A DNA stretch of 64,000 nucleotides from Aulosira sp. ZfuVER01. GTDB taxonomy: Bacteria > Cyanobacteriota > Cyanobacteriia > Cyanobacteriales > Nostocaceae. Positions within the stretch are counted from its first letter, which is position 1, and each line of letters begins with the position of its first letter. Of this stretch, positions 1-64,000 are shown one piece after another. Both the position numbers and the translations under genes were made by a program. The notes beneath the pieces are model-generated. The model was not told the DNA's origin and did not search any database. It worked only from the letters and a program-made list of their open reading frames with translations. The DNA lies in assembly GCA_034530615.2 (NCBI GenBank), contig JAVRCV020000052.1, forward strand, positions 128,001 to 192,000, given 5' to 3'.

Positions 1-282
1 CGCATTACCTTTATCTACGAATGCTTGCTAGAGTTACCTGTGGAAATTCGGCGTGGTAATGTAGCCCAGGAAATTGTCGCCTTTGCTCAAGAGCATGATG
101 CCGATTTAGTTGTTACCACAGCAAGTCCTAGCCCGCGCTTTGCGAATATCTGCAAGGAAGTTGAATCTGCTTTAGCTATGGAAGTGCTAGAGGTGGAACC
201 GTTTTTTGATTACGACGGCTATATCGATCTGAAGCGGTTCTCTCGCTATTGGAAAGTTGCCGAGAAGTATGTTTTAGAATAA
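1..282 (+). CDS. C-terminal part of a small cyanobacterial protein resembling a stand-alone photolyase N-terminal (HUP-fold) domain; 5' end lies outside the window
   Basis: Frame open from base 1 (RITFIYECLLELPVEIRRG...VTTASPSPRF...RFSRYW); the R-x-x-F-I-Y-E-C-L and final RFSRYW pattern recall photolyase N-terminal-like proteins. Confidence 0.5.
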   Translation, partial: RITFIYECLLELPVEIRRGNVAQEIVAFAQEHDADLVVTTASPSPRFANICKEVESALAMEVLEVEPFFDYDGYIDLKRFSRYWKVAEKYVLE

Positions 283-339
283 GCAGCGATTTCTTTGTGA
301 GGCTGCGCCAAATAGCCTTGACTTCTTTCTCATTTCTTT

Positions 340-381
340 CTTTGTGTCCTACCCTTCGGGAAGCCACTTCGTGTCTATGCG
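340..381. repeat. Small dispersed repeat (SDR-like) nested in a 9-nt tandem repeat, copy 1
   Basis: CTTTGTGTCCTACCCTTCGGGAAGCCACTTCGTGTCTATGCG matches the reverse complement of 27057-27099 at about 38 of 43 positions. Confidence 0.8.
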
Positions 382-399
382 TTCTTTGCGGTTCGTTCC

Positions 400-732
400 T
401 CAATCCAACCTACTCATCTGCTCATTAATGGAGTTCAAAGGCTCATTAACGGAGTAAAAAGCCTCATTAACGGAGCAAAAAGCCTCGTTCACGGAGCTAA
501 AAGCCTCATTAACGGAGCTAAAAGCCTCATTCACGGAGTAAAAAGCCTCGTTCACGGAGTAAAAAGCCTCATTAATGGAGCTAAAAGCTTCATTAACGGA
601 GTAAAAAGCCTCATTAACGGAGCTAAAAGCCTCGTTCACGGAGTAAAAAGCCTCATTAATGGAGCTAAAAGCCTCGTTCACGGAGTAAAAAGCCTCATTA
701 ATGGAGCTAAAAGCCTCATTAACGAATATCAA
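400..732 (-). CDS. Possible heptad-repeat peptide (V/I)NEAF(S/Y/C)S x15; coding status uncertain
   Basis: Open frame through the repeat, but only a TTG start with no clear RBS; the + strand frame is also open. Confidence 0.3.
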   Translation of the reverse strand: MIFVNEAFSSINEAFYSVNEAFSSINEAFYSVNEAFSSVNEAFYSVNEAFSSINEAFYSVNEAFYSVNEAFSSVNEAFSSVNEAFCSVNEAFYSVNEPLNSINEQMSRLD

Positions 733-735
733 AAG
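421..735. repeat. 21-bp tandem repeat, about 15 units, consensus CTC(A/G)TT(A/C)A(C/T)GGAG(TA/CT)AAAAGC
   Basis: Units start every 21 nt from 421 to 715 with no unique spacers. Confidence 0.95.
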
Positions 736-911
736 CTCAACCGCATAACATCTTGTGAAAAAACTATTCTCAGACTCCGGCTAAGAGCAAGAAATATCGT
801 GGCTAGGGACAGAAAATTGTTGTGCTACTAAGTTTGTATCATTATCTCCCTAAGTTTACTGAAAAAATTCCTTATAATCGTTTGTAATGGTCTAATATCG
901 TACTCAACCAC

Positions 912-1367
912 ATGGAACCAATAACCATCGGTGCGATCGCTCTTTTAACTTTAATCGGCAATAAGGTCATCGATTGGTCAACAGAAAAGGCTTTGGATGC
1001 TGGTTTAGACAAAGCCAAGCAAGTTCTTAAAGCTAAATCACCTGAAACAGCCGCCGCTTTAGAAACCGCAGCCGCACAAGCAGCCTTACCACCAGGAGAA
1101 CGAGAATATATTGGTGAAGCTGTGTTGGTAGAAGAGGTAAAAAAAGCAGCAGAAGCAGACTCGGAAATTAAGGAAGCTGTCGAAGCATTAGGAAATCAAG
1201 CCAGTACTGCTGCACAAGCTAACCCAGAACTGGCAAAGGCTATTGCAGAGTTAACCGCTGCTATTAAAGCGCAAAGTCCGACAACGGTAGAAAACTGGCA
1301 AGGTATAAATATCAAAGGTGGCGAGAATAGTATCAGTAATCCCACATTCAACTTTGGCAGCAAATGA
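912..1367 (+). CDS. Small helical protein with a hydrophobic N-terminal helix and a C-terminal putative amyloid signalling motif (Bell/HeLo-like effector candidate)
   Basis: ATG start; N-terminus MEPITIGAIALLTLIG; Ala/Glu/Lys-rich helical body; C-terminus ENWQGINIKGGENSISNPTFNFGSK recurs at the start of the next gene; ATGA overlap with it. Confidence 0.75.
   Translation: MEPITIGAIALLTLIGNKVIDWSTEKALDAGLDKAKQVLKAKSPETAAALETAAAQAALPPGEREYIGEAVLVEEVKKAAEADSEIKEAVEALGNQASTAAQANPELAKAIAELTAAIKAQSPTTVENWQGINIKGGENSISNPTFNFGSK
933..940. repeat. HIP1 octamer GCGATCGC (one example; recurs throughout the window, e.g. 4823-4830)
   Basis: Palindromic octamer seen many times in core genes; an established cyanobacterial genome signature. 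Confidence 0.9.
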
Positions 1368-4300
1368 CCAACGAGAATTGGCAAGGGATAAACATTAAGG
1401 GTGGCGAGACTAACATCAACAACCCAATCATCAATTTTGGGTCATCACAACAGACTTCTCCACCAAATATCCCCAACAATTTAATTTACAAAGGCGCGGT
1501 CGAGTTTGTTGGGCGAGAAAATGAACTTACCGATATCCATCAGAAATTGCAGCAGTCGGCTAACGTAGCAATTTCGGCGGTAGCTGGGATGGGTGGTATC
1601 GGCAAAACAGAACTAGCAACCCAGTACGCATTAAGACATGAAGCTGATTATCCTGGCGGTATCTGCTGGCTAAATGCAAGAGAATCAGAATTAGCAGCTA
1701 GCATTGTGCAATTTTATCTGTTGTACATTGGTCAAGAAATCCCAAAAGAATTGGGGGGAAAACTGCTGAACCTCCAAGAACAAGTACGGTGGTGTTGGCA
1801 GCATTGGCAACCATCTGAGGGTTTGGTGTTGGTAGTATTAGATGATGTCACTAATTTAGAGAATCTGCGAGAATTACAACCAACAACCAACCGCTTCCGG
1901 GTACTCATCACCACCCGCTTACGCAATCTCAACCGCAATTTTGTCAAGGAAATTTCCTTAGATGTACTCCCGGAAATCAAAGCTTTAGAACTGCTAACAG
2001 CTTTTGTAGGTGAAAAGCGAATACAACGGGAAGAAACAACAGCTAAACAATTGTGTCAATGGCTGGGATATTTACCCTTGGGGTTGGAATTAGTCGGACA
2101 GTATTTAGCTGAAGATCCAGATTTATCCTTAGCAGAAATGTTGGAACGGCTGAAAGTGCAACGCATAGAGGATGAAGCACTAGAACGGAGACAGCCAACC
2201 CTGAGTGCAGCACAGCTGGGAGTGAAAGCCGCCTTTGAATTAAGCTGGCGAGAACTGGATGAAAAAACTCAGCTTGTAGGTGCGTTGTTGAGTTTATTTG
2301 CTCCTGATGTTATACCTTGGCAATTGGCAGAGGCTACCAGTGAGTTGCTGAATTGGGCAAAGGCAGATGTAACGGAAGCGAGAAAGCAACTCTACAAACG
2401 CCATCTCATTCAAAGATTAGAAGATACAAACGCTTGTTATCAAATTCATCCATTAATTCGACAATTTCTCCAAGGAAAATTTGGACAAATTCCTCTCATT
2501 ACTGGCAAGGAAGAGTTAGGAATGGAATTCAAACAAGCTTTTGCAACTGCGATGGTAGCAAAGGCAAAAGAAATTCCTAAAACTCCCACCCGTGAATTTA
2601 TTGAGTCAATACAAGGTACTATTCCCCATGTCCAAGAAGTTGCCCAGAACTTAATTCATGCCGTCAAGGATGAAGATTTAACTTGGGTATTTGTTGGCTT
2701 GGGTAATTTTTATGAAGGACAGGGTTTGTATGCGTTAGCAGAACCTTGGCGTATACAATGTTTATCAACAGTCAAAACTCGTTTGGGAGAAGAACATCCC
2801 GAAGTTGCTACCAGCCTCAACAACTTGGCTAATCTCTACGAATCCCAAGGAAATTACACCGCAGCCGAACCCTTGTTTCAGCAAGCTTTGGCAATGAGAA
2901 AACGCCTGCTGGGAGAAGAACATCCCAACATTGCCCAAAGCCTCAACAACTTGGCTAATGTCTACGAATCCCAAGGAAATTACACTGTAGCTAAACCCTT
3001 GTATCAGCAAGCTTTGGCAATGTATAAACGCCTGCTGGGAGATGAACATCCCCACGTCGCCACCAGCCTCAGCAACTTGGCTAATGTCTACTATTTCCAA
3101 GGAAATTATACTGTAGCTAAACCCTTGTATCAGCAAGCTTTGGCAATGAGAAAACGCCTGCTGGGAGATCAACATCCCGACATCGCCACCAGCCTCAGCA
3201 ACTTGGCTAATCTCTACTATTCCCAAGGAAGGTACTCCGAAGCCGAACCTTTGCATCAGCAAGCTTTGGCAATGAGAAAACGCCTGCTGGGAGATCAACA
3301 TCCCGACACCGCTACAAGCCTTATCGACTTGGCTGATCTCTACTCTTCCCAAGGAAATTACACCGCAGCCGAACCCTTGTATCAGCAAGCTTTGGCAATG
3401 CATAAACATCTGCTGGGAGATGAACATCCCCACGTCGCCATTAGCCTCAACAGCTTGGCTAATCTCTACTCTTCCCAAGGAAATTACACCGCAGCCGAAC
3501 CCTTGTATCAGCAAGCTTTGGCAATGCATAAACATCTGCTGGGAGATGAACATCCCCGAGTCGCCACCAGCCTCAACAACTTGGCTAATCTCTACTATTC
3601 CCAAGGAAGGTATGCCGATGCCGAACCCTTATATCAGCAAGCTTTGGCAATGAGAAAACGGCTGCTGGGAAATGAACATCCCCGAGTCGCCACCAGCCTC
3701 AACAACTTGGCTAATCTCTACAAATCCCAAGGAAATTACACCGCAGCTGAACCTTTGTATCTGCAAGCTTTGGCAATGAGTAAACGCCTGCTGGGAGATG
3801 AACATCCCGATGTTGCCGCCAGCCTCAACAACTTGGCTTTACTCTACTCTTCCCAAGGAAATTACACCGCAGCCGAACCCTTGTATCAGCAAGCTTTGGC
3901 AATGCATAAACATCTGCTGGGAGATGAACATCCCCACGTCGCCATCAGCCTTAATAACTTGGCTTTACTCTACTCTTCCCAAGGAAATTACACCGCAGCT
4001 GAACCTTTGTATCTGCAAGCTTTGGCAATGAGTAAACGCCTGCTGGGAGATGAACATCCCGACATCGCCACCAGCCTTAACAACTTGGCTTATCTCTACT
4101 CTTCCCAAGGAAATTACACCGCAGCTGAACCTTTGTATCTGCAAGCTTTGGCAATGAGTAAACGCCTGCTGGGAGATGAACATCCCGATGTTGCCGCCAG
4201 CCTCAACAACTTGGCTTTACTCTACTCTTCCCAAGGAAATTACACCGCAGCCGAACCCTTGTATCAGCAAGCTTTGGCAATGCATAAACATCTGCTGGGA

Positions 4301-4492
4301 GATGAACATCCCCACGTCGCCATCAGCCTCAACGACTTGGCTTTACTCTACTATTCCCAAGGAAATTACGCCGCCGCCGCACCCTTGTATCTGCAAGCTT
4401 TGGCAATTTTTGAGCAAAAATTAGGTGTCGATCATCCTCGTACAGTTAAGTGTCGTCAAAATCTTGAACTTCTTCATGCTGCTAACTCTTAA
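1364..4492 (+). CDS. NLR-like STAND protein: N-terminal shared motif + NB-ARC + 13 TPR repeats of 42 aa
   Basis: FVGRE, Walker A GMGGIGKT, Walker B LVLVVLDDV, LITTR, GYLPLGL, MHD-equivalent YQIHPLIR; kinesin-light-chain-type TPRs (HPxxAxSLNNLAxLYxSQGxY). Confidence 0.93.
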   Translation: MTNENWQGINIKGGETNINNPIINFGSSQQTSPPNIPNNLIYKGAVEFVGRENELTDIHQKLQQSANVAISAVAGMGGIGKTELATQYALRHEADYPGGICWLNARESELAASIVQFYLLYIGQEIPKELGGKLLNLQEQVRWCWQHWQPSEGLVLVVLDDVTNLENLRELQPTTNRFRVLITTRLRNLNRNFVKEISLDVLPEIKALELLTAFVGEKRIQREETTAKQLCQWLGYLPLGLELVGQYLAEDPDLSLAEMLERLKVQRIEDEALERRQPTLSAAQLGVKAAFELSWRELDEKTQLVGALLSLFAPDVIPWQLAEATSELLNWAKADVTEARKQLYKRHLIQRLEDTNACYQIHPLIRQFLQGKFGQIPLITGKEELGMEFKQAFATAMVAKAKEIPKTPTREFIESIQGTIPHVQEVAQNLIHAVKDEDLTWVFVGLGNFYEGQGLYALAEPWRIQCLSTVKTRLGEEHPEVATSLNNLANLYESQGNYTAAEPLFQQALAMRKRLLGEEHPNIAQSLNNLANVYESQGNYTVAKPLYQQALAMYKRLLGDEHPHVATSLSNLANVYYFQGNYTVAKPLYQQALAMRKRLLGDQHPDIATSLSNLANLYYSQGRYSEAEPLHQQALAMRKRLLGDQHPDTATSLIDLADLYSSQGNYTAAEPLYQQALAMHKHLLGDEHPHVAISLNSLANLYSSQGNYTAAEPLYQQALAMHKHLLGDEHPRVATSLNNLANLYYSQGRYADAEPLYQQALAMRKRLLGNEHPRVATSLNNLANLYKSQGNYTAAEPLYLQALAMSKRLLGDEHPDVAASLNNLALLYSSQGNYTAAEPLYQQALAMHKHLLGDEHPHVAISLNNLALLYSSQGNYTAAEPLYLQALAMSKRLLGDEHPDIATSLNNLAYLYSSQGNYTAAEPLYLQALAMSKRLLGDEHPDVAASLNNLALLYSSQGNYTAAEPLYQQALAMHKHLLGDEHPHVAISLNDLALLYYSQGNYAAAAPLYLQALAIFEQKLGVDHPRTVKCRQNLELLHAANS
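2789..4426 (+). repeat. 13 x 126-bp tandem repeats encoding the TPR array
   Basis: Exact 126-nt periodicity; units 9 (from 3797) and 12 (from 4175) read identically at nucleotide level. Confidence 0.95.
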
Positions 4493-4573
4493 CTCTTTAC
4501 TTTGGCTTTCGGTAGCAGACAGCGATCAAATAATTGCACAATAAAAGTAGTTCGTCATAGTTACTACTTAGAA

Positions 4574-5968
4574 ATGCCGACTAAACTAGCAGATGCACAA
4601 AATTTACTTTCCGATCTAATTGCCCGCTACTCATCTCGTGTAGATTATTTGATGATTCGCCTGGAAGAAGCCGAAGGTACTGATATCTTGTTGCGTGGTG
4701 ACAAGGTAGAAACCCTCAGCGAAGGTATCTCAATGGGCGGACATATTCGCGCTTGTTATAAAGGCGGGTGGGGCTTAAGCTGCTTTAATCGGCTTTCGAC
4801 AATTCAAGAACGGATCGAAGAAGCGATCGCAGCTGCGCGCATGGTAGGTGATGAAGAGACTGTACTAGCTCCAATTGACCCAGTGCAAGCAGTATGCAGT
4901 CTACCCCTCACAGGAACCGATCCGCGCAAAATTTCGTTGAGTCAGAAAAAAGAATTATGCGATCGCTATTCCGATCTACTCAAAAGCGTTGATTCCCGAA
5001 TTACTACAACTTCAGTCCGCTACGGTGATACTGCCCAAAAAATTATTCTTGCCACCTCAGATGGTACATTCATTGAACAATCTTGGGTGGACATGGAAAT
5101 GCGCTTCGCTGCTACTGCGAGAAACGGCGAAACTGTCCAAACCGGCAGAGAAACCACCGGTTCACGCAAAGCCTACGAAGATTTAACCAAATTAGACGAA
5201 CAAGTTAAGAGTGCTTCTCAAAGAGCGATCGCAGCTTTATCTCTACCATCAGTAAAAGGTAATACTTATACCGTCGTAATTGACCCTATACTTACTGGTT
5301 TATTTGTTCACGAAGCCTTTGGACATCTGTCTGAAGCTGATATGGCTTACGAAAACCCGGATATTTTAGAAGTCATGACCATTGGACGGCGATTTGGCCC
5401 AGAAGAACTGCAAATTTTTGATGGTGCTGCGCCCGAAGGACATCGCGGTAGTTATTTTTACGACGATGAAGGCACACCTGCCACAACAACCCAACTAATT
5501 AAAGATGGAGTTTTGGTAGGACGTTTGCATTCCCGTGAAACCGCAGGCAAATTGGATGAAGCACCCACAGGCAATGCCCGTTGCCTTAATTATCACTTCA
5601 CTCCCATTGTACGGATGACAAATACCTGGATTGAAAGAGGTAAAACACCAGTTGCAGACTTATTTAGCCATATCAAAGAAGGCGTATATGCCCGTAATTG
5701 GCTAGGTGGAATGACCAATGGGGAAATGTTTACCTTTAGCGCCGGGGAAGCATGGATGATTAGAAACGGCAAAATCGCTGAACCTGTCAGAGATGTCACC
5801 CTTTCTGGTAACGTTTTCCAAACCTTAGCAGATATTGAAGCAATTGGTGATGACTTTTACTGGGATGAATCTGGCGGTTGTGGTAAAGGTGGACAAAATG
5901 GCTTACCTGTAGGTTGTGGCGGCCCCAGCCTGCGAATTCGAGATGTAGTAGTTGGCGGTGAAACTTAA
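4574..5968 (+). CDS. tldD: TldD/PmbA family metalloprotease (TldD-type)
   Basis: HExxGH motif (FVHEAFGHLSEAD), DDEG, RMTNT, C-terminal GGCGKGGQ; ATG at 4574 preferred over TTG at 4502. Confidence 0.9.
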   Translation: MPTKLADAQNLLSDLIARYSSRVDYLMIRLEEAEGTDILLRGDKVETLSEGISMGGHIRACYKGGWGLSCFNRLSTIQERIEEAIAAARMVGDEETVLAPIDPVQAVCSLPLTGTDPRKISLSQKKELCDRYSDLLKSVDSRITTTSVRYGDTAQKIILATSDGTFIEQSWVDMEMRFAATARNGETVQTGRETTGSRKAYEDLTKLDEQVKSASQRAIAALSLPSVKGNTYTVVIDPILTGLFVHEAFGHLSEADMAYENPDILEVMTIGRRFGPEELQIFDGAAPEGHRGSYFYDDEGTPATTTQLIKDGVLVGRLHSRETAGKLDEAPTGNARCLNYHFTPIVRMTNTWIERGKTPVADLFSHIKEGVYARNWLGGMTNGEMFTFSAGEAWMIRNGKIAEPVRDVTLSGNVFQTLADIEAIGDDFYWDESGGCGKGGQNGLPVGCGGPSLRIRDVVVGGET

Positions 5969-6331
5969 AAAATTCGTAATTCAACACGTTTCAGTCAGGG
6001 TCTAAATCTTGTTCTGAAACTTAAGCTAAGTGTAGCCAAAAGGCAATTCCCATCATAATCAAAAGGTGACGAATCTGCCTGTACCAATCAGCAATCTGTA
6101 GGCTATGCTTTTAAGCATAGGGCAAACACATATTTTTTAGCTGTTCAAAACATGAAGAACAGTTAGAGTAATTTGCATGACATGATGCTCAGAAAAATTT
6201 TGTGACATTGGTCATGCTTTGCGTAAATCCTGTTGTATTTTTATCGGCAATCAGCTAACAGAGGGGAAATTTACAATCACAAGGCTTTTGCCCTGCTGTT
6301 AAACAGGATTGACTTGAGAGGTATTTCATCA

Positions 6332-7732
6332 ATGAATAAAACTTCCCAGACGCAAAGCAGCGCCAGTATTTCCCTATTGGGCAGAATCAATTTAAAAGTT
6401 ACAAAAAAGAAAATTTTATTCACTTCCCTTGTCTTATTTGTGGCTTTACTCAGTGTGGGTGGTGTGTGGTTTTCTAGCAGGTATAAGTTTGCTAATAAAA
6501 TGGCAATCAAACTACAAGAACTATCTAATGCTGAGTATCCTGCTAATCCGGCTCTATTAAGTAAAAACTTCCAAAGATATTCTAGCCGTAAATTAACCAT
6601 TATCAAGAGAGATGCTACTCACTTTGATTTTGTGTTAGAGCCAACAAACACAAAAACAGCAAAAATAGTCATCAAAAATGTTGATCTAAAATTATTAGTA
6701 CCTAAAGTACCAGAATGGGTTAAAAAAGACAAAGATTTAGAATTAATTGCTTTTGTCGAACGGGAATGGAACAGACAGCAAGTAAGTTTTCCGGCTAACT
6801 CAGAAAATATAGAAATTAGTGGCGGTGATGGTTTTGAAAAGCAAAATCTCTATGAAATTGCTTTAAGCAACAATTGCTTAAATGCAGGATTTTGGGAAAT
6901 TGCACTTTTTACTAAAGAGGATGGCAATAAATCTCTTTATTATCAAACTTGGTTTACCTTCCCCATAGGACATTACAAAAATATCTTTGAAAAGATTAAT
7001 AAAATATCTTATTGGCAGTATTGGTGGAGATTAGAACACTGGCAAGAACCCAGTGATTCTATTATGAGAAATAATCTGCTAAGAAATATAATCGATCAAA
7101 AAGAAGCTCCCGTTAATTTTCCTCTAGATGAAAGAATAATTGCATCCGGAGAACAGAGTAGAAAAATCAGAACTACCTTAACGAAAAACCTCACAACTTG
7201 GAGAGATTTTTACAGCAATAAACAAGAAATTAAATTTGCGGCTTTTCAACCACCAGGATTTTATAACCCTGACCAAATTTGGAATACTCAATACTGGAGA
7301 ATAGGTAAATTTGAAAAAGCTATTTTGAAAAACATTAAGCCTGTGAATAATGACACAACCTTACAGGAAATTGAGTTATTATTCACTGATACTAAGACTG
7401 GTGAAAAAAATAGATTATTTATCAGTGGTATTAATTTCAAAGATTTGCCTAGTTTGGCTATTTCAGATTATGCTAAGGGCTTAACTATGCCTCTAGGAAT
7501 TGGGGTTCCGCCATTTTTGCAAAGCTACGAAGAATTAAACAAGAATCATCCAGATGAAAGCCCTTACTTTAGTTTCTTGCTAGATTCTCAAGATAGATGG
7601 ATCAATCATCACCAATTAGGAGTTGATGGTTCAATCATGCATCTGGATAAGAACAACCCCAATCTTTTGCATCTTTACTTACTTTCTTATGAACGAAATA
7701 CTTTAATTGCTCATTTTTTGGTGAATCTATAG
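6332..7732 (+). CDS. Hypothetical protein with an N-terminal membrane anchor
   Basis: Long AT-rich ORF; ATG 6332 preceded by GAGAGG; hydrophobic segment ILFTSLVLFVALLSVGGVWF; no family recognised. Confidence 0.75.
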   Translation: MNKTSQTQSSASISLLGRINLKVTKKKILFTSLVLFVALLSVGGVWFSSRYKFANKMAIKLQELSNAEYPANPALLSKNFQRYSSRKLTIIKRDATHFDFVLEPTNTKTAKIVIKNVDLKLLVPKVPEWVKKDKDLELIAFVEREWNRQQVSFPANSENIEISGGDGFEKQNLYEIALSNNCLNAGFWEIALFTKEDGNKSLYYQTWFTFPIGHYKNIFEKINKISYWQYWWRLEHWQEPSDSIMRNNLLRNIIDQKEAPVNFPLDERIIASGEQSRKIRTTLTKNLTTWRDFYSNKQEIKFAAFQPPGFYNPDQIWNTQYWRIGKFEKAILKNIKPVNNDTTLQEIELLFTDTKTGEKNRLFISGINFKDLPSLAISDYAKGLTMPLGIGVPPFLQSYEELNKNHPDESPYFSFLLDSQDRWINHHQLGVDGSIMHLDKNNPNLLHLYLLSYERNTLIAHFLVNL

Positions 7733-7758
7733 CAATCTTAAATCATTAATTGTAAACA

Positions 7759-7791
7759 ATATCCCCGAATTCTCAAAGAATTCGGGGATAT
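7759..7791. terminator. Perfect 14-bp hairpin between convergent genes (terminator or dispersed palindromic repeat)
   Basis: ATATCCCCGAATTC-TCAAA-GAATTCGGGGATAT. Confidence 0.6.
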
Positions 7792-7822
7792 GTAGCTTGC
7801 ATACACAGTTTATGATGGCTAC

Positions 7823-8149
7823 TTAGTCAACTCTTACTTGCTTCAGTAAAGCAATCCACATATCTGATGGATTTGAATAGTAATCAATTTCTTCAACTTG
7901 ATACCGATAATTTTGATAGCCATGTTGCAAAATAATATAGTCACGGGGTTTAATACCTTTTCCTGTTCCGGTCATGTAACCCCCCAAGCCTCCTTGTCGC
8001 GTTTCAAATATGTAGTCTTTGCCTCGCATTAATTGGCTATAATCGTGTATTTTATGCTTTTGTTGTGTTTCATTTAATATAACGAGCATTGGCAAGAACC
8101 CACTAAATAAACTAAAGCTAAAATTAATACCTGTTCTAGGAATAGACAT
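7823..8149 (-). CDS. Small hypothetical cyanobacterial protein
   Basis: 108-aa ORF with ATG; globular C-terminal part (HDYSQLMRGKDY...YQVEEIDYYSNPSDMWIALL). Confidence 0.65.
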   Translation of the reverse strand: MSIPRTGINFSFSLFSGFLPMLVILNETQQKHKIHDYSQLMRGKDYIFETRQGGLGGYMTGTGKGIKPRDYIILQHGYQNYRYQVEEIDYYSNPSDMWIALLKQVRVD

Positions 8150-8835
8150 AGTGAGTTTTCCAAAAGATTATGTTTACAAAAAGAGTTTTAGCTAGATGAG
8201 TATTAGGTTTTTCCAAAAACTAAGCGAGAAAAATGTTGTGTAAATTGTAATTAGAAAATAACCTTACAAGATTGTACTCTGGATATGAGTCTAACTAATT
8301 ACAAGCCACTGCACTTATATGTGCAAAAATTTAACCAATACAGTTCAGTTAATTCTGCTTATTCTTCAGATAATACTGAACCCTATTGAATTTATGGAAT
8401 ATATAACCCAAGTCTTATCTGCACCCTATTGCAACATAAACTCAAAAATTATTAGCAGTTCTCTGAGAACATACTCAAAAACGATCCCACGATCAGTATT
8501 TATAATTGGGAATCATTTTTTTAAAACTAATTAGATAAAAATCTTTCAAATTGTTACTACATAAAATTTCTATGGTTTCTCATGCCAGATAAATAATGAA
8601 AATAGAAGTAGCAAAGCTATTACTAGCTAACTATAGTGCCCTCAAGATTAAATGTGAGCCTAATAATCAGTTTACAGTAATAGCGATCTTAGCGTCTACT
8701 GTAAAATTACCAAAATATTATGTGCAGTATATCCATATATAGGCTTCTATCCTCGACATAGGTATACACATTAATCTATCAATATCTGATGTCCTGGCAA
8801 CATCACTAAGATGTATTTTAAACAACAAAAATGCT

Positions 8836-9432
8836 CTATTTTGCGCTAACTTTTTTTATAGCAGTATCTACTTGCTTCAGTAATAATTCTAATGCTTGAG
8901 AATTATCTAATACAACATCGGCACGAGCCACTTTTTCTGTAATAGGCATTTGGCTATTGATTCTAGCTTCTGCTTGTTCTTGAGTTAAGTGATTTCGATG
9001 TATTAATCTTTGCAACTGTTGCGACTCAGAACAATGCACTACCCAAATTTCTGTTACTAAATTAGCCATCTGAGCTTCAAATAGCAGAGGTATGACTAAA
9101 ACTAATGTTGGTGCAGAGGTTTCAGCAATTGCTTTGAAAAAGCGATCGCCTACATAAGGATGAATTAAATTCTCTATCCAATTGCGTTCATCTGGACTAG
9201 CAAAAATAATTTCGCCCAGCTTTTGGCGGTTCAAGTTGCCATCTGGAAGTAAAATTTGTGCGCCGTAACGTTGTGCGATCGCGCCCAGAAGAGGCGAACC
9301 TACAGACACTGCATCTCTAGCATAAATATCTGCATCGAAAATCGGCAAATTATAAGCGCTAGCTAAATAGTTAGCGACAGTAGTTTTACCTGTAGCGATA
9401 CCTCCAGTTAAACCGATCAAGCGTTTGGTCAT
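8836..9432 (-). CDS. coaE: Dephospho-CoA kinase
   Basis: IGLTGGIATGKTT P-loop, DADIYAR, IPLLFE, RINSQMP. Confidence 0.95.
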   Translation of the reverse strand: MTKRLIGLTGGIATGKTTVANYLASAYNLPIFDADIYARDAVSVGSPLLGAIAQRYGAQILLPDGNLNRQKLGEIIFASPDERNWIENLIHPYVGDRFFKAIAETSAPTLVLVIPLLFEAQMANLVTEIWVVHCSESQQLQRLIHRNHLTQEQAEARINSQMPITEKVARADVVLDNSQALELLLKQVDTAIKKVSAK

Positions 9433-9462
9433 TTGTCGTTTTTATATGTCATTTTTTCTTTT

Positions 9463-11028
9463 TTAATTGTCATTTATTGCCCATGTAATTAATGCTTGGG
9501 TCAATCCATCTAAAGTATATTCTTCCGCTTCTACATCTACTCTTCGGAGTAAATCGTGACAAGTTTTGGAAGTTTGGGGGCCAATTGAGGCAATACAGAC
9601 TCCTGCTAAGACATCTGAATTGTTGCTGAATTTATTTTCAATCAGTTGACAGAAAAATTGCACAGTTTTAGAACTGGCAAAAGTAATTATATCGACCTCA
9701 TGATTTTGCAGCGCTAATTCTGCGGTTTGGGGGATACTGCTGGGACAACAAGATTGATATGCTGCAACTTCTATCACTTCTGCGCCCTTCGCAGTTAATT
9801 CTTTAACTAAAACTTCTCGTCCACCGCTTTCAACTCTCGGAAATAAAACTTTTTTCCCCGATAGTTCCTCTGGGAATTTTTCTACTAAAGAATCTGCGAC
9901 AAAATTAGGGGGAATAAAATCTGGTTGCAAACCGCGTTTTTTGAGGCTTTGGGCTGTTTTTTCGCCAACCACAGCAATTTTGACATTAGCTAAGGTACGC
10001 GCATCTTTACCTTGTGCAGTTAATCTGTCAAAAAAGTAGTCTACACCATTAGTAGAAGTGAGAATTAACCAGTCAAAGTTAGCTAAATTAGCGATCGCAT
10101 TATCCAACGCTTCCCAACTTGAAGGCGGGCCAATTTCTAAGGTAGGCATTTCAATGACAGTTGCGCCTGCGGCTGAGAGGCGATCGCAAAATTGGCTGGA
10201 CTGTCCAACGGCACGTGTGACTAAGATTGTTTTACCACTGAGAGCTGACATAGTTGAAGGGCTGGAATTTTTATCTGTAGTTAAGTTCGCTGAGGATATT
10301 TTCTCAGGTTGTAGGTAATTCCGTAGCCCGACAACCTCGCCAATGACAATTACAACTGGCGAAAGAGATAAGCCTGCTGTTGTTTCTAAAATATTGCCCA
10401 GTTGATCTATCCAAATTTGTTGATTGGGAGTTCCTGCCCAGCGGATGATGGCAATAGGTGTGAGATGCGATCGCCCTTGTCGCAGCAGCCGATGTACAAT
10501 CTCTGCTAGATGTTGCCCACCCATCAAAATTACTAAAGTTTCTAGCCTTGACAACGCTTCCCAATCTAAAGCATCTGGTTCATGTGCTGTCAACACTGCA
10601 AAACAGCGACTCAAAACCGGATCTGTCAGGGGAATTCCGGCTAATAACGGTGCTGCTAAAGCCGAAGAAATTCCTGGTACAACTTCAAATGCACAGCCAG
10701 ATGACTTCAATGCCTCAATTTCGGCAGTACAGCGCCCAAAGATAAACGGATCGCCTGATTTTAGCCGCACAACTTGTTTGCCCTGCTGGCAATACTTGAC
10801 TAATAACTTATTAATTTCAGCTTGCGGTGTGCTGGGTTTACCACCACGTTTGCCTACATCTAACTTCAAACAATCAAGTGGTACACACTCCAACAATTGC
10901 TCATCTACTAGGGCATCGTATACCAATACCTGAGCTTGCTTTAAGAGATTGTTAGCTTTTACCGTTAGATATGCCACATCTCCTGGCCCAGCACCTACCA
11001 GGTAAACTTTGCCCATTTCTTCAATCAT
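9463..11028 (-). CDS. cobA: Bifunctional uroporphyrinogen-III C-methyltransferase / uroporphyrinogen-III synthase (CobA-HemD fusion)
   Basis: VYLVGAGPGD, RLKSGDPFIFGR, VVPGISS, then HemD domain (ILVTRA, LILTSTNGV, ITFASSKTV, ASIGPQT). Confidence 0.93.
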   Translation of the reverse strand: MIEEMGKVYLVGAGPGDVAYLTVKANNLLKQAQVLVYDALVDEQLLECVPLDCLKLDVGKRGGKPSTPQAEINKLLVKYCQQGKQVVRLKSGDPFIFGRCTAEIEALKSSGCAFEVVPGISSALAAPLLAGIPLTDPVLSRCFAVLTAHEPDALDWEALSRLETLVILMGGQHLAEIVHRLLRQGRSHLTPIAIIRWAGTPNQQIWIDQLGNILETTAGLSLSPVVIVIGEVVGLRNYLQPEKISSANLTTDKNSSPSTMSALSGKTILVTRAVGQSSQFCDRLSAAGATVIEMPTLEIGPPSSWEALDNAIANLANFDWLILTSTNGVDYFFDRLTAQGKDARTLANVKIAVVGEKTAQSLKKRGLQPDFIPPNFVADSLVEKFPEELSGKKVLFPRVESGGREVLVKELTAKGAEVIEVAAYQSCCPSSIPQTAELALQNHEVDIITFASSKTVQFFCQLIENKFSNNSDVLAGVCIASIGPQTSKTCHDLLRRVDVEAEEYTLDGLTQALITWAINDN

Positions 11029-11104
11029 TTACTTAAATTTATTTGTGATTTTTCTAAAATATGAAACTGAGATACTTGCATTTATTTAAATATTAAATTT
11101 TGAT

Positions 11105-11160
11105 TTCGTAGTCAGCATTTTAGTGCTGTCAAATCTAGGACTAAAGTCCTGACTACGAAC
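11105..11160. repeat. Structured dispersed repeat with an 11-bp terminal inverted repeat and an inner AGGACTAAAGTCCT hairpin
   Basis: TTCGTAGTCAG...CTGACTACGAA; a partial second copy lies at 20091-20132. Confidence 0.65.
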
Positions 11161-11181
11161 TTAATTTACCCCTGAATATTG

Positions 11182-11649
11182 TTAATTTGATTTAGCATTC
11201 ATTTTATCGAGAATACTGGTAATTTTCTCAGCCTTTTCCGGTTGACGTTGTTTCTGCAATAAATCTCTAGCTATTTGCAGGTTAGTTTTAACTGCTTCTT
11301 TCTGTTCTTGCTGCATCATTAAATTGGCTAAACGCAAGTAAGCTTGAGGGTTTTTAGGACTGCGCTGAATTACGTCTTCAAACCATTCTTGTCCCTCCTC
11401 AACTTTGCCTTGCTCCTTTAACACATCTCCTAACAGCAACCGAACCATATCATTGGTCGAGTTAAGAGAAATCACTTTCCGAAAAGCCGCTTCTGCACCT
11501 TCATAATCTTGCTGTTGGTAAAGATTAACACCTTTTTGGAAAAAGTTTGAGGTAATCAAAGTTTTCCCAGCAAAATAAATGAGTAAAACAATACTGGAAA
11601 CTACGACAACAATGGCAACAATATCATTAGTGTGAAAGGTTTCTAGCAT
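11182..11649 (-). CDS. Membrane-anchored TPR protein
   Basis: N-terminal TM helix, then TPR-like helices (GVNLYQQQDYEGAEAAFRKVI, PQAYLRLANL). Confidence 0.8.
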   Translation of the reverse strand: MLETFHTNDIVAIVVVVSSIVLLIYFAGKTLITSNFFQKGVNLYQQQDYEGAEAAFRKVISLNSTNDMVRLLLGDVLKEQGKVEEGQEWFEDVIQRSPKNPQAYLRLANLMMQQEQKEAVKTNLQIARDLLQKQRQPEKAEKITSILDKMNAKSN

Positions 11650-11653
11650 TTTT

Positions 11654-12586
11654 TTAAGCCAAAAGACAGGCGATGGGAAAAATCAGATATTCAATGAAAA
11701 ACAGTTTCCAGATAAATTGGTAAAACTGAGCGATCGCACGTTTTTCTTGTAAGTCTACTGCCAAACTGCGCACCCACATCAAACACAGCAATACTAGATG
11801 AGTAATTACTAAGAATAGAGCGTTAACAGCGGCTATGTGTAACACACCCACTAAAATCATCCCCAAATAGCAAACAGTTAACACCCAAAGTGCCAGATTA
11901 AAGACTGTTCGCGGCCCGAGTTGGATAGTCAAAGTATTGATATTGTACAAGCGATCGCCTTCCATATCGGGGACATCTTTAAAGATAGCGATCGCAAATG
12001 TAAACACCAAAATAAACACCGTCAGCACCCAAACCGACGGTGGAATTGACGTGTTTTGTTGTAATAGCCAACTAAAGTGCAAAAATAACCCTAAATTAAC
12101 AATCGTTCCCCTTACTGAAAAAATGCAGAAAGCTGCCCAAAAAGGAAAACGCTTCAAACGAATTGGTGGTAAAGAATAAGCAGTCCCAAGTGCTAGACTA
12201 ATAGCCACCATCCCCAATAAAAAAGGGCCATTCAGCCAAGCTACAACTAGTGCCAAAACACCAGTAATTGCAACAATTAATTGCCCTTGGATTTTAGAAA
12301 ATGCCCCTGATGCCAGTGGGAGATGAGGCTTATTAATCTTGTCAATCTCAATATCTTCGAGTTGATTCAGTCCCACAATATAAACATTGCCACACAAACA
12401 GGCAATCCAAGCTCCCAAGACAGGTATCAGGGAAAAATGACGATTGCCTACAGCAATAGCAATCAAATACAAAGCCAAGACACTTAAACTCGTGCCAATA
12501 ATTGTATGTGGACGAGAAAATTGCCAAAAAGCATAAAACCAGCGACCCCACACACTCAAAGACTTTTGTCTAGAAAACTGATTCAT
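11654..12586 (-). CDS. Homogentisate phytyltransferase (UbiA family, tocopherol synthesis)
   Basis: FSRPHTIIGT, GLNQLEDIEIDKINKPHLPLASG, KDVPDMEGD, FYQFIWKLF. Confidence 0.93.
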   Translation of the reverse strand: MNQFSRQKSLSVWGRWFYAFWQFSRPHTIIGTSLSVLALYLIAIAVGNRHFSLIPVLGAWIACLCGNVYIVGLNQLEDIEIDKINKPHLPLASGAFSKIQGQLIVAITGVLALVVAWLNGPFLLGMVAISLALGTAYSLPPIRLKRFPFWAAFCIFSVRGTIVNLGLFLHFSWLLQQNTSIPPSVWVLTVFILVFTFAIAIFKDVPDMEGDRLYNINTLTIQLGPRTVFNLALWVLTVCYLGMILVGVLHIAAVNALFLVITHLVLLCLMWVRSLAVDLQEKRAIAQFYQFIWKLFFIEYLIFPIACLLA

Positions 12587-12589
12587 GCT

Positions 12590-13432
12590 CTACTTATTCC
12601 CGCACAACAACCCAAACCGAATCAAGCCACGCTGATAACCTCGACGCATCAAACCTAGTGATAGCGCCCCAACAATCGTCGTCCAGCCGGAAGTTAGTAA
12701 CCCCCAAATCGCTTTGGGAGTAAATGCCGAATCAATCACAAAATCCCAAAATGGCGCAACAGCAGTTGACCAATCGGCAGTACGAATATTTTGTAAGGGA
12801 AGTTGAGATGCGATCGCGGTATACTCTGGCAACGAAATCACATAAGGTAAACAATACACTTGATAAATTTCTTGCAAGTGTTTTTGTTCATCCTCTGTCA
12901 ATGGAGAGTTGTCAATCGGGCGATGACACCAAGTCACCATAATCAACTTGCCACCAGGTTTCAGCACTCGGTAGCACTCCTGCATAAACTTGGTTTTATC
13001 TGGCATATGTTCGCCACTTTCCAAAGACCAAACCAAGTCAAAAGTATTGTCATCAAAAGGCATTGCTTGCGCATCTACGACCAAGAATTGACTTCTATGG
13101 CTTAAATTAAGCTCTTGGGCACGTTCTGTGGCTCTAGTCGCTTGTACTGGACTCAGAGTAATCCCCGTTGCCCTAGCATGAAACTTTTCTGCTAGGTACA
13201 GAGAACTACCGCCAATACCACAGCCTACATCCAAGATATTTTCCGCTGTTGTTACCCCTGCCCAATTAAGCAGTTCTTCGATTAAATCAATTTGAGCTTG
13301 TCGGCGGTCTTTTTTTTGCGTCCCATCTGGCCCGTAGTAGCCATGATGCATGTGTTCGCCCCAAATGTCTTCCCAAAGACCAGAGGAGGCATCGTAAAAC
13401 TGCTGGATTTTTTGGTAAAGTATTGCACTCAT
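12590..13432 (-). CDS. Gamma-tocopherol methyltransferase (SAM-dependent)
   Basis: FYDASSGLWEDIWGEHMHHGYY, LDVGCGIGGS, WSLESGEHMPDK; adjacent to the phytyltransferase. Confidence 0.88.
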   Translation of the reverse strand: MSAILYQKIQQFYDASSGLWEDIWGEHMHHGYYGPDGTQKKDRRQAQIDLIEELLNWAGVTTAENILDVGCGIGGSSLYLAEKFHARATGITLSPVQATRATERAQELNLSHRSQFLVVDAQAMPFDDNTFDLVWSLESGEHMPDKTKFMQECYRVLKPGGKLIMVTWCHRPIDNSPLTEDEQKHLQEIYQVYCLPYVISLPEYTAIASQLPLQNIRTADWSTAVAPFWDFVIDSAFTPKAIWGLLTSGWTTIVGALSLGLMRRGYQRGLIRFGLLCGNK

Positions 13433-13583
13433 GAAGAAAGCAGTGTTAAGACAAAGCAGAATTTAAATAAACATATTCGTAGGCTACCATGTGTGTTTTT
13501 AATTAAATAAGGGTGTTTTGGATTTTAGAGAAGGTAAACCCCATGCATACCCCCTTCGCAAAATTTATGAATCTTACCTTGGT

Positions 13584-14918
13584 ATGACTGTTTCTCGCAC
13601 AATTTGTTTAGGGTTTTTAGCTGTCATCACTGTAGGAACTATCCTACTGATGTTGCCTTTTTCTACTACTAGTGGTAATTGGAACGACCCAATTGTGGCG
13701 TTATTCACTTCAACATCCGCAGTTTGTGTTACTGGGTTATCGGTAGTCGATCCTGGCACTTATTTTTCCTTTTGGGGTCAGTTTTTTATTGCGCTATTGG
13801 TTCAAATAGGTGGTTTGGGCTACATGACAACTACCACTTTTTTGATTTTGCTCATTGGGCGCAAGTTTGACTTGCGAGACAAAATTGCAATTCAACAAGC
13901 TTTAGATCGACCAGGGATGAGTGGTAGTGCCCAAGTGATTCGCTCGATTATTGCCACTACCCTAATTTTTGAAATCACTGGAGTGTTTTTACTCCTACCA
14001 GCATTTGTGCCAGATCATGGTTGGAACAAAGGACTCTGGTTGGCGATTTTCCATAGTGTTAATTCTTGGAATAATGCAGGTTTTAGCCTTTTCAAGGATA
14101 ATTTAATTGGCTATCAGTCATCATTACTCGTAGTATTCACAGTTACAACATTAATTATTTTTGGGGGCATTGGTTATCAGGTAATTTTAGAAATGTACCT
14201 CTGGTTACGCGATCGCATCTTCAAAAAAATAGCCTGCCAAGTATTTTCACTAGATTTTAAAGTTGCTACTAGCACAACATTATTACTTTTATTTGTTGGA
14301 ACTCTTGCCTTTTTATCAATCGAGTTTAGAAACCCTGAAACTTTTGGAGGAATGAATTTACGCGACCAATTATTATTAGCTTGGTTTCAATCTGTTACTC
14401 CTAGAACTGCTGGTTTTAACACCATTGATATTGGTAAAATGACAACTGCTGGTTTATTTATCACTATTGCACTGATGTTTATTGGTGCAAGTCCAGGCGG
14501 GACAGGCGGTGGTATGAAAACCACAACATTGAGAATTCTCACCAGTTGTACCCAATCAATTCTCCAAGGGAAAGAAGAAGTTTTATTATATGAGCGTAAA
14601 ATCGCAATCAATCTAATTTTGAAAGCTGTGGGTGTGTTAGTTGGTTCTGTAGCGCTCGTGATTTTGTCTACAATTTTAATTGCCCTGACAGATCCAAATT
14701 TAGATTTTATTCAAATTTTGTTTGAAGTAGTATCAGCCTTTGCTACAGTTGGTCTTTCAACTGGTATTACAGGAAGTGTCTCCACTGCTGCCAAGCTAAT
14801 ATTAATTCTCACAATGTATATTGGACGGGTTGGTGTTTTACTCCTCATGTCTGCTATATTAGGCGACCCACGCCCAACCCGAATTCACTACCCCGAAGAA
14901 AACTTGTTAGTGGGATAA
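13584..14918 (+). CDS. ktrB: Ktr/Trk potassium uptake membrane subunit (KtrB/TrkH family)
   Basis: FTSTSAVCVTGL, SWNNAGFSL, PRTAGFNT, GGTGGGMKTTT, SAFATVGLSTG. Confidence 0.9.
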   Translation: MTVSRTICLGFLAVITVGTILLMLPFSTTSGNWNDPIVALFTSTSAVCVTGLSVVDPGTYFSFWGQFFIALLVQIGGLGYMTTTTFLILLIGRKFDLRDKIAIQQALDRPGMSGSAQVIRSIIATTLIFEITGVFLLLPAFVPDHGWNKGLWLAIFHSVNSWNNAGFSLFKDNLIGYQSSLLVVFTVTTLIIFGGIGYQVILEMYLWLRDRIFKKIACQVFSLDFKVATSTTLLLLFVGTLAFLSIEFRNPETFGGMNLRDQLLLAWFQSVTPRTAGFNTIDIGKMTTAGLFITIALMFIGASPGGTGGGMKTTTLRILTSCTQSILQGKEEVLLYERKIAINLILKAVGVLVGSVALVILSTILIALTDPNLDFIQILFEVVSAFATVGLSTGITGSVSTAAKLILILTMYIGRVGVLLLMSAILGDPRPTRIHYPEENLLVG

Positions 14919-15065
14919 ACATAGTCAATATATTAATACCGAGATGATAATAACATTCAATAAATAACCTGATAAAATTTACACTGATAGGCAAAACTAG
15001 ATTTTTGTTTATCAGTGTATTTTTTATGCCCTAAATCCAGGGAGCGCTATTTAAGGATAAAACTT

Positions 15066-15761
15066 GTGAATCTTTCAGCATTAAGCTTTTTTCGCAGTTT
15101 ACGTAAAGATAACCATCAATTTGCAGTAGTTGGTTTAGGTCGTTTTGGTCGCTCTGTATCTTCTACACTGCATAGATTAGGTTATGAAGTATTAGCAACA
15201 GATATTGATGAAAAGCGAGTATCTGAAGCATTGACGGATCAGATAGTTGGTCATGCTTTGCAGTTAGACTCTACAGAACCTGCTGCACTGAAAGAAGCAG
15301 GAATTTTTGAATTTGATACAGTTATCGTGGCAATTGGTAACTATGTTCAAGAAAGTATTATCACTACTTTAAATGTCAAAGAGGGGGGTGTACCCCATGT
15401 AGTGGCTAAAGCTTCTAGCGAAGTTCACCAAAAGCTGTTGAAACGAGTGGGTGCAGATCATGTTGTTTTCCCAGAATACGAAGCAGGTTGTGCCCTTGCA
15501 CGCACACTCACCAAACCATCAATCATAGAGCGATTTGACCTCGATCCAGACAACAGTATTGTAGAGTTGATTGTCCCTGATGAATTTCACGGTAGAACTA
15601 TTACTGAACTCCAACTGCGTAACCGCTATGGGGTGAATTTGGTGGCAATGAGTCAGGATGGTAAATTTGTCATTAATCCTGACCCAACTAAACGTCTACA
15701 GCGTGGTTCAGCGATGGTAGTTATTGGCCACAACAAAGATATTAATCGCTTGCCAATTTGA
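15066..15761 (+). CDS. ktrA: Ktr/Trk NAD-binding regulatory subunit (KtrA/TrkA family)
   Basis: FAVVGLGRFG RCK-N domain, GADHVVFPE, RCK-C domain; directly after ktrB; GTG start assumed. Confidence 0.9.
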   Translation: MNLSALSFFRSLRKDNHQFAVVGLGRFGRSVSSTLHRLGYEVLATDIDEKRVSEALTDQIVGHALQLDSTEPAALKEAGIFEFDTVIVAIGNYVQESIITTLNVKEGGVPHVVAKASSEVHQKLLKRVGADHVVFPEYEAGCALARTLTKPSIIERFDLDPDNSIVELIVPDEFHGRTITELQLRNRYGVNLVAMSQDGKFVINPDPTKRLQRGSAMVVIGHNKDINRLPI

Positions 15762-15903
15762 TCTCTAACCTAGCTCTTGATGAGCGATCGCGTCTGGAAT
15801 TTCTTCAACAGAAATCACATATTTGAATCTTCCACCCACAAAAACGAAAAAATACGTCCAAGCTAATCTTGAACGTATTTTAATTGGCAGCTAAAGCTAA
15901 ATC

Positions 15904-17100
15904 TTAAAGGGGATTCATGGAAGTAGGTTGTGGTTCCAAAACTGGAACATAGCCAGGATCTTCTTGCGCGGCTTGCGGAACTTCTACTTGATTTGGCTGT
16001 TGTGCCTCAGTTGGTTTGAATATGATAGTTCTAGTGCTTGCAGCCGCAGCAGGAGTCGCTCGTTCCCTAGCTTGAGCTTGCCGCGCTGCTTCTTTTTGGG
16101 CAATTTGCAGCATTAAAGAATCAATTTTATCGGTTTGTGCGATGTTGCTTTGTCCTTGATACTCTTGACGGGCACGTTTCAAGGCGCTGTTAGCTTCTTT
16201 GATATGGCCTTGATTGTATAAAGTCACTCCCAAATTGTAGAAAGCCAAAGCATTTTTAGGATTCTGACGCACAGCTTGCTGGTAAACAGCAATCGCCTCA
16301 GATGTTTGACCTTGCATTACCATCAAACTGCCCAAGTTGTTGTAAGCTGTGGCATTTTCAGGATCTCGTTGTAAGGCTTGTTGATAAGCAGCGATCGCTT
16401 CTGGAAGTTGACCTTGCTGTTGTAGGGCGATCGCTAAATTAAAATAAGCATTGGCATTACTGCCATTAAGATTAAGTGCCTGCTGATAAGCAGCGATCGC
16501 TTCTTGGATTTGTCCTTGTTCGTAAAGTGCCAATCCTAGGTTATATTGGGCTGCTGCCATTGTTGGATCTATCACCAGGCTTTGGCGATAAGCGGTAATC
16601 GCTGCTTCTCTTTGACCTTGTTGGTGCAACGCTAACCCTAAGTTGTAATAAGCCTCGCCGTAATTAGGATTTATCCTAATTGCCTCTGCATACTCTTGTG
16701 CTGCAACATCCAAGCGGTTTTGTTGTAAAAGAATATTGCCCAAGTAATTCCGTGCTATTGCCAGATTAGAGTCTCGTCGCAAGGCTTCGCGGAAGGCATA
16801 TTCTGCGCCTTGTAAGTCTTGGCGGTTATAGCGCATAAATCCCTGCTGGAAAAAGCTAGCTGCATCCAGATCCTTACTGACAACGTTCTGGGCTAAGAGC
16901 TTGCTTCCTGGTAAATTAATTATTGTGGGTGCAGCTAATACCAAAAATGCAACGGAAGTGGAAAGCAACTGCCGATGAGCACTCCGATGCTGCGCTACTT
17001 GAGAAAAACTGCGAAACCACTGGCGAAGTTGATGTTGGTTAAACATGAGTGGCAGGCCTGTACTTATTGTTAGATCCTTATAAGTCAGAGTACCCACCAC
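15904..17100 (-). CDS. TPR repeat protein, probably exported
   Basis: Several 34-aa TPRs (AYYNLGLAL, AQYNLGLAL, AYFNLAIAL, AYNNLGSL); hydrophobic N-terminal segment; start uncertain (alternative ATG at 17046). Confidence 0.85.
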   Translation of the reverse strand: MVGTLTYKDLTISTGLPLMFNQHQLRQWFRSFSQVAQHRSAHRQLLSTSVAFLVLAAPTIINLPGSKLLAQNVVSKDLDAASFFQQGFMRYNRQDLQGAEYAFREALRRDSNLAIARNYLGNILLQQNRLDVAAQEYAEAIRINPNYGEAYYNLGLALHQQGQREAAITAYRQSLVIDPTMAAAQYNLGLALYEQGQIQEAIAAYQQALNLNGSNANAYFNLAIALQQQGQLPEAIAAYQQALQRDPENATAYNNLGSLMVMQGQTSEAIAVYQQAVRQNPKNALAFYNLGVTLYNQGHIKEANSALKRARQEYQGQSNIAQTDKIDSLMLQIAQKEAARQAQARERATPAAAASTRTIIFKPTEAQQPNQVEVPQAAQEDPGYVPVLEPQPTSMNPL

Positions 17101-17133
17101 AACATGAAAAATTAAAAGTCAAATTTAAAGATT

Positions 17134-18369
17134 TTAAATACTTGACTCAGAACTTGAACCTGTTACCGCTTCTGGCAAAATTAACATCGCATCCCCGAAA
17201 GAATAGAAACGATATCGAGCAGCGATCGCTTCTTGGTATATCTTTAACAATCTTTCCCTACCAATCAAAGCACTTACCAGCATTAATAAACTAGAGCGTG
17301 GCAAGTGAAAATTAGTAATTAGACCATCCACTACCCGCCATTGGTAGCCAGGGTAGATGAATAAGTCTGTCTTACCACAAAATGGTTGTAAATTCCCAGA
17401 TTGCGCCGCCCCTTCTAAAGCTCTGACTGCTGTTGTACCCACAGCAATAATCCGACCACCTGCTGCTTTAGTAGCCTCGATCTGCTCTACTGTGGAGGCG
17501 GGAACTTCAATCCATTCTTCATGCATTTGGTGGCTAGTGACATCTTCCACTTCCACAGGGCGAAATGTTCCTACACCAACGTGCAGTGTAATAAAAGCTT
17601 GATTAATGCCGCGATCGCGCAACTTTTCGAGTAATTCTGGAGTAAAGTGTAACCCCGCCGTTGGTGCTGCGATCGCTCCGGGATATTTAGCATAAACAGT
17701 CTGATACTGTTCGTCATCAGCTTCCGATGCAGTGATATAGGGCGGTAAAGGTACTTCACCAAATACATCCAACAATTGCACCAAAGAAACTCCCTCTGGC
17801 AGTTCAAATTGTAATAGCCGCCCCCCAGTCGCCTTATCCGTTGCGAGTACAGTAGCTGTGAGAGATGAGGGAGACTCGGAGAGGGGGAGACGCGGAGACG
17901 AGGTGAAAGAATTCCCCGCGTCCCCGCGTCTCCATGTCCCCGCGTCCTCTGCTCCCCCTACTCCCCTTCCCCTTGGCTCAAAAATAATTTTCGCTCCCCG
18001 TTTGAAGCGTTTTCCTGGCTTGACTAAAGCCAACCAACAGTTATACTGTTGTTCCTCTAGCAATAACACCTCAATTTCCGCACCAGTAGATTTACGGCCA
18101 TAAAGTCGAGCCGGAATAACTTTTGTGTTATTCATTATCAGTAAATCTCCGGATCGTAAAATTTCTGGCAGATCGCGGAAAATATGGTGTATACTTCGGG
18201 GATTTACTACTAGTAACCGAGAGCTATCTCTAGGTAATACTGGATTTTGGGCTATGAGTTCGGGCGGAAGTTCGTAGTCATAACCAGCTAATGAACAGTC
18301 TAAGTTCACATTTTCTACCCCTAGGTTCGAGGTATGGTTTAAATTGGCTTGTGTTAGTTGTTGCTTCAT
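17134..18369 (-). CDS. queA: S-adenosylmethionine:tRNA ribosyltransferase-isomerase
   Basis: [66 protein letters not shown]; has a repeat-derived insertion. Confidence 0.96.
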
Positions 18370-18609
18370 TGAGATTGAGTCTGCCTTCAATCAACCTGTT
18401 TGAGCTTTTCTGATTTATCAAGCTCAAGGGGATCGCTGCTCGATTTAATTCCTTGATTTTAAGATTGATAGTATTACGTAACACGGAACCCCCAACATAA
18501 AAATTGGGTAAACCTCCCTATCTAAAAACGGGGGCTTTTACCCTACCGGGATCTGGCATTTATTGACGAATATATAAATGTAGGATTGGCTTTGATCCCA
18601 AGCACCAAC

Positions 18610-18999
18610 ATGGAATACTTGTATTACCTGGCAAATGCCAGTCTAACACTGAGGGTCGTTCAATACCTGCATGGCAGACCCCAGATGCCCGTTTCCTTCG
18701 TCACCGTAATTCATCAAATAGATGGCTGGGTGGTGAGGATCAAACTCAAAGGTCAAGTCTCGCCTCAGGTTGACGGTGACTTTCGAGCTTTTCTTAATGA
18801 ATTAGGAATCAGCTACGAACCACCCATGCGGGTACAAATGGCACTTTGGAGTTTGGAAGCTGGACAGTGTCCTGTAGACGTAATGCGTCGCTACCAAGTA
18901 GCTATCGTTTCTCATGGTAGCCCCGAAAGAGAAGAAATTGAGGCATTCCGACAACAGTTTGTTCGCGGATTAGGTTACTGTCCCGAAACATTGGCGTAA
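18610..18999 (+). CDS. Conserved cyanobacterial hypothetical protein
   Basis: MEYLYYLANASLTLRVV...FRQQFVRGLGYCPETLA; typical coding composition. Confidence 0.75.
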   Translation: MEYLYYLANASLTLRVVQYLHGRPQMPVSFVTVIHQIDGWVVRIKLKGQVSPQVDGDFRAFLNELGISYEPPMRVQMALWSLEAGQCPVDVMRRYQVAIVSHGSPEREEIEAFRQQFVRGLGYCPETLA

Positions 19000-19086
19000 T
19001 GACCTTTGGCTTTAAGACTGTGGCAAAATAATTTGGTAATTGGTTGTTAGTAACTAGAGATTGTATCTATAAATACTAGTGACCAA

Positions 19087-19569
19087 TTACGTGTTATCAA
19101 CTACAGAGTCAAAAGCGGCAGGAATGTATTCTTGTAGTTGTAACTCGTAACCATCTACTAATGAACTGGCTAGGGCTTTCTGTGTAAATTTTCTTTCAGA
19201 GAAATTTTTTGCTACCCTCTGACAGGAAACAATAGCAACATCAAATCGGCATGGGTAATCTGCCTTTTCGGGGTAATTAGCTAAAAACATCTCAGCAGTA
19301 CGCCAAAGCTTTGCTTGTTTTTTGGCAGTGATAGCACTTCTTCCCCCGGAATCCCAATTACCTGGACTGCGAGTTTTGACTTCCACAAATGCCAAGGTTG
19401 AGTCTTGAGTGACTCGGCCATCATATTGGGCAATAATATCGATTTCTCCCCAACGAGAATAAAAGCGCTGATGGAGTATTAACCAACCTGTAGATTGCAG
19501 CCATTGTGCTACTAGGTCTTCACCTAAGTCACCAATGTCGGGATAATGAGATGCAGGAGGGTTCGCCAT
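19087..19569 (-). CDS. yraN: YraN/UPF0102 family putative endonuclease
   Basis: GDLGEDLVAQWL, GEIDIIA, LAFVEVKTR, CRFDVA. Confidence 0.9.
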   Translation of the reverse strand: MANPPASHYPDIGDLGEDLVAQWLQSTGWLILHQRFYSRWGEIDIIAQYDGRVTQDSTLAFVEVKTRSPGNWDSGGRSAITAKKQAKLWRTAEMFLANYPEKADYPCRFDVAIVSCQRVAKNFSERKFTQKALASSLVDGYELQLQEYIPAAFDSVVDNT

Positions 19570-19584
19570 TGGCTAAAAATTTTT

Positions 19585-20094
19585 ATGACTAAAAGATTAA
19601 ATATTCGGATTTGGACAAGTGTATTCAGTGTATTACTTTGGGGATTGATTGGCATCACAGCAATTATAGGTTATGCCCCCATAGCCTTGGCACTGGAATA
19701 CAACAAAGAAATTTTGGTAGAGTCGGATTTTTCGGGACGGGATTTAACAGACTCCAGCTTTACTAAAGCTAATCTCAAAAAGAGCAACTTCAGTAAAGCA
19801 AACTTGAGTGGTGTTAGCTTCTTTGCTGCAAATCTAGAATCAGCAAATTTGGAAGGAGCAAATCTAACTAATGCTACGTTAGATTCAGCTCGCTTCATTA
19901 AAGCCAATTTGACTAATGCAGTGTTAGAAGGTGCTTTTGCAGCGAATGCTAAGTTTGATGGTGCAATAGTTGATGGCGCAGATTTTACGGATGTGCTGCT
20001 GCGTCCGGATGAGCAAAAAAAATTATGTCAGGTAGCTAAAGGTACTAATCCCACTACAGGAAGAGATACTCGCGATACCTTGTTTTGTCCTTAG
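19585..20094 (+). CDS. Pentapeptide repeat protein with a signal peptide (lumenal/periplasmic type)
   Basis: A(N/D)LxxA repeats; C-terminal LC...GTNPTTGRDTRDTLFCP. Confidence 0.9.
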   Translation: MTKRLNIRIWTSVFSVLLWGLIGITAIIGYAPIALALEYNKEILVESDFSGRDLTDSSFTKANLKKSNFSKANLSGVSFFAANLESANLEGANLTNATLDSARFIKANLTNAVLEGAFAANAKFDGAIVDGADFTDVLLRPDEQKKLCQVAKGTNPTTGRDTRDTLFCP

Positions 20095-20132
20095 TGCTTC
20101 AATATTTGGGGACGAAAGTCCTCACTACAAAC
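20091..20132. repeat. Partial copy of the 11105-11160 dispersed repeat
   Basis: TTAGTGCT...GGACGAAAGTCCTCACTACAAAC versus TTAGTGCT...GGACTAAAGTCCTGACTACGAAC. Confidence 0.6.
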
Positions 20133-20173
20133 GTATTTACCCTCAAAGATAGTAGCGATCGCCTATAAAATAC

Positions 20174-20509
20174 TTAAACTAAGCGAAAGATAAATGGGTA
20201 GCGATACAATACATCGCGATCGCCCAAGATTTTGACAATGGCAATGATGGGCATGATAATACTGATGACCCACAACCCAATCAATAGCAAAATCCCAATC
20301 CCCACCAGGGTTAGCAATCCAAAAATAATTCCGTAAATGTAAAGGTTGATGTGAAAATTGAGGGATTCTCTGGCATTGTCTTTAACAACGGGGTCGTTAC
20401 TCATCAACAAAATTGCAATCGGTATGCCAATAGATACAATTGTGGAGCTAAAAAATATCGCTCCATGACTTAGGGCAGATAACAACTTGCGTTGTGGGAA
20501 GTCTTCCAT
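20174..20509 (-). CDS. DUF4870-type small membrane protein
   Basis: LSALSH, VKDNARESLNF, C-terminal YRYPFIFRL. Confidence 0.8.
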   Translation of the reverse strand: MEDFPQRKLLSALSHGAIFFSSTIVSIGIPIAILLMSNDPVVKDNARESLNFHINLYIYGIIFGLLTLVGIGILLLIGLWVISIIMPIIAIVKILGDRDVLYRYPFIFRLV

Positions 20510-20594
20510 GACTCAATCCCTCTGGTTTTGCTCACTTCTCGATTTTACGATCGCAAGTTGCGATCGCCATCATTCTGTCAGAATATATTTGCAA

Positions 20595-22178
20595 CTAAAC
20601 TGAGGGATTTAATTTTTTCTCCCACAACCACCCCAATACACCTAAAGCTAATAACAAAGGTGTCAACCAATCACCCCAACGCACATATAAAGTTTGAGTT
20701 TGACGTTGATAAATTGTTTCGGCATAAGTTTCGTAGGTATTATATCTAGATATCCACAAGGTTCTACCATGAGGGTTGATAAACGCTGAATATCCGGTAT
20801 TAGTCGCCCGCACTGACCATCTATCAGTTTCAATTGCCCGCATGATATCCTGTGCATGGTGCTGGAAGGGCATGGCAGCAGTGTAATGTGCATCGTTGGA
20901 GGAACTGAGGATAAATTTCCCACCCGCCGCAGCTTGACGACGAAATTGCGAAGAAAAGGCTGAGTCGTAACAAATACCAACAATTACACGCCCAAAAGGG
21001 GTATTAAATAGTTGATTGGGCGAACCAGGAACTTGATGTTCATCCAGAGGTGACAGGCGTTGAATGATCTGTCCTAAAATCGCCTCGAAAGGGATATATT
21101 CACCTAATGGTACTAGTTTGGTTTTGTCGTAGCGGCTAAAAGCTTCTCCTTTACTAGTATAGGTAAACAAGCTATTGGTGTAACTGCGTCCTCTTTCTCC
21201 AAAAGCACCAATCCAAGCAACTACGCCTTTTTCCTTCACTGCTGAGATGATGGGAGTTGTGCTTAAGTCACGTTGGAAAAAAGGTAAGGCTCCTTCTGGG
21301 GTGAGGACTGCATCTACACCTCGATCTGCTAAAGTTAAATATCCGTTGGTGTAGCCTGCGATCGCCCGTCGCAATCCTTCTGGTTTTAGTTTAATAATGT
21401 TGGGAATGTTACCTTGAACAATTCCTATTTTTAAGGCTTGTTCTGGAGTTTGGCTGAGGGGAACACTGTAGAAGCTAAAACCGATGAGGTGTAGGGTGAT
21501 GAATAGTAATGTTGCAAGTGCAAAGTATTTATTAACGAACCGCTGAGGCGCAGAGGAACCAGAGGAGGAGATTTTACGGTTAATCCAGGCTTCGGCAATA
21601 AAGCCATTTACGGCGACAATTGCGGCTGTAATAGCGCTTGGCCCGGCGAGTTGACCGAGGTGTAAAATTACTAAATTCTGCGGACTTTGGGTGTATGAAA
21701 GAGAACTCCACCATAAAGCGCCAGCACTCCAAATTCCTTCTAATAAGCACCAGATAGCTGTGCCGATAAGTACCCGCAATACAGGTTTTGAGACAGCTAA
21801 ACGCACCATCAAAGCTGCCCAAGCAACGACAATGGCTGCACCCCAAAGGGTAACGAATGTCAAACAGAAGATGGTAATTGCCAAACTCGCCAGCCAAGGA
21901 ACACCCAACCAATCCATTGGATGGATGCCGGTAATCCAGAATAAAGCTAATCCGTGATAACCAATACCCCAAAATAAAGGTAAAAAGAAGAATTTTCGCC
22001 TTTTACCTTCTAAGTTTGTACTTTTTTGAACAACTAACACCCAGAGAGGGACGAGGGCAATCCAAGCTAGAAACCATGCGCCTACAGGGGCTACAGTTAG
22101 CCCCATTAATACCCCACTAATGAAGGATAAAATGTAAAGGCTAAAGGATGAAAATAGCTTTTTTGTTTGATACTTCAT
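20595..22178 (-). CDS. lnt: Apolipoprotein N-acyltransferase
   Basis: Multi-TM N-terminus, IVQGNIP, TPEGA, YDKTKLVPLGEYIP, GICYDSAF, RATNTGYS. Confidence 0.92.
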   Translation of the reverse strand: MKYQTKKLFSSFSLYILSFISGVLMGLTVAPVGAWFLAWIALVPLWVLVVQKSTNLEGKRRKFFFLPLFWGIGYHGLALFWITGIHPMDWLGVPWLASLAITIFCLTFVTLWGAAIVVAWAALMVRLAVSKPVLRVLIGTAIWCLLEGIWSAGALWWSSLSYTQSPQNLVILHLGQLAGPSAITAAIVAVNGFIAEAWINRKISSSGSSAPQRFVNKYFALATLLFITLHLIGFSFYSVPLSQTPEQALKIGIVQGNIPNIIKLKPEGLRRAIAGYTNGYLTLADRGVDAVLTPEGALPFFQRDLSTTPIISAVKEKGVVAWIGAFGERGRSYTNSLFTYTSKGEAFSRYDKTKLVPLGEYIPFEAILGQIIQRLSPLDEHQVPGSPNQLFNTPFGRVIVGICYDSAFSSQFRRQAAAGGKFILSSSNDAHYTAAMPFQHHAQDIMRAIETDRWSVRATNTGYSAFINPHGRTLWISRYNTYETYAETIYQRQTQTLYVRWGDWLTPLLLALGVLGWLWEKKLNPSV

Positions 22179-22212
22179 AAGATTTCTTGCAAAAATCCGA
22201 ATAAGAATAAAA

Positions 22213-22256
22213 AACCACAGATGAACACCGATTAACACCGATATTTATCTGTGGTT
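22213..22256. repeat. Hairpin-bounded short tandem repeat between gyrA and lnt
   Basis: AACCACAGAT...ATCTGTGGTT inverted ends around 10-nt AACACCGAT(T/A) units. Confidence 0.55.
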
Positions 22257-22295
22257 CGATATCCAAAAAATCGACTTATGCAAAAGGTCTATACT

Positions 22296-24896
22296 TCATT
22301 CTGCCTCTTCTAAAAGACCTGTATCACCCGTATCAGGAGGAACTATGGCTACTCCGGTGATGGCATCATCTTCGTCTAAGCGCTGAACTCTCACGCCTGT
22401 TGCCGATCGCGATTGTACGGAAATTGCATTCACCGCTTGGCGTATAATAATACCGCGATTTGTTACCATCATGATTTCGTCGTCGCTGTTGACAATCTGC
22501 AAGGTGGCTAATTTGTCTTTGGTTTTGCGGTTTTTGAATTTGGTTGCCATCAAACCCTGACCGGCACGATTTTGCAACCGGAATTGGGCAACTGGGACGC
22601 GCTTGCCATATCCACCCATCGTAATTACCAACACCCAAGGGCCAGTACTACCAATAGCTGCTACTTCTGTGGATTCTTCATTTTCGATATCTTCGGTTTC
22701 GAGGATCTCTTCAATATCGGCCTCGGTTTCGGTATCTGTACTCAAGGTGTCGAGAATGGCGGCGGGAAGGATATCCATCCCGACTAATTCATCACCGGGC
22801 TTAAGTTTCATGGATTTTACACCACGAGTTGCCCTACCTAGAGGACGCAATTGTTCGTGGTTACAGCGAAAATGAATTGCCATCCCATGACGAGAACCTA
22901 CAATTACACTGTCTTCTACCCTAGCGCGTCGTACCCAGCGTAATTGGTCGCCTTCTTCTAAGGAAATTGCTATTAAGCCGTTGGCGCGAATGTTACTAAA
23001 TGCTGTCAAATCAGTTTTCTTGATATTGCCACCTTTGGTGAGCATCACCAGATATTCTTCACTGGTAAACTCATCAACTGGAACAATGGAAGTAATTTTT
23101 TCTTCCTTGGGAATGGGCAACATTTGCACAATTGGTGTACCGCGACTGGTACGGGAACCCACGGGAATTTGATAAGCTTTCAGGCAGTAGACTACACCGC
23201 GATCGCTAAAAAATAAAACACTGTCGTGATCGCAGCAAGTCAAGAAATGTTCAATGGTGTCATCATCTTTGACCTTAGCCCCGGCTTTGCCTCTGGTAGC
23301 GCGGCTTTGAGCTTCAAAGGTGTTGACTGGCATCCGTTTGATATAACCTTGCTCTGTTAGCAAAATGATTGCTTTTTCATTTGCTATCAGGTCAAGATCG
23401 TCTAATTCTCCTTCTGCATGGGTAATTACAGTGCGTCGGGGTGTGGCGAAGCTAGTTTTGATTTGCGCAACTTCGTCTTCAATGATTGCCAGCACTCTTT
23501 CCCGCCGTGCCAAAATATCTTGCAAGTCGGCAATTTGTGTTTGTAAATCTTCGTGTTCTTGGCGAATTTTATCTGCTTCTAGGGCTGTTAAGCGCCGCAG
23601 TTGCATCTGTAAAATTGCATCTGCTTGGACTTCCGAAAGCCCGTATGTGGTAATTAGTTCACCTTTGGCTGTGGGTGCATCGGAAGCATGGCGAATTAAG
23701 TTAATGATTGCATCTAAATGCGATAGAGCAATTAACAATCCTTGTAAGATATGGTCACGGTCTTCCGCTTTCCGCAGTTCATAGCGTGTGCGTCTGTTAA
23801 TCGATTCAATACGGAAATCTAAGAAGACTTCTAAGAACTGCTTGATGGTGAGGGTTTGAGGTTCACCATTCACCAACGCCAGCATATTTGCCCCAAAGTT
23901 GGCTTGCAGTGGGGTTTGCTTGTAGAGGTTATTCAGTACTACCCTAGGATAGGCATCGCGCTTGAGTTCGATGACAATTCGCATCCCATCGCGATCGCTT
24001 TCATCCCGAATATCTGCAATTCCCTCGATGCGTTTATCATTCACCAACTCGGCAATTTTTTCAATTAATGCGGCTTTGTTGGTTTGATAGGGCAATTCGG
24101 TGATGATAATTGCTTCTCTTTCTGGTCTTCCTCTTTGTTCAATGGTTTCGATGTTAGCCACGCCGCGCATGGTAATCGAACCGCGCCCGGTGGTGTAAGC
24201 TTCTTTAATTGCAGCCGTTCCCAAAACCTGGGCCCCAGTGGGAAAATCTGGGCCGTGGATATACTGCATTAACTGGAGATTGGTGATTTCTGGATTGTGA
24301 ATCAATGCCACTAATCCATCAATCAATTCGCCTAAATTGTGCGGCGGGATGTTTGTTGCCATCCCCACAGCAATCCCAGAGGAACCATTCAGCAACAGCT
24401 GGGGAATCCGTGATGGTAGAACTGTTGGTTCTTGTTGGGAACCGTCGAAGTTATCAATAAAATCTACGGTTTCCGATTCGATGTCGTGGAGTAAGGCTAG
24501 GCTAGTTAAGGCTTGCAAGCGACATTCTGTGTACCGCATTGCCGCTGGCGGATCGTTGTCTACTGAACCGAAGTTACCATGCCCGTTGATTAAGGGCGAT
24601 CGCATGGAAAAATCCTGCGCCATCCGCACCAAGGCATCATATACTGCCGTGTCGCCGTGAGGGTGATATTTACCCAAAACTTCCCCCACCACACGGGCGC
24701 ATTTACGGAATGGGCGATCGTGCGTCAAACCTAGCTCGTGCATTGCGTAGAGGATGCGACGATGCACAGGTTTCAGACCATCCCTGGCATCTGGCAGCGC
24801 CCGACCCACAATCACACTCATGGCGTATTCCAGATAAGACCGGGACATTTCGTTCCGCAGATCTGTCGGGATAATCCTCTCCTGTGAGGTTGTCAT
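22296..24896 (-). CDS. gyrA: DNA gyrase subunit A
   Basis: [31 protein letters not shown] active-site Tyr, GyrA-box-like QSRATRGK, beta-pinwheel CTD. Confidence 0.96.
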
Positions 24897-25350
24897 AACC
24901 TAAAAAACTCCAAAAATCGCAGATTTTAGCCCTTGTACTTGACAAATTGCAAAATTATTCCAATTTACTCTTGAATAATTGCTAGATTTTGGTACAATTC
25001 TAGCACATATTGCTTTTTGTTGCCGGGAGAGGTAAGTCTGAGGGTTAAGGAGAAACCTGACGAATCAATGGTAAATGACTGTACCTGAGAGGCTTTTGGC
25101 TGAGGGTTAAGCGAATCTAACTAAAACGCCTGCCAAATATAAGCAATTTAAAATCAAAAAAAGTATAAATAAACTAACCATTACACAGCAGGCATTATAG
25201 CTAATGAGCGTACCTCAATTAAATGTTTGACAGAGCATTCAGATTGATTTAGCTATAGACATCACAGAGCAAATATTAGATAACGGTGTAGATTATTGCC
25301 ATCAGTTTTTACTTCTGTAACTGTGATTTTCCATATCATCTGAGACTACC

Positions 25351-25563
25351 ATGACTTTTCAACAATTACGAATTGGCGATTACTTTCGGATTCCTGGTAT
25401 AAGTTTCAAATGTGTGTATAGAAAAGCTAGTAATTCATCTTGCAGTTTGAATTCTCTATTAGAACCTATTCGACCAGGAACAACAGTTGTACCGTTAAAT
25501 CAAGCACAAATTGCTAAGTATATGGCAGAAAAGCGAGATTTCTGGAAAAGCTTACAGGAATAG
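25351..25563 (+). CDS. Small hypothetical protein
   Basis: 70-aa ATG ORF in an intergenic gap (MTFQQLRIGDYFRIPG...). Confidence 0.6.
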   Translation: MTFQQLRIGDYFRIPGISFKCVYRKASNSSCSLNSLLEPIRPGTTVVPLNQAQIAKYMAEKRDFWKSLQE

Positions 25564-25710
25564 TGCTGCTGTGTGGAAGTCAAAAGTCAAAAGAATTGTA
25601 TTCTGGGCTTTTGCGCCCTTTCCTTTTTAATGGGATCTCTATTTACGCCGTGCTTTACTAGATATCAAGTACTCAGGGAAAGACAGATTTCAATTATGTA
25701 TTGAAGAGTA

Positions 25711-26007
25711 CTAGCAATACATTGTGACATCTTCACCACATTCATCTGCTAAATAACTTAGAGCCTTGAACCGTAGTTCAACTAACTGTTCGTAGAAAGG
25801 ATTGAGTTTACATAGAGGGGGAATGTAAACAAGCGTGCGATCGCAGAATTTAATTTCTCGCTCAAAAGGACAACTGGAAGGAATAATCGTACAAATTAAC
25901 CGCGCTAATTGGTAATTTTCTATTTTGATGGATTCTAGGAGTTGGCGGATTGGTTGGAGTAGAACCTTGCCAAAATGAATTGAAGTGGATTTAGTGGTAA
26001 ACATCAT
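25711..26007 (-). CDS. Mo-dependent nitrogenase C-terminal (Mo-nitro_C) domain protein
   Basis: ICTIIPSSCPFER, IPPLCKLNPFYEQLVELRFKALSYLADECGED. Confidence 0.85.
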   Translation of the reverse strand: MMFTTKSTSIHFGKVLLQPIRQLLESIKIENYQLARLICTIIPSSCPFEREIKFCDRTLVYIPPLCKLNPFYEQLVELRFKALSYLADECGEDVTMYC

Positions 26008-26522
26008 TTTTTTAGGGAATAAACTTGTTTAGGAGTTAGTAAGACTTTTTCTATTAGGAGTCTATCGGAATCGGAAGTATCTGCTATGATTATGTCTTTC
26101 GTCTTTTCATGCAGCAAAATTTTACCTTGAGCATCAAAACTAAAGTCTTGGCTAGGAATAAATCCTTTTTCAATAAGTTTTTTGAGAACAAATTTAGTAA
26201 CAGTTGCTAGTAACTGAGCATAGGGTTTCCAACCAGACAAATTATCTAAAATCCAGTGAAATGTATCTGTATCAGTTACAGATAACTCTAGTACTGCTGC
26301 TGTTAAAAAAGATTCTGTATATTGAAAACCCATGCTACTGTTTAGCTGAGTTATCCAACATTCTGCTAATTTTTTATCTTTAAAGTTTAAGATGTAGATT
26401 GCTCTCTCCAGATGAAAGTGAAATAGCTCTAAATCTTCCATATTGCACCAATGAGTTACAGCAAGAAATCTAACCAATTCATTAAAGAGAGGAAGTAGGG
26501 TGGAGGTGAATTTGGACTCCAC
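26004..26522 (-). CDS. Hypothetical protein, translationally coupled to the Mo-nitro_C gene
   Basis: ORF with ATGA overlap at 26004-26007; LIEKGFIPSQDFSFD motif; start uncertain. Confidence 0.65.
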   Translation of the reverse strand: MESKFTSTLLPLFNELVRFLAVTHWCNMEDLELFHFHLERAIYILNFKDKKLAECWITQLNSSMGFQYTESFLTAAVLELSVTDTDTFHWILDNLSGWKPYAQLLATVTKFVLKKLIEKGFIPSQDFSFDAQGKILLHEKTKDIIIADTSDSDRLLIEKVLLTPKQVYSLKK

Positions 26523-26634
26523 CCTGAGTTAAGGTGTATTAGGTTAGTTGTTTTCTACTTGCTTTTAACTTTAAAACTCAAAAATGCAGAAATTGTGGAG
26601 ATGGAAAGAAATTAGAAAAAATTTTTTGAGTAGT

Positions 26635-27009
26635 CTACCAGTTGAGAGCGGCTGCAATTTGAGCAGGTAATTTCATGGCTTTGAAAGGCTTGGTGATAAC
26701 TGCTCGCACTGCGAGTTCAGCAAATCGCCGTTTTTCAGTAGCTTGGGCTTTCGCCGTCAGCAAAATAACGGGAATTGATTGAGTTGCAGGATTCGCTTGT
26801 AATGCTTGAAAGGTAGCGATTCCGTCCATATCAGGCATCATAACATCCAAGAGAATCGCATCTGGCTGTTCGGCAACTGCTTTAGCTATGCCCTCACTAC
26901 CAGAAGCAGCCGTGGAAACTTGCCAAGCACCTACTGCTTTCAAGGCGAGTTCAGCTACTGCCCGGATATCATATTCATCATCAATGATAAGAATGTGTTT
27001 GGTGGTCAT
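26635..27009 (-). CDS. Single-domain response regulator (CheY-like)
   Basis: ILIIDDE, AILLDVMMPDMDG, ILLTA, ITKPF; start at MTTKH. Confidence 0.92.
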   Translation of the reverse strand: MTTKHILIIDDEYDIRAVAELALKAVGAWQVSTAASGSEGIAKAVAEQPDAILLDVMMPDMDGIATFQALQANPATQSIPVILLTAKAQATEKRRFAELAVRAVITKPFKAMKLPAQIAAALNW

Positions 27010-27056
27010 AACAAGTCTACCTAATATATTTAGGTTAAAGAAGAAAAGAAACGAAC

Positions 27057-27099
27057 CGCATAGACGCGCTAGCGGCTTCCCGCAGGGTAGGACACAAAG
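27057..27099. repeat. Small dispersed repeat (SDR-like), copy 2, inverted relative to 340-381
   Basis: CGCATAGACGCGCTAGCGGCTTCCCGCAGGGTAGGACACAAAG. Confidence 0.8.
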
Positions 27100-27145
27100 G
27101 GCACAAAGGAAAGAGATTTTCAGAGATATTTTGTGTAAGCTCTGA

Positions 27146-30100
27146 TTAGTCTTGGCTGACTTCGCGATGATCGCCAATCATGCGGTTGAGTAAGTTAATT
27201 ACTCGCTGCTCAAATTCTTGGGGAGTAATGCGTCCTTTGGTGAAGAATAGGGTTTGCCCTAACTTTAAGCGATCGCGATCGCTCTCATCCAAATCCCGCG
27301 CTGTATATACAATTAACGGCACTTGGCACAAACGTTGATGTTGGCGTAGCCAATCGACAACCGCAAAACCGTCATTTTCTGGCAATCCCAAATCGAGTAC
27401 CAACAAGTCAGGCAGAATGTTCTGGCTGATCTGGATAGCTTCCCGTCCTGTTTGCGCATAAAAGGTAGTAATGCCGTGACGATTGAATAAGGCAATAAGT
27501 ACCTGTGCTAAATCTAGGTCATCTTCGACAATTAAAACTTTGATACAGGGATTTTGTGTAGCAGTAGCTTTTTCTAAAGCTTGACACAACAACTTAGGAT
27601 TGGGCGGTTTAACAATCCAATCGCTAACACTTTGCGGTAGACCTTTCTTGGCATCGGGTAACAAACCACTAAGAATAATTACAGGGATATTTTGAGTGTG
27701 TGGCTGCTGTTTGAGAATTGCTAGGGTTTCCCAACCATCCATACCCGGCATCATTAAGTTGAGAATAATTGCATCCGGATGGTACAACTTTGCTTGCTCT
27801 ACAGCTTCTTGTCCCGATGCAGCTGCCATGACGCGATAACCTTGTCTTTCTAGCATAGTTTGCACTACCACCCGAATAGAAGGATCGTCATCGCACTCTA
27901 TTACTAGAGGTGAGGCTGAGGATGCAGTAATTGGGATCAGCACAGATGGCGAGAGATTTTCTTGATTTTCTCTATTCCTTTGTCTGGTTTCATCTTCGGA
28001 AAGCAGTGGCAAAGTAAAGAAGAAACTGCTACCTTCACCCAAAGTACTTTCAACCCAGATTTGCCCGTTATGATGTTGCAAAATACTGCGACAAATCGCT
28101 AAACCTAAACCTGTTCCTCCCTTTTGGCGAGAGTCGGAAGCATCAACTTGTCCAAAGCGCTCAAATACAGATTCCAGTTTCTCTGCTGGGATACCCCGAC
28201 CTTGGTCTTTGACTTGGAAGCGGATTCGTTTTGCTGCGAGAACTTCGCCACTCAAGCAAATTGTTGAACCTGGTGGAGAAAATTTAATTGCATTGCTGAG
28301 TAAATTGGTAAAAACTTGAATTATCCGGTCAGGGTCAGCCCAAATTGGTGCTGATAGGGGCAAAACTGATAATGTCACCTCTGCTTGCTCTGCCATTTCT
28401 TCAACAATTTCTATTGATTCAGTCATTAAGTCGCCAGCATCGCAGATTTCTGGGGTCATTTGTACCTTACCGGACTCGATGCGCTCAATATCCAAGATGT
28501 CATTTATTAGACGAACCAACCGATCTGTATTACTAGCAGCAATATTTAACATCCGTTGCGCTTCTTCAGGCTCTGCTAAGAGAACTTCACCTGCTAATAA
28601 ATCCAAGGCACCAGAAATAGAAGTTAGGGGTGTGCGCAATTCGTGACTGACTACGGAAACAAATTCATCTTTGAGGCGTTCGATTTCGCGGCGATCGCTA
28701 ATATCTTTCATAAAGCAATAATGCCCCATGAATTGCTGCTGCTGGTCATAGGCTTTGACCATCACCACTTGTTTATCAAAAACCGATTTGTCTTTGCGCA
28801 CACCTCTAGCTTCCGCTTCCACCTTGCCGTTGGTCAGCATTAGTTGATAGGCTGCATTCAATTTTTCTAAATCTTCTGGGTGGACGGTTAATACCCATTC
28901 CATACCAATCATTTCCTCTGGTTGATAACCAACCGCGTTGGCATAAGCTGGATTGACTTTGAGATAACGTCCCTGAGTATCTAACTGTGAAATACCTTCG
29001 ACTGCGCTTTCAAGTGCCAGACTGAGGTGGCGAAGTTCTTCTTCGGCTCGCTTGCGTTCGGTAATATCATTATTCATCTCCAGCATTCTCTGCGATCTAC
29101 CTTGCTCATCGCGCTGCAATGCCCAACGGCTGTCCACCACAATAGGAGTACCATCACGTTTAATGTGTATGAGTTCACCTTCCCAACGCCCTGTTTGCAA
29201 AAGTTGGGCTTCAATTTCTGCGAACGGCTGAGGAAATTGGGTTTGTAGAAATTCATGAGAAATTTGTCCAATTGCTTCTGCTTTCGCCCAGCCGTACATT
29301 TCCTCTGCACCGCGATTCCAAAAGGTAATCCTGGCGTTGGCGTCACGGACTATGATCGTGTCGTGAGTTAGGTCAAGAAGAAATGCTTGTTTTTGTAGTT
29401 CTTCTTCTGATTGCTTGCGCTCGCTAATATCTTCAACTATGTAAGAAAATCGCGGATGGCTACTGCGATCGCTACTAATTGCCGAAACTGTCGCTGACAG
29501 CCATCTCTTACCTGTGAGGGTATCGTGAGTATACTCAAAGCGAACAGGAGAATGGCTGCGTTCGGCTTCGTGATAATTCTCAATCCACTGGTGTATATAA
29601 TTTGGTGGCGCACCCAATTCGCTGGCTAGCCGATTTTGCATGAGCGCTGGTGTCAGTCCATAAAATTTCGCGGCGGCAGCATTATCAGAAATATGTAGAA
29701 TGTCATCATCTATCACCTCAACAACTCCCATCAGCATTGGTGCGCTATCAAAGAAACTGCGGAGAGTGGCTTCACTGTGGCTCAGTGCTTCTTCTGAGCG
29801 TTTGCGATCGCTAATATCTGTGATTGTGCCAATAAAGCCAGTAACTTCTCCTACCGTTCCAATCTCCGCTATTGCCTGAGCTAACACCCAAGTTGTTTTT
29901 CCCCTGGAATTCCGAAAACGATGCTCAGATTTAAAGGGCAATTTTTGTTGTATAGTTTGATGCCACTGTCTAATCACACGCTGGCGATCTTCATGATGCA
30001 AAAATTTTATCCAGCCTTCTTCAACTAGTTCTTCTGGAATAGTGCCAATAATCTCACACGCTTGCTTGTTCAGGAAGATGCAGTGGCCAAAAGCATCGGT

Positions 30101-31558
30101 ACGGAAAATTCCCACTGGTGCGGCTTTTGCTAAGGTGGCATACCGATGTTCGCTTTGGAGCAAAGCCTCCTGTGCTGCTTTGCGATCGCTAATGTCGCTG
30201 CCAATGCCGAGGAAGCCTGTAATATTATTTTCTGCGTCACGCAAAGCTGTTACTGACAGCAGCACCGGAAAGTGCGAACCGTCTTTGCGGATGTAAGTCC
30301 ATTCGCGCTCCTCTATTTGCCCAGATCGCGCCTTAGCTACAAATACCTCAAATCCAGGCTCAATAGTCACGCCCAGTTCTTGAGAAAGTTCTTTTGCTAC
30401 TTTTACAATTTCATCCCAGTCATGGATGATTGCTGGAGTTGTTTTCCCAACTACCTCATGGGCAGCATATCCCAGCCATCGTTCTGCGGCTGCATTAAAA
30501 GTTTGAATGATACCTTCTGGTGTGGTGGAAATAATTGTGTAGTTAGCACTATTTAAAATCGCGCGTTGCAGTGTTGTTGTATTCCTTAGCTGTGATTCTA
30601 TGCGTTGACGTTCAGTAATTTCAGCCTGTAAAGCTTCATTAGCTTCTAATAACTCTGTAGTTCGTTCTTGAACTCGAATTTCTAACTCATCGTGCGCCTT
30701 GCGTAACGCGGCCTCTGCTTGTTTGCGTAAGTGCAGCTCATAGTAGACAGCGCTAATATCACGACCTTCAGCGATGAGTATGACTACTTGCCCAGCTTCA
30801 TCAAACACAGGTTTGAGGGAAAAATCAACCATTGCTTGTGTATCTTCTGCACCCCTGAGTTCGACTTCATAACGGACAAATTGACCACAAGCTGCTTGAG
30901 CGATCGCGGTTTTTAAGCGGTTTTGGATTTGCGGGGAAATTGTCCACCACCGCGTTTCCCAAAACGAGCGATTGATGACATCAGCATGAGTCAGCCCACC
31001 AAAGTTGAGGGCGGTGCGGTTGATTTCCAAGAGTGTGCCATCTGGTTGGAGTAGCCCGATAAATTGGAAAGTCTGGTCAAAGATAGCCCGAAATCTTCTT
31101 TCGCTATCCCGTAGTGCAGCTTCTACTCTTTGCCGTTCAATAATTTGCTGTTGCAGTTTTTGGTTAGTTGCTTCTAACTGGACTGTACTAAGTATTTCTA
31201 AAGCTTTGGGTAATAATTTCACCAGCACAAGCGCTGCATAAACTGAAACCATTGCCGTCACGGCTTTGACAGCACCGGATACCCAATAATGTGGATACCA
31301 AAGTGTCCAAACTGTCATGAGATGGCTCGTGCCACAAGCGACTATAAAAGCGCTAAATAACAGAAAGATAGTTTTAAAGGGAAAGGTGTTGCCCTTGTAG
31401 ACGAAATAAAGCAACGTTAAAGGAATCGAATAATATGCCAGAGCAATTAGTGAATCGGAAAGTACGTGTAAAAATACCAGTCCTGGATTCCAGAGATAGC
31501 AATGCCCGTGGGGGATAAAGGGGCTTGAGGTAAAAAAGGTGTGTAGTAAGTCTGGCAT
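27146..31558 (-). CDS. Hybrid sensor histidine kinase: ETR1-like ethylene-binding TM domain, multiple PAS domains, HisKA/HATPase and two receiver domains
   Basis: SDSLIALAYYSIP and FIVACGTSHL; repeated PAS/PAC ends (DISDRK, DITERK); H-box VSHELRTPL; NLLSNAIKF; GTGLGLAI; two REC domains. Confidence 0.92.
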   Translation of the reverse strand: MPDLLHTFFTSSPFIPHGHCYLWNPGLVFLHVLSDSLIALAYYSIPLTLLYFVYKGNTFPFKTIFLLFSAFIVACGTSHLMTVWTLWYPHYWVSGAVKAVTAMVSVYAALVLVKLLPKALEILSTVQLEATNQKLQQQIIERQRVEAALRDSERRFRAIFDQTFQFIGLLQPDGTLLEINRTALNFGGLTHADVINRSFWETRWWTISPQIQNRLKTAIAQAACGQFVRYEVELRGAEDTQAMVDFSLKPVFDEAGQVVILIAEGRDISAVYYELHLRKQAEAALRKAHDELEIRVQERTTELLEANEALQAEITERQRIESQLRNTTTLQRAILNSANYTIISTTPEGIIQTFNAAAERWLGYAAHEVVGKTTPAIIHDWDEIVKVAKELSQELGVTIEPGFEVFVAKARSGQIEEREWTYIRKDGSHFPVLLSVTALRDAENNITGFLGIGSDISDRKAAQEALLQSEHRYATLAKAAPVGIFRTDAFGHCIFLNKQACEIIGTIPEELVEEGWIKFLHHEDRQRVIRQWHQTIQQKLPFKSEHRFRNSRGKTTWVLAQAIAEIGTVGEVTGFIGTITDISDRKRSEEALSHSEATLRSFFDSAPMLMGVVEVIDDDILHISDNAAAAKFYGLTPALMQNRLASELGAPPNYIHQWIENYHEAERSHSPVRFEYTHDTLTGKRWLSATVSAISSDRSSHPRFSYIVEDISERKQSEEELQKQAFLLDLTHDTIIVRDANARITFWNRGAEEMYGWAKAEAIGQISHEFLQTQFPQPFAEIEAQLLQTGRWEGELIHIKRDGTPIVVDSRWALQRDEQGRSQRMLEMNNDITERKRAEEELRHLSLALESAVEGISQLDTQGRYLKVNPAYANAVGYQPEEMIGMEWVLTVHPEDLEKLNAAYQLMLTNGKVEAEARGVRKDKSVFDKQVVMVKAYDQQQQFMGHYCFMKDISDRREIERLKDEFVSVVSHELRTPLTSISGALDLLAGEVLLAEPEEAQRMLNIAASNTDRLVRLINDILDIERIESGKVQMTPEICDAGDLMTESIEIVEEMAEQAEVTLSVLPLSAPIWADPDRIIQVFTNLLSNAIKFSPPGSTICLSGEVLAAKRIRFQVKDQGRGIPAEKLESVFERFGQVDASDSRQKGGTGLGLAICRSILQHHNGQIWVESTLGEGSSFFFTLPLLSEDETRQRNRENQENLSPSVLIPITASSASPLVIECDDDPSIRVVVQTMLERQGYRVMAAASGQEAVEQAKLYHPDAIILNLMMPGMDGWETLAILKQQPHTQNIPVIILSGLLPDAKKGLPQSVSDWIVKPPNPKLLCQALEKATATQNPCIKVLIVEDDLDLAQVLIALFNRHGITTFYAQTGREAIQISQNILPDLLVLDLGLPENDGFAVVDWLRQHQRLCQVPLIVYTARDLDESDRDRLKLGQTLFFTKGRITPQEFEQRVINLLNRMIGDHREVSQD

Positions 31559-31559
31559 A

Positions 31560-31607
31560 GGGAGTGTGGGAGGTGTGGGGAGTGTGGGGGGTGTGGGGAG
31601 TGTGGGA
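31560..31607. repeat. G-rich 9-nt tandem repeat (GGGAGTGTG)x5, left arm
   Basis: GGGAGTGTG GGAGGTGTG GGGAGTGTG GGGGGTGTG GGGAGTGTG GGA. Confidence 0.9.
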
Positions 31608-31640
31608 AGATGGAGAATAGAGCGGTCGAAATTAAAGAAG

Positions 31641-32033
31641 ATGGAAGAAAAAGGGAAAAAGTATTTTAGAACTCATGAGGATTTAGCTGTTTATCAATTG
31701 GCATTTGAAATAGCGATGCAAATTTTTGAATATTCTAAAAAATTCCCAGATGAAGAAAAATATTCATTAACCGATCAAATTCGGCGCTCCTCTCGCTCAG
31801 TCTGTGCGAATCTGGCGGAAGCTTGGAGAAAACGGAGATATAAAGCCGCTTTTATCGCTAAACTAAATGATTGTGAATCTGAAGCAGCAGAAACTCAAGT
31901 TTGGTTAAAGTTTGCCGTAAAATGCCAGTATCTCACCGTCGAAGAAGGAAGAGAACTCTACGGAAATTACAATCAAGTCCTTAGTGGCTTAGTCAAAATG
32001 ATTACCCATCCAGATGATTGGTTACTCGACTAA
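31641..32033 (+). CDS. Four-helix bundle protein (23S rRNA intervening-sequence protein family)
   Basis: HEDLAVYQLA, FPDEEKYSLTDQIRRSSRSVCANLAEAW, EAAETQVWL. Confidence 0.9.
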   Translation: MEEKGKKYFRTHEDLAVYQLAFEIAMQIFEYSKKFPDEEKYSLTDQIRRSSRSVCANLAEAWRKRRYKAAFIAKLNDCESEAAETQVWLKFAVKCQYLTVEEGRELYGNYNQVLSGLVKMITHPDDWLLD

Positions 32034-34507
32034 CCCCCCACACTCCCCACACTCCCCACACCCCCCACACTCCTCCTTGCCTGTTCCAGAACTGCGTCAG
32101 CCGCTTGGTAGAGTGCTTGCAGATTGGTACCATCTTGAGGATACTCAACGACTGCTGTACTAAAGGTGACATGAAATTTCTGATTATTGGCAGCAGTAAA
32201 TTCAATCTGACGTAAGCTTTGGAGCAGTTCTAAAAACCGCCGCACTCCATCATTTTTGGTCATCCCTGCCATTCCGACTACAAATTCTGTACCTCCCCAA
32301 CGCCCAACTACATCCTGGGTATGGAATGTCTGGCGTAACAGTTCCCCTAGTCTGGATAACACGCGATCGCCTACAGCATGACCGTACTTTTGATTAATTT
32401 CTTTGAGGTTGTCAAGCTCTACAATAGCGAAGCAGAAGGGCTGTTGATGGCGTTCGCTCGATTGAAGATAGCGATTTAAATCTTCAGTGGACTTGCGACG
32501 ATTAGCAACGAGTGTTAATCCGTCAAGTTCTGCGAGATTCCGCAGCCAGCGCGATCGCTCTAAGCGATTGAGTATGCGTGTAATCAGTTCTGGTTCTACA
32601 ATTGGTTTGCTGATGTAGTCGTCTGCACCTGCTAAAAATACTTGCTGTCTGGTTTTGGTATCGTTATGAGCAGTGAGAAACAAAATCGGCAATCCACTCC
32701 ATTGCGGCTCATTTCTAATTACTTGGCATAATTCTATACCGCTAATTTCTGGTAATTCCACATCTAAAATCAGCAGATCTGGTTGAGCAACCGCCATTGC
32801 TTCTAAAAACCGCAGGGGATTCTCTAGGGTGTAAACCTTCATTCCCCAAGGTACAAGTAAAGTTTGGAGAGCAGCCAATATCTGCGGATCGTCATCGACA
32901 ACCATCACCTTTGCTTGGGTGGAGCGAGTACGCTGTAGTATTTGAGTCACTGTCTCCAGAACTTGGTTTGGGAAGACAGGCTTTTGTAAAATACCGCTTC
33001 CACCCAAACGAGCAACTTTTACCCTATCGAGTAAACTGTCTTTGTCTGTTAAAACGATCGCTGGTATGGGAGATTTACAGGCACTGAGTTCTGCTAGTAA
33101 AACGAGAAGATTTTCTGTAGAGTCGCTAGTTGAAAGGTCGAGCAACACAATATCAGGAGAATTTTGAGCAATCAACTCCCTAGCGGTGGGAGCATCTTTG
33201 GCAATTTGCGATCGCATCGCCCAACTATTTGTCTCTTTTGCCAACACTTCAGCTAATTCCCGATCCTGGTTAACAATCAACAGCAAAGGACGTTCATCCA
33301 TTAGTTGATTATTGGAGAGCAATTCCTGCTTATACTCCGAGTTCAACAGTTGCAATTGTTGACGCAACGCCCCAACTAATTGCGAAATCTGCTGTCTTGT
33401 CTCTGGCTTCAGCTTAGTACCCATCTCCCACAGCGATTCTAATTCTTGAGCTAGATGCGAACCTTCATCTGATCCAAACATTCCCAGAGAACCAGCTAGC
33501 TTATGAGCCTCAATCTTTGCTTTTGACTGCATTTCCTCGCTGAGTTTACCCTGTAGCAACATGGTAGAGGCTTGCTCAATTGTCATCACTCGCTCTTCGA
33601 GTTTCTGTGCTACTTCTTCCCAGACTTTGCTAACTCCAGTCTCAACCTGATTTTGAACATTGGGTTGCGGCTTGCTCCCATTGTTTTTAGGAGCGTGATT
33701 TTGCAGCCACGCAGGTGTAGAAGTTTCCTCCCTTGTAGCCAGTTGTGGAGATTGGGGTTGTTGTGTACGTCCGCGTCGCCCATCATTCCCAGCAATTGAA
33801 GACTTGGATTTTCCCCGATCTACACTTTCTCTCTCTGCTGGCTTGAGTTTATATCCAATTCCATAAACTGTTTCAATGGGATCGTCAGCTACTCCTGCTA
33901 CTTTAAGTTTTTGCCGTAAACCTTTCATGTGAGATCTCACCGTATCATCTGTAGGCGGTTCTTCCAATGACCACAGATGATCGATCAACGCACTACAGCT
34001 AAATATTCGGTGAGTATTGCGCAGAAAAAGCTCCAGCAGACCGTATTCTTTGGGAGTCAAATGCAAGAGTTTGCCATCACAAGTGACTTCGCAAGTACTA
34101 GGATCGAGCCGCAGGTTTTTCCACTCCAACAGAGGCGGTAAAGCAGAACCACCCCGACGTAATAAAGCACGAATGCGAGCTAATAATTCCTGAAAATCAA
34201 AAGGCTTGGCAACATAATCATCAGCACCAGCATCCAACCCCATGACTTTATTGATGCTGGTGTCTTGGGCTGTTAATAACAAAACAGGTGTTTGATTGCC
34301 TTTGGCTCGCAATCGCTGACAGAAGTTAATGCCGTTCAGCTTAGGTAGCAGAACATCGAGCAGAATCAAGTCATAAGTAAATAACTCTGCCAAATCCCAA
34401 CCTTCTTGCCCATCCTTGGCGACATCAACAGCATAGCGCTGGTTTATCAAGGATTTGGTAAGGGATTCAGCAATAAGTTCATCATCTTCAACTAATAGAA
34501 TTCTCAT
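32030..34507 (-). CDS. Multidomain response regulator: REC-wHTH(OmpR)-Hpt-REC-REC-degenerate GGDEF
   Basis: MRILLVEDD, LTPKEYGLLEL, IETVYGIGYKL, Hpt AHKLAGSLGMFG, two further REC domains, RWGGTEF. Confidence 0.9.
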   Translation of the reverse strand: MRILLVEDDELIAESLTKSLINQRYAVDVAKDGQEGWDLAELFTYDLILLDVLLPKLNGINFCQRLRAKGNQTPVLLLTAQDTSINKVMGLDAGADDYVAKPFDFQELLARIRALLRRGGSALPPLLEWKNLRLDPSTCEVTCDGKLLHLTPKEYGLLELFLRNTHRIFSCSALIDHLWSLEEPPTDDTVRSHMKGLRQKLKVAGVADDPIETVYGIGYKLKPAERESVDRGKSKSSIAGNDGRRGRTQQPQSPQLATREETSTPAWLQNHAPKNNGSKPQPNVQNQVETGVSKVWEEVAQKLEERVMTIEQASTMLLQGKLSEEMQSKAKIEAHKLAGSLGMFGSDEGSHLAQELESLWEMGTKLKPETRQQISQLVGALRQQLQLLNSEYKQELLSNNQLMDERPLLLIVNQDRELAEVLAKETNSWAMRSQIAKDAPTARELIAQNSPDIVLLDLSTSDSTENLLVLLAELSACKSPIPAIVLTDKDSLLDRVKVARLGGSGILQKPVFPNQVLETVTQILQRTRSTQAKVMVVDDDPQILAALQTLLVPWGMKVYTLENPLRFLEAMAVAQPDLLILDVELPEISGIELCQVIRNEPQWSGLPILFLTAHNDTKTRQQVFLAGADDYISKPIVEPELITRILNRLERSRWLRNLAELDGLTLVANRRKSTEDLNRYLQSSERHQQPFCFAIVELDNLKEINQKYGHAVGDRVLSRLGELLRQTFHTQDVVGRWGGTEFVVGMAGMTKNDGVRRFLELLQSLRQIEFTAANNQKFHVTFSTAVVEYPQDGTNLQALYQAADAVLEQARRSVGGVGSVGSVGG
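32034..32073. repeat. C-rich 9-nt tandem repeat (CACACTCCC)x4, right arm, inverted relative to 31560-31607
   Basis: CCCCC CACACTCCC CACACTCCC CACACCCCC CACACTCC. Confidence 0.9.
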
Positions 34508-34778
34508 AGCGGTTAATGACCGCAAATTAACAGTTATTCACTAAAAGGTTACACCCTATACAAAGGCTTGTTAAACCTTAAAAGTTAAGCCTAGCTTAAA
34601 TTAAGCTATGTTTCCGTTTGCCTTGGCAAATGTCAACATCGCTCCTTCTCTCAGGAAATGATAAACAAAAATTAGAGGAAAGTAGGTCTACCTTCAGTAA
34701 GATAGTGTTGTCTTCCAATAAGTAGCTAATTTTTAGCTTCCTTCCAGCTATTTGTCAAAATTTTAACTAAAAACTCTG

Positions 34779-36074
34779 CTAATTAGTGGCTTCTGTTTGG
34801 TTCTTGAGTTGAGATGCAATCAAAGGCACTTTAGGCGCGAAGAAAAATCCCATCAAGCTAGCAAAGAGTATGGGTGTGAAGGGGCTGAAGTTAGTTAGTT
34901 TTGATAGCAACAAAGTTGTACTTATTGGGGTGCGGGTTACTGCTGCATTAATAGCAGCCATTGTACAAATCATCGCCAAAGCAGGATTGACTCCGGGAAT
35001 TAAGATTGCTACTGCTTTACCTACACAAGCACCAGTAAAAAATAGGGGAATGATAAATCCACCACGCCAACCACCTGTAACTGTGATGCTAATCGCAGCC
35101 ATTTTACCTAAAGCTAACAGCAACAGAACAATAGCAGGAAAGTTAGTCGTAACCACAGATTCTAATTCTTCATGGCCAAAATAACGAGTAAGTGGCAAAA
35201 CCACTGCTAAACTGCCAAGTCCCAAGCCTGCGAGTGTGGTGCGTACATAAATAGGGCCGGGGATACGGGTAAATAAGCGATCGCAACTGCGAAAAATGCC
35301 GATAAAAATCCATCCTGCTACTGCCCCTAGAATACCGAAGGCGATCGCCAAAGCAAAATCATCAATGTTTACCAAGTTGTATTGCGGAAAATTCCAAGTC
35401 GGTGCAATTCCTAAACGTGTAATTGCTGCAAATACCAAATAACTAGCGCAACTCGCAACAATCGCAGGCATCAAAGCTTCGTAATATTCCACAATATGTT
35501 GATGGTGCAAAATCTCTAGGGCGAACATCGCACCACCAAGAGGAGAGCCAAACAAGGCAGTGAAGCCCGCCGCCATCGCTGCTAAACTCATAGATCTGAG
35601 ATCTTCTCCTTGAAGTTTTAAGCGATCGGCTACCCAAGTACCAAAGGAACCAGTTACTTGTACTAGGGGTGCTTCTGGCCCCGCACTACCACCAGCTGAG
35701 ATGCTGACTAAAGAAGAGAGAATCATTGAGGGATTTTTCCGCGTATCCAACCGTCCGTCGCGAAAGTGGATATTATCAACGATCGCGGCGATTTCACCGG
35801 GATTCCCCAGAAAATGAATGATTAACCCAATCAATAAACCGCATAGTGGCATTACTACAAGCAGACTCGCACCCTGAAATTTTTGCAAGCCATGAACAAT
35901 CAGCTCTAGAACATTCCAGTACAAACCAGCAAATAGACCGCTAACAGTCCCGACAGCAGCCCAGCATAAAACCCACCGGGAAATCATCAAAGGATGACGC
36001 TTTGCCAAGCCAAAAAGTTGAGAAAGTGTCCAGCGTTGAGTTTGATTGCTAGTCGGCCGCTTATTTGGTAGCAC
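34779..36074 (-). CDS. ClC family chloride channel/transporter
   Basis: GGSAGPEAPLVQ, AAGFTALFGSPLGGAMFALE, GWRGGFIIPLFFTG; many TM helices. Confidence 0.88.
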   Translation of the reverse strand: MLPNKRPTSNQTQRWTLSQLFGLAKRHPLMISRWVLCWAAVGTVSGLFAGLYWNVLELIVHGLQKFQGASLLVVMPLCGLLIGLIIHFLGNPGEIAAIVDNIHFRDGRLDTRKNPSMILSSLVSISAGGSAGPEAPLVQVTGSFGTWVADRLKLQGEDLRSMSLAAMAAGFTALFGSPLGGAMFALEILHHQHIVEYYEALMPAIVASCASYLVFAAITRLGIAPTWNFPQYNLVNIDDFALAIAFGILGAVAGWIFIGIFRSCDRLFTRIPGPIYVRTTLAGLGLGSLAVVLPLTRYFGHEELESVVTTNFPAIVLLLLALGKMAAISITVTGGWRGGFIIPLFFTGACVGKAVAILIPGVNPALAMICTMAAINAAVTRTPISTTLLLSKLTNFSPFTPILFASLMGFFFAPKVPLIASQLKNQTEATN

Positions 36075-36247
36075 TGCTGATTTCCTATTTTGAAACGAAA
36101 TATACAGAATCTTTACGTTTTCTATAGTAAAGGCTATTGGCTAGCTAAATCATCTTTAGTTCCTATAAGGAGTATTTAAGTCTCTAGATAGTGTGGGCAT
36201 CGCCACCAGAAAATCTAAGCTTGGCGTAGAAGTTTGGGGAAATAGTC

Positions 36248-36466
36248 ATGAATAAAGAAAATGTTCCTAGTCAAGCCGAAAAGATGAATCCAGAAGGTGA
36301 TGCATCACAATTAAGCCCAGAGGTACTGGACAAAATTAAACACCCTCCAAAAATGGATGATGTAATCCGCGAACAATCCGCAGAAGAGCGCAGATCTAAC
36401 CCTGCTTTAGTACCAGAAATGCTGGATGAACCAACAGATGAGATGATTGGCTTCACCAAAGAGTAG
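36248..36466 (+). CDS. Small acidic hypothetical protein
   Basis: 72-aa ATG ORF preceded by GGGGA; protein-like composition. Confidence 0.6.
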   Translation: MNKENVPSQAEKMNPEGDASQLSPEVLDKIKHPPKMDDVIREQSAEERRSNPALVPEMLDEPTDEMIGFTKE

Positions 36467-36522
36467 TTAAATCGGCGGTTATCAACCGCCACTACGCAAA
36501 CAAAACCTAGCAACCCGAGTTT

Positions 36523-37320
36523 TCATACTTTTTCCGGTAATGTAGGGGGATGAGTATTAAACCATCTTTGATAAATTTGCTGATAAGTGCCATTAGATAG
36601 CAAAGTTGCTATACCTTTGTTAATTATTTCTAAATAAGGAGAATCTGGAGGTGTAGCAATCCCGTAGAATTCTTCTGTTAGCAGATTTGCAACAACTTTA
36701 ATACCTTGAAGATTGCCGTTCTTAATAGCATACAAAGTAGCGAATGCATCGCTAATTACCGCATCGACATTACCATTTACCAAGTCTTGGAAGAAATCAG
36801 GGCCAGAATTATATGTGCTAATTTTGGCATTTGGGATAGTTTTGGCAAAATCTGCGCCAGTTGAACCAATTTGCACGCCTATCCTTTTACCTTCAAGGCT
36901 ATTGAAGTTTTGAATATCTTGGTTGTTGGCTCGAACTGCGATCGCTAGTCCAGCTTTAAAATAAGGTCGCGTAAAGGAAATTGTTTTCTGGCGTTCGCTG
37001 GTAATTGTGATTCCACTAATTGCAGCATCAACACTTTTGGCTTGCAAAGTCGAAATCATCCCGTCAAAAGGTAGACTTTCCCACTGAACTGTTAAACCAG
37101 TTACTTGAGCGATCGCATTCATCAGATCGATATCAAAACCTTCCAGATTACCGTTCACAGTTTTCATCTCAAACGGTACAAAAGTAGGATCTGTAGACAC
37201 CTTCAAAGTTTTTAATCCTGAGTTTGAGATTGTGGTACTCGTATGGCTCAAACCGTTACAAGCAATTATTAACAACAGACAGCTTAAGCCCAAAATTACT
37301 TGACGCCATTTCCACTTCAT
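36523..37320 (-). CDS. Polar amino-acid ABC transporter substrate-binding lipoprotein (SBP family 3)
   Basis: Lipobox LIIAC, DPTFVPFE, GFDIDL, AAISGITITSER, IGVQIGSTG, EEFYGIA. Confidence 0.9.
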   Translation of the reverse strand: MKWKWRQVILGLSCLLLIIACNGLSHTSTTISNSGLKTLKVSTDPTFVPFEMKTVNGNLEGFDIDLMNAIAQVTGLTVQWESLPFDGMISTLQAKSVDAAISGITITSERQKTISFTRPYFKAGLAIAVRANNQDIQNFNSLEGKRIGVQIGSTGADFAKTIPNAKISTYNSGPDFFQDLVNGNVDAVISDAFATLYAIKNGNLQGIKVVANLLTEEFYGIATPPDSPYLEIINKGIATLLSNGTYQQIYQRWFNTHPPTLPEKV

Positions 37321-37422
37321 CGATTTCACTGTGTTTAAATGCAGAGAGTACAAAATCTATTTAGGTCAATTACCTACAAACCTATACAAACCTGTACTCA
37401 ATGATTTCGGATGTTCTCATAT

Positions 37423-37848
37423 TTATAAAAACAATTTACGCATAAAGCGAAGTACGTAAATAATATATTCCACCTGTGATTTAGTTTTAGCTGTAGACTT
37501 TATTTCCTTTAAAATTTTTTGCATTTCAGCTAAATTTGCTGGGTTGATTCCAATAATAGTGGCTCTGATAATCGCTGCTCTAACACTATTTAAAGTATCT
37601 TTGCACTCATGAACTGCCTCCCTCAACTTAGTTACTTGCTCCCAGTCCTTTGCATCTTGGGCATTGAATAGTGCAAATTGCAGTTGAGGTAGAATGTTTT
37701 GTAATTCATCCTCTGTATTATTTAAGTGAGGTACATCTATTTGATTGTTAGAAATTGTTTTTAGCTGAGAAACTATTTCTTGCAATTTTTCTAAAATTTC
37801 ATAGCTATCTGTTATTTGTGAATCATTTGAATTGTCTGCGTCACTCAT
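37423..37848 (-). CDS. Hypothetical alpha-helical protein
   Basis: 141-aa ATG ORF 14 nt downstream of the gene at 37863-38849; heptad-like helices. Confidence 0.7.
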   Translation of the reverse strand: MSDADNSNDSQITDSYEILEKLQEIVSQLKTISNNQIDVPHLNNTEDELQNILPQLQFALFNAQDAKDWEQVTKLREAVHECKDTLNSVRAAIIRATIIGINPANLAEMQKILKEIKSTAKTKSQVEYIIYVLRFMRKLFL

Positions 37849-37862
37849 AAATTATGGTCTCA

Positions 37863-38849
37863 TTAACCCTGACATAATTGCGGCTCTAAAGCTTGTGAAT
37901 TTATTCTTCTTAAAGATACTTGTTTCAAGAATTCTTTTAAAGTTATATCTTCGCTAATTGATTGCTCTATACTATTCATCTTAGAGATGATTGAACTGTA
38001 GTCTCTACCAGTAAAATTGGCAGCCACTCCCACAATATTAGTCACTCTAGTTGCAATCGCTTCAAAGCTAAGATTGGGGTATTCATCAATTAGTTTTGAG
38101 AGTTTTCTGCCAGTATCGGCTGCTATCAAAAGTCGAGAGATAGATTCATTGAGTATTTGCTGTTCAGTCGCATTAACTTTTAGCCACTCATCTATTTGTT
38201 CAGCAACTTGACGCTTAATCTCTTCTGGACTAATTTGTGAAGATATATTTGAATTATTATACTTTCTTCTTAGCTGTTGTAGCTTCAAGCCTATAAGCAC
38301 CCTTTGGGGATTGTTGGGTTTTGGTGGTTTTTCTTGAATTCGTTTAGCTAAAAGTAGCATCTTTACTGTTAAGCACCTTGCTGGTTTAGCAGTTTGAGCC
38401 ACTATTCTGGCACTTCCATAGTCAATTGTTTCTAAATTGTTAAAAATCTCTACAGCCGTATCGTATTCTGCTTGTAAAGCATCAAGTTCTCTATCAAAAT
38501 CTGATGGCTGATTATTTGATTGATTTTCTCCAGAAATAATTTTATCTATTTCTCTAGGATCGCCAAAATTAATTCTCCGGTCTGTTAGTAATTGCTCAAC
38601 AATAAAATCACGAGATACTTGAGCATCTATAGGTAACTCATTAAGTTGATAAATTTTCTTGACTGAAGTTATAGCATCAACTGCTTGATTACGAAAATTA
38701 TCTGCGGTGACTCTGAGCATTGTTCGTTTTTCTGGCGTACAACTGCAAAGAGTGGTCATGAGAGTAAAAGCTACTATACAAAATCTCCCTAAAGAGAATT
38801 CATGAATCCACGTAAATTTCATATTTATACGTACCATCTTTAATCTCAT
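37863..38849 (-). CDS. Hypothetical helical protein, probable lipoprotein
   Basis: Hydrophobic segment ending TLCSC (lipobox-like); AT-rich; no family recognised. Confidence 0.7.
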   Translation of the reverse strand: MRLKMVRINMKFTWIHEFSLGRFCIVAFTLMTTLCSCTPEKRTMLRVTADNFRNQAVDAITSVKKIYQLNELPIDAQVSRDFIVEQLLTDRRINFGDPREIDKIISGENQSNNQPSDFDRELDALQAEYDTAVEIFNNLETIDYGSARIVAQTAKPARCLTVKMLLLAKRIQEKPPKPNNPQRVLIGLKLQQLRRKYNNSNISSQISPEEIKRQVAEQIDEWLKVNATEQQILNESISRLLIAADTGRKLSKLIDEYPNLSFEAIATRVTNIVGVAANFTGRDYSSIISKMNSIEQSISEDITLKEFLKQVSLRRINSQALEPQLCQG

Positions 38850-38982
38850 TGAGGAGGCGATCGCTCATAAGTTTCTCAGTATCATTATCGTCAGAGAACT
38901 CCACGTTGTCATTACAGAAAAACAAAAGCGATCGCACCCACTTAAAGATGCGATCGCAAAGACTGAGATTATGGAGTGAAAC

Positions 38983-39642
38983 TTATTCAGCCGCAACAGG
39001 CTCTAACAACTTGATGTTAGAAAAGATAAATTCCTGAGTTGAGACTTTCCCATCTATCTGGGTGCGAATTTCCCGGCGATTGAGAATGAAATACTTACCA
39101 ACTTTTTCGTATTCATCGGTGAATTCGCTTCTACCACCCTTTTGTTCGCCTGTTTTCGGGTCATTATATACAGAGTCGTAGGTGTGAGACAGATAACCTT
39201 CTCCTGTTTGGTGGCTGCTAAAGGTGTTAATGGTCACAAAAGTACCGTGAATGAGACGGTGAACGTGGCTGACTTCGTTGTTATAGACTTTGTATTTATC
39301 GCCGTCAGCCTTACCACCAACTAAAATCTCAACAGCACCATTTTCGTCTGTAGCGCCATAGCTAAAACTATTTGCACTATGAGTATCTTCAAAGGAACGA
39401 CGGACGCGGTGAATGGCAATTTCCCAAGCTTGGTTGTGAATCGCCTTGCTTGCTTGTTCGTCCTCTACATCTAATACTTCAGCTTTGAGACTGGCGCTGA
39501 TAATTACTTTACCTGTAATAACTTGCTCGTCATGCTTAAAGGTGACATCAGCGGTGTAGCCAGGAAAATACTTATCCCAAGTGTAACGATTTTCATAAGC
39601 AGCCCGGAAAAGTTCCTGAGCAGAAATTTGTGTAACAGTCAT
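38983..39642 (-). CDS. DUF3386 family protein
   Basis: AQELFRAAYENRYTWD-x-x-FPGY, WEIAIHRVRRSFEDTH. Confidence 0.8.
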   Translation of the reverse strand: MTVTQISAQELFRAAYENRYTWDKYFPGYTADVTFKHDEQVITGKVIISASLKAEVLDVEDEQASKAIHNQAWEIAIHRVRRSFEDTHSANSFSYGATDENGAVEILVGGKADGDKYKVYNNEVSHVHRLIHGTFVTINTFSSHQTGEGYLSHTYDSVYNDPKTGEQKGGRSEFTDEYEKVGKYFILNRREIRTQIDGKVSTQEFIFSNIKLLEPVAAE

Positions 39643-39721
39643 GCGTTCACCTATAGCGACTAGTGATATTAGCGTTTTATCTTTGCTGGTATTAGCATAG
39701 AAGTAATTGTGAAGCCCCGCA

Positions 39722-39743
39722 TAGTCCCCAACTGGGTACACTT
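39722..39743. promoter_or_regulatory. Putative LuxR/NarL-type palindromic operator 1
   Basis: TAGTCCCCAACTGGGTACACTT, 17/22 identical to 41199-41220; lies in a divergent intergenic region. Confidence 0.55.
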
Positions 39744-40433
39744 ATGGCTAATTCTCTTCATGCTGCATTTGCTGCGATCGCCAATGTCCGCAATGAGCAA
39801 GAACTTAAACTCGCGCTCATGGATAAAATTGGCGAGCATTTTGGCGTGCAACATTGGGGTATCTACCTCATAGATGACCAGTCAAAGACTGAAATTGATG
39901 TTCCCGGTATTCCGGCCGTATGCTTACAAGGCAATCCCATAGGACGCTATGTCGTTGAGCGTCATGCACCTGCTCATGAGCAATTAATCTTATCTCCAGA
40001 AGATTGGAAAGATATTTGCCCGCGCCACGACCACGAACACGTGATGACTGGCCCAATTATCTGTGATGGTCGGCTTGTGGGAACGCTGAACTTGGCTCGT
40101 GCTGAAGGTAGCCCACCCTTTGATGGTAATGATTTAGCCGATTTGAGTGCTTTATGTATTCACATCTCAGCAAAACTTGCTACCTTGCGGGCGAAACCAC
40201 AAACCCCTACATCCCCCTTACCTAATCCTCTAACACCACGCGAGTTAGAAATTGCGGAATTAGTTGCTCAAGGCTTAACTAATGCGGAAATCGCCGCTAG
40301 GCTGTGGATTACCCAAAATTCTGTTAAACAAGCCCTAAAAAGAATGTTCCGTAAGCTCAGGGTGTCAGCGCGTACAGAGATGGTTACCAAGCTACATTCA
40401 ATATCTTCTCTTCCACCCCAACAAATCAATTAG
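39744..40433 (+). CDS. GAF-like + LuxR HTH transcriptional regulator
   Basis: HDHEHVMTGPI GAF-like segment; LTPRELEIAELVAQGLTNAEIA...LKRMFRKL HTH. Confidence 0.88.
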   Translation: MANSLHAAFAAIANVRNEQELKLALMDKIGEHFGVQHWGIYLIDDQSKTEIDVPGIPAVCLQGNPIGRYVVERHAPAHEQLILSPEDWKDICPRHDHEHVMTGPIICDGRLVGTLNLARAEGSPPFDGNDLADLSALCIHISAKLATLRAKPQTPTSPLPNPLTPRELEIAELVAQGLTNAEIAARLWITQNSVKQALKRMFRKLRVSARTEMVTKLHSISSLPPQQIN

Positions 40434-41125
40434 ATTCCCAGCAACTTAGCAGTCTCCTTTGTCTGTTTTAAGGATGCTGCTATGAGCTGTTCACCAATTT
40501 TTTGTACCTGCTTAACTAATACCTGACCAGCATTTTCCGGTGAGCCAACATTAAAAGGCGGTGCAGGATTATACTCTAGCAATAGCTGAATTACCTTAGC
40601 TGTTTGTTCACCGCATAAATGAGCAGCAATTACCAACCCAAAATCAATACCAGCAGTCACACCACCGCCAGTAATCCGGTTGCGGTCAATTACTACTCTT
40701 TCATTTACCACCTCAACACCTAACATGGCTAACTGATCGCGAAAAGCCCAATGACAAGCAGCCCTATAGCCTTGCAGCAATCCAGCCGCAGCCAAAATTA
40801 AAGAGCCAGTACAAACCGAAGTGATATATTTTGCTGTCTTGCTTTGCTGTTGCAGAAATTCCAGTACTTCCCCATCTCGCATCATCTCAACCTGTCCAGG
40901 CCCGCCAGGTACACACAACACATCTAAGGGTGGAGAGTCAGCAAAAGTGGTAGTTGGCAAAATCGTCAGATTATCGCTACTAGTGACTGGCTCTAAAGTC
41001 TTCCACAAGCAATAAACTTTGGTGTTGGGCATAAAACTAAAAACTTGCTGTGGCCCAGTAATATCTAATTGCGTCATCCCAGGATAAATTACCAGACCAA
41101 TGTTGTACTCTGCTGGACTAGCCAT
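40430..41125 (-). CDS. DJ-1/PfpI family protein (isonitrile hydratase InhA-like)
   Basis: TQLDITGP, DVLCVPGG, SVCTGSLIL, ITGGGVTAGIDF, LEYNPAPPF. Confidence 0.88.
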   Translation of the reverse strand: MASPAEYNIGLVIYPGMTQLDITGPQQVFSFMPNTKVYCLWKTLEPVTSSDNLTILPTTTFADSPPLDVLCVPGGPGQVEMMRDGEVLEFLQQQSKTAKYITSVCTGSLILAAAGLLQGYRAACHWAFRDQLAMLGVEVVNERVVIDRNRITGGGVTAGIDFGLVIAAHLCGEQTAKVIQLLLEYNPAPPFNVGSPENAGQVLVKQVQKIGEQLIAASLKQTKETAKLLGI

Positions 41126-41198
41126 AATTCTGATTTCCCTATAACTTCGCCTTTGGATTTCATCACTGCTAGAGTAAGATTGACTACTGAGCTATGCC

Positions 41199-41220
41199 TA
41201 GTCCTCGATCGAGTACACTT
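41199..41220. promoter_or_regulatory. Putative LuxR/NarL-type palindromic operator 2
   Basis: TAGTCCTCGATCGAGTACACTT; core GTCCTCGATCGAGTAC is 14/16 palindromic. Confidence 0.55.
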
Positions 41221-41232
41221 TATTGAGTGAAA

Positions 41233-41946
41233 ATGGCTAATTTGCAAAGTTTATTTCATGCTCTAGCTTCTGCCAATGATGAACGCAAATTACGACTAGC
41301 TTTCATGGATGAAGTTGGAAAGCATTTTAGCGTGCAACGTTGGGGTATCTACCTTACCGATGAGCAATCCCGGTTAGTTAGTGTCGATGTTCGCGGTGTT
41401 CCTGATTCCTTAGTGGAGCGCTATGAGCAAGTAGGTAGAGCCGTAGATCCCGTCATGCGCTACGTCGTTGAGCGCCATGCACCAGCCCATGAAGAATTGG
41501 TGCTCCCCCCAGGAGGCTGGAAGCAATGCGAACTGTATCAGCATTGTTGCGCGTACTACGACCACGAACACATCATGACAGGCCCCATTGTTGGTGCTGG
41601 TCGCCTGATTGGTACTATTCACTTTGCCCGTATTGGCAATACACCCGCCTTTAGTGGAGAAAATCTTGCTGATTTGAGCGCTTTATCTCTTCATCTGTCA
41701 GCTTGTTTGGCTATGCTCAAACAACAACCGCAAAGATTTTACTCGACCCTAACTAATCGCCTGACTCCCCGTGAATTACAAATTGCTGAGTTGGTAGCCC
41801 AAGGTTTAACTAATGCTGAAATTGGTGCAAAACTTTGGATTACAGAAAATTCAGTTAAGCAAGCCCTTAAAAGAATGTTTCGCAAGTTAGAAGTTGTCAA
41901 TCGTGCTGAAATGGTAGCCAGATTACAAGATGTTTTGACTGCATAG
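41233..41946 (+). CDS. GAF-like + LuxR HTH transcriptional regulator (paralog of 39744-40433)
   Basis: RYVVERHAPAHE, YDHEHIMTGPI, LTPRELQIAELVAQGLTNAEIG. Confidence 0.88.
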   Translation: MANLQSLFHALASANDERKLRLAFMDEVGKHFSVQRWGIYLTDEQSRLVSVDVRGVPDSLVERYEQVGRAVDPVMRYVVERHAPAHEELVLPPGGWKQCELYQHCCAYYDHEHIMTGPIVGAGRLIGTIHFARIGNTPAFSGENLADLSALSLHLSACLAMLKQQPQRFYSTLTNRLTPRELQIAELVAQGLTNAEIGAKLWITENSVKQALKRMFRKLEVVNRAEMVARLQDVLTA

Positions 41947-41957
41947 AGGATGCTTTT

Positions 41958-42596
41958 ATGAACCGCCCACGCATTCTGCAACCAGGTACAAGCTATACAT
42001 TTAGTAAATATTTTGAATTGCCTTATGCGCTAGCCGACATCCTTGCCGAATTTAATTGTACTTATGAACGCAAACGGCTGAATTTACCAAGACATCTAGG
42101 TGAACTTAACTGTTTAGACTTTTTAAGTCGCTATTTGCAAAGAAATTTAACTTACGTTAACCCGATCAGTGAAATGGCAAGACGGGAGGTATTAATTGCC
42201 CCTACCTTATTAGAAATTTGTGCAGAAACTCAAACTCAATTAAATATTGAATATCCGATTAATGTTAACGAACAACTAAAGGGTAGTTTTGACTACTACA
42301 TAAATAGTAATGTGGGAATGTTAGTAGTTGAAGCTAAACAATCAGATTTAGGTCGCGGCTTTACCCAATTAGCCGTAGAATTGATTGCCCTTGACCAATG
42401 GACACAATCACAAACACCTCTGCTTTATGGTGCTGTGACTACAGGAGAAGATTGGCGATTTGGCCTATTTCATCGTCAAGAAAAGTTGATTTCTCAAGAC
42501 TTGAAACTCTATCGCGTTCCTGAAGAATTAGAAGAGTTACTCCGAGTTCTTGTAGGAATTATTGTTGCGCCGAATTGTTATGAACAAATCGCTTAA
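41958..42596 (+). CDS. Cyanobacterial PD-(D/E)XK-like restriction-endonuclease-fold protein
   Basis: SEMARRE, GSFDYY...LVVEAK, GFTQLAVEL, YGAVTTGEDWRF. Confidence 0.65.
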   Translation: MNRPRILQPGTSYTFSKYFELPYALADILAEFNCTYERKRLNLPRHLGELNCLDFLSRYLQRNLTYVNPISEMARREVLIAPTLLEICAETQTQLNIEYPINVNEQLKGSFDYYINSNVGMLVVEAKQSDLGRGFTQLAVELIALDQWTQSQTPLLYGAVTTGEDWRFGLFHRQEKLISQDLKLYRVPEELEELLRVLVGIIVAPNCYEQIA

Positions 42597-42728
42597 AATA
42601 AAGAATATTACTATTCATTTAGCAAATCAGCTTGTATGTAATTAAGCGTACCAAATATTACAAGTTTGGGGTGTAGGCTGTTGTGAGAGTTTACCTACAC
42701 CCACGAACAAAAACTGTAGCAGCCGATA

Positions 42729-43208
42729 TTAAGACCTTTGCGCTACACTCACACCTTCTGCTTTGGCTGGTATGATAATGCCATAGTAAAGAGCTGCGAT
42801 CGCAGCTAGAGCATTCACCAAAACATTGTTACCAAATAGTGGCATAAAACCGAAAAAGGTTTTAGCAAATGGCAACAATCCCATGATTGCCAACGCAATA
42901 TAAGCTAAGGCAAAACCACGATTAAAAATGCGGGAGCTGCTAGCGCTGAGAAAAGAAGAAATTCCCCACAAACCTACGCCGCAACGTACAATATTATGCA
43001 AGAAATTGGTGGGAAATAACCCAAATATATAGCCAAATCCCGCAGCATAAACGGTAGGAGCTTCATTAAGCGGGATATAAGATGCATCAGTTCCTGGTAC
43101 TGAAACTAAAGCTGGGATAAATCCAGCTAAACCTAACAGTAAATAGACAATTCCAATTGACAAAGCGCAGTAACGCTCTGCCATGTTTGCCGCATTCGTG
43201 TTTTCCAT
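42729..43208 (-). CDS. DUF4383-type membrane protein
   Basis: YLLLGLAGFIP, FGLFPTNFLHNIV, FGFMPLFGNN. Confidence 0.75.
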   Translation of the reverse strand: MENTNAANMAERYCALSIGIVYLLLGLAGFIPALVSVPGTDASYIPLNEAPTVYAAGFGYIFGLFPTNFLHNIVRCGVGLWGISSFLSASSSRIFNRGFALAYIALAIMGLLPFAKTFFGFMPLFGNNVLVNALAAIAALYYGIIIPAKAEGVSVAQRS

Positions 43209-43515
43209 CTTCTCTTTTACCTCTAATTTCTGAGATTCTTCACAAAATCCAATCTGTTGATTGAAATATTACTGCCACCAACTTCTTGAAAGAATAAACA
43301 GTAGTTCTCTCAACTCGGTAGTTTGGCAATATATAACACTTCCTATTCAACTTAGATTCTGTTAGGTTATCTCTATCGGAAGGAGGGATTAAAAATTATT
43401 AGCTAGATAAATCTCACACTGTTTTGAATTTTAACTGCTTTTTCTTTTTTTCTTTACAAGTTACTGTTTAGACAAGATAAATTTCAAATACACCAACAGC
43501 ATTAACAAAACAGAC

Positions 43516-44424
43516 ATGACACAGCAAACAACCGCAGAACGAATTATCTTAGTTACCGGAGCCACGGGAAATCAGGGCGGTGCGGTGGCGCGTCATCTTT
43601 TAAAGCGTGGAAACTTCAAGGTGCGTGCCTTTGTGCGCGATCCAAACAAGCCCCCTGCCCAAGCACTCCAACAAGCGGGGGCAGAACTCGTAGTAGGAGA
43701 TTTCGGCGATCGCGCTTCCCTTGATCGCGCTCTACAAGATGCCTGGGGCGTTTTTTCGGTGCAGACCTTCTTTCAAGGCGGATTGTCAGCCGAAATCCGT
43801 GATGGCAAGGTGGTCGCAGACGCGGCGAAAGCAGTGAGCATTCAGCATTTCGTCTACAGTTCAGTAGGGAGCGCAGAACGCAACACGGGCATTCCCCATT
43901 TCGACAGCAAGTTTCAAGTCGAAGAATACATTCGATCGCTTGATTTGCCCTACACGATAATGCGTCCAGTTTTCTTCTTTTACAATTACAACGCGATGCG
44001 TTCAATGATTGAGCAGGGAACGCTTTTCCAACCGCTCAGTCCTGACAGAAAATTGCAGCAGATTTCCGAAGAAGATTACGGGGAAATGGTCGCCGAAGTG
44101 TTCGAGCGTTCCGCAGATTTCTTGAATCGCGAAAAGGAAGTCGCAGGTGTAGACATGACCATGACAGAAATCGCTGCCGCATTCAGCCGCGTTCTAGGCA
44201 AACCCGTCAGCTACCAACAAATTCCGTTTGAAGCTTTTGAGCAGCAAGTCGGAGAGGAAGTAACCACGATGTATCGCTGGTTTGAGAACGTTGGCTACGG
44301 AGCAAATTTTGCCGAGTTGAAGCGCGATTTTCCTGAACCAACGACCGACTTTGAATCCTATCTACGCGATCGCGGTTGGGTAAAACCAGATGCAAGCGCG
44401 TCCGACGTTGGGGCAAAAATGTGA
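43516..44424 (+). CDS. NmrA/HSCARG family NAD(P)-binding protein
   Basis: ILVTGATGNQGGAV, HFVYSSV, IPHFDSKFQVEEY. Confidence 0.9.
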   Translation: MTQQTTAERIILVTGATGNQGGAVARHLLKRGNFKVRAFVRDPNKPPAQALQQAGAELVVGDFGDRASLDRALQDAWGVFSVQTFFQGGLSAEIRDGKVVADAAKAVSIQHFVYSSVGSAERNTGIPHFDSKFQVEEYIRSLDLPYTIMRPVFFFYNYNAMRSMIEQGTLFQPLSPDRKLQQISEEDYGEMVAEVFERSADFLNREKEVAGVDMTMTEIAAAFSRVLGKPVSYQQIPFEAFEQQVGEEVTTMYRWFENVGYGANFAELKRDFPEPTTDFESYLRDRGWVKPDASASDVGAKM

Positions 44425-44483
44425 ACTGACAATTACAGCCCGATTAGAACCGGAACCTGCTAACTATTCTCAAAGAGCAAACG

Positions 44484-44597
44484 ATGCGATTATTGAATAA
44501 AACCGTAATTTTTACTGGTGCCACCAGAGGAATTGGTAGCGCAATCAGCACCGCTTTTTGTCGGATGCAGCTGGCAAATGGTAGGTCTGGTCCCTAA
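44484..44597 (+). pseudogene. 5' stub of a short-chain dehydrogenase/reductase
   Basis: MRLLNKTVIFTGATRGIGSAISTAF (TGxxxGIG Rossmann start), then unrelated sequence and a stop after 37 codons. Confidence 0.7.
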
Positions 44598-44626
44598 ACG
44601 GTTTTCTTGCGTACACGACCTACCGC

Positions 44627-44677
44627 CCGCAGGCTGGAAGCCTGCGGCTATAGTTACAAAGCCCACCTTGGTGGGCT
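44627..44677. repeat. REP-like double hairpin
   Basis: CCGCAGGCT-GGA-AGCCTGCGG and AGCCCACC-TT-GGTGGGCT. Confidence 0.6.
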
Positions 44678-44755
44678 GAATTCTTTAGGTTAAAATCTTG
44701 TTTTACTTTTCTTAGAGATTAAGTCTCTACAAAACATGGAGTTTCTCCCGTTAAT

Positions 44756-44783
44756 TCCCCTCTTCTGAAACTAGAAGAGGGGA
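44756..44783. terminator. 11-bp hairpin just downstream of the ycf45 stop
   Basis: TCCCCTCTTCT-GAAACT-AGAAGAGGGGA. Confidence 0.5.
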
Positions 44784-44794
44784 TAGGGGTGAGA

Positions 44795-46534
44795 TTACGC
44801 TGGATAAATTCTTAAGCGGCGATTTGGTTCTTCACCAAAACTATGGGACTTGAGCCGATAATGTTCTACCAACTCATGTTGCATTTTGCGGACTTGGGGA
44901 GAACGGGGCAATAACTCAACTGGCTGTCCTTTGGGAATCACAATCTGCTCTACAGCAAGTCTAGCTTCTTCTAGGGCATCCATTTCGTCATCGCTACCAC
45001 TGTGCAATAGCAGTTGCAGTTCTCGGTCATCGGCGATTTCTGGGTCATCCATGTTCAGCAAGCGCCGCAAGCCACGGGTAATTTGCGGAATTGTGCTGGA
45101 CTTAATCATGTGGATTGGGACATGACGAGCTTTGGCCATTTGCCTGAGTTTGGCATGATTTTTGACGTGCGATCGCAGCGCCAAAATTGCATCAGCACTA
45201 TCGATATCTTTTGTCAATACTACTGGCAAAGATAGCACGCTGATTACCTGCTCCAATTGATGGCGGCTAACGCCATAGGGGTAAACGTGCAGTGGCAAAT
45301 CTTCACCATTTGGCCCCGGCTGTTTGCTGGCACTAAAATCAATGGTATCGGCGTAATTAAATGACTCATCTAGCAAGCGGTCAAATTCACTGCGTCCAGT
45401 AACTCTTTCCCGCTCTACAGAAGGGGGTGGCAAGGCTACCATTTGTCCGGATGAACGCCAGCCATTGGCTTGTCGAGATCCAGAAAAAGAATCTTCGCCA
45501 CCTGCTTGATGTCCACCACCGCGACCATTGACTACTGACAGCTGGCGGGTAACTGATATCTTGCCTTGCTCGTCAACAGTTCTGGTTTGCGGGCTAGGCT
45601 GGCGTCCCCTCAGCAGAGTATCTACCGTGTCAGCAACGCTTTCGTGTACTACCCAGCGTTGCCGTTCTAACATTTCCACAGCAATCTCAAAAGTAGGAGG
45701 GGCTTTGCGTTCCAAAACAGTCTTTTGACTGCCTCGGCGTCTTGCTTCGTCATCTCCTAAAGTCACCGCTTGGATACCCCCCACCAAGTCAGAAAGTGTG
45801 GGGTTTTTAATCAGGTTTTCTATCTGGTTGCCATGCGCTGTACCTACTAGCTGCACACCTCGTTCCGCAATGGTACGAGCTGCCAAGGCTTCCAGTTCTG
45901 TGCCAATTTCATCAATCACGATGACTTCTGGCATATGGTTTTCTACTGCTTCAATCATCACTTGATGCTGAAGCTCTGGATGAGCTACTTGCATCCTTCT
46001 GGCGCGACCAATGGCGGGGTGGGCAACATCACCATCCCCAGCAATTTCGTTCGAGGTGTCGATAATTACTACTCGTTTATTGAGTTCATCAGCCAAAACC
46101 CGGGCAATTTCCCGTAAGGCAGTAGTTTTACCGACTCCTGGCCGCCCCAGCATGAGAATCGATCTACCAGTTTCTACCAAATCGCGAATCATGCCAATTG
46201 TGCCGAATACCGCTCGACCAACCCGACAAGTTAAACCAATTATCTTGCCTGTGCGGTTGCGGATGGCGCTGATCCGGTGCAAAGTTTGCTCAATTCCTGC
46301 CCGATTATCTCCGCCAAAGGTTCCGACTCGCTGAATGCAATCATCTATCTGTTCTTGAGTGACGGGCTGTTCGCTCAGATACTCAGCTTGATTAGGAAAG
46401 CGAGCCTCTGGGCGACGGCCCAGATCCAAGACTACTTCAACTAAACTATCTCGTTTAGGATGATCCTCTAGTACTTGTCGTAAGTCTTGGGGCAAAATGT
46501 CTAACAACTTTTGGAGATCGTCTGTAATCGTCAT
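44795..46534 (-). CDS. ycf45: Ycf45/SpoIIIAA-like AAA ATPase with a C-terminal R3H domain
   Basis: GRPGVGKTT, IIDTSNEIAGDGD, EAVENHMPEVIVIDEIG, R3H motif RKMQHELV. Confidence 0.85.
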   Translation of the reverse strand: MTITDDLQKLLDILPQDLRQVLEDHPKRDSLVEVVLDLGRRPEARFPNQAEYLSEQPVTQEQIDDCIQRVGTFGGDNRAGIEQTLHRISAIRNRTGKIIGLTCRVGRAVFGTIGMIRDLVETGRSILMLGRPGVGKTTALREIARVLADELNKRVVIIDTSNEIAGDGDVAHPAIGRARRMQVAHPELQHQVMIEAVENHMPEVIVIDEIGTELEALAARTIAERGVQLVGTAHGNQIENLIKNPTLSDLVGGIQAVTLGDDEARRRGSQKTVLERKAPPTFEIAVEMLERQRWVVHESVADTVDTLLRGRQPSPQTRTVDEQGKISVTRQLSVVNGRGGGHQAGGEDSFSGSRQANGWRSSGQMVALPPPSVERERVTGRSEFDRLLDESFNYADTIDFSASKQPGPNGEDLPLHVYPYGVSRHQLEQVISVLSLPVVLTKDIDSADAILALRSHVKNHAKLRQMAKARHVPIHMIKSSTIPQITRGLRRLLNMDDPEIADDRELQLLLHSGSDDEMDALEEARLAVEQIVIPKGQPVELLPRSPQVRKMQHELVEHYRLKSHSFGEEPNRRLRIYPA

Positions 46535-46578
46535 GCTTTCTATGGTGACGTTTTTAGAGATAACGAACGAGCGGTTGG

Positions 46579-47766
46579 TTAGCGCTCCTGTTGAGACTTG
46601 AGCTGGGAAACGAGAGAATGGGCAAGCTCTACAGCCTGCCAGAGTAGTACATCGTCTTCTTCCAGGCGGACAGTCGCCTTAACATTAGTTTGACTCACCT
46701 CCTTATTTTCTAACTGTTCAAGAATCGGTGACAGCAGTACACGGGCGTAGCTACCGTAGGCCACGCCAGCAATTGAGGACGCGGAGAGTGGGAGACGTTC
46801 TGACGCGGTGAGGGAGTTAGAGGAAACATTCCCCGCGTCTCCGTGTCTCTGTGTCCCCGTGTCCTCTTCCCTTGCTTCCTTCAGCAGTCCCATTGCCTTT
46901 AACTTGGCAACAGTGTAGCTGTTGGTGCCACCTGCTAACTGCACATATCCCGGTAACTTAGCTGCCAAAACTTTTTGTCCTAATTTCACCGCTGCTAAAG
47001 TAGTGCCGTCGCCAATATCTCCGCTCATCGGACGGCCATCTGTCTGCCAAATTAAGGCTTGAGGACGCGGGTGAATCAGGTCATTCAGTGCATGAAGGTA
47101 ATCAATCATCCCTTCGCCGTCGGGACAGCTAATCGCTACTACCTTTAATTTATCTACCCAAGGTGAAATTGCTTGCCATAGTCGCTGAAATTCTGCATAA
47201 CGCCCTACCTGTGTATGAATTTCTACAGCATCTACTCCTGTTGACATCACTAATGGTGCGATCGCTCCTGGCGTTGACATATATGAGCTTGTATAAATTA
47301 TATCATAAGGACAAATTGGTATGCAACGACCACAGCCGTAGCACTTTTGTGATACTACACCTGAGTAGTTATCTTTTATACTGTTAAACACAATTGCTTG
47401 TGCTGGACAAATTTTTTCACAGGGACGAGGGCAGTCTTTAGGGCACTCAGTAGGATTAAACTCTGCTTTGCGAAAATGGGGGTCTTCTCCATCATTGAGG
47501 CTAACCATCAACAATGGTAAGTTTCCTTTATAGCCAAAGCCTCGCTTCTGAGCATCCCTAGCTAGATTGCTGGCTACTTGTAGCGCTGCTTGTGCTGCTG
47601 CAATCACCGCCGGATCGGCAGCCACATCTATACAGTCAGCGCCCGCCAAAGTGTAGGCTAATGTTAAACTTCTGACCGCAGGCAGATGTTGGAAACTGGC
47701 TCCACAGATGAGTTTGAACCAGTGACCTTCTTTGAGAGATTGTAAAGGGATAAACAGATCAGTCAC
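46579..47766 (-). CDS. ldpA: Circadian input protein LdpA (4Fe-4S)
   Basis: WFKLICGAS, GADCIDVAAD, CPKDCPRPCEKICP, CYGCGRCIPICP, WQTDGRPMSGDIG, QLAGGTN. Confidence 0.92.
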   Translation of the reverse strand: MTDLFIPLQSLKEGHWFKLICGASFQHLPAVRSLTLAYTLAGADCIDVAADPAVIAAAQAALQVASNLARDAQKRGFGYKGNLPLLMVSLNDGEDPHFRKAEFNPTECPKDCPRPCEKICPAQAIVFNSIKDNYSGVVSQKCYGCGRCIPICPYDIIYTSSYMSTPGAIAPLVMSTGVDAVEIHTQVGRYAEFQRLWQAISPWVDKLKVVAISCPDGEGMIDYLHALNDLIHPRPQALIWQTDGRPMSGDIGDGTTLAAVKLGQKVLAAKLPGYVQLAGGTNSYTVAKLKAMGLLKEAREEDTGTQRHGDAGNVSSNSLTASERLPLSASSIAGVAYGSYARVLLSPILEQLENKEVSQTNVKATVRLEEDDVLLWQAVELAHSLVSQLKSQQER

Positions 47767-48058
47767 TCTTCTATTATGCTTTTATAGGACTGAAAAATGT
47801 AGTCTCTTATAGAGAAAAAATCCGGATTTCCTCATTTCTACTTCTGAGGGATTTTACCCAGAAATTGCAGATTTGGCTGTCAACCCTTGCTAGAAATAGA
47901 TTTCACGGTTGCTTCAGTATGATATGTACCCTTTGGCTCTGATTACGAAATATCAATAAAAACTATCAATAATTCAAAATGGAAGAACTTAATTACAGCA
48001 AGGAGAAGAGCTACTGAGTGCATCTCAATCCAATGGGTTTAAGCTGATGATTATGTAT

Positions 48059-49399
48059 TTAAGTGTATTCAGGTTGTTCTACAGGAATTTCCAGCATAAA
48101 CTTGGCTCCTTGTCCTGGGGATGAGGAACAAGTTATCTGTCCTTGATGCTTTTGCACCACAATTTGATAGCTAATTGACAATCCTAGCCCACTGCCTTTG
48201 CCTACAGGTTTTGTGGTAAAAAATGGATCGAATAAACGCGATCGCAATGATTCCTCTATACCAGGGCCATTATCTGCGATCGCAATCTTGACTGTATTCG
48301 CTGCTGTCACCTCTGTATGAATTTGAATTTGCGGATTTGTGGTTGATAGGGTGAAGTGAGGAAGATGCTCGTTTTCTTGGTTCTCAGTTGTTTGCTGATT
48401 CATCGCCAAGCCATCTAACGCATCAATCGCATTATTTAACAAATGCATAAATACTTGGTTGATTTCACTGGCATAGCAAGTAACTAAGGGCAAATTTCCA
48501 TAATCTTTAAATATAGCAATAGCGGGACGATCCACAGTTTCCCGCAGTCGATGCTCTAACATGAGCAAAGCGCTGTCGATACCATCATGGATATTCACCT
48601 GTTTCATTACAGCTTCATCATGTCTGGAAAAGTTTTGTAGTGCTAATACAATGTTTGTGATGCGCTCTGCACCTCTATACATAGCACCCATGAGAGTTTG
48701 CAGATCCTTCGTGACAAAATTTAAATCTATATCTTTAACTATTTTTTCAATCTTAGGAGTAGGTTGGGGATATTCTTGTTGATATGCAGTAATAATATTT
48801 ACTAAATCTTGGATATACTGACCAGCATATTGGAGATTGCCATAGATAAAACTGATCGGGTTATTAACTTCATGAGCAATTCCTGCTACTAACTGTCCCA
48901 GGGCTACCATCTTTTCGTTTTGAATTTGTTGAACTTGAGCAGCTTTCAAACTATCAAGAGCCTCTTTTAGTAAAAGATTTTTTTCTTGCAGTTTAATTTG
49001 GAACAACCGTAAATTAATTTGATTTTCAATTCGCAATATAACTTCTGCTCCATGAAAAGGTTTAGTAATATAATCAGCACCTCCGACCTCAAAGGCTTTA
49101 ACTTTATCTAAAACATCATCTAAGGCACTAATAAAAATGACAGGCACTTCAGCAGTAATTTTGTCACTTTTAAGTTGCTGACAAACTTGATATCCATCCA
49201 TCTCTGGCATATTAATATCAAGTAAAATCACATCAGGTAAAACCATTCGGCAGGCGGTGAGTGCTATTTTTCCATTTAAAGCTTTGCGAACTTCATAGCC
49301 TTGGGCTGTTAACATTGCTGATAATAGACGCAAGTTATTTGGTGTATCATCGACCACCAAAATATTGCCTTTCTGATTGTTGTTATTACTTAAATTCAT
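48059..49399 (-). CDS. Hybrid REC-histidine kinase (NtrB-like HisKA)
   Basis: ILVVDDTPNN receiver; GQLVAGIAHEVNNP H-box; DPFFTTKPVGKGSGLGL. Confidence 0.9.
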   Translation of the reverse strand: MNLSNNNNQKGNILVVDDTPNNLRLLSAMLTAQGYEVRKALNGKIALTACRMVLPDVILLDINMPEMDGYQVCQQLKSDKITAEVPVIFISALDDVLDKVKAFEVGGADYITKPFHGAEVILRIENQINLRLFQIKLQEKNLLLKEALDSLKAAQVQQIQNEKMVALGQLVAGIAHEVNNPISFIYGNLQYAGQYIQDLVNIITAYQQEYPQPTPKIEKIVKDIDLNFVTKDLQTLMGAMYRGAERITNIVLALQNFSRHDEAVMKQVNIHDGIDSALLMLEHRLRETVDRPAIAIFKDYGNLPLVTCYASEINQVFMHLLNNAIDALDGLAMNQQTTENQENEHLPHFTLSTTNPQIQIHTEVTAANTVKIAIADNGPGIEESLRSRLFDPFFTTKPVGKGSGLGLSISYQIVVQKHQGQITCSSSPGQGAKFMLEIPVEQPEYT

Positions 49400-49631
49400 T
49401 TGTAAATAAACTATAGCTTGAGAATAAAAAACCACGTCCAAGATTGGACATGGTTTTTGGGCATAAGGCTTATGGAATTAGTCATTAGGAAACCTTCTCC
49501 ATGCCCTATACCCCAAGCAAAGAGGCACCTATCTTCCTCACCTATGAAAGAATGAAGTTTCTCGCCGCTTTCGATCGGGGATAAAAACAGTAAATGCATA
49601 TTTTGACAAATTGTTAAGCTTGCCTTCTCAA

Positions 49632-50975
49632 TTAAGGAGACTTTTTGGCAGAAGAATTTGGTAATTTTACTCCAGCCCAAATAATAAGTGGCTGTCCAAC
49701 TTGTTTATAAAGCAAACTTTCAAGAATTAAACCGTTATTATTAGCAGTCAAGGCTTGATTAGGCTGCTTCAAAGACTCATAAAAGCCGTTATACCATCCT
49801 TTATCTGACTTAAGGTTTGTTTGGACAAAATTCAACAATTGACGAGTGTAAGCAGTGTTATAAAGTACATGCCAGCCGATAGCTACTTTAGTACTGAGGA
49901 ATCGCAAATTATTGTATTTTTCTTGAGTATCTGTAATAGTTACCCAAGCTTCTCCGTTGACAAACAAACTGTTATAAACAAAATAGGGAGGACGATCTAA
50001 GTTGTCTTTTGTAACAGCTGTTAATTGTTTTGTGGTGAGATAACGAGATTCTTGAGCAGCTAAAATGCGATCTGCATAAGCTTTAGGTAAAGCTTGAAAT
50101 CCAGTTTCAATACCATCAAGAATATAAGGTTCGCTGAGAACGTAGTTATTCGCTCCTGAATTTTCGTAGTTCCGTTGGTCGTAAGGTACACCCTTGCCGT
50201 AGAGATTAACAAAAGCGACATGGGACTGATAATTTAATGCTTGTTTAACATTCAATCCCCAGATTTTTAGACCATAAGCAGCATAATTCTCATAGCCTAA
50301 GCGTCCTTCTTGGTGGTACTGCTCTTTACCGTTGCTCAGGGTAGTACCATAAATTTGTTCGTTGTTTGTAAGACGTTGAACTTGCCAATGCTGCCAGACA
50401 GCTTCTGTTTTCGATTGCAAGTGTGGATATTTTGCCCCGACAATCTTGAGCCAGATTGCCATCCGTCCCAAATCAATAGCTGACCAGCCAATTTCTGCTC
50501 TTGTTTCTAATTGACCGTAATTTATCGGTATGAGAGTTTGTGAATTGTAGACTTTATTGGGGAGTTCTCCTTTATATAAAGAGATAGATGCTAGAGTCTG
50601 CAACATTCGACTCATTTTGGTTTCAAATTCTAATGCAGAGACAATTTTGAGTTCTCTAGCACTGACCAAAGCAGCGCAAGCAGCTGCTTGATCCCACATT
50701 GTCACAGAAGTAAATCCATCAACCGAGTTCACCAAGCCTGTGGTGTCGTTCCAGTTACGCTGAAAGTATAACCAAGCCTGATGAGCGATCGCAATTTCTT
50801 CTGGGGTTAATGTTCCGACTCCAGGTGCGATATAAGGAGTTTTACTGATAATCGCCTGACTAGGAGTAATAGGCGTACCAGGTAATACCAACGATTGAGC
50901 GTCAAGTTTGGCAATTGCTTGTACTGCATTGCCAGAGGTATCAGAGTGAGATGTCGAGATTTCCGTTTTTAGCAC
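49632..50975 (-). CDS. DUF3131 family protein (putative glycoside-hydrolase-like); 5' end appears disrupted
   Basis: AWLYFQRNWNDTTGLVNSV, TMWD, ELPNKVYN, GWSAIDLGR, QEGRLGYENYAA, TANNNGLILESLLY; in-frame TGA at 51003-51005 upstream. Confidence 0.75.
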   Translation of the reverse strand: MLKTEISTSHSDTSGNAVQAIAKLDAQSLVLPGTPITPSQAIISKTPYIAPGVGTLTPEEIAIAHQAWLYFQRNWNDTTGLVNSVDGFTSVTMWDQAAACAALVSARELKIVSALEFETKMSRMLQTLASISLYKGELPNKVYNSQTLIPINYGQLETRAEIGWSAIDLGRMAIWLKIVGAKYPHLQSKTEAVWQHWQVQRLTNNEQIYGTTLSNGKEQYHQEGRLGYENYAAYGLKIWGLNVKQALNYQSHVAFVNLYGKGVPYDQRNYENSGANNYVLSEPYILDGIETGFQALPKAYADRILAAQESRYLTTKQLTAVTKDNLDRPPYFVYNSLFVNGEAWVTITDTQEKYNNLRFLSTKVAIGWHVLYNTAYTRQLLNFVQTNLKSDKGWYNGFYESLKQPNQALTANNNGLILESLLYKQVGQPLIIWAGVKLPNSSAKKSP

Positions 50976-51673
50976 AGTACCAGTACTATAAAGCAGGTTA
51001 GATCAATAATTGAAACCAGCGATAGCGATTATAGCTGAACTACCCCTTCTACGGAAGCTATTATTGATTTAGCTTTTAGGCGGTGAGCGAACGTCATGCT
51101 GTCATTTTGGATATAATCTTGACGTGTCAATTATTACTTTTTGTTAAAATAAGAAATTTCTCTGAGATAACAAGAGAAATTAATACAAATTAGCAGCTAA
51201 AACTTCTACTGTAACGACCCGAAGACAAAAGGCTGTTCGGTGCAGTTGCGATCGCACCAATATTTCCCGGATTTATTGCTCTTAGTTCTCAAACCAAAGC
51301 TTCCCTTTGTTAAGAGGCTGTAGAGGCGGTTTGAGCGAGAACTTAGTGCATGGATGAACTAAATCGTAAACTTTCTGATCATCATTCAGGTGTTTTATTG
51401 GATCTACTTTGGCTTTAAGTTTATCGAGGTAGGCAACGATGCGGTGTTATTCACAAAGAAGAGGAAGATAAACAGCGCTGAACGAATTACGCCTAGTCTT
51501 AATGTTAGAACACTAACGTTTGGGTTAATTGTACTCATAATTCAAGAATTCAGAACCATAACTCATTCTCAATCAATAACTTCTCTGAACGCCTCAACCC
51601 TAATGACTTCTAAAAATTGAGGCGAGAGGTAGTGTGCCAGTTAGTAAAGAACTTTATTGTTTGCGATCAAAAA

Positions 51674-52165
51674 TTAAACTTGAAACCACGCTGTTAAAGC
51701 TACAGCCAAAGCATCTGCCGCATCATCTGGCTTGGGAATATCCTCTAAATTTAACTCCCGCGCTACCGCCTCTTGCACTTCGTACTTTTCAGCATTACCA
51801 TATCCCGTGAGCGCTTGTTTGATTTGAGCAGGGGTAAACTCCACATAAGGGAGACGACGCTGTGCTAACACTAACATGAGTACACCCCGGGCTTGTGCAA
51901 CCAGAATAGTACTTGACATACGATAAAAGAATAACTTCTCAATCGCAACCAAGTCAGGTTGCAACTCTTCCATCAGGGTGTGCAAATCGTCAAATAAGGT
52001 ACATAACCGTTGTCCCATTTCCTCATCCGCAGGCGTAGTGATAACGCCAAAATCTAGCATCTGAACGGTTGTGTCTTGGATCTTAGCTGGATTTTGTTTG
52101 CAGGTAATTACCCCAAATCCTAAAATCGCCAGCCCTGGGTCTAATCCTAAAATGCGTTTTTCCAT
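51674..52165 (-). CDS. ruvC: Holliday junction resolvase RuvC
   Basis: [46 protein letters not shown]. Confidence 0.96.
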
Positions 52166-52326
52166 TCGATTCACTTTTACCACACAAGGTGTTTTCTGAC
52201 TGGGAATGCTGGCAACTTTGACGACTTACTCAAAGTCTATAGGAATGAAAAATTGTACTTGGTGTTTTAACCAGGTAGTGTACATTTTCTGTTAATTATT
52301 ATTTGTCCCACTGCTCTGAATCAGGT

Positions 52327-53697
52327 ATGTCAATTGGTTTTCTCAGACAAGCCCTCCACGCTCTGCAACAGCAGTCGCGTAGCCGCACTTCCCATCGGGT
52401 GAACCAGTGGTTCAAGTGGTTATCCCCAGGATTATCAGTCAAACGTTGGTTACTAATCAGTGTTGGTGGTGTGTTGCTGGCGAGTCTGGGGTTGGCGATT
52501 TGGATTAAGCTGACCCCAATTTTTTGGGCAATAGAATTGCTTAGGGGGTTTCTGGGATTCCTCGCTGAAATCTTACCCAACTATATCAGTGGCCCTTTAG
52601 TACTGCTGTGCGGCTTATTATTGCTGCTTTGGGGGCAAACTCGTACCGTAGGCTCAATTACTAAAGTACTCAGGCCAGAAGGCGAAGAAGAACTGATTGA
52701 TGTCCTGTTGGCACATCACCGATTGTACCGAGGTCCAAAAATAGTGGTGATTGGCGGTGGTACAGGTCTTTCGACTTTACTGCGGGGGCTGAAAACCTAC
52801 AGCGCTAATATTACTGCGATTGTAACTGTAGCTGATGATGGTGGGTCTTCGGGGCGTTTACGCCAAGAATTTGGCGTGCTACCACCAGGAGATATTCGCA
52901 ATTGTTTGGCAGCATTAGCAGATGAAGAAAAGTTACTCACAGAATTGTTCCAATACCGCTTTCGGGCTGGGGATGGTTTAAGCGGTCATAGTTTTGGAAA
53001 TTTATTTTTAACGGCGATGAGTGATATTACTGGGGATTTGGAACGAGCTGTGGCAGCTAGTTCTAAAGTCCTGGCAGTCCGAGGGCAAGTTTTACCAGCT
53101 ACTCTCAGTGATGTTCGTCTTTGGGCAGAATTAGCCGATGGTCGCCGGATTGAGGGAGAATCTAGCATTCCCAAGGCTGGCGGTAGAATTGTGAAAATTG
53201 GCTGTATTCCTGCTAACCCCCCAGCTTTACCAGCAGCTATTAAAGCAATTAAAGAAGCTAATTACATTATTATTGGCCCTGGTAGCCTTTATACAAGTTT
53301 AATTCCTAATTTATTAGTACCAGAAATTGCTGATGCGATCGCCCAAACAGAAGCTCTCCGCATTTATGTCTGCAATATTATGACTCAACCAGGGGAAACT
53401 GAAGGATACACTGTTGCCGACCATATCAGAGCAATTGATGCGGCTACTGGGAATAGGCAGCTATTTGATGCTGTATTGGTACACAAAAAATCTCCTTCTG
53501 CTAAGTCACTGATTCGCTACGCTCAACAAAATTCCCACCCCGTCTTTTTAGATCGAGAAGATGTAACTCTTTTAGGGCGTAGAATTGTCCCAGCTAATGT
53601 TTTGTTTGAAGATGAAACAGGCTATGTTCGTCACAATCCCGAGAAACTAGCAAAAGTATTATTGCGGTGGTACAGTGGAGCGCATCATGGCAAATAA
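52327..53697 (+). CDS. yvcK: YvcK/GlmR (CofD-like) family protein with an N-terminal membrane segment
   Basis: [60 protein letters not shown]. Confidence 0.9.
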
Positions 53698-54175
53698 AAT
53701 TGTGCTAGCAGATGCAGAGGCTACCTTAAATTTAGGTATTACTTTTGGGCAATGCTTAAATGCTGGCAGTGTAATTTTACTGGAAGGTGATTTAGGTGCT
53801 GGCAAAACTACTTTAGTCCAAGGTATCGGCAAAGGTTTGGGGATTTGGGAACCGATTGTCAGTCCGACTTTCACAATTATTAATGAGTACACACAAGGAC
53901 GGGTTCCCCTTTACCACTTGGATTTGTACCGCTTAGAATCACAAGAAGTTGCTGCTTTAAACTTAGACTCATACTGGGAAGGCGTTGAGGTCACACCGGG
54001 AATTGTGGCCATCGAATGGGCAGAACGAATGCCCTACAAACCAGATAGTTATATTAGTGTCTATTTGACTTATGGTAATGAAGGCGATCGCCAAGCTCAA
54101 ATAACTTCATATAATTACTCTATTAGTGAAGTAATCGCCACTATTGCGACTGATTTAAATAACATTGAATTTTGA
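53687..54175 (+). CDS. tsaE: tRNA threonylcarbamoyladenosine biosynthesis ATPase TsaE
   Basis: [32 protein letters not shown]. Confidence 0.95.
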
Positions 54176-54206
54176 TATTTTACAGTCCTGTAATTTTTGA
54201 TAAATT

Positions 54207-54251
54207 AGGCAGAAGGGAGTATTTTTTGTTTTCCCTTCTGCCTGATTTTTT
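54207..54251 (+). terminator. Probable intrinsic terminator after yvcK-tsaE
   Basis: AGGCAGAAGGGA...TCCCTTCTGCCT stem followed by GATTTTTT. Confidence 0.65.
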
Positions 54252-55128
54252 ACTAACGTATTGTCTTTTTTATTTCATTGAATTTTGGCAAATAGTCAAC
54301 AGAGAATCTAGAATTGTGCTATCTACCACTACCGCGCTCATCTGAACAATTAATTAACATATTGGTCTGCGTCTCTCCCAAAATTAACAGCATAAGTAAA
54401 CATCAGAAAATGGATGCATTATTGGCATCTACTATTTTTTGGCTGAAGTAATCACTAGTACATCAAGGCAGAAATAAAACTATCATTCAAAACAGCGTCA
54501 AATCCCAGATACTTTGCATTTTGATTACTTCATTTATACGGAATGGCTTCTCGCAGAGTATGGCATCATTATTTGCTGAAAATTGCTAATCTACTGGCAA
54601 TATGCTTTTTCATCCTGAGATTACCTTGATAATTTGGATGTTTGATTTTATTGAAACGATTGTTGGGTAATTCCTGCTTAAATTTGTTAAACAGTAGTCA
54701 GCTATCTAGCTGTATTTGCCAAATACAACCCATAATTGTTTTTTAAATCACAGAGTTGAAGACTGTGTCATTTAAGCATATATAGATTTATCATTTTTTG
54801 AAAACAGAGTTTTTACAGAACAGATTTAAATTTATTTATCCAGGCTATATTTCTCTAATTGAGCCAAGCAATATTAAAATCCTGAAATACCGAAATCTTA
54901 GTGTGAAAGTTAAATAATATCAAAATTATTTCAGCATTATAACTTAGAGATATGCTTGTTATTTACATGGATATTCAATATTTATACAGAAAAATATAAT
55001 ATTAAGTCATGATTATTTTTATAGAATTAAATTGTTATCACTCACAAACAAGTTATTTTTCTATACAGGAATAGATATATTACTTAAATATCAATAAAAG
55101 TCATTCTTAAAATTCGTATAAATACGCG

Positions 55129-55154
55129 AAAATCTCGTATGCATACGAGATTTT
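55129..55154. terminator. Perfect 26-bp palindrome downstream of the patatin gene
   Basis: AAAATCTCGTATG|CATACGAGATTTT. Confidence 0.55.
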
Positions 55155-55207
55155 TCTGAATCTAATGTCTTGCTTTTTATTTCTAAATATCTTTCTCGGT
55201 GAATACA

Positions 55208-56389
55208 CTAGTTAATAGCAATAAAAGAGGCGATCGCCTCTTTTACATTAGGGCCTACATCATCTCTCGTATAGTAAGTATGTCCTTCATGAATAAATGT
55301 AGATGTAGCATTAATCAATTGTTGAATAACGTCTTGGTTAGCATCATCTATTTCTTCGCTGACTTTTTTACCTGTATATTTATTTTTTCGCTCTTCCGGT
55401 CGCAATATAATACGAGTATCTTTGTATGTCTCTCCTGATTTAGCCCTAAATCTCTCATTTAAATCAAACTGAAGGCGTAAATAACGTTGAGATTCATATC
55501 CACCCATAATTTGTCGGCAAATAGTGGTATCAATTTCAGAGCTAGGTTCCATAAAAATATCAGTAATATGTTGCGCCCAGTCTAGGGGCTTCCATTTGTG
55601 TACTTGCTCAAATTGATATGGTTCCCCAGTTTGACCAGTCCCAATAGAAAGGATGGAGATATCTTTCATCTGGATATTTTCTAGTTTATATTTGCGTTTC
55701 GTTTCTGGAGAGACAAGCCGATCTGAAGATTGACTTATTCTCATCACCAAACTCAGGGCGGCTAAACCCGGATTATTAGCTGATACTCCACCATCAATAT
55801 GAGGGAACACCCAGTTACCAAATTTCTCTTTATTAACAGGCTCTAATTTATAAGGTGGGAAGAACGTAGGAGCAGATGCAGAAGCGACACATATCTCCCA
55901 TAAATAACATTCATCATACCAACGGTATCCTAAATCTGGATGACAATTTGTAAAAAATGTAGTGTTGCGATAGAGCGTATCGTAAGCCAGAATCAAAAGA
56001 ATCGGACTTTCTATATCTTGTATTCGCTTATATCCCAACTTATCAATTAGGACTTGAATTAGCCCGTCATGAGAATATTTGCTTGGTGAAAATGCTTCGA
56101 TAATTTGTTGGACAAACGCTGGAAACATGTGATAGCGATTTTTGCGTTTGAGGGGAAATATCCGCTTACCTTCGTTGATATATAAATCAATCAGTTCTGC
56201 ACTTGTTTTACCCACAGCAATGCCTGCTGCTAAAATTGACCCAGTAGAAGTACCGGCAATTAAGTCGAAGTACTCATTTAAATTCTGACCTTTCTGCTTT
56301 CTAACCTGTTGCTCAACTTCTTGGAGGATGCGGGCTGAGATGACTCCACGCATACCGCCACCATCTAAACTTAAGATTTTGAAAGACAT
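55208..56389 (-). CDS. Patatin-like phospholipase
   Basis: ILSLDGGGMRG, FDLIAGTSTG (nucleophile Ser), ASASAPTFF, IDGGVSANNP, LSIGTG. Confidence 0.92.
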   Translation of the reverse strand: MSFKILSLDGGGMRGVISARILQEVEQQVRKQKGQNLNEYFDLIAGTSTGSILAAGIAVGKTSAELIDLYINEGKRIFPLKRKNRYHMFPAFVQQIIEAFSPSKYSHDGLIQVLIDKLGYKRIQDIESPILLILAYDTLYRNTTFFTNCHPDLGYRWYDECYLWEICVASASAPTFFPPYKLEPVNKEKFGNWVFPHIDGGVSANNPGLAALSLVMRISQSSDRLVSPETKRKYKLENIQMKDISILSIGTGQTGEPYQFEQVHKWKPLDWAQHITDIFMEPSSEIDTTICRQIMGGYESQRYLRLQFDLNERFRAKSGETYKDTRIILRPEERKNKYTGKKVSEEIDDANQDVIQQLINATSTFIHEGHTYYTRDDVGPNVKEAIASFIAIN

Positions 56390-56655
56390 ATTTATTCTCC
56401 TTATTTTTCCATATAGTGATTTTTGGATATAGTGCTTTAAGCATCACAAAATTTGCTGCTAGCAGAATTTATCGAGCAACTGAAAACCCAATAATTTAGG
56501 ATTGCAACTGATAAATTCTCTGCAAGCAACAAGTCTATACGCTGAAATCATCTCTAGCAATGGCGCTGGCACACCTAAACCTGGCCAGTACTACCGTAAC
56601 CTTGAGGTATAATGATTTATAGTTGTACAGTACGTAAGTTGGAACTAAATCTGAG

Positions 56656-57975
56656 CTACAAGAAAGTTAAAGCTTGACCGCGAACTTCTGTATTTAACTT
56701 GCCTTTGTCATAAACAATTTCACCACCAACAATAGTTGTGATAGCCCATCCAGTCAGGTCCCAACCTTCAAACGGACTCCAACCACATTTAGTTAAAAGT
56801 TCTTCACGCCGGACTGGGTGGTAAGTATTTAAATCTACAAGCACTAAATCAGCATCATAACCAGGAGCGATCGCACCCTTGTTAGGAATACAATATGCTT
56901 CAGCTACAGCTTTGGACATCCAATGCACAACTTGGGCAATTGTACACTTACCTTCCATAGCGGCAGTTAACATTACAGCTAGAGAAGTTTCTACCCCAGG
57001 CATTCCAGAAGGAGTATTGGGATATTCTTGAGCTTTTTCTGCTAAAGTGTGGGGTGCGTGATCTGTGGCGATAAAGTCAATTACACCATCTCGCAAAGCT
57101 TGCCAAAGGACTTGATTATCATGAGGCGATCGCAAAGGTGGATTCATCTGCGCTAAAGTGCCAATTTTTTCATAAGCACTAGTATTTAATAATAGATGCT
57201 GTGGTGTAACCTCTGCTGTCACCCAACTAGGTTTATCTTGACGCAGCAAATCCGCTTCTTCGGCGGTTGACATATGGAGAATATGGAGGCGACGCTGGTA
57301 TTTTTGAGAAAGTTTTAATGCCAGCTGAGTTGCCAAAAGTGCCGCTTGATTATCTTGAATCTGAGAGTGAATTGCCGGATCGTGAAGCCCAGAAAATTCT
57401 TGGCGACGTTGGTTAATTCTCGCTTGGTCTTCAGCATGAACGGCAATTAAGCGATCGCCCTGAGCAAATATTGCCTCCAAGGCTGCTTCTTGGTCAACTA
57501 ATAACTGACCATGCATTGACCCCATGAAAATCTTAATTCCTGGTGTTGGTTTGGCGGTCAGTAAATCTGGCAGATTCTCTGCTGTTGCCCCAATAAAAAA
57601 GCCATAATTAACTAAGCACTTAGTGGAGGCACGTTGTAGCTTATCGTCCAAAGTTTGTTGGTTAGTGGTCAGCGGACGTGTGTTGGGCATCTCCAAAAAG
57701 GAAGTTACTCCCCCTTTGGCGCAGGCACAACTGGCAGTAAACAAATCTTCCTTGTGTTCCAGTCCAGGTTCGCGGAAATGTACCTGCGGATCTATGACTC
57801 CCGGCAACAAAGTTAACCCAGCTGCGTCAATTTCTGTCGTAGGCGTTTGTGTTGAGATTTGGGGTGCAACTTCGACTATTTGGCGATCGCGCGTCAGCAC
57901 ATCCCCAACCATGAATTCACCATTAGGTAGAATTATACGGGCGCGACGAATCAGTAAACTTTTGGGAGATGACAT
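56656..57975 (-). CDS. pyrC: Dihydroorotase (amidohydrolase superfamily)
   Basis: PGVIDPQVHFREPG, GGVTSFLEMPNT, VHAED, MNPPLR, IATDHAPH, GYDADLVL. Confidence 0.88.
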   Translation of the reverse strand: MSSPKSLLIRRARIILPNGEFMVGDVLTRDRQIVEVAPQISTQTPTTEIDAAGLTLLPGVIDPQVHFREPGLEHKEDLFTASCACAKGGVTSFLEMPNTRPLTTNQQTLDDKLQRASTKCLVNYGFFIGATAENLPDLLTAKPTPGIKIFMGSMHGQLLVDQEAALEAIFAQGDRLIAVHAEDQARINQRRQEFSGLHDPAIHSQIQDNQAALLATQLALKLSQKYQRRLHILHMSTAEEADLLRQDKPSWVTAEVTPQHLLLNTSAYEKIGTLAQMNPPLRSPHDNQVLWQALRDGVIDFIATDHAPHTLAEKAQEYPNTPSGMPGVETSLAVMLTAAMEGKCTIAQVVHWMSKAVAEAYCIPNKGAIAPGYDADLVLVDLNTYHPVRREELLTKCGWSPFEGWDLTGWAITTIVGGEIVYDKGKLNTEVRGQALTFL

Positions 57976-58221
57976 GGATTTAACAATATTCAGGTAGAGG
58001 ACTATGCATTACAGAGAACTATCTTTTTAGGTTAAACTTGGTTGCACTCTTAGTAGTCAATTTTTGCCGCAGGTGGAAAAAAAGTTTATTTTTAACTATG
58101 TATATTCCTGTAAAAATGGCAACATAACTATAAAAACCCAGTTCTCCTACTTAAGTCTCAAAAATATATAGTTCCCCTTGGCTAGTTAATCACAGCATCT
58201 TATCTTTACTTCAGTAATTTC

Positions 58222-58863
58222 ATGCAAAATCAAGTGTCTGATAAAAATTCTAGTCAACAACCCGATCATTCCTGGATTGCCGAGCTAGGTAGAACAGTTA
58301 TATTAAGCATAGTTCTAGCCCTAGGAATTCGTACTTTTGTTGCCGAAGCTCGCTGGATTCCCTCTGGCTCAATGGAACCCACCTTGCATGGTACTCCAAA
58401 CCAGTGGGAGGCAGACAAGATAATTGTAGATAAATTGAAGTACAAGTTTTCGCAACCACAACGGGGAGACATTGTGGTCTTTTCGCCTACAGACGAGCTA
58501 AAAAAAGAACAATACAATGATGCCTTCATTAAACGTGTAATTGGCTTACCTGGAGAAAAAGTAGAACTCAGGAATGGCAAAGTCTATATCAACAATAAAC
58601 CTCTCCCAGAAGACAAGTACCTTAGTAGCCAACAACGCACATTAATTGACGTTTGCACATCAGGACAGTCAGTTCCCTTCTTAGAAAAACCCCAGACCAT
58701 ACCCGCAAACTCATACCTAGTGCTGGGTGATAATCGTAATAGTAGCTACGATAGCCGTTGCTGGGGTGTTGTCCCGCAGCAAAATATTATCGGTCGTGCT
58801 GTGCTGCGTTTCTGGCCTCTTAATCATGTTGGTGGCATTGATAAGTCACCCCTATATCCGTAG
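58222..58863 (+). CDS. lepB: Signal peptidase I
   Basis: IPSGSMEPTL (Ser), FIKRVIGLPG (Lys), LGDNRNSSYDSR. Confidence 0.94.
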   Translation: MQNQVSDKNSSQQPDHSWIAELGRTVILSIVLALGIRTFVAEARWIPSGSMEPTLHGTPNQWEADKIIVDKLKYKFSQPQRGDIVVFSPTDELKKEQYNDAFIKRVIGLPGEKVELRNGKVYINNKPLPEDKYLSSQQRTLIDVCTSGQSVPFLEKPQTIPANSYLVLGDNRNSSYDSRCWGVVPQQNIIGRAVLRFWPLNHVGGIDKSPLYP

Positions 58864-59027
58864 TTAAAGATGATGTATTGATGAAAAAGCTTGGCTGTTG
58901 ATGGGCAGTTGAATAATTTTGCTAAATTTAAGTAAGAGCAGAGTTCTCAATTGGGGATTTTAGTGTTGAGATTTGCATCTAAAATCCCAATCCCTCAATA
59001 TAGCTACCCTCGCATTCATCTTGTTTA

Positions 59028-59813
59028 ATGCCGTACTTAGCAAGAATTTTACTCTATCCCATTAAGTCGTTTGATGGTGTAGAAGTTGAGAACGTAAAAG
59101 TTCTCTCTAGTGGTTCGTTAGAATATGACCGTGAATTTGCCATTTTTGATGAGGGCGGTAATGTCGTCAATGGCAAACGCCATGCCAAAATTCATTTATT
59201 GCGAGCAAAATTTGCACTCTTAAATAGAACTATATCTCTGCAAATTCCGGACAGTAACTCGCTACAAGTCTTTCATCTGGATAGGGAACAGCAGGCGCTA
59301 GAAGCAACTTTGAGTGATTTTTTTGGTTTTGCTGTGAGATTACAACAAAATTCACTCTCTGGTTTCCCCGATGATCTCAATTGTTCCGGGCCAACGGTAA
59401 TTAGTACAGCAACTTTGACAGAAGTAGCTTCCTGGTTTCCGGGTATGAGTGTTGAACAAATGCGCCGACGGATGCGTGCGAATATTGAAATTGACGGTGT
59501 ACCAGCGTTTTGGGAAGATCGGTTATTTAGTAGCCGAAGCAATGAAACAATCTCCTTTCGCATAGGAAACGTCTGTTTTTTTGGAATTCAGCCTTGTCAA
59601 CGCTGCATAGTGCCAACACGCGATCCTGATTCAGGACAAGCTGACGCCAACTTTCAAAAAATATTTGTCAAACAGCGACAAGCAACTTTGCCAGATGGGG
59701 TGGCTTCATCCCGGTTTAACCACTTTTACAGATTGAGTGTCAATACAAGAGTATCTGCCTCATCATCTGCCAGAATGTTGCAAATTGGTGACGAAATCGC
59801 AATATTTTCTTAA
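59028..59813 (+). CDS. MOSC domain protein
   Basis: LYPIKS, YDREFAI, RRMRANIEI, PCQRCIVP. Confidence 0.88.
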   Translation: MPYLARILLYPIKSFDGVEVENVKVLSSGSLEYDREFAIFDEGGNVVNGKRHAKIHLLRAKFALLNRTISLQIPDSNSLQVFHLDREQQALEATLSDFFGFAVRLQQNSLSGFPDDLNCSGPTVISTATLTEVASWFPGMSVEQMRRRMRANIEIDGVPAFWEDRLFSSRSNETISFRIGNVCFFGIQPCQRCIVPTRDPDSGQADANFQKIFVKQRQATLPDGVASSRFNHFYRLSVNTRVSASSSARMLQIGDEIAIFS

Positions 59814-60369
59814 CATTATTAATCTTTCTTAAAAGAGAAAATTAAAAAGTAAAAATATCCAAAATTTCTTTACTTTTTAATGGTCTATATTATCTAGTAA
59901 TTTTCCCAGTTTTGTAATTGAATATGTATGATTGTTTGCCAAAAACCAGAGTTTTAGAGACTTGGTACTTCAGAGCAAAACAATTCAAAATTGACTTAGC
60001 TTTCTGGTGTCAATTGTGACAGTCAATCCAAAACTGGATACTGTAGTTAATTGGTTAAATTTCAACCAATATGGATGCGAATACCAATGAGTGTAAACAT
60101 AATTTTGCACTTCATCGGAGAAAATATGCTGATACCCACCAGAGAAAACTCAGCAAATTAGCCTGTTATAACACAAATTGAAAATTGAGTAGGGGAGGAA
60201 CTGAGTTACCAAAAAAATTTTTAAAATAAATTAGTGCTATTTTTTATACAGAATTAGACAAAATGCTTCATGGCATTTTTCTAAAAAAAGTAGTACTAAT
60301 CCTGATAATACTTGTAGCTTATATGGCAAAACCCCCATAGTGTATCAATGGGGACAATATCAACCAACA

Positions 60370-63300
60370 ATGTTATCTAAACTTCAGACAGTCCAATCTC
60401 TCAACCGCTTAGTTGAGAAAGCTTATATCAATATAATGCCCCTAAGATCTGCTTTAATTGTGCCGATTGTGTTGCAATGTTGTGGATTAGTGGGACTTGT
60501 AAGCTATCTGGCGTTGCACAACGGACAAAAAGCGGTAACAGAAATGGCAACTCAGTTAGCAAGTGAAATCTGCGATCGCATCGAACAACACCTCGATCAA
60601 TACCTAACGACTCCTCAGCAAATCAATCAAGTGAACTGGGATGTGATGCAGCTAGGTTTGTTCAATCTCCCTGACTTGGAAACAACCAGACACTACCTTT
60701 GGAAACAAATGCAGGTTTCAGATATTGGCTACAGTAAGTTTGCCAACCCCAAAGGTGAATTTATCGGGATTGAACGCCTCAATGACGGCACTTTATTGAT
60801 TAAGGAGGTTTTGCAAAAAAATGGTATTGGTAAACTTTATGTTTACACGACAGATCGGCAAGGAAATCGCAGCTATCTTAAGGAAGTTAAAAATTACGAT
60901 CCTCGTCTAGAAGCTTGGTATATAAATGCAATTAATCTTGGCAAGCCTGTCAGGAGTCAAATTTATCAATGGCAGAATAAACCAAAAATTCTCTCCCTAT
61001 CTTCCAGCTATCCGCTTTACGATCGCACTCACAAACTAGTTGGCGTAATTGATATCAATTTGCTCTCGTCAAAAATTAGCCAATTTTTAGGTAAATTAAA
61101 CGTTGGTGACGGAGGCAGAGCCTTTATCTTAGATCGTTCTGGACTCATCGTAGCTTCCTCCACACCAGAACTACCAAACATTACCATTCGAGGTAATCAA
61201 GATTCCTTAATCAAACTCACAACTAAATATTTGCGCCAACAATTTGGCAGCTTAGGGTTTGTAGTTGGCAAACAACAGATTAGCTTTACCACCAAAGAAA
61301 CACGTTATTTTGTCAAGGTAAAAAATTGGCAGGACGAATTTGGTCTTGACTGGCTGATTGTGGTGGTGATTTCCGAAGCCGATTTTATGAAACAAATTTA
61401 CCCTAACAGCACTAATATCTTTTTATTTCTAGTCGCCTTTTTAATAGTTGCACAATTTGGTATTCTAACTGCTCATTGGTTAATTAAGCTAATTATGCAA
61501 TTCAATAAATCAGCTAAGTGGGAACAGACAATAGAAAATCAGCCTATCGAGGAACAAGGAAAATTAGCTAAATTATCTAATAGTAGAGAAAATCAACAGC
61601 AAGAGTCTGTTGCTGGATCAAAATTAAATAAAATCTTATCTGAAAATCAGAGTCAGCCAACTAAGTTTTTCACAGCTATACCCATAAGTGGAACAAGTTT
61701 AGGCGGAAAGCAGCTTGTAGTTAAATATCGTCTACCTGCATTGAAAGCATTACCAGGGCAAAGCTTTAGAGTTAAAGACTTAGAAGTTCGCCATCCTGAA
61801 AAGATGACACCGATGGAAGCTGTCAGAATGCCAATATATGACGAATTGGGCAATATTGCTGCTACCATCCCTAACTTTTCTGACGTTACCCAACCTCAAC
61901 AAGCAGATAAATTATTAACGCAATACAATCGCCTTTTAGAATTACAAGTCAAAAAGCGTACCCAAGAACTCTTAAAAGTTATTCAACAACTACAAACTAC
62001 CCAAAAACAACTGATTCAATCTCAAAAAATCGCAGCCAGAGGAAGATTAGCTGCCGAACGGGCAAACCGTGCCAAAAGCAAATTTCTGGCCAACATGAGC
62101 CATGAATTGCGTACTCCACTCAATGCCATTCTCGGTTTCACCCAAGTTATGAGTAATGACAATTCTTTATCTTCGGAAAATAAAGAAAATTTGGCCATTA
62201 TCAATCGTGCTGGTGAGCATCTCCTCAATTTAATCAATGACATTTTGGAGATGTCTAAAATCGAAGCTGGTAAAACTACTTTCAATGTCAACAGTTTTGA
62301 CTTAATTCGGTTGTTGAAAAGCTTAGAAGAGATGTTTTGCCTGCGTGCTGCTTCTAAAGATTTACAACTAGTATTTGTGTATGCCGCCGATCTACCCCAA
62401 TATGTGCAAACTGATGAAAGTAAACTGCGTCAAGTTTTGCTGAATCTTTTGGGCAATGCCATCAAGTTTACTCATAAAGGTAATGTGACACTGCGAGCGA
62501 GCTGGGAAGCAGGAGAGCAAGACGATCTGAGGCTGTTTTTTGAAGTCCAAGATACTGGCCCTGGTATTGCTCCTCAAGAAATTGAACTTTTATTTGAAGC
62601 TTTTGGGCAAACCGAAACTGGCAGGAATTCGCAACAGGGGACAGGACTAGGCTTAACTATTAGCCGTAAATATATACAAATGATGGGTGGAGATATTACT
62701 GTTACTAGTACTTTAGGTGAGGGAAGTAAATTTATTTTTGATATTCAAATTAGCCCAGCTTCCGCTAGCGAAATTCGGATTCAGCAACGTCAAAACCAAG
62801 TGATTGGGTTAGCACCCGATCAAGGAGAATATCGCATCTTAGTAGTTGACGATATGAGAGATAGTCGGCTGGTGTTAGTTAAAATGCTGACAGCTATTGG
62901 TTTTAGTGTACAGGAAGCTAGTAATGGTCAAGAAGCGATCGCCCAATATCTGGAATGGCAACCACACCTGATTTTTATGGATATGCGGATGCCAGTTATG
63001 GACGGCTACGAAGCAACAAAAGCGATCAAAAAACAAGTGGGGTATAAAGAAGAAATATTACCACCTCATCTCCAAACACGCAGAATAGCTACTGGTCAAC
63101 AGTTAACAGTCTCAGTATGCACCAGTAGGGAAACCAAGCACGTCCCGGTGATTATCGCCTTAACTGCCAGCGCTTTTGAGGAAGAACGACAGAAAATTTT
63201 ATCAATAGGTTGCGATGATTTTATCCGCAAGCCATTTACAAAAGAAGTATTACTAGAAAAAGTCAGCGAACATCTAGGTGTAAAATATATCAGCCCAGTA

Positions 63301-63561
63301 GAAACTGCAAATACAGCAGCTAGTCAACAAACCGAGATATTTCCTAGCGAAGCTGAACTAATCTGGCATTTGTCGCAAATGCCTCCGCAGTGGTTAAGGA
63401 ATATACGTCATGCCGCAGCTAGCTGTAGCGATGACATGATTTTAGAGTTGCTTGAGCAAATTCCCCCAGAAAAAAGTCAACTTTTACGGCTTTTCCGGAA
63501 TTTAGCGAACAACTATCAGTTTGAAAAAATTATGGAATTGACTAGAACAAACGCAGAATGA
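60370..63561 (+). CDS. Hybrid sensor histidine kinase (TM-dCache-TM, eroded HAMP/PAS, HisKA, HATPase, REC)
   Basis: YDPRLEAWY Cache motif, FLANMSHELRTPLNAI, NLLGNAIKFT, GTGLGL, FMDMRMPVMDG; alternative start GTG at 60340. Confidence 0.88.
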   Translation: MLSKLQTVQSLNRLVEKAYINIMPLRSALIVPIVLQCCGLVGLVSYLALHNGQKAVTEMATQLASEICDRIEQHLDQYLTTPQQINQVNWDVMQLGLFNLPDLETTRHYLWKQMQVSDIGYSKFANPKGEFIGIERLNDGTLLIKEVLQKNGIGKLYVYTTDRQGNRSYLKEVKNYDPRLEAWYINAINLGKPVRSQIYQWQNKPKILSLSSSYPLYDRTHKLVGVIDINLLSSKISQFLGKLNVGDGGRAFILDRSGLIVASSTPELPNITIRGNQDSLIKLTTKYLRQQFGSLGFVVGKQQISFTTKETRYFVKVKNWQDEFGLDWLIVVVISEADFMKQIYPNSTNIFLFLVAFLIVAQFGILTAHWLIKLIMQFNKSAKWEQTIENQPIEEQGKLAKLSNSRENQQQESVAGSKLNKILSENQSQPTKFFTAIPISGTSLGGKQLVVKYRLPALKALPGQSFRVKDLEVRHPEKMTPMEAVRMPIYDELGNIAATIPNFSDVTQPQQADKLLTQYNRLLELQVKKRTQELLKVIQQLQTTQKQLIQSQKIAARGRLAAERANRAKSKFLANMSHELRTPLNAILGFTQVMSNDNSLSSENKENLAIINRAGEHLLNLINDILEMSKIEAGKTTFNVNSFDLIRLLKSLEEMFCLRAASKDLQLVFVYAADLPQYVQTDESKLRQVLLNLLGNAIKFTHKGNVTLRASWEAGEQDDLRLFFEVQDTGPGIAPQEIELLFEAFGQTETGRNSQQGTGLGLTISRKYIQMMGGDITVTSTLGEGSKFIFDIQISPASASEIRIQQRQNQVIGLAPDQGEYRILVVDDMRDSRLVLVKMLTAIGFSVQEASNGQEAIAQYLEWQPHLIFMDMRMPVMDGYEATKAIKKQVGYKEEILPPHLQTRRIATGQQLTVSVCTSRETKHVPVIIALTASAFEEERQKILSIGCDDFIRKPFTKEVLLEKVSEHLGVKYISPVETANTAASQQTEIFPSEAELIWHLSQMPPQWLRNIRHAAASCSDDMILELLEQIPPEKSQLLRLFRNLANNYQFEKIMELTRTNAE

Positions 63562-64000
63562 ACTACGAGCGGTTAGACCCTGAGAAAAAAGATATTTTGC
63601 TGATTGACGATATGGCAGATAACCTGCGAGTTTTATCCTCTCTGCTAACCAGAGAAGGATATAACGTTCGCAAAGCTTTAAACTGGCAAATGGCTTTAAC
63701 TGCTTGTCAAACAGTATTACCAGATTTGATTTTACTTGACATTATGATGCCGGAGGTTGATGGCTATGAGGTTTGTCAGCGTCTAAAGGCTTGGGATCTG
63801 ACTGCTAAGATTCCCGTCATTTTTATTAGCGCCTTAGATGATGTTTTTGACAAAATCAAAGCCTTTAAGGTAGGGGGTGTAGATTACATTAGCAAACCTT
63901 TTGAACTGCAAGAAGTATTAGTGCGGGTACAAAATCAATTGGCACTGAGATCTGCACAACAAGAAGTGATCAAGCTCAACATCGAACTCGAACAAAGGGT
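63558..64000 (+). CDS. Response-regulator receiver-domain protein, 3' end outside the window
   Basis: ATGA overlap with the kinase stop; MNYERLDPEKKDILLIDDMADNLR...LILLDIMMPEVDGYEVC...DYISKPF, open to the window end. Confidence 0.9.
   Translation, partial: MNYERLDPEKKDILLIDDMADNLRVLSSLLTREGYNVRKALNWQMALTACQTVLPDLILLDIMMPEVDGYEVCQRLKAWDLTAKIPVIFISALDDVFDKIKAFKVGGVDYISKPFELQEVLVRVQNQLALRSAQQEVIKLNIELEQR

What the first reader, a model, noticed from the sequence alone, without database searches (positions are those of the whole stretch)
912..4492. Candidate amyloid-signalling immune pair: a small effector and an NLR share a terminal N/G/I-rich motif
Seen: the 151-aa protein ends ENWQGINIKGGENSISNPTFNFGS (from 1290) and the NB-ARC/TPR protein begins ENWQGINIKGGETNINNPIINFGS (from 1373), 19 of 24 residues identical. 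In the 12 consecutive identical residues, 6 codons differ synonymously (GAA/GAG, AAC/AAT, GGT/GGG, AAT/AAC, ATC/ATT, AAA/AAG), so the match is kept by selection on the peptide and is not a recent DNA duplication. The genes overlap by ATGA, and the NLR has no other N-terminal effector domain. Established: fungal NWD2/HET-S pairs and bacterial Bell-BASS/NLR pairs have this layout; the activated NLR templates an amyloid fold onto the partner, whose N-terminal helical domain attacks the membrane. Inference: this is a cyanobacterial programmed-death or anti-phage switch, with MEPITIGAIALLTLIG as the membrane-inserting helix. I cannot tell whether this motif belongs to a catalogued BASS family or is new.
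Basis: partly seen in the sequence, partly recalled or inferred. Interest (0 to 1): 0.93.

Follow-up and report, generated by a model that had tools for sequence, protein, structure and literature searches.

The report
Known amyloid-motif effector/NLR gene pair
A small helical protein and the NLR-type sensor encoded next to it share a short peptide of an already catalogued cyanobacterial amyloid-signalling family (BASS7), so the pair is an ordinary member of a known cell-death or defence module.

Summary
The 151-aa protein (912-1367) ends with a 24-residue motif, and the NB-ARC/TPR protein (1364-4492) begins with it. 19 of 24 residues are identical, 11 of those 19 use different codons, and the genes overlap by ATGA.

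The motif is not new. The data supplement of Dyrka's grammar paper lists it as class C12, which its README maps to BASS7. Tails identical to those of two orthologous loci are in that set. Among 28 related Nostocales loci, 18 are two-gene pairs whose motifs co-vary.

The best reading is a Bell-type effector/NLR amyloid-signalling pair. Amyloid formation, toxicity and any anti-phage role remain untested for BASS7.

By-product, outside the window: a paralogue in the same genome and about 95 other cyanobacterial loci have no motif copy on the NLR. The effector ORF ends in an in-frame TGA (rarely TAG). Exactly 8 nt later comes a covarying 5-bp hairpin, and the NLR continues in frame without a start codon. 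This looks like programmed stop-codon readthrough. My literature searches found no description of it.

The parts
912..1367 (+). Effector gene, 151 aa (Bell-like helical domain plus BASS7 tail)
   Evidence: ORF. There are 36 homologues of 108-158 aa in Nostocaceae. No Pfam, NCBIfam or PADLOC family matches.
912..962 (+). N-terminal hydrophobic helix MEPITIGAIALLTLIGN, with an acidic residue at position 2 (the 'MEPIS'-type region)
   Evidence: Sequence. Helix at residues 3-14 or 6-16 in the two AF2 models. M1, P3, T5, G7, A8 and I9 are nearly invariant in alignment A1. The feature is described for Bell domains in the Dyrka preprint and the Ibarlosa preprint.
912..1277 (+). All-helical globular domain, residues 1-122 (six predicted helices)
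   Evidence: AF2 on a 146-row alignment gives mean pLDDT 75.9 and pTM 0.69, with helices 3-14, 26-42, 44-57, 69-82, 84-103 and 105-120.
1290..1361 (+). Effector-side BASS7 motif ENWQGINIKGGENSISNPTFNFGS
   Evidence: Residues 123-151 have pLDDT below 50 in the full-length model. Same class as C12 = BASS7 in the supplement of PMC8086366.
1364..1367 (+). ATGA overlap of the effector stop and the NLR start
1364..4492 (+). NLR-type gene, 1042 aa: BASS7 motif, linker, NB-ARC, TPR array
1373..1444 (+). NLR-side BASS7 motif ENWQGINIKGGETNINNPIINFGS
1517..2170 (+). NB-ARC NTPase domain (residues 52-269). Walker A GMGGIGKT lies at residues 75-82 (nt 1586-1609).
   Evidence: Pfam PF00931, E = 2.1e-15. 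Walker A read from the translation.
2784..4407 (+). TPR sensor array, also a DNA tandem repeat (period 126 nt, 12.9 copies, 88% matches)
   Evidence: TRF. Pfam TPR_12 and TPR_10, 14 stretches each.

Best explanation
The two genes form a Bell-type effector/NLR pair of the BASS7 family. Shown by sequence: a small all-helical protein with a hydrophobic N-terminal helix carries a 24-residue N/G/I-rich tail. The same tail opens the NB-ARC/TPR protein whose gene overlaps it by ATGA. Inferred from tested relatives (BASS1, BASS3, BASS11, fungal HET-S/NWD2): the TPR array senses a cue, and the NB-ARC domain oligomerises. That brings the N-terminal motifs together into a cross-beta nucleus. The nucleus templates the same fold onto the tails of many effector molecules. 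The effector's helical domain then releases its N-terminal helix and damages the membrane, killing the cell. The biological role is unknown; abortive infection or another regulated death in the filament are the candidates.
For: Motif identity is kept at the peptide level, not the DNA level: 19/24 aa but 51/72 nt, and 11 of 19 identical residues use different codons. BLASTP gives E = 8e-12.

The motif class is catalogued. ENW[QK]GINIKGG... sequences are class C12 in the supplement of PMC8086366, and its README maps C12 to BASS7. C12_s015 equals the last 36 residues of the L014 effector. C12_s011 equals the first 30 residues of the L009 NLR. L009's effector is 87% identical to the window's.

Of 28 related loci, 18 are two-gene pairs. 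In 18 pairs (the window plus 17), mean within-pair identity is 16.8/24 against 14.0/24 between pairs. None of 20,000 permutations reached the observed sum, also when only 13 distinct effector motifs were kept. Subfamilies change together: ITTGG...STFNFGS with ITQGG...STFNFGS; KPTIKNNT with KPTIKDNT; NFKNANPT with NSKDSNVT or NFKDSSPT.

The same helical domain carries other BASS classes in relatives, for example BASS5-type tails, so the tail is a swappable module. The model shows a helical bundle with a disordered tail. The Dyrka preprint (Results) describes this layout, the frequent gene overlaps, and BASS7-10 as specific to cyanobacteria.
Against: There is no experimental datum for BASS7. The preprint tested BASS1 and BASS3 only.

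Fold searches with the effector model found nothing significant: Foldseek best E = 1.3 and 3.2, VIA-align best Z = 4.9. Likeness to HeLo, MLKL or Babybell is therefore not shown by structure.

The own partner is the best or joint-best match for only 8 of 18 effectors. Co-variation therefore shows at subfamily level, not for every pair, and related loci inflate the permutation result.

The neighbours are housekeeping genes (Usp, TldD/PmbA, CoaE), and PADLOC gives only TPR-type hits. Nothing in the context points to phage defence.
Confidence: 0.78

Rival explanations
1. The shared motif is a homotypic docking tag that joins sensor and effector by an ordinary, non-amyloid contact such as beta-strand pairing. 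There is no templated, self-propagating fold.
For: Nothing computed here separates amyloid from non-amyloid pairing. The motif is short, and both AF2 models leave it disordered or omit it. BASS7 itself is untested in the texts I read.
Against: Composition (N, G, I, Q), length (about 25 residues) and position match the ten BASS families. The tested members of those families formed fibrils and prion-like aggregates (abstract and Results of the Dyrka preprint).
Confidence: 0.12
2. The pair works as described, but its role is developmental or social cell death or self/non-self recognition within filaments, not defence against phage.
For: The Dyrka preprint links Bell domains and BASS pairs to multicellular bacteria. 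The locus sits among housekeeping genes, not in a defence island.
Against: The one bacterial system tested in vivo, Bab/Agp of E. coli, is an abortive-infection system (abstract of the Ibarlosa preprint).
Confidence: 0.3
3. The similarity is left over from a recent local duplication or gene conversion and has no function.
For: The two copies lie 83 nt apart.
Against: Only 71% of the nucleotides are identical against 79% of the residues, and 11 of 19 conserved residues use different codons. The arrangement is kept in 18 of 28 related loci from several genera.
Confidence: 0.02

Closest known systems
BASS7 Bell-domain/NLR gene pairs of cyanobacteria (Dyrka et al., bioRxiv 10.1101/2020.01.06.895854; data set in PMC8086366)
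   Same: Same motif class, and orthologues' tails are identical to published set members. Same small helical effector, NB-ARC/TPR partner, collinear overlapping genes, and Nostocales hosts.
   Different: Nothing of substance. This genome's copy may or may not be in their Table S2, which I could not open.
HET-S / NWD2 of Podospora anserina (fungal HRAM motif)
   Same: The effector carries a C-terminal prion-forming motif, an adjacent NLR carries the motif at its N-terminus, and a helical domain attacks the membrane (as summarised).
   Different: HET-S carries two pseudo-repeats of the motif, whereas this effector has one. There is no sequence relation, and the NLR here is NB-ARC/TPR.
Bab/Agp (BASS11) abortive-infection system of E. 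coli (Ibarlosa et al., bioRxiv 10.1101/2024.11.07.622273)
   Same: Two adjacent genes share an amyloid motif, and the effector has a conserved MEP...-type hydrophobic helix 1.
   Different: It is a different motif family. The Babybell domain has about 80 residues against about 120 here. No PDB chain was matched by sequence or fold here. Phage defence is shown there and not here.
RHIM / BASS3 / fungal PP motifs
   Same: Short amyloid signalling motifs that link a sensor to a death effector.
   Different: Pfam gave no RHIM hit at E up to 1 on either protein, and BASS7 is a separate class in the published clustering.
Viral programmed readthrough signals (MuLV gag-pol, phage Qbeta A1) and bacterial SECIS elements, as comparisons for the by-product only
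   Same: An in-frame stop between two coding parts and a conserved RNA structure a few nucleotides downstream. That MuLV gag and pol share one frame split by a UAG is in the abstract of PMC4178896 (listing). The 8-nt spacer plus pseudoknot of MuLV, and Qbeta A1, are recalled, not checked.
   Different: The element sits in chromosomal bacterial immune-type genes. The stem is only 5 bp. G000 has no tRNA-Sec and no SelB, and 4 junctions use TAG, so it is not a SECIS.

Membership tests
Bell/NLR pair with a BASS motif (Dyrka et al. 2020) | The C-terminal motif (about 25 aa) of a small protein recurs at the N-terminus of a neighbouring NB-ARC or NACHT protein | tested here: met
   19/24 identical; BLASTP 20/26, E = 8e-12
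Bell/NLR pair with a BASS motif (Dyrka et al. 2020) | Genes collinear and very close or overlapping | tested here: met
   ATGA overlap at 1364-1367. The preprint reports 91.3% of pairs collinear and 42% overlapping.
Bell/NLR pair with a BASS motif (Dyrka et al. 2020) | Partner has NLR architecture (NB-ARC or NACHT plus TPR or WD repeats) | tested here: met
   NB-ARC E = 2.1e-15; TPR_12 E = 1.3e-247, 14 stretches
Bell/NLR pair with a BASS motif (Dyrka et al. 2020) | Effector N-terminal domain is a Bell domain: about 100 aa, alpha-helical, hydrophobic first helix, acidic residue at position 2 or 3 | tested here: met
   MEPITIGAIALL...; six helices over residues 3-120. Homology to the founding Bell sequence was not tested directly, because I held no Bell profile. 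Indirect support: the tail of homologue L014 (58% identical to the window's effector) is in the published set built from Bell-protein C-termini.
BASS7 motif class | Motif matches the published class | tested here: met
   The words NWQGI, NIKGG and NWKGI occur 78, 85 and 20 times in the supplement. All passages shown are under C12 headers, and the README maps C12 to BASS7. I had no published profile HMM, so no score was computed.
BASS families in general | Motif forms amyloid and the NLR-side copy seeds the effector-side copy | not testable with these tools
   Needs ThT, EM or ssNMR and cross-seeding. The preprint tested BASS1 and BASS3 only.
BASS families in general | Paired motifs co-vary among homologous pairs | tested here: met
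   Within-pair identity 16.8/24 against 14.0/24 between pairs; 0 of 20,000 permutations reached the observed sum; own partner best or joint-best in 8 of 18. Relatedness of the loci inflates the test.
HeLo / Hell / MLKL-4HB / CC superfamily of membrane-targeting helical domains | Structural likeness of the globular domain | tested here: inconclusive
   Foldseek against PDB: no match at E <= 0.001 for either model. VIA-align against 48,161 chains: best Z = 4.9, none >= 5. [quoted passage not shown]
HET-s type (HRAM) effectors | [quoted passage not shown] | tested here: not met
   My motif pattern found one copy in the effector and one in the NLR.
RHIM / BASS3 | Match to the RHIM profile | tested here: not met
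   No RHIM family among the Pfam hits at E up to 1
Selenocysteine recoding (by-product junction only) | tRNA-Sec and SelB in the genome; UGA only | tested here: not met
   ARAGORN finds 74 tRNAs in G000, none Sec or with anticodon UCA. The best SelB-profile hit scores 181 bits against a cut-off of 242 and covers the GTPase part only. 4 of 97 junctions use TAG.
Programmed stop-codon readthrough (by-product junction only) | In-frame stop between two coding parts, conserved downstream RNA structure at a fixed distance, and no independent start for the downstream part | tested here: met
   97 distinct junctions with an 8-nt spacer. Helix 97.6% paired in 100 sequences, with double changes in 4 of 5 pairs. 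40 of 60 NB-ARC-type junctions have no ATG, GTG or TTG before the conserved F[VI]GR motif.
Programmed stop-codon readthrough (by-product junction only) | A fusion protein is actually made | not testable with these tools
   Needs a reporter assay, a western blot or mass spectrometry.

The most novel reading that the evidence does not exclude
The window's two-gene pair is one of two designs of the same system. The other design lies outside the window. It occurs in this genome's paralogue on contig C37 and in about 95 other cyanobacterial loci. In it the NLR has no motif and no start codon of its own. It is made only when ribosomes read through the effector's in-frame TGA or TAG, helped by a conserved hairpin (possibly a pseudoknot) 8 nt downstream. 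One ORF would then give many free Bell-BASS effectors and a few Bell-BASS-NLR fusions. These carry the identical motif by construction, and their ratio is set by readthrough efficiency.
Probability: 0.5. Interest if true: 0.85.

Novelty: already known. Interest (0 to 1): 0.3.

Why it matters
The window's pair adds one more BASS7 example and confirms that first-stage reading can spot such pairs from raw sequence. It does not open a new question.

The by-product could matter more. Programmed stop-codon readthrough with a dedicated RNA signal is, to my recollection, rare in bacterial chromosomal genes. Here it would tie sensor and effector of an immune-type system into one translation unit, fix their ratio, and remove the need for two motif copies to co-evolve. 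It can be tested directly with a reporter.

Tried and rejected
- **Family scans of the effector.** Pfam, NCBIfam and PADLOC gave no family. A Pfam scan of all 146 members of alignment A5 gave no consistent family.
- **PDB by sequence.** A profile search with A1 gave nothing below E = 0.23.
- **Fold searches.** Two Foldseek searches and one VIA-align wide search gave no significant match. Weak rows included Bcl-xL and the Rx coiled-coil domain, which I do not count.
- **Fused forms.** The word-index search for longer proteins found none among 7,998 candidates, which is weak evidence. In the exhaustive search, the four long proteins I read among the 150 listed (P0113, P0136, P0164, P0176) are not effector-motif-sense codon-NLR fusions.
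- **Rfam.** Four junction loci gave no match at E up to 1.
- **Folding one junction.** The own-genome junction RNA folds to -11.9 kcal/mol with z = 0.22, no more stable than shuffles. The case for the hairpin rests on covariation, not on energy.
- **Model R1 on the window.** Best E = 1.9. The homologous linker at 1430-1504 scores 10 bits, so the window pair lacks the element.
- **Sequencing runs.** No RNA holder was listed and no reads were laid.
- **Complex prediction.** Not used, because an amyloid filament is a poor case for it.
- **Earlier notes of this scan.** Five look-ups found other BASS-like pairs elsewhere. They held nothing on this locus or on the stop-hairpin junction.
- **Oversized call.** exceeded the limit of 150 sequences and was resent smaller.
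Full report
**1. The observation.** ORF 912-1367 (+) encodes 151 aa ending ...ENWQGINIKGGENSISNPTFNFGSK. ORF 1364-4492 (+) encodes 1042 aa beginning MTNENWQGINIKGGETNINNPIINFGSS. The motifs start at 1290 and 1373. 19 of 24 residues are identical. Over the whole motif, 11 of the 19 identical residues use different codons and 51 of 72 nt are identical. BLASTP gives 20/26 identities and E = 8e-12. The genes overlap by ATGA.

**2. The two proteins.** The long protein has NB-ARC at residues 52-269 (E = 2.1e-15) and 14 TPR_12/TPR_10 stretches. Nothing is recognised before residue 52. Its TPR array is also a DNA tandem repeat: period 126 nt, 12.9 copies, 88% matches. The short protein matches no Pfam, NCBIfam or PADLOC family. 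AF2 on a 146-row alignment gives pLDDT 75.9 and six helices over residues 3-120. In the full-length model the tail, residues 123-151, has pLDDT below 50. The N-terminus MEPITIGAIALL... is the most conserved part. It fits the hydrophobic first helix with an acidic residue at position 2 or 3 that Dyrka et al. describe for Bell domains (Results). It also fits the 'MEPIS' region of Ibarlosa et al. (section 8).

**3. The motif is catalogued.** The Dyrka preprint (abstract and Results parts 1-2) defines BASS1-10 and calls BASS7-10 specific to cyanobacteria. Its figures are not held. The data supplement of PMC8086366 lists sequences such as ...IENWQGINIKGGKPIIKNNTLNFGSK under class C12, and its README maps C12 to BASS7. 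That file was cut when stored. C12_s015 equals the last 36 residues of the effector of locus L014. C12_s011 equals the first 30 residues of the NLR of L009. L009's effector is 87% identical to the window's.

**4. Relatives and co-variation.** The effector has 36 homologues among 2,391 scored candidates, all from Nostocaceae-type cyanobacteria. A scan of species genomes gave 28 loci.
- 18 are two-gene pairs with the motif on both sides. Of these, 15 have the same overlap and 3 (L013, L015, L019) have a spacer.
- 1 (L020) is a degenerate orphan.
- 9 have another design, described in paragraph 7.

In 18 pairs (the window plus 17; L019 was found later and left out), within-pair identity averages 16.8/24 against 14.0/24 between pairs. 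None of 20,000 permutations reached the observed sum, also with one pair for each of the 13 distinct effector motifs. The own partner is best or joint-best for 8 of 18 effectors only. Co-variation is therefore clear between subfamilies and not within them, and kinship inflates the test. The same helical domain carries BASS5-type and other tails in relatives, so the tail is modular.

**5. Mechanism.** Shown: the layout, the peptide-level conservation, the co-variation and membership of the class. Inferred from BASS1 and BASS3 (fibrils and prion behaviour), from Bab/Agp (abstract) and from HET-S/NWD2: NLR oligomerisation nucleates a cross-beta fold, which is templated onto effector tails, and the released helix 1 attacks the membrane. 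BASS7 itself was not tested in the texts I read. No phage link is visible. The neighbours are Usp, TldD/PmbA and CoaE, and PADLOC gives TPR hits only.

**6. Fold tests.** Foldseek against PDB with both models and VIA-align against 48,161 chains gave nothing significant: best E = 1.3 and 3.2, best Z = 4.9. A PDB sequence-profile search also found nothing. Structural membership of the HeLo/MLKL/Babybell group is undecided.

**7. By-product: a stop-hairpin junction, outside the window.** G000 has two Bell-like genes: the window's, and one on contig C37 whose tail is also BASS7-like (...ENYKGINIKGGTNTISGNTFNF). On C37 the TGA stop is followed in the same frame by a linker and an NB-ARC/TPR protein of 800 codons. 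That protein has no motif of its own. Nine of the 28 related loci look the same.

- *Spread.* An 80-nt query from one junction hit 52 of 401 genomes of the order, and 29 of the 30 fetched loci show the junction. A covariance model built from 37 junctions hit 69 of 151 genomes of the family, with 131 matches. I examined 70 of those matches. All 30 best have TGA in frame. Of 40 weaker ones, 37 have it. The 3 without a stop have a degenerate stem, and two of them are NLRs with their own start and their own N-terminal motif.
- *Tally.* The held loci contain 97 distinct junctions: 93 TGA and 4 TAG. The next base is C in 93. The spacer to the stem is always 8 nt, which my pattern demanded. Of 60 NB-ARC-type junctions, 40 have no in-frame ATG, GTG or TTG before the conserved F[VI]GR motif. 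The 12 codons before that motif give pN/pS 0.63 in frame, against 1.13 and 1.18 in the other two frames (a rough count).
- *RNA structure.* On 100 model matches the 5-bp helix is paired in 97.6% of cells. Four of its 5 pairs show double changes, for example CG 60 / UA 32 and GC 84 / CG 11. A second 3-bp helix, between the loop and a downstream CCC, is paired in 94.8% and has a few double changes. No shuffle of 500 reached the observed score, and slid controls give 10-69% pairing (smaller set). Two caveats apply. The alignments were picked or fitted with the helix in mind, and a single sequence folds no better than shuffles.
- *What it is not.* It is not selenocysteine, because G000 has no tRNA-Sec and no SelB and TAG variants exist. 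It matches no Rfam family. No sense-codon fusions appeared among 562 family representatives, of which 150 were listed and 4 long ones read, nor in a search for longer proteins.
- *No partner in trans.* In one complete genome the effector's 37-residue tail has no second copy.
- *Modules.* Upstream modules are mostly Bell plus diverse BASS tails; two are hydrolase-like. Downstream modules include NB-ARC, other P-loop NTPases and membrane proteins.

My reading is programmed readthrough that makes a Bell-BASS-NLR fusion beside free effector (probability about 0.5). The rivals are termination followed by re-initiation at a non-standard codon (one junction has GTG straight after the stop, and 20 of 60 have a TTG or GTG further on), or a regulatory hairpin of another kind.

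**8. Literature.** Three full-text searches and term look-ups in the Dyrka and Ibarlosa preprints, PMC12261475 and PMC13506858 found no mention of readthrough or an in-frame stop in these systems. The properties of MuLV, Qbeta and the weak UGA-C context are recalled, not checked, apart from the MuLV abstract in the listing.

**9. Verdict.** The finding is real and correctly interpreted, but it belongs to a described family (BASS7), so interest is low. The stop-hairpin junction seen in the paralogue deserves its own follow-up.

Noticed in passing
Outside the window: G000 contig C37, about 22105-24879, minus strand (locus L144 603-3419; also L004): A paralogous Bell-like effector with a BASS7-like tail ends in TGA. 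In the same frame follow a conserved linker and an 800-codon NB-ARC/TPR protein with no motif of its own. A covarying 5-bp hairpin starts 8 nt after the stop. This is a candidate programmed readthrough.
   Followed up: yes
Loci L024-L033, L034-L063, L072-L141 (other cyanobacterial genomes): The same stop + 8 nt + hairpin junction occurs in 97 distinct loci. It joins diverse effector modules (Bell with many BASS classes; two alpha/beta-hydrolase-like, L054 and L056) to diverse downstream modules (NB-ARC, other P-loop NTPases, membrane proteins L134 and L139). Four loci use TAG (L060-L063). 61 of the 131 model matches were not examined.
   Followed up: partly
Window 912-4492 and G000 contig C37: One genome holds two systems with BASS7-type tails. 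By my count, about 13 of 22 residues are shared between the C37 effector tail and the window NLR motif. Cross-seeding between the two systems is conceivable.
   Followed up: no
window 421-724: A tandem repeat of 21 nt, 14.5 copies, 83% matches (88% as a 42-nt unit), lies just upstream of the effector gene. It opens a 110-aa ORF on the minus strand that is probably not a gene.
   Followed up: no
window 2784-4407: The TPR sensor is a highly regular 126-nt DNA repeat (12.9 copies, 88% matches). An array of this kind could change by unequal recombination.
   Followed up: no
L020 4001-4576 (Nostoc sp. NMS7 record): An orthologous effector whose frame runs on past the motif (191 aa) and has no NLR next to it. 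It is probably a decayed orphan copy.
   Followed up: partly
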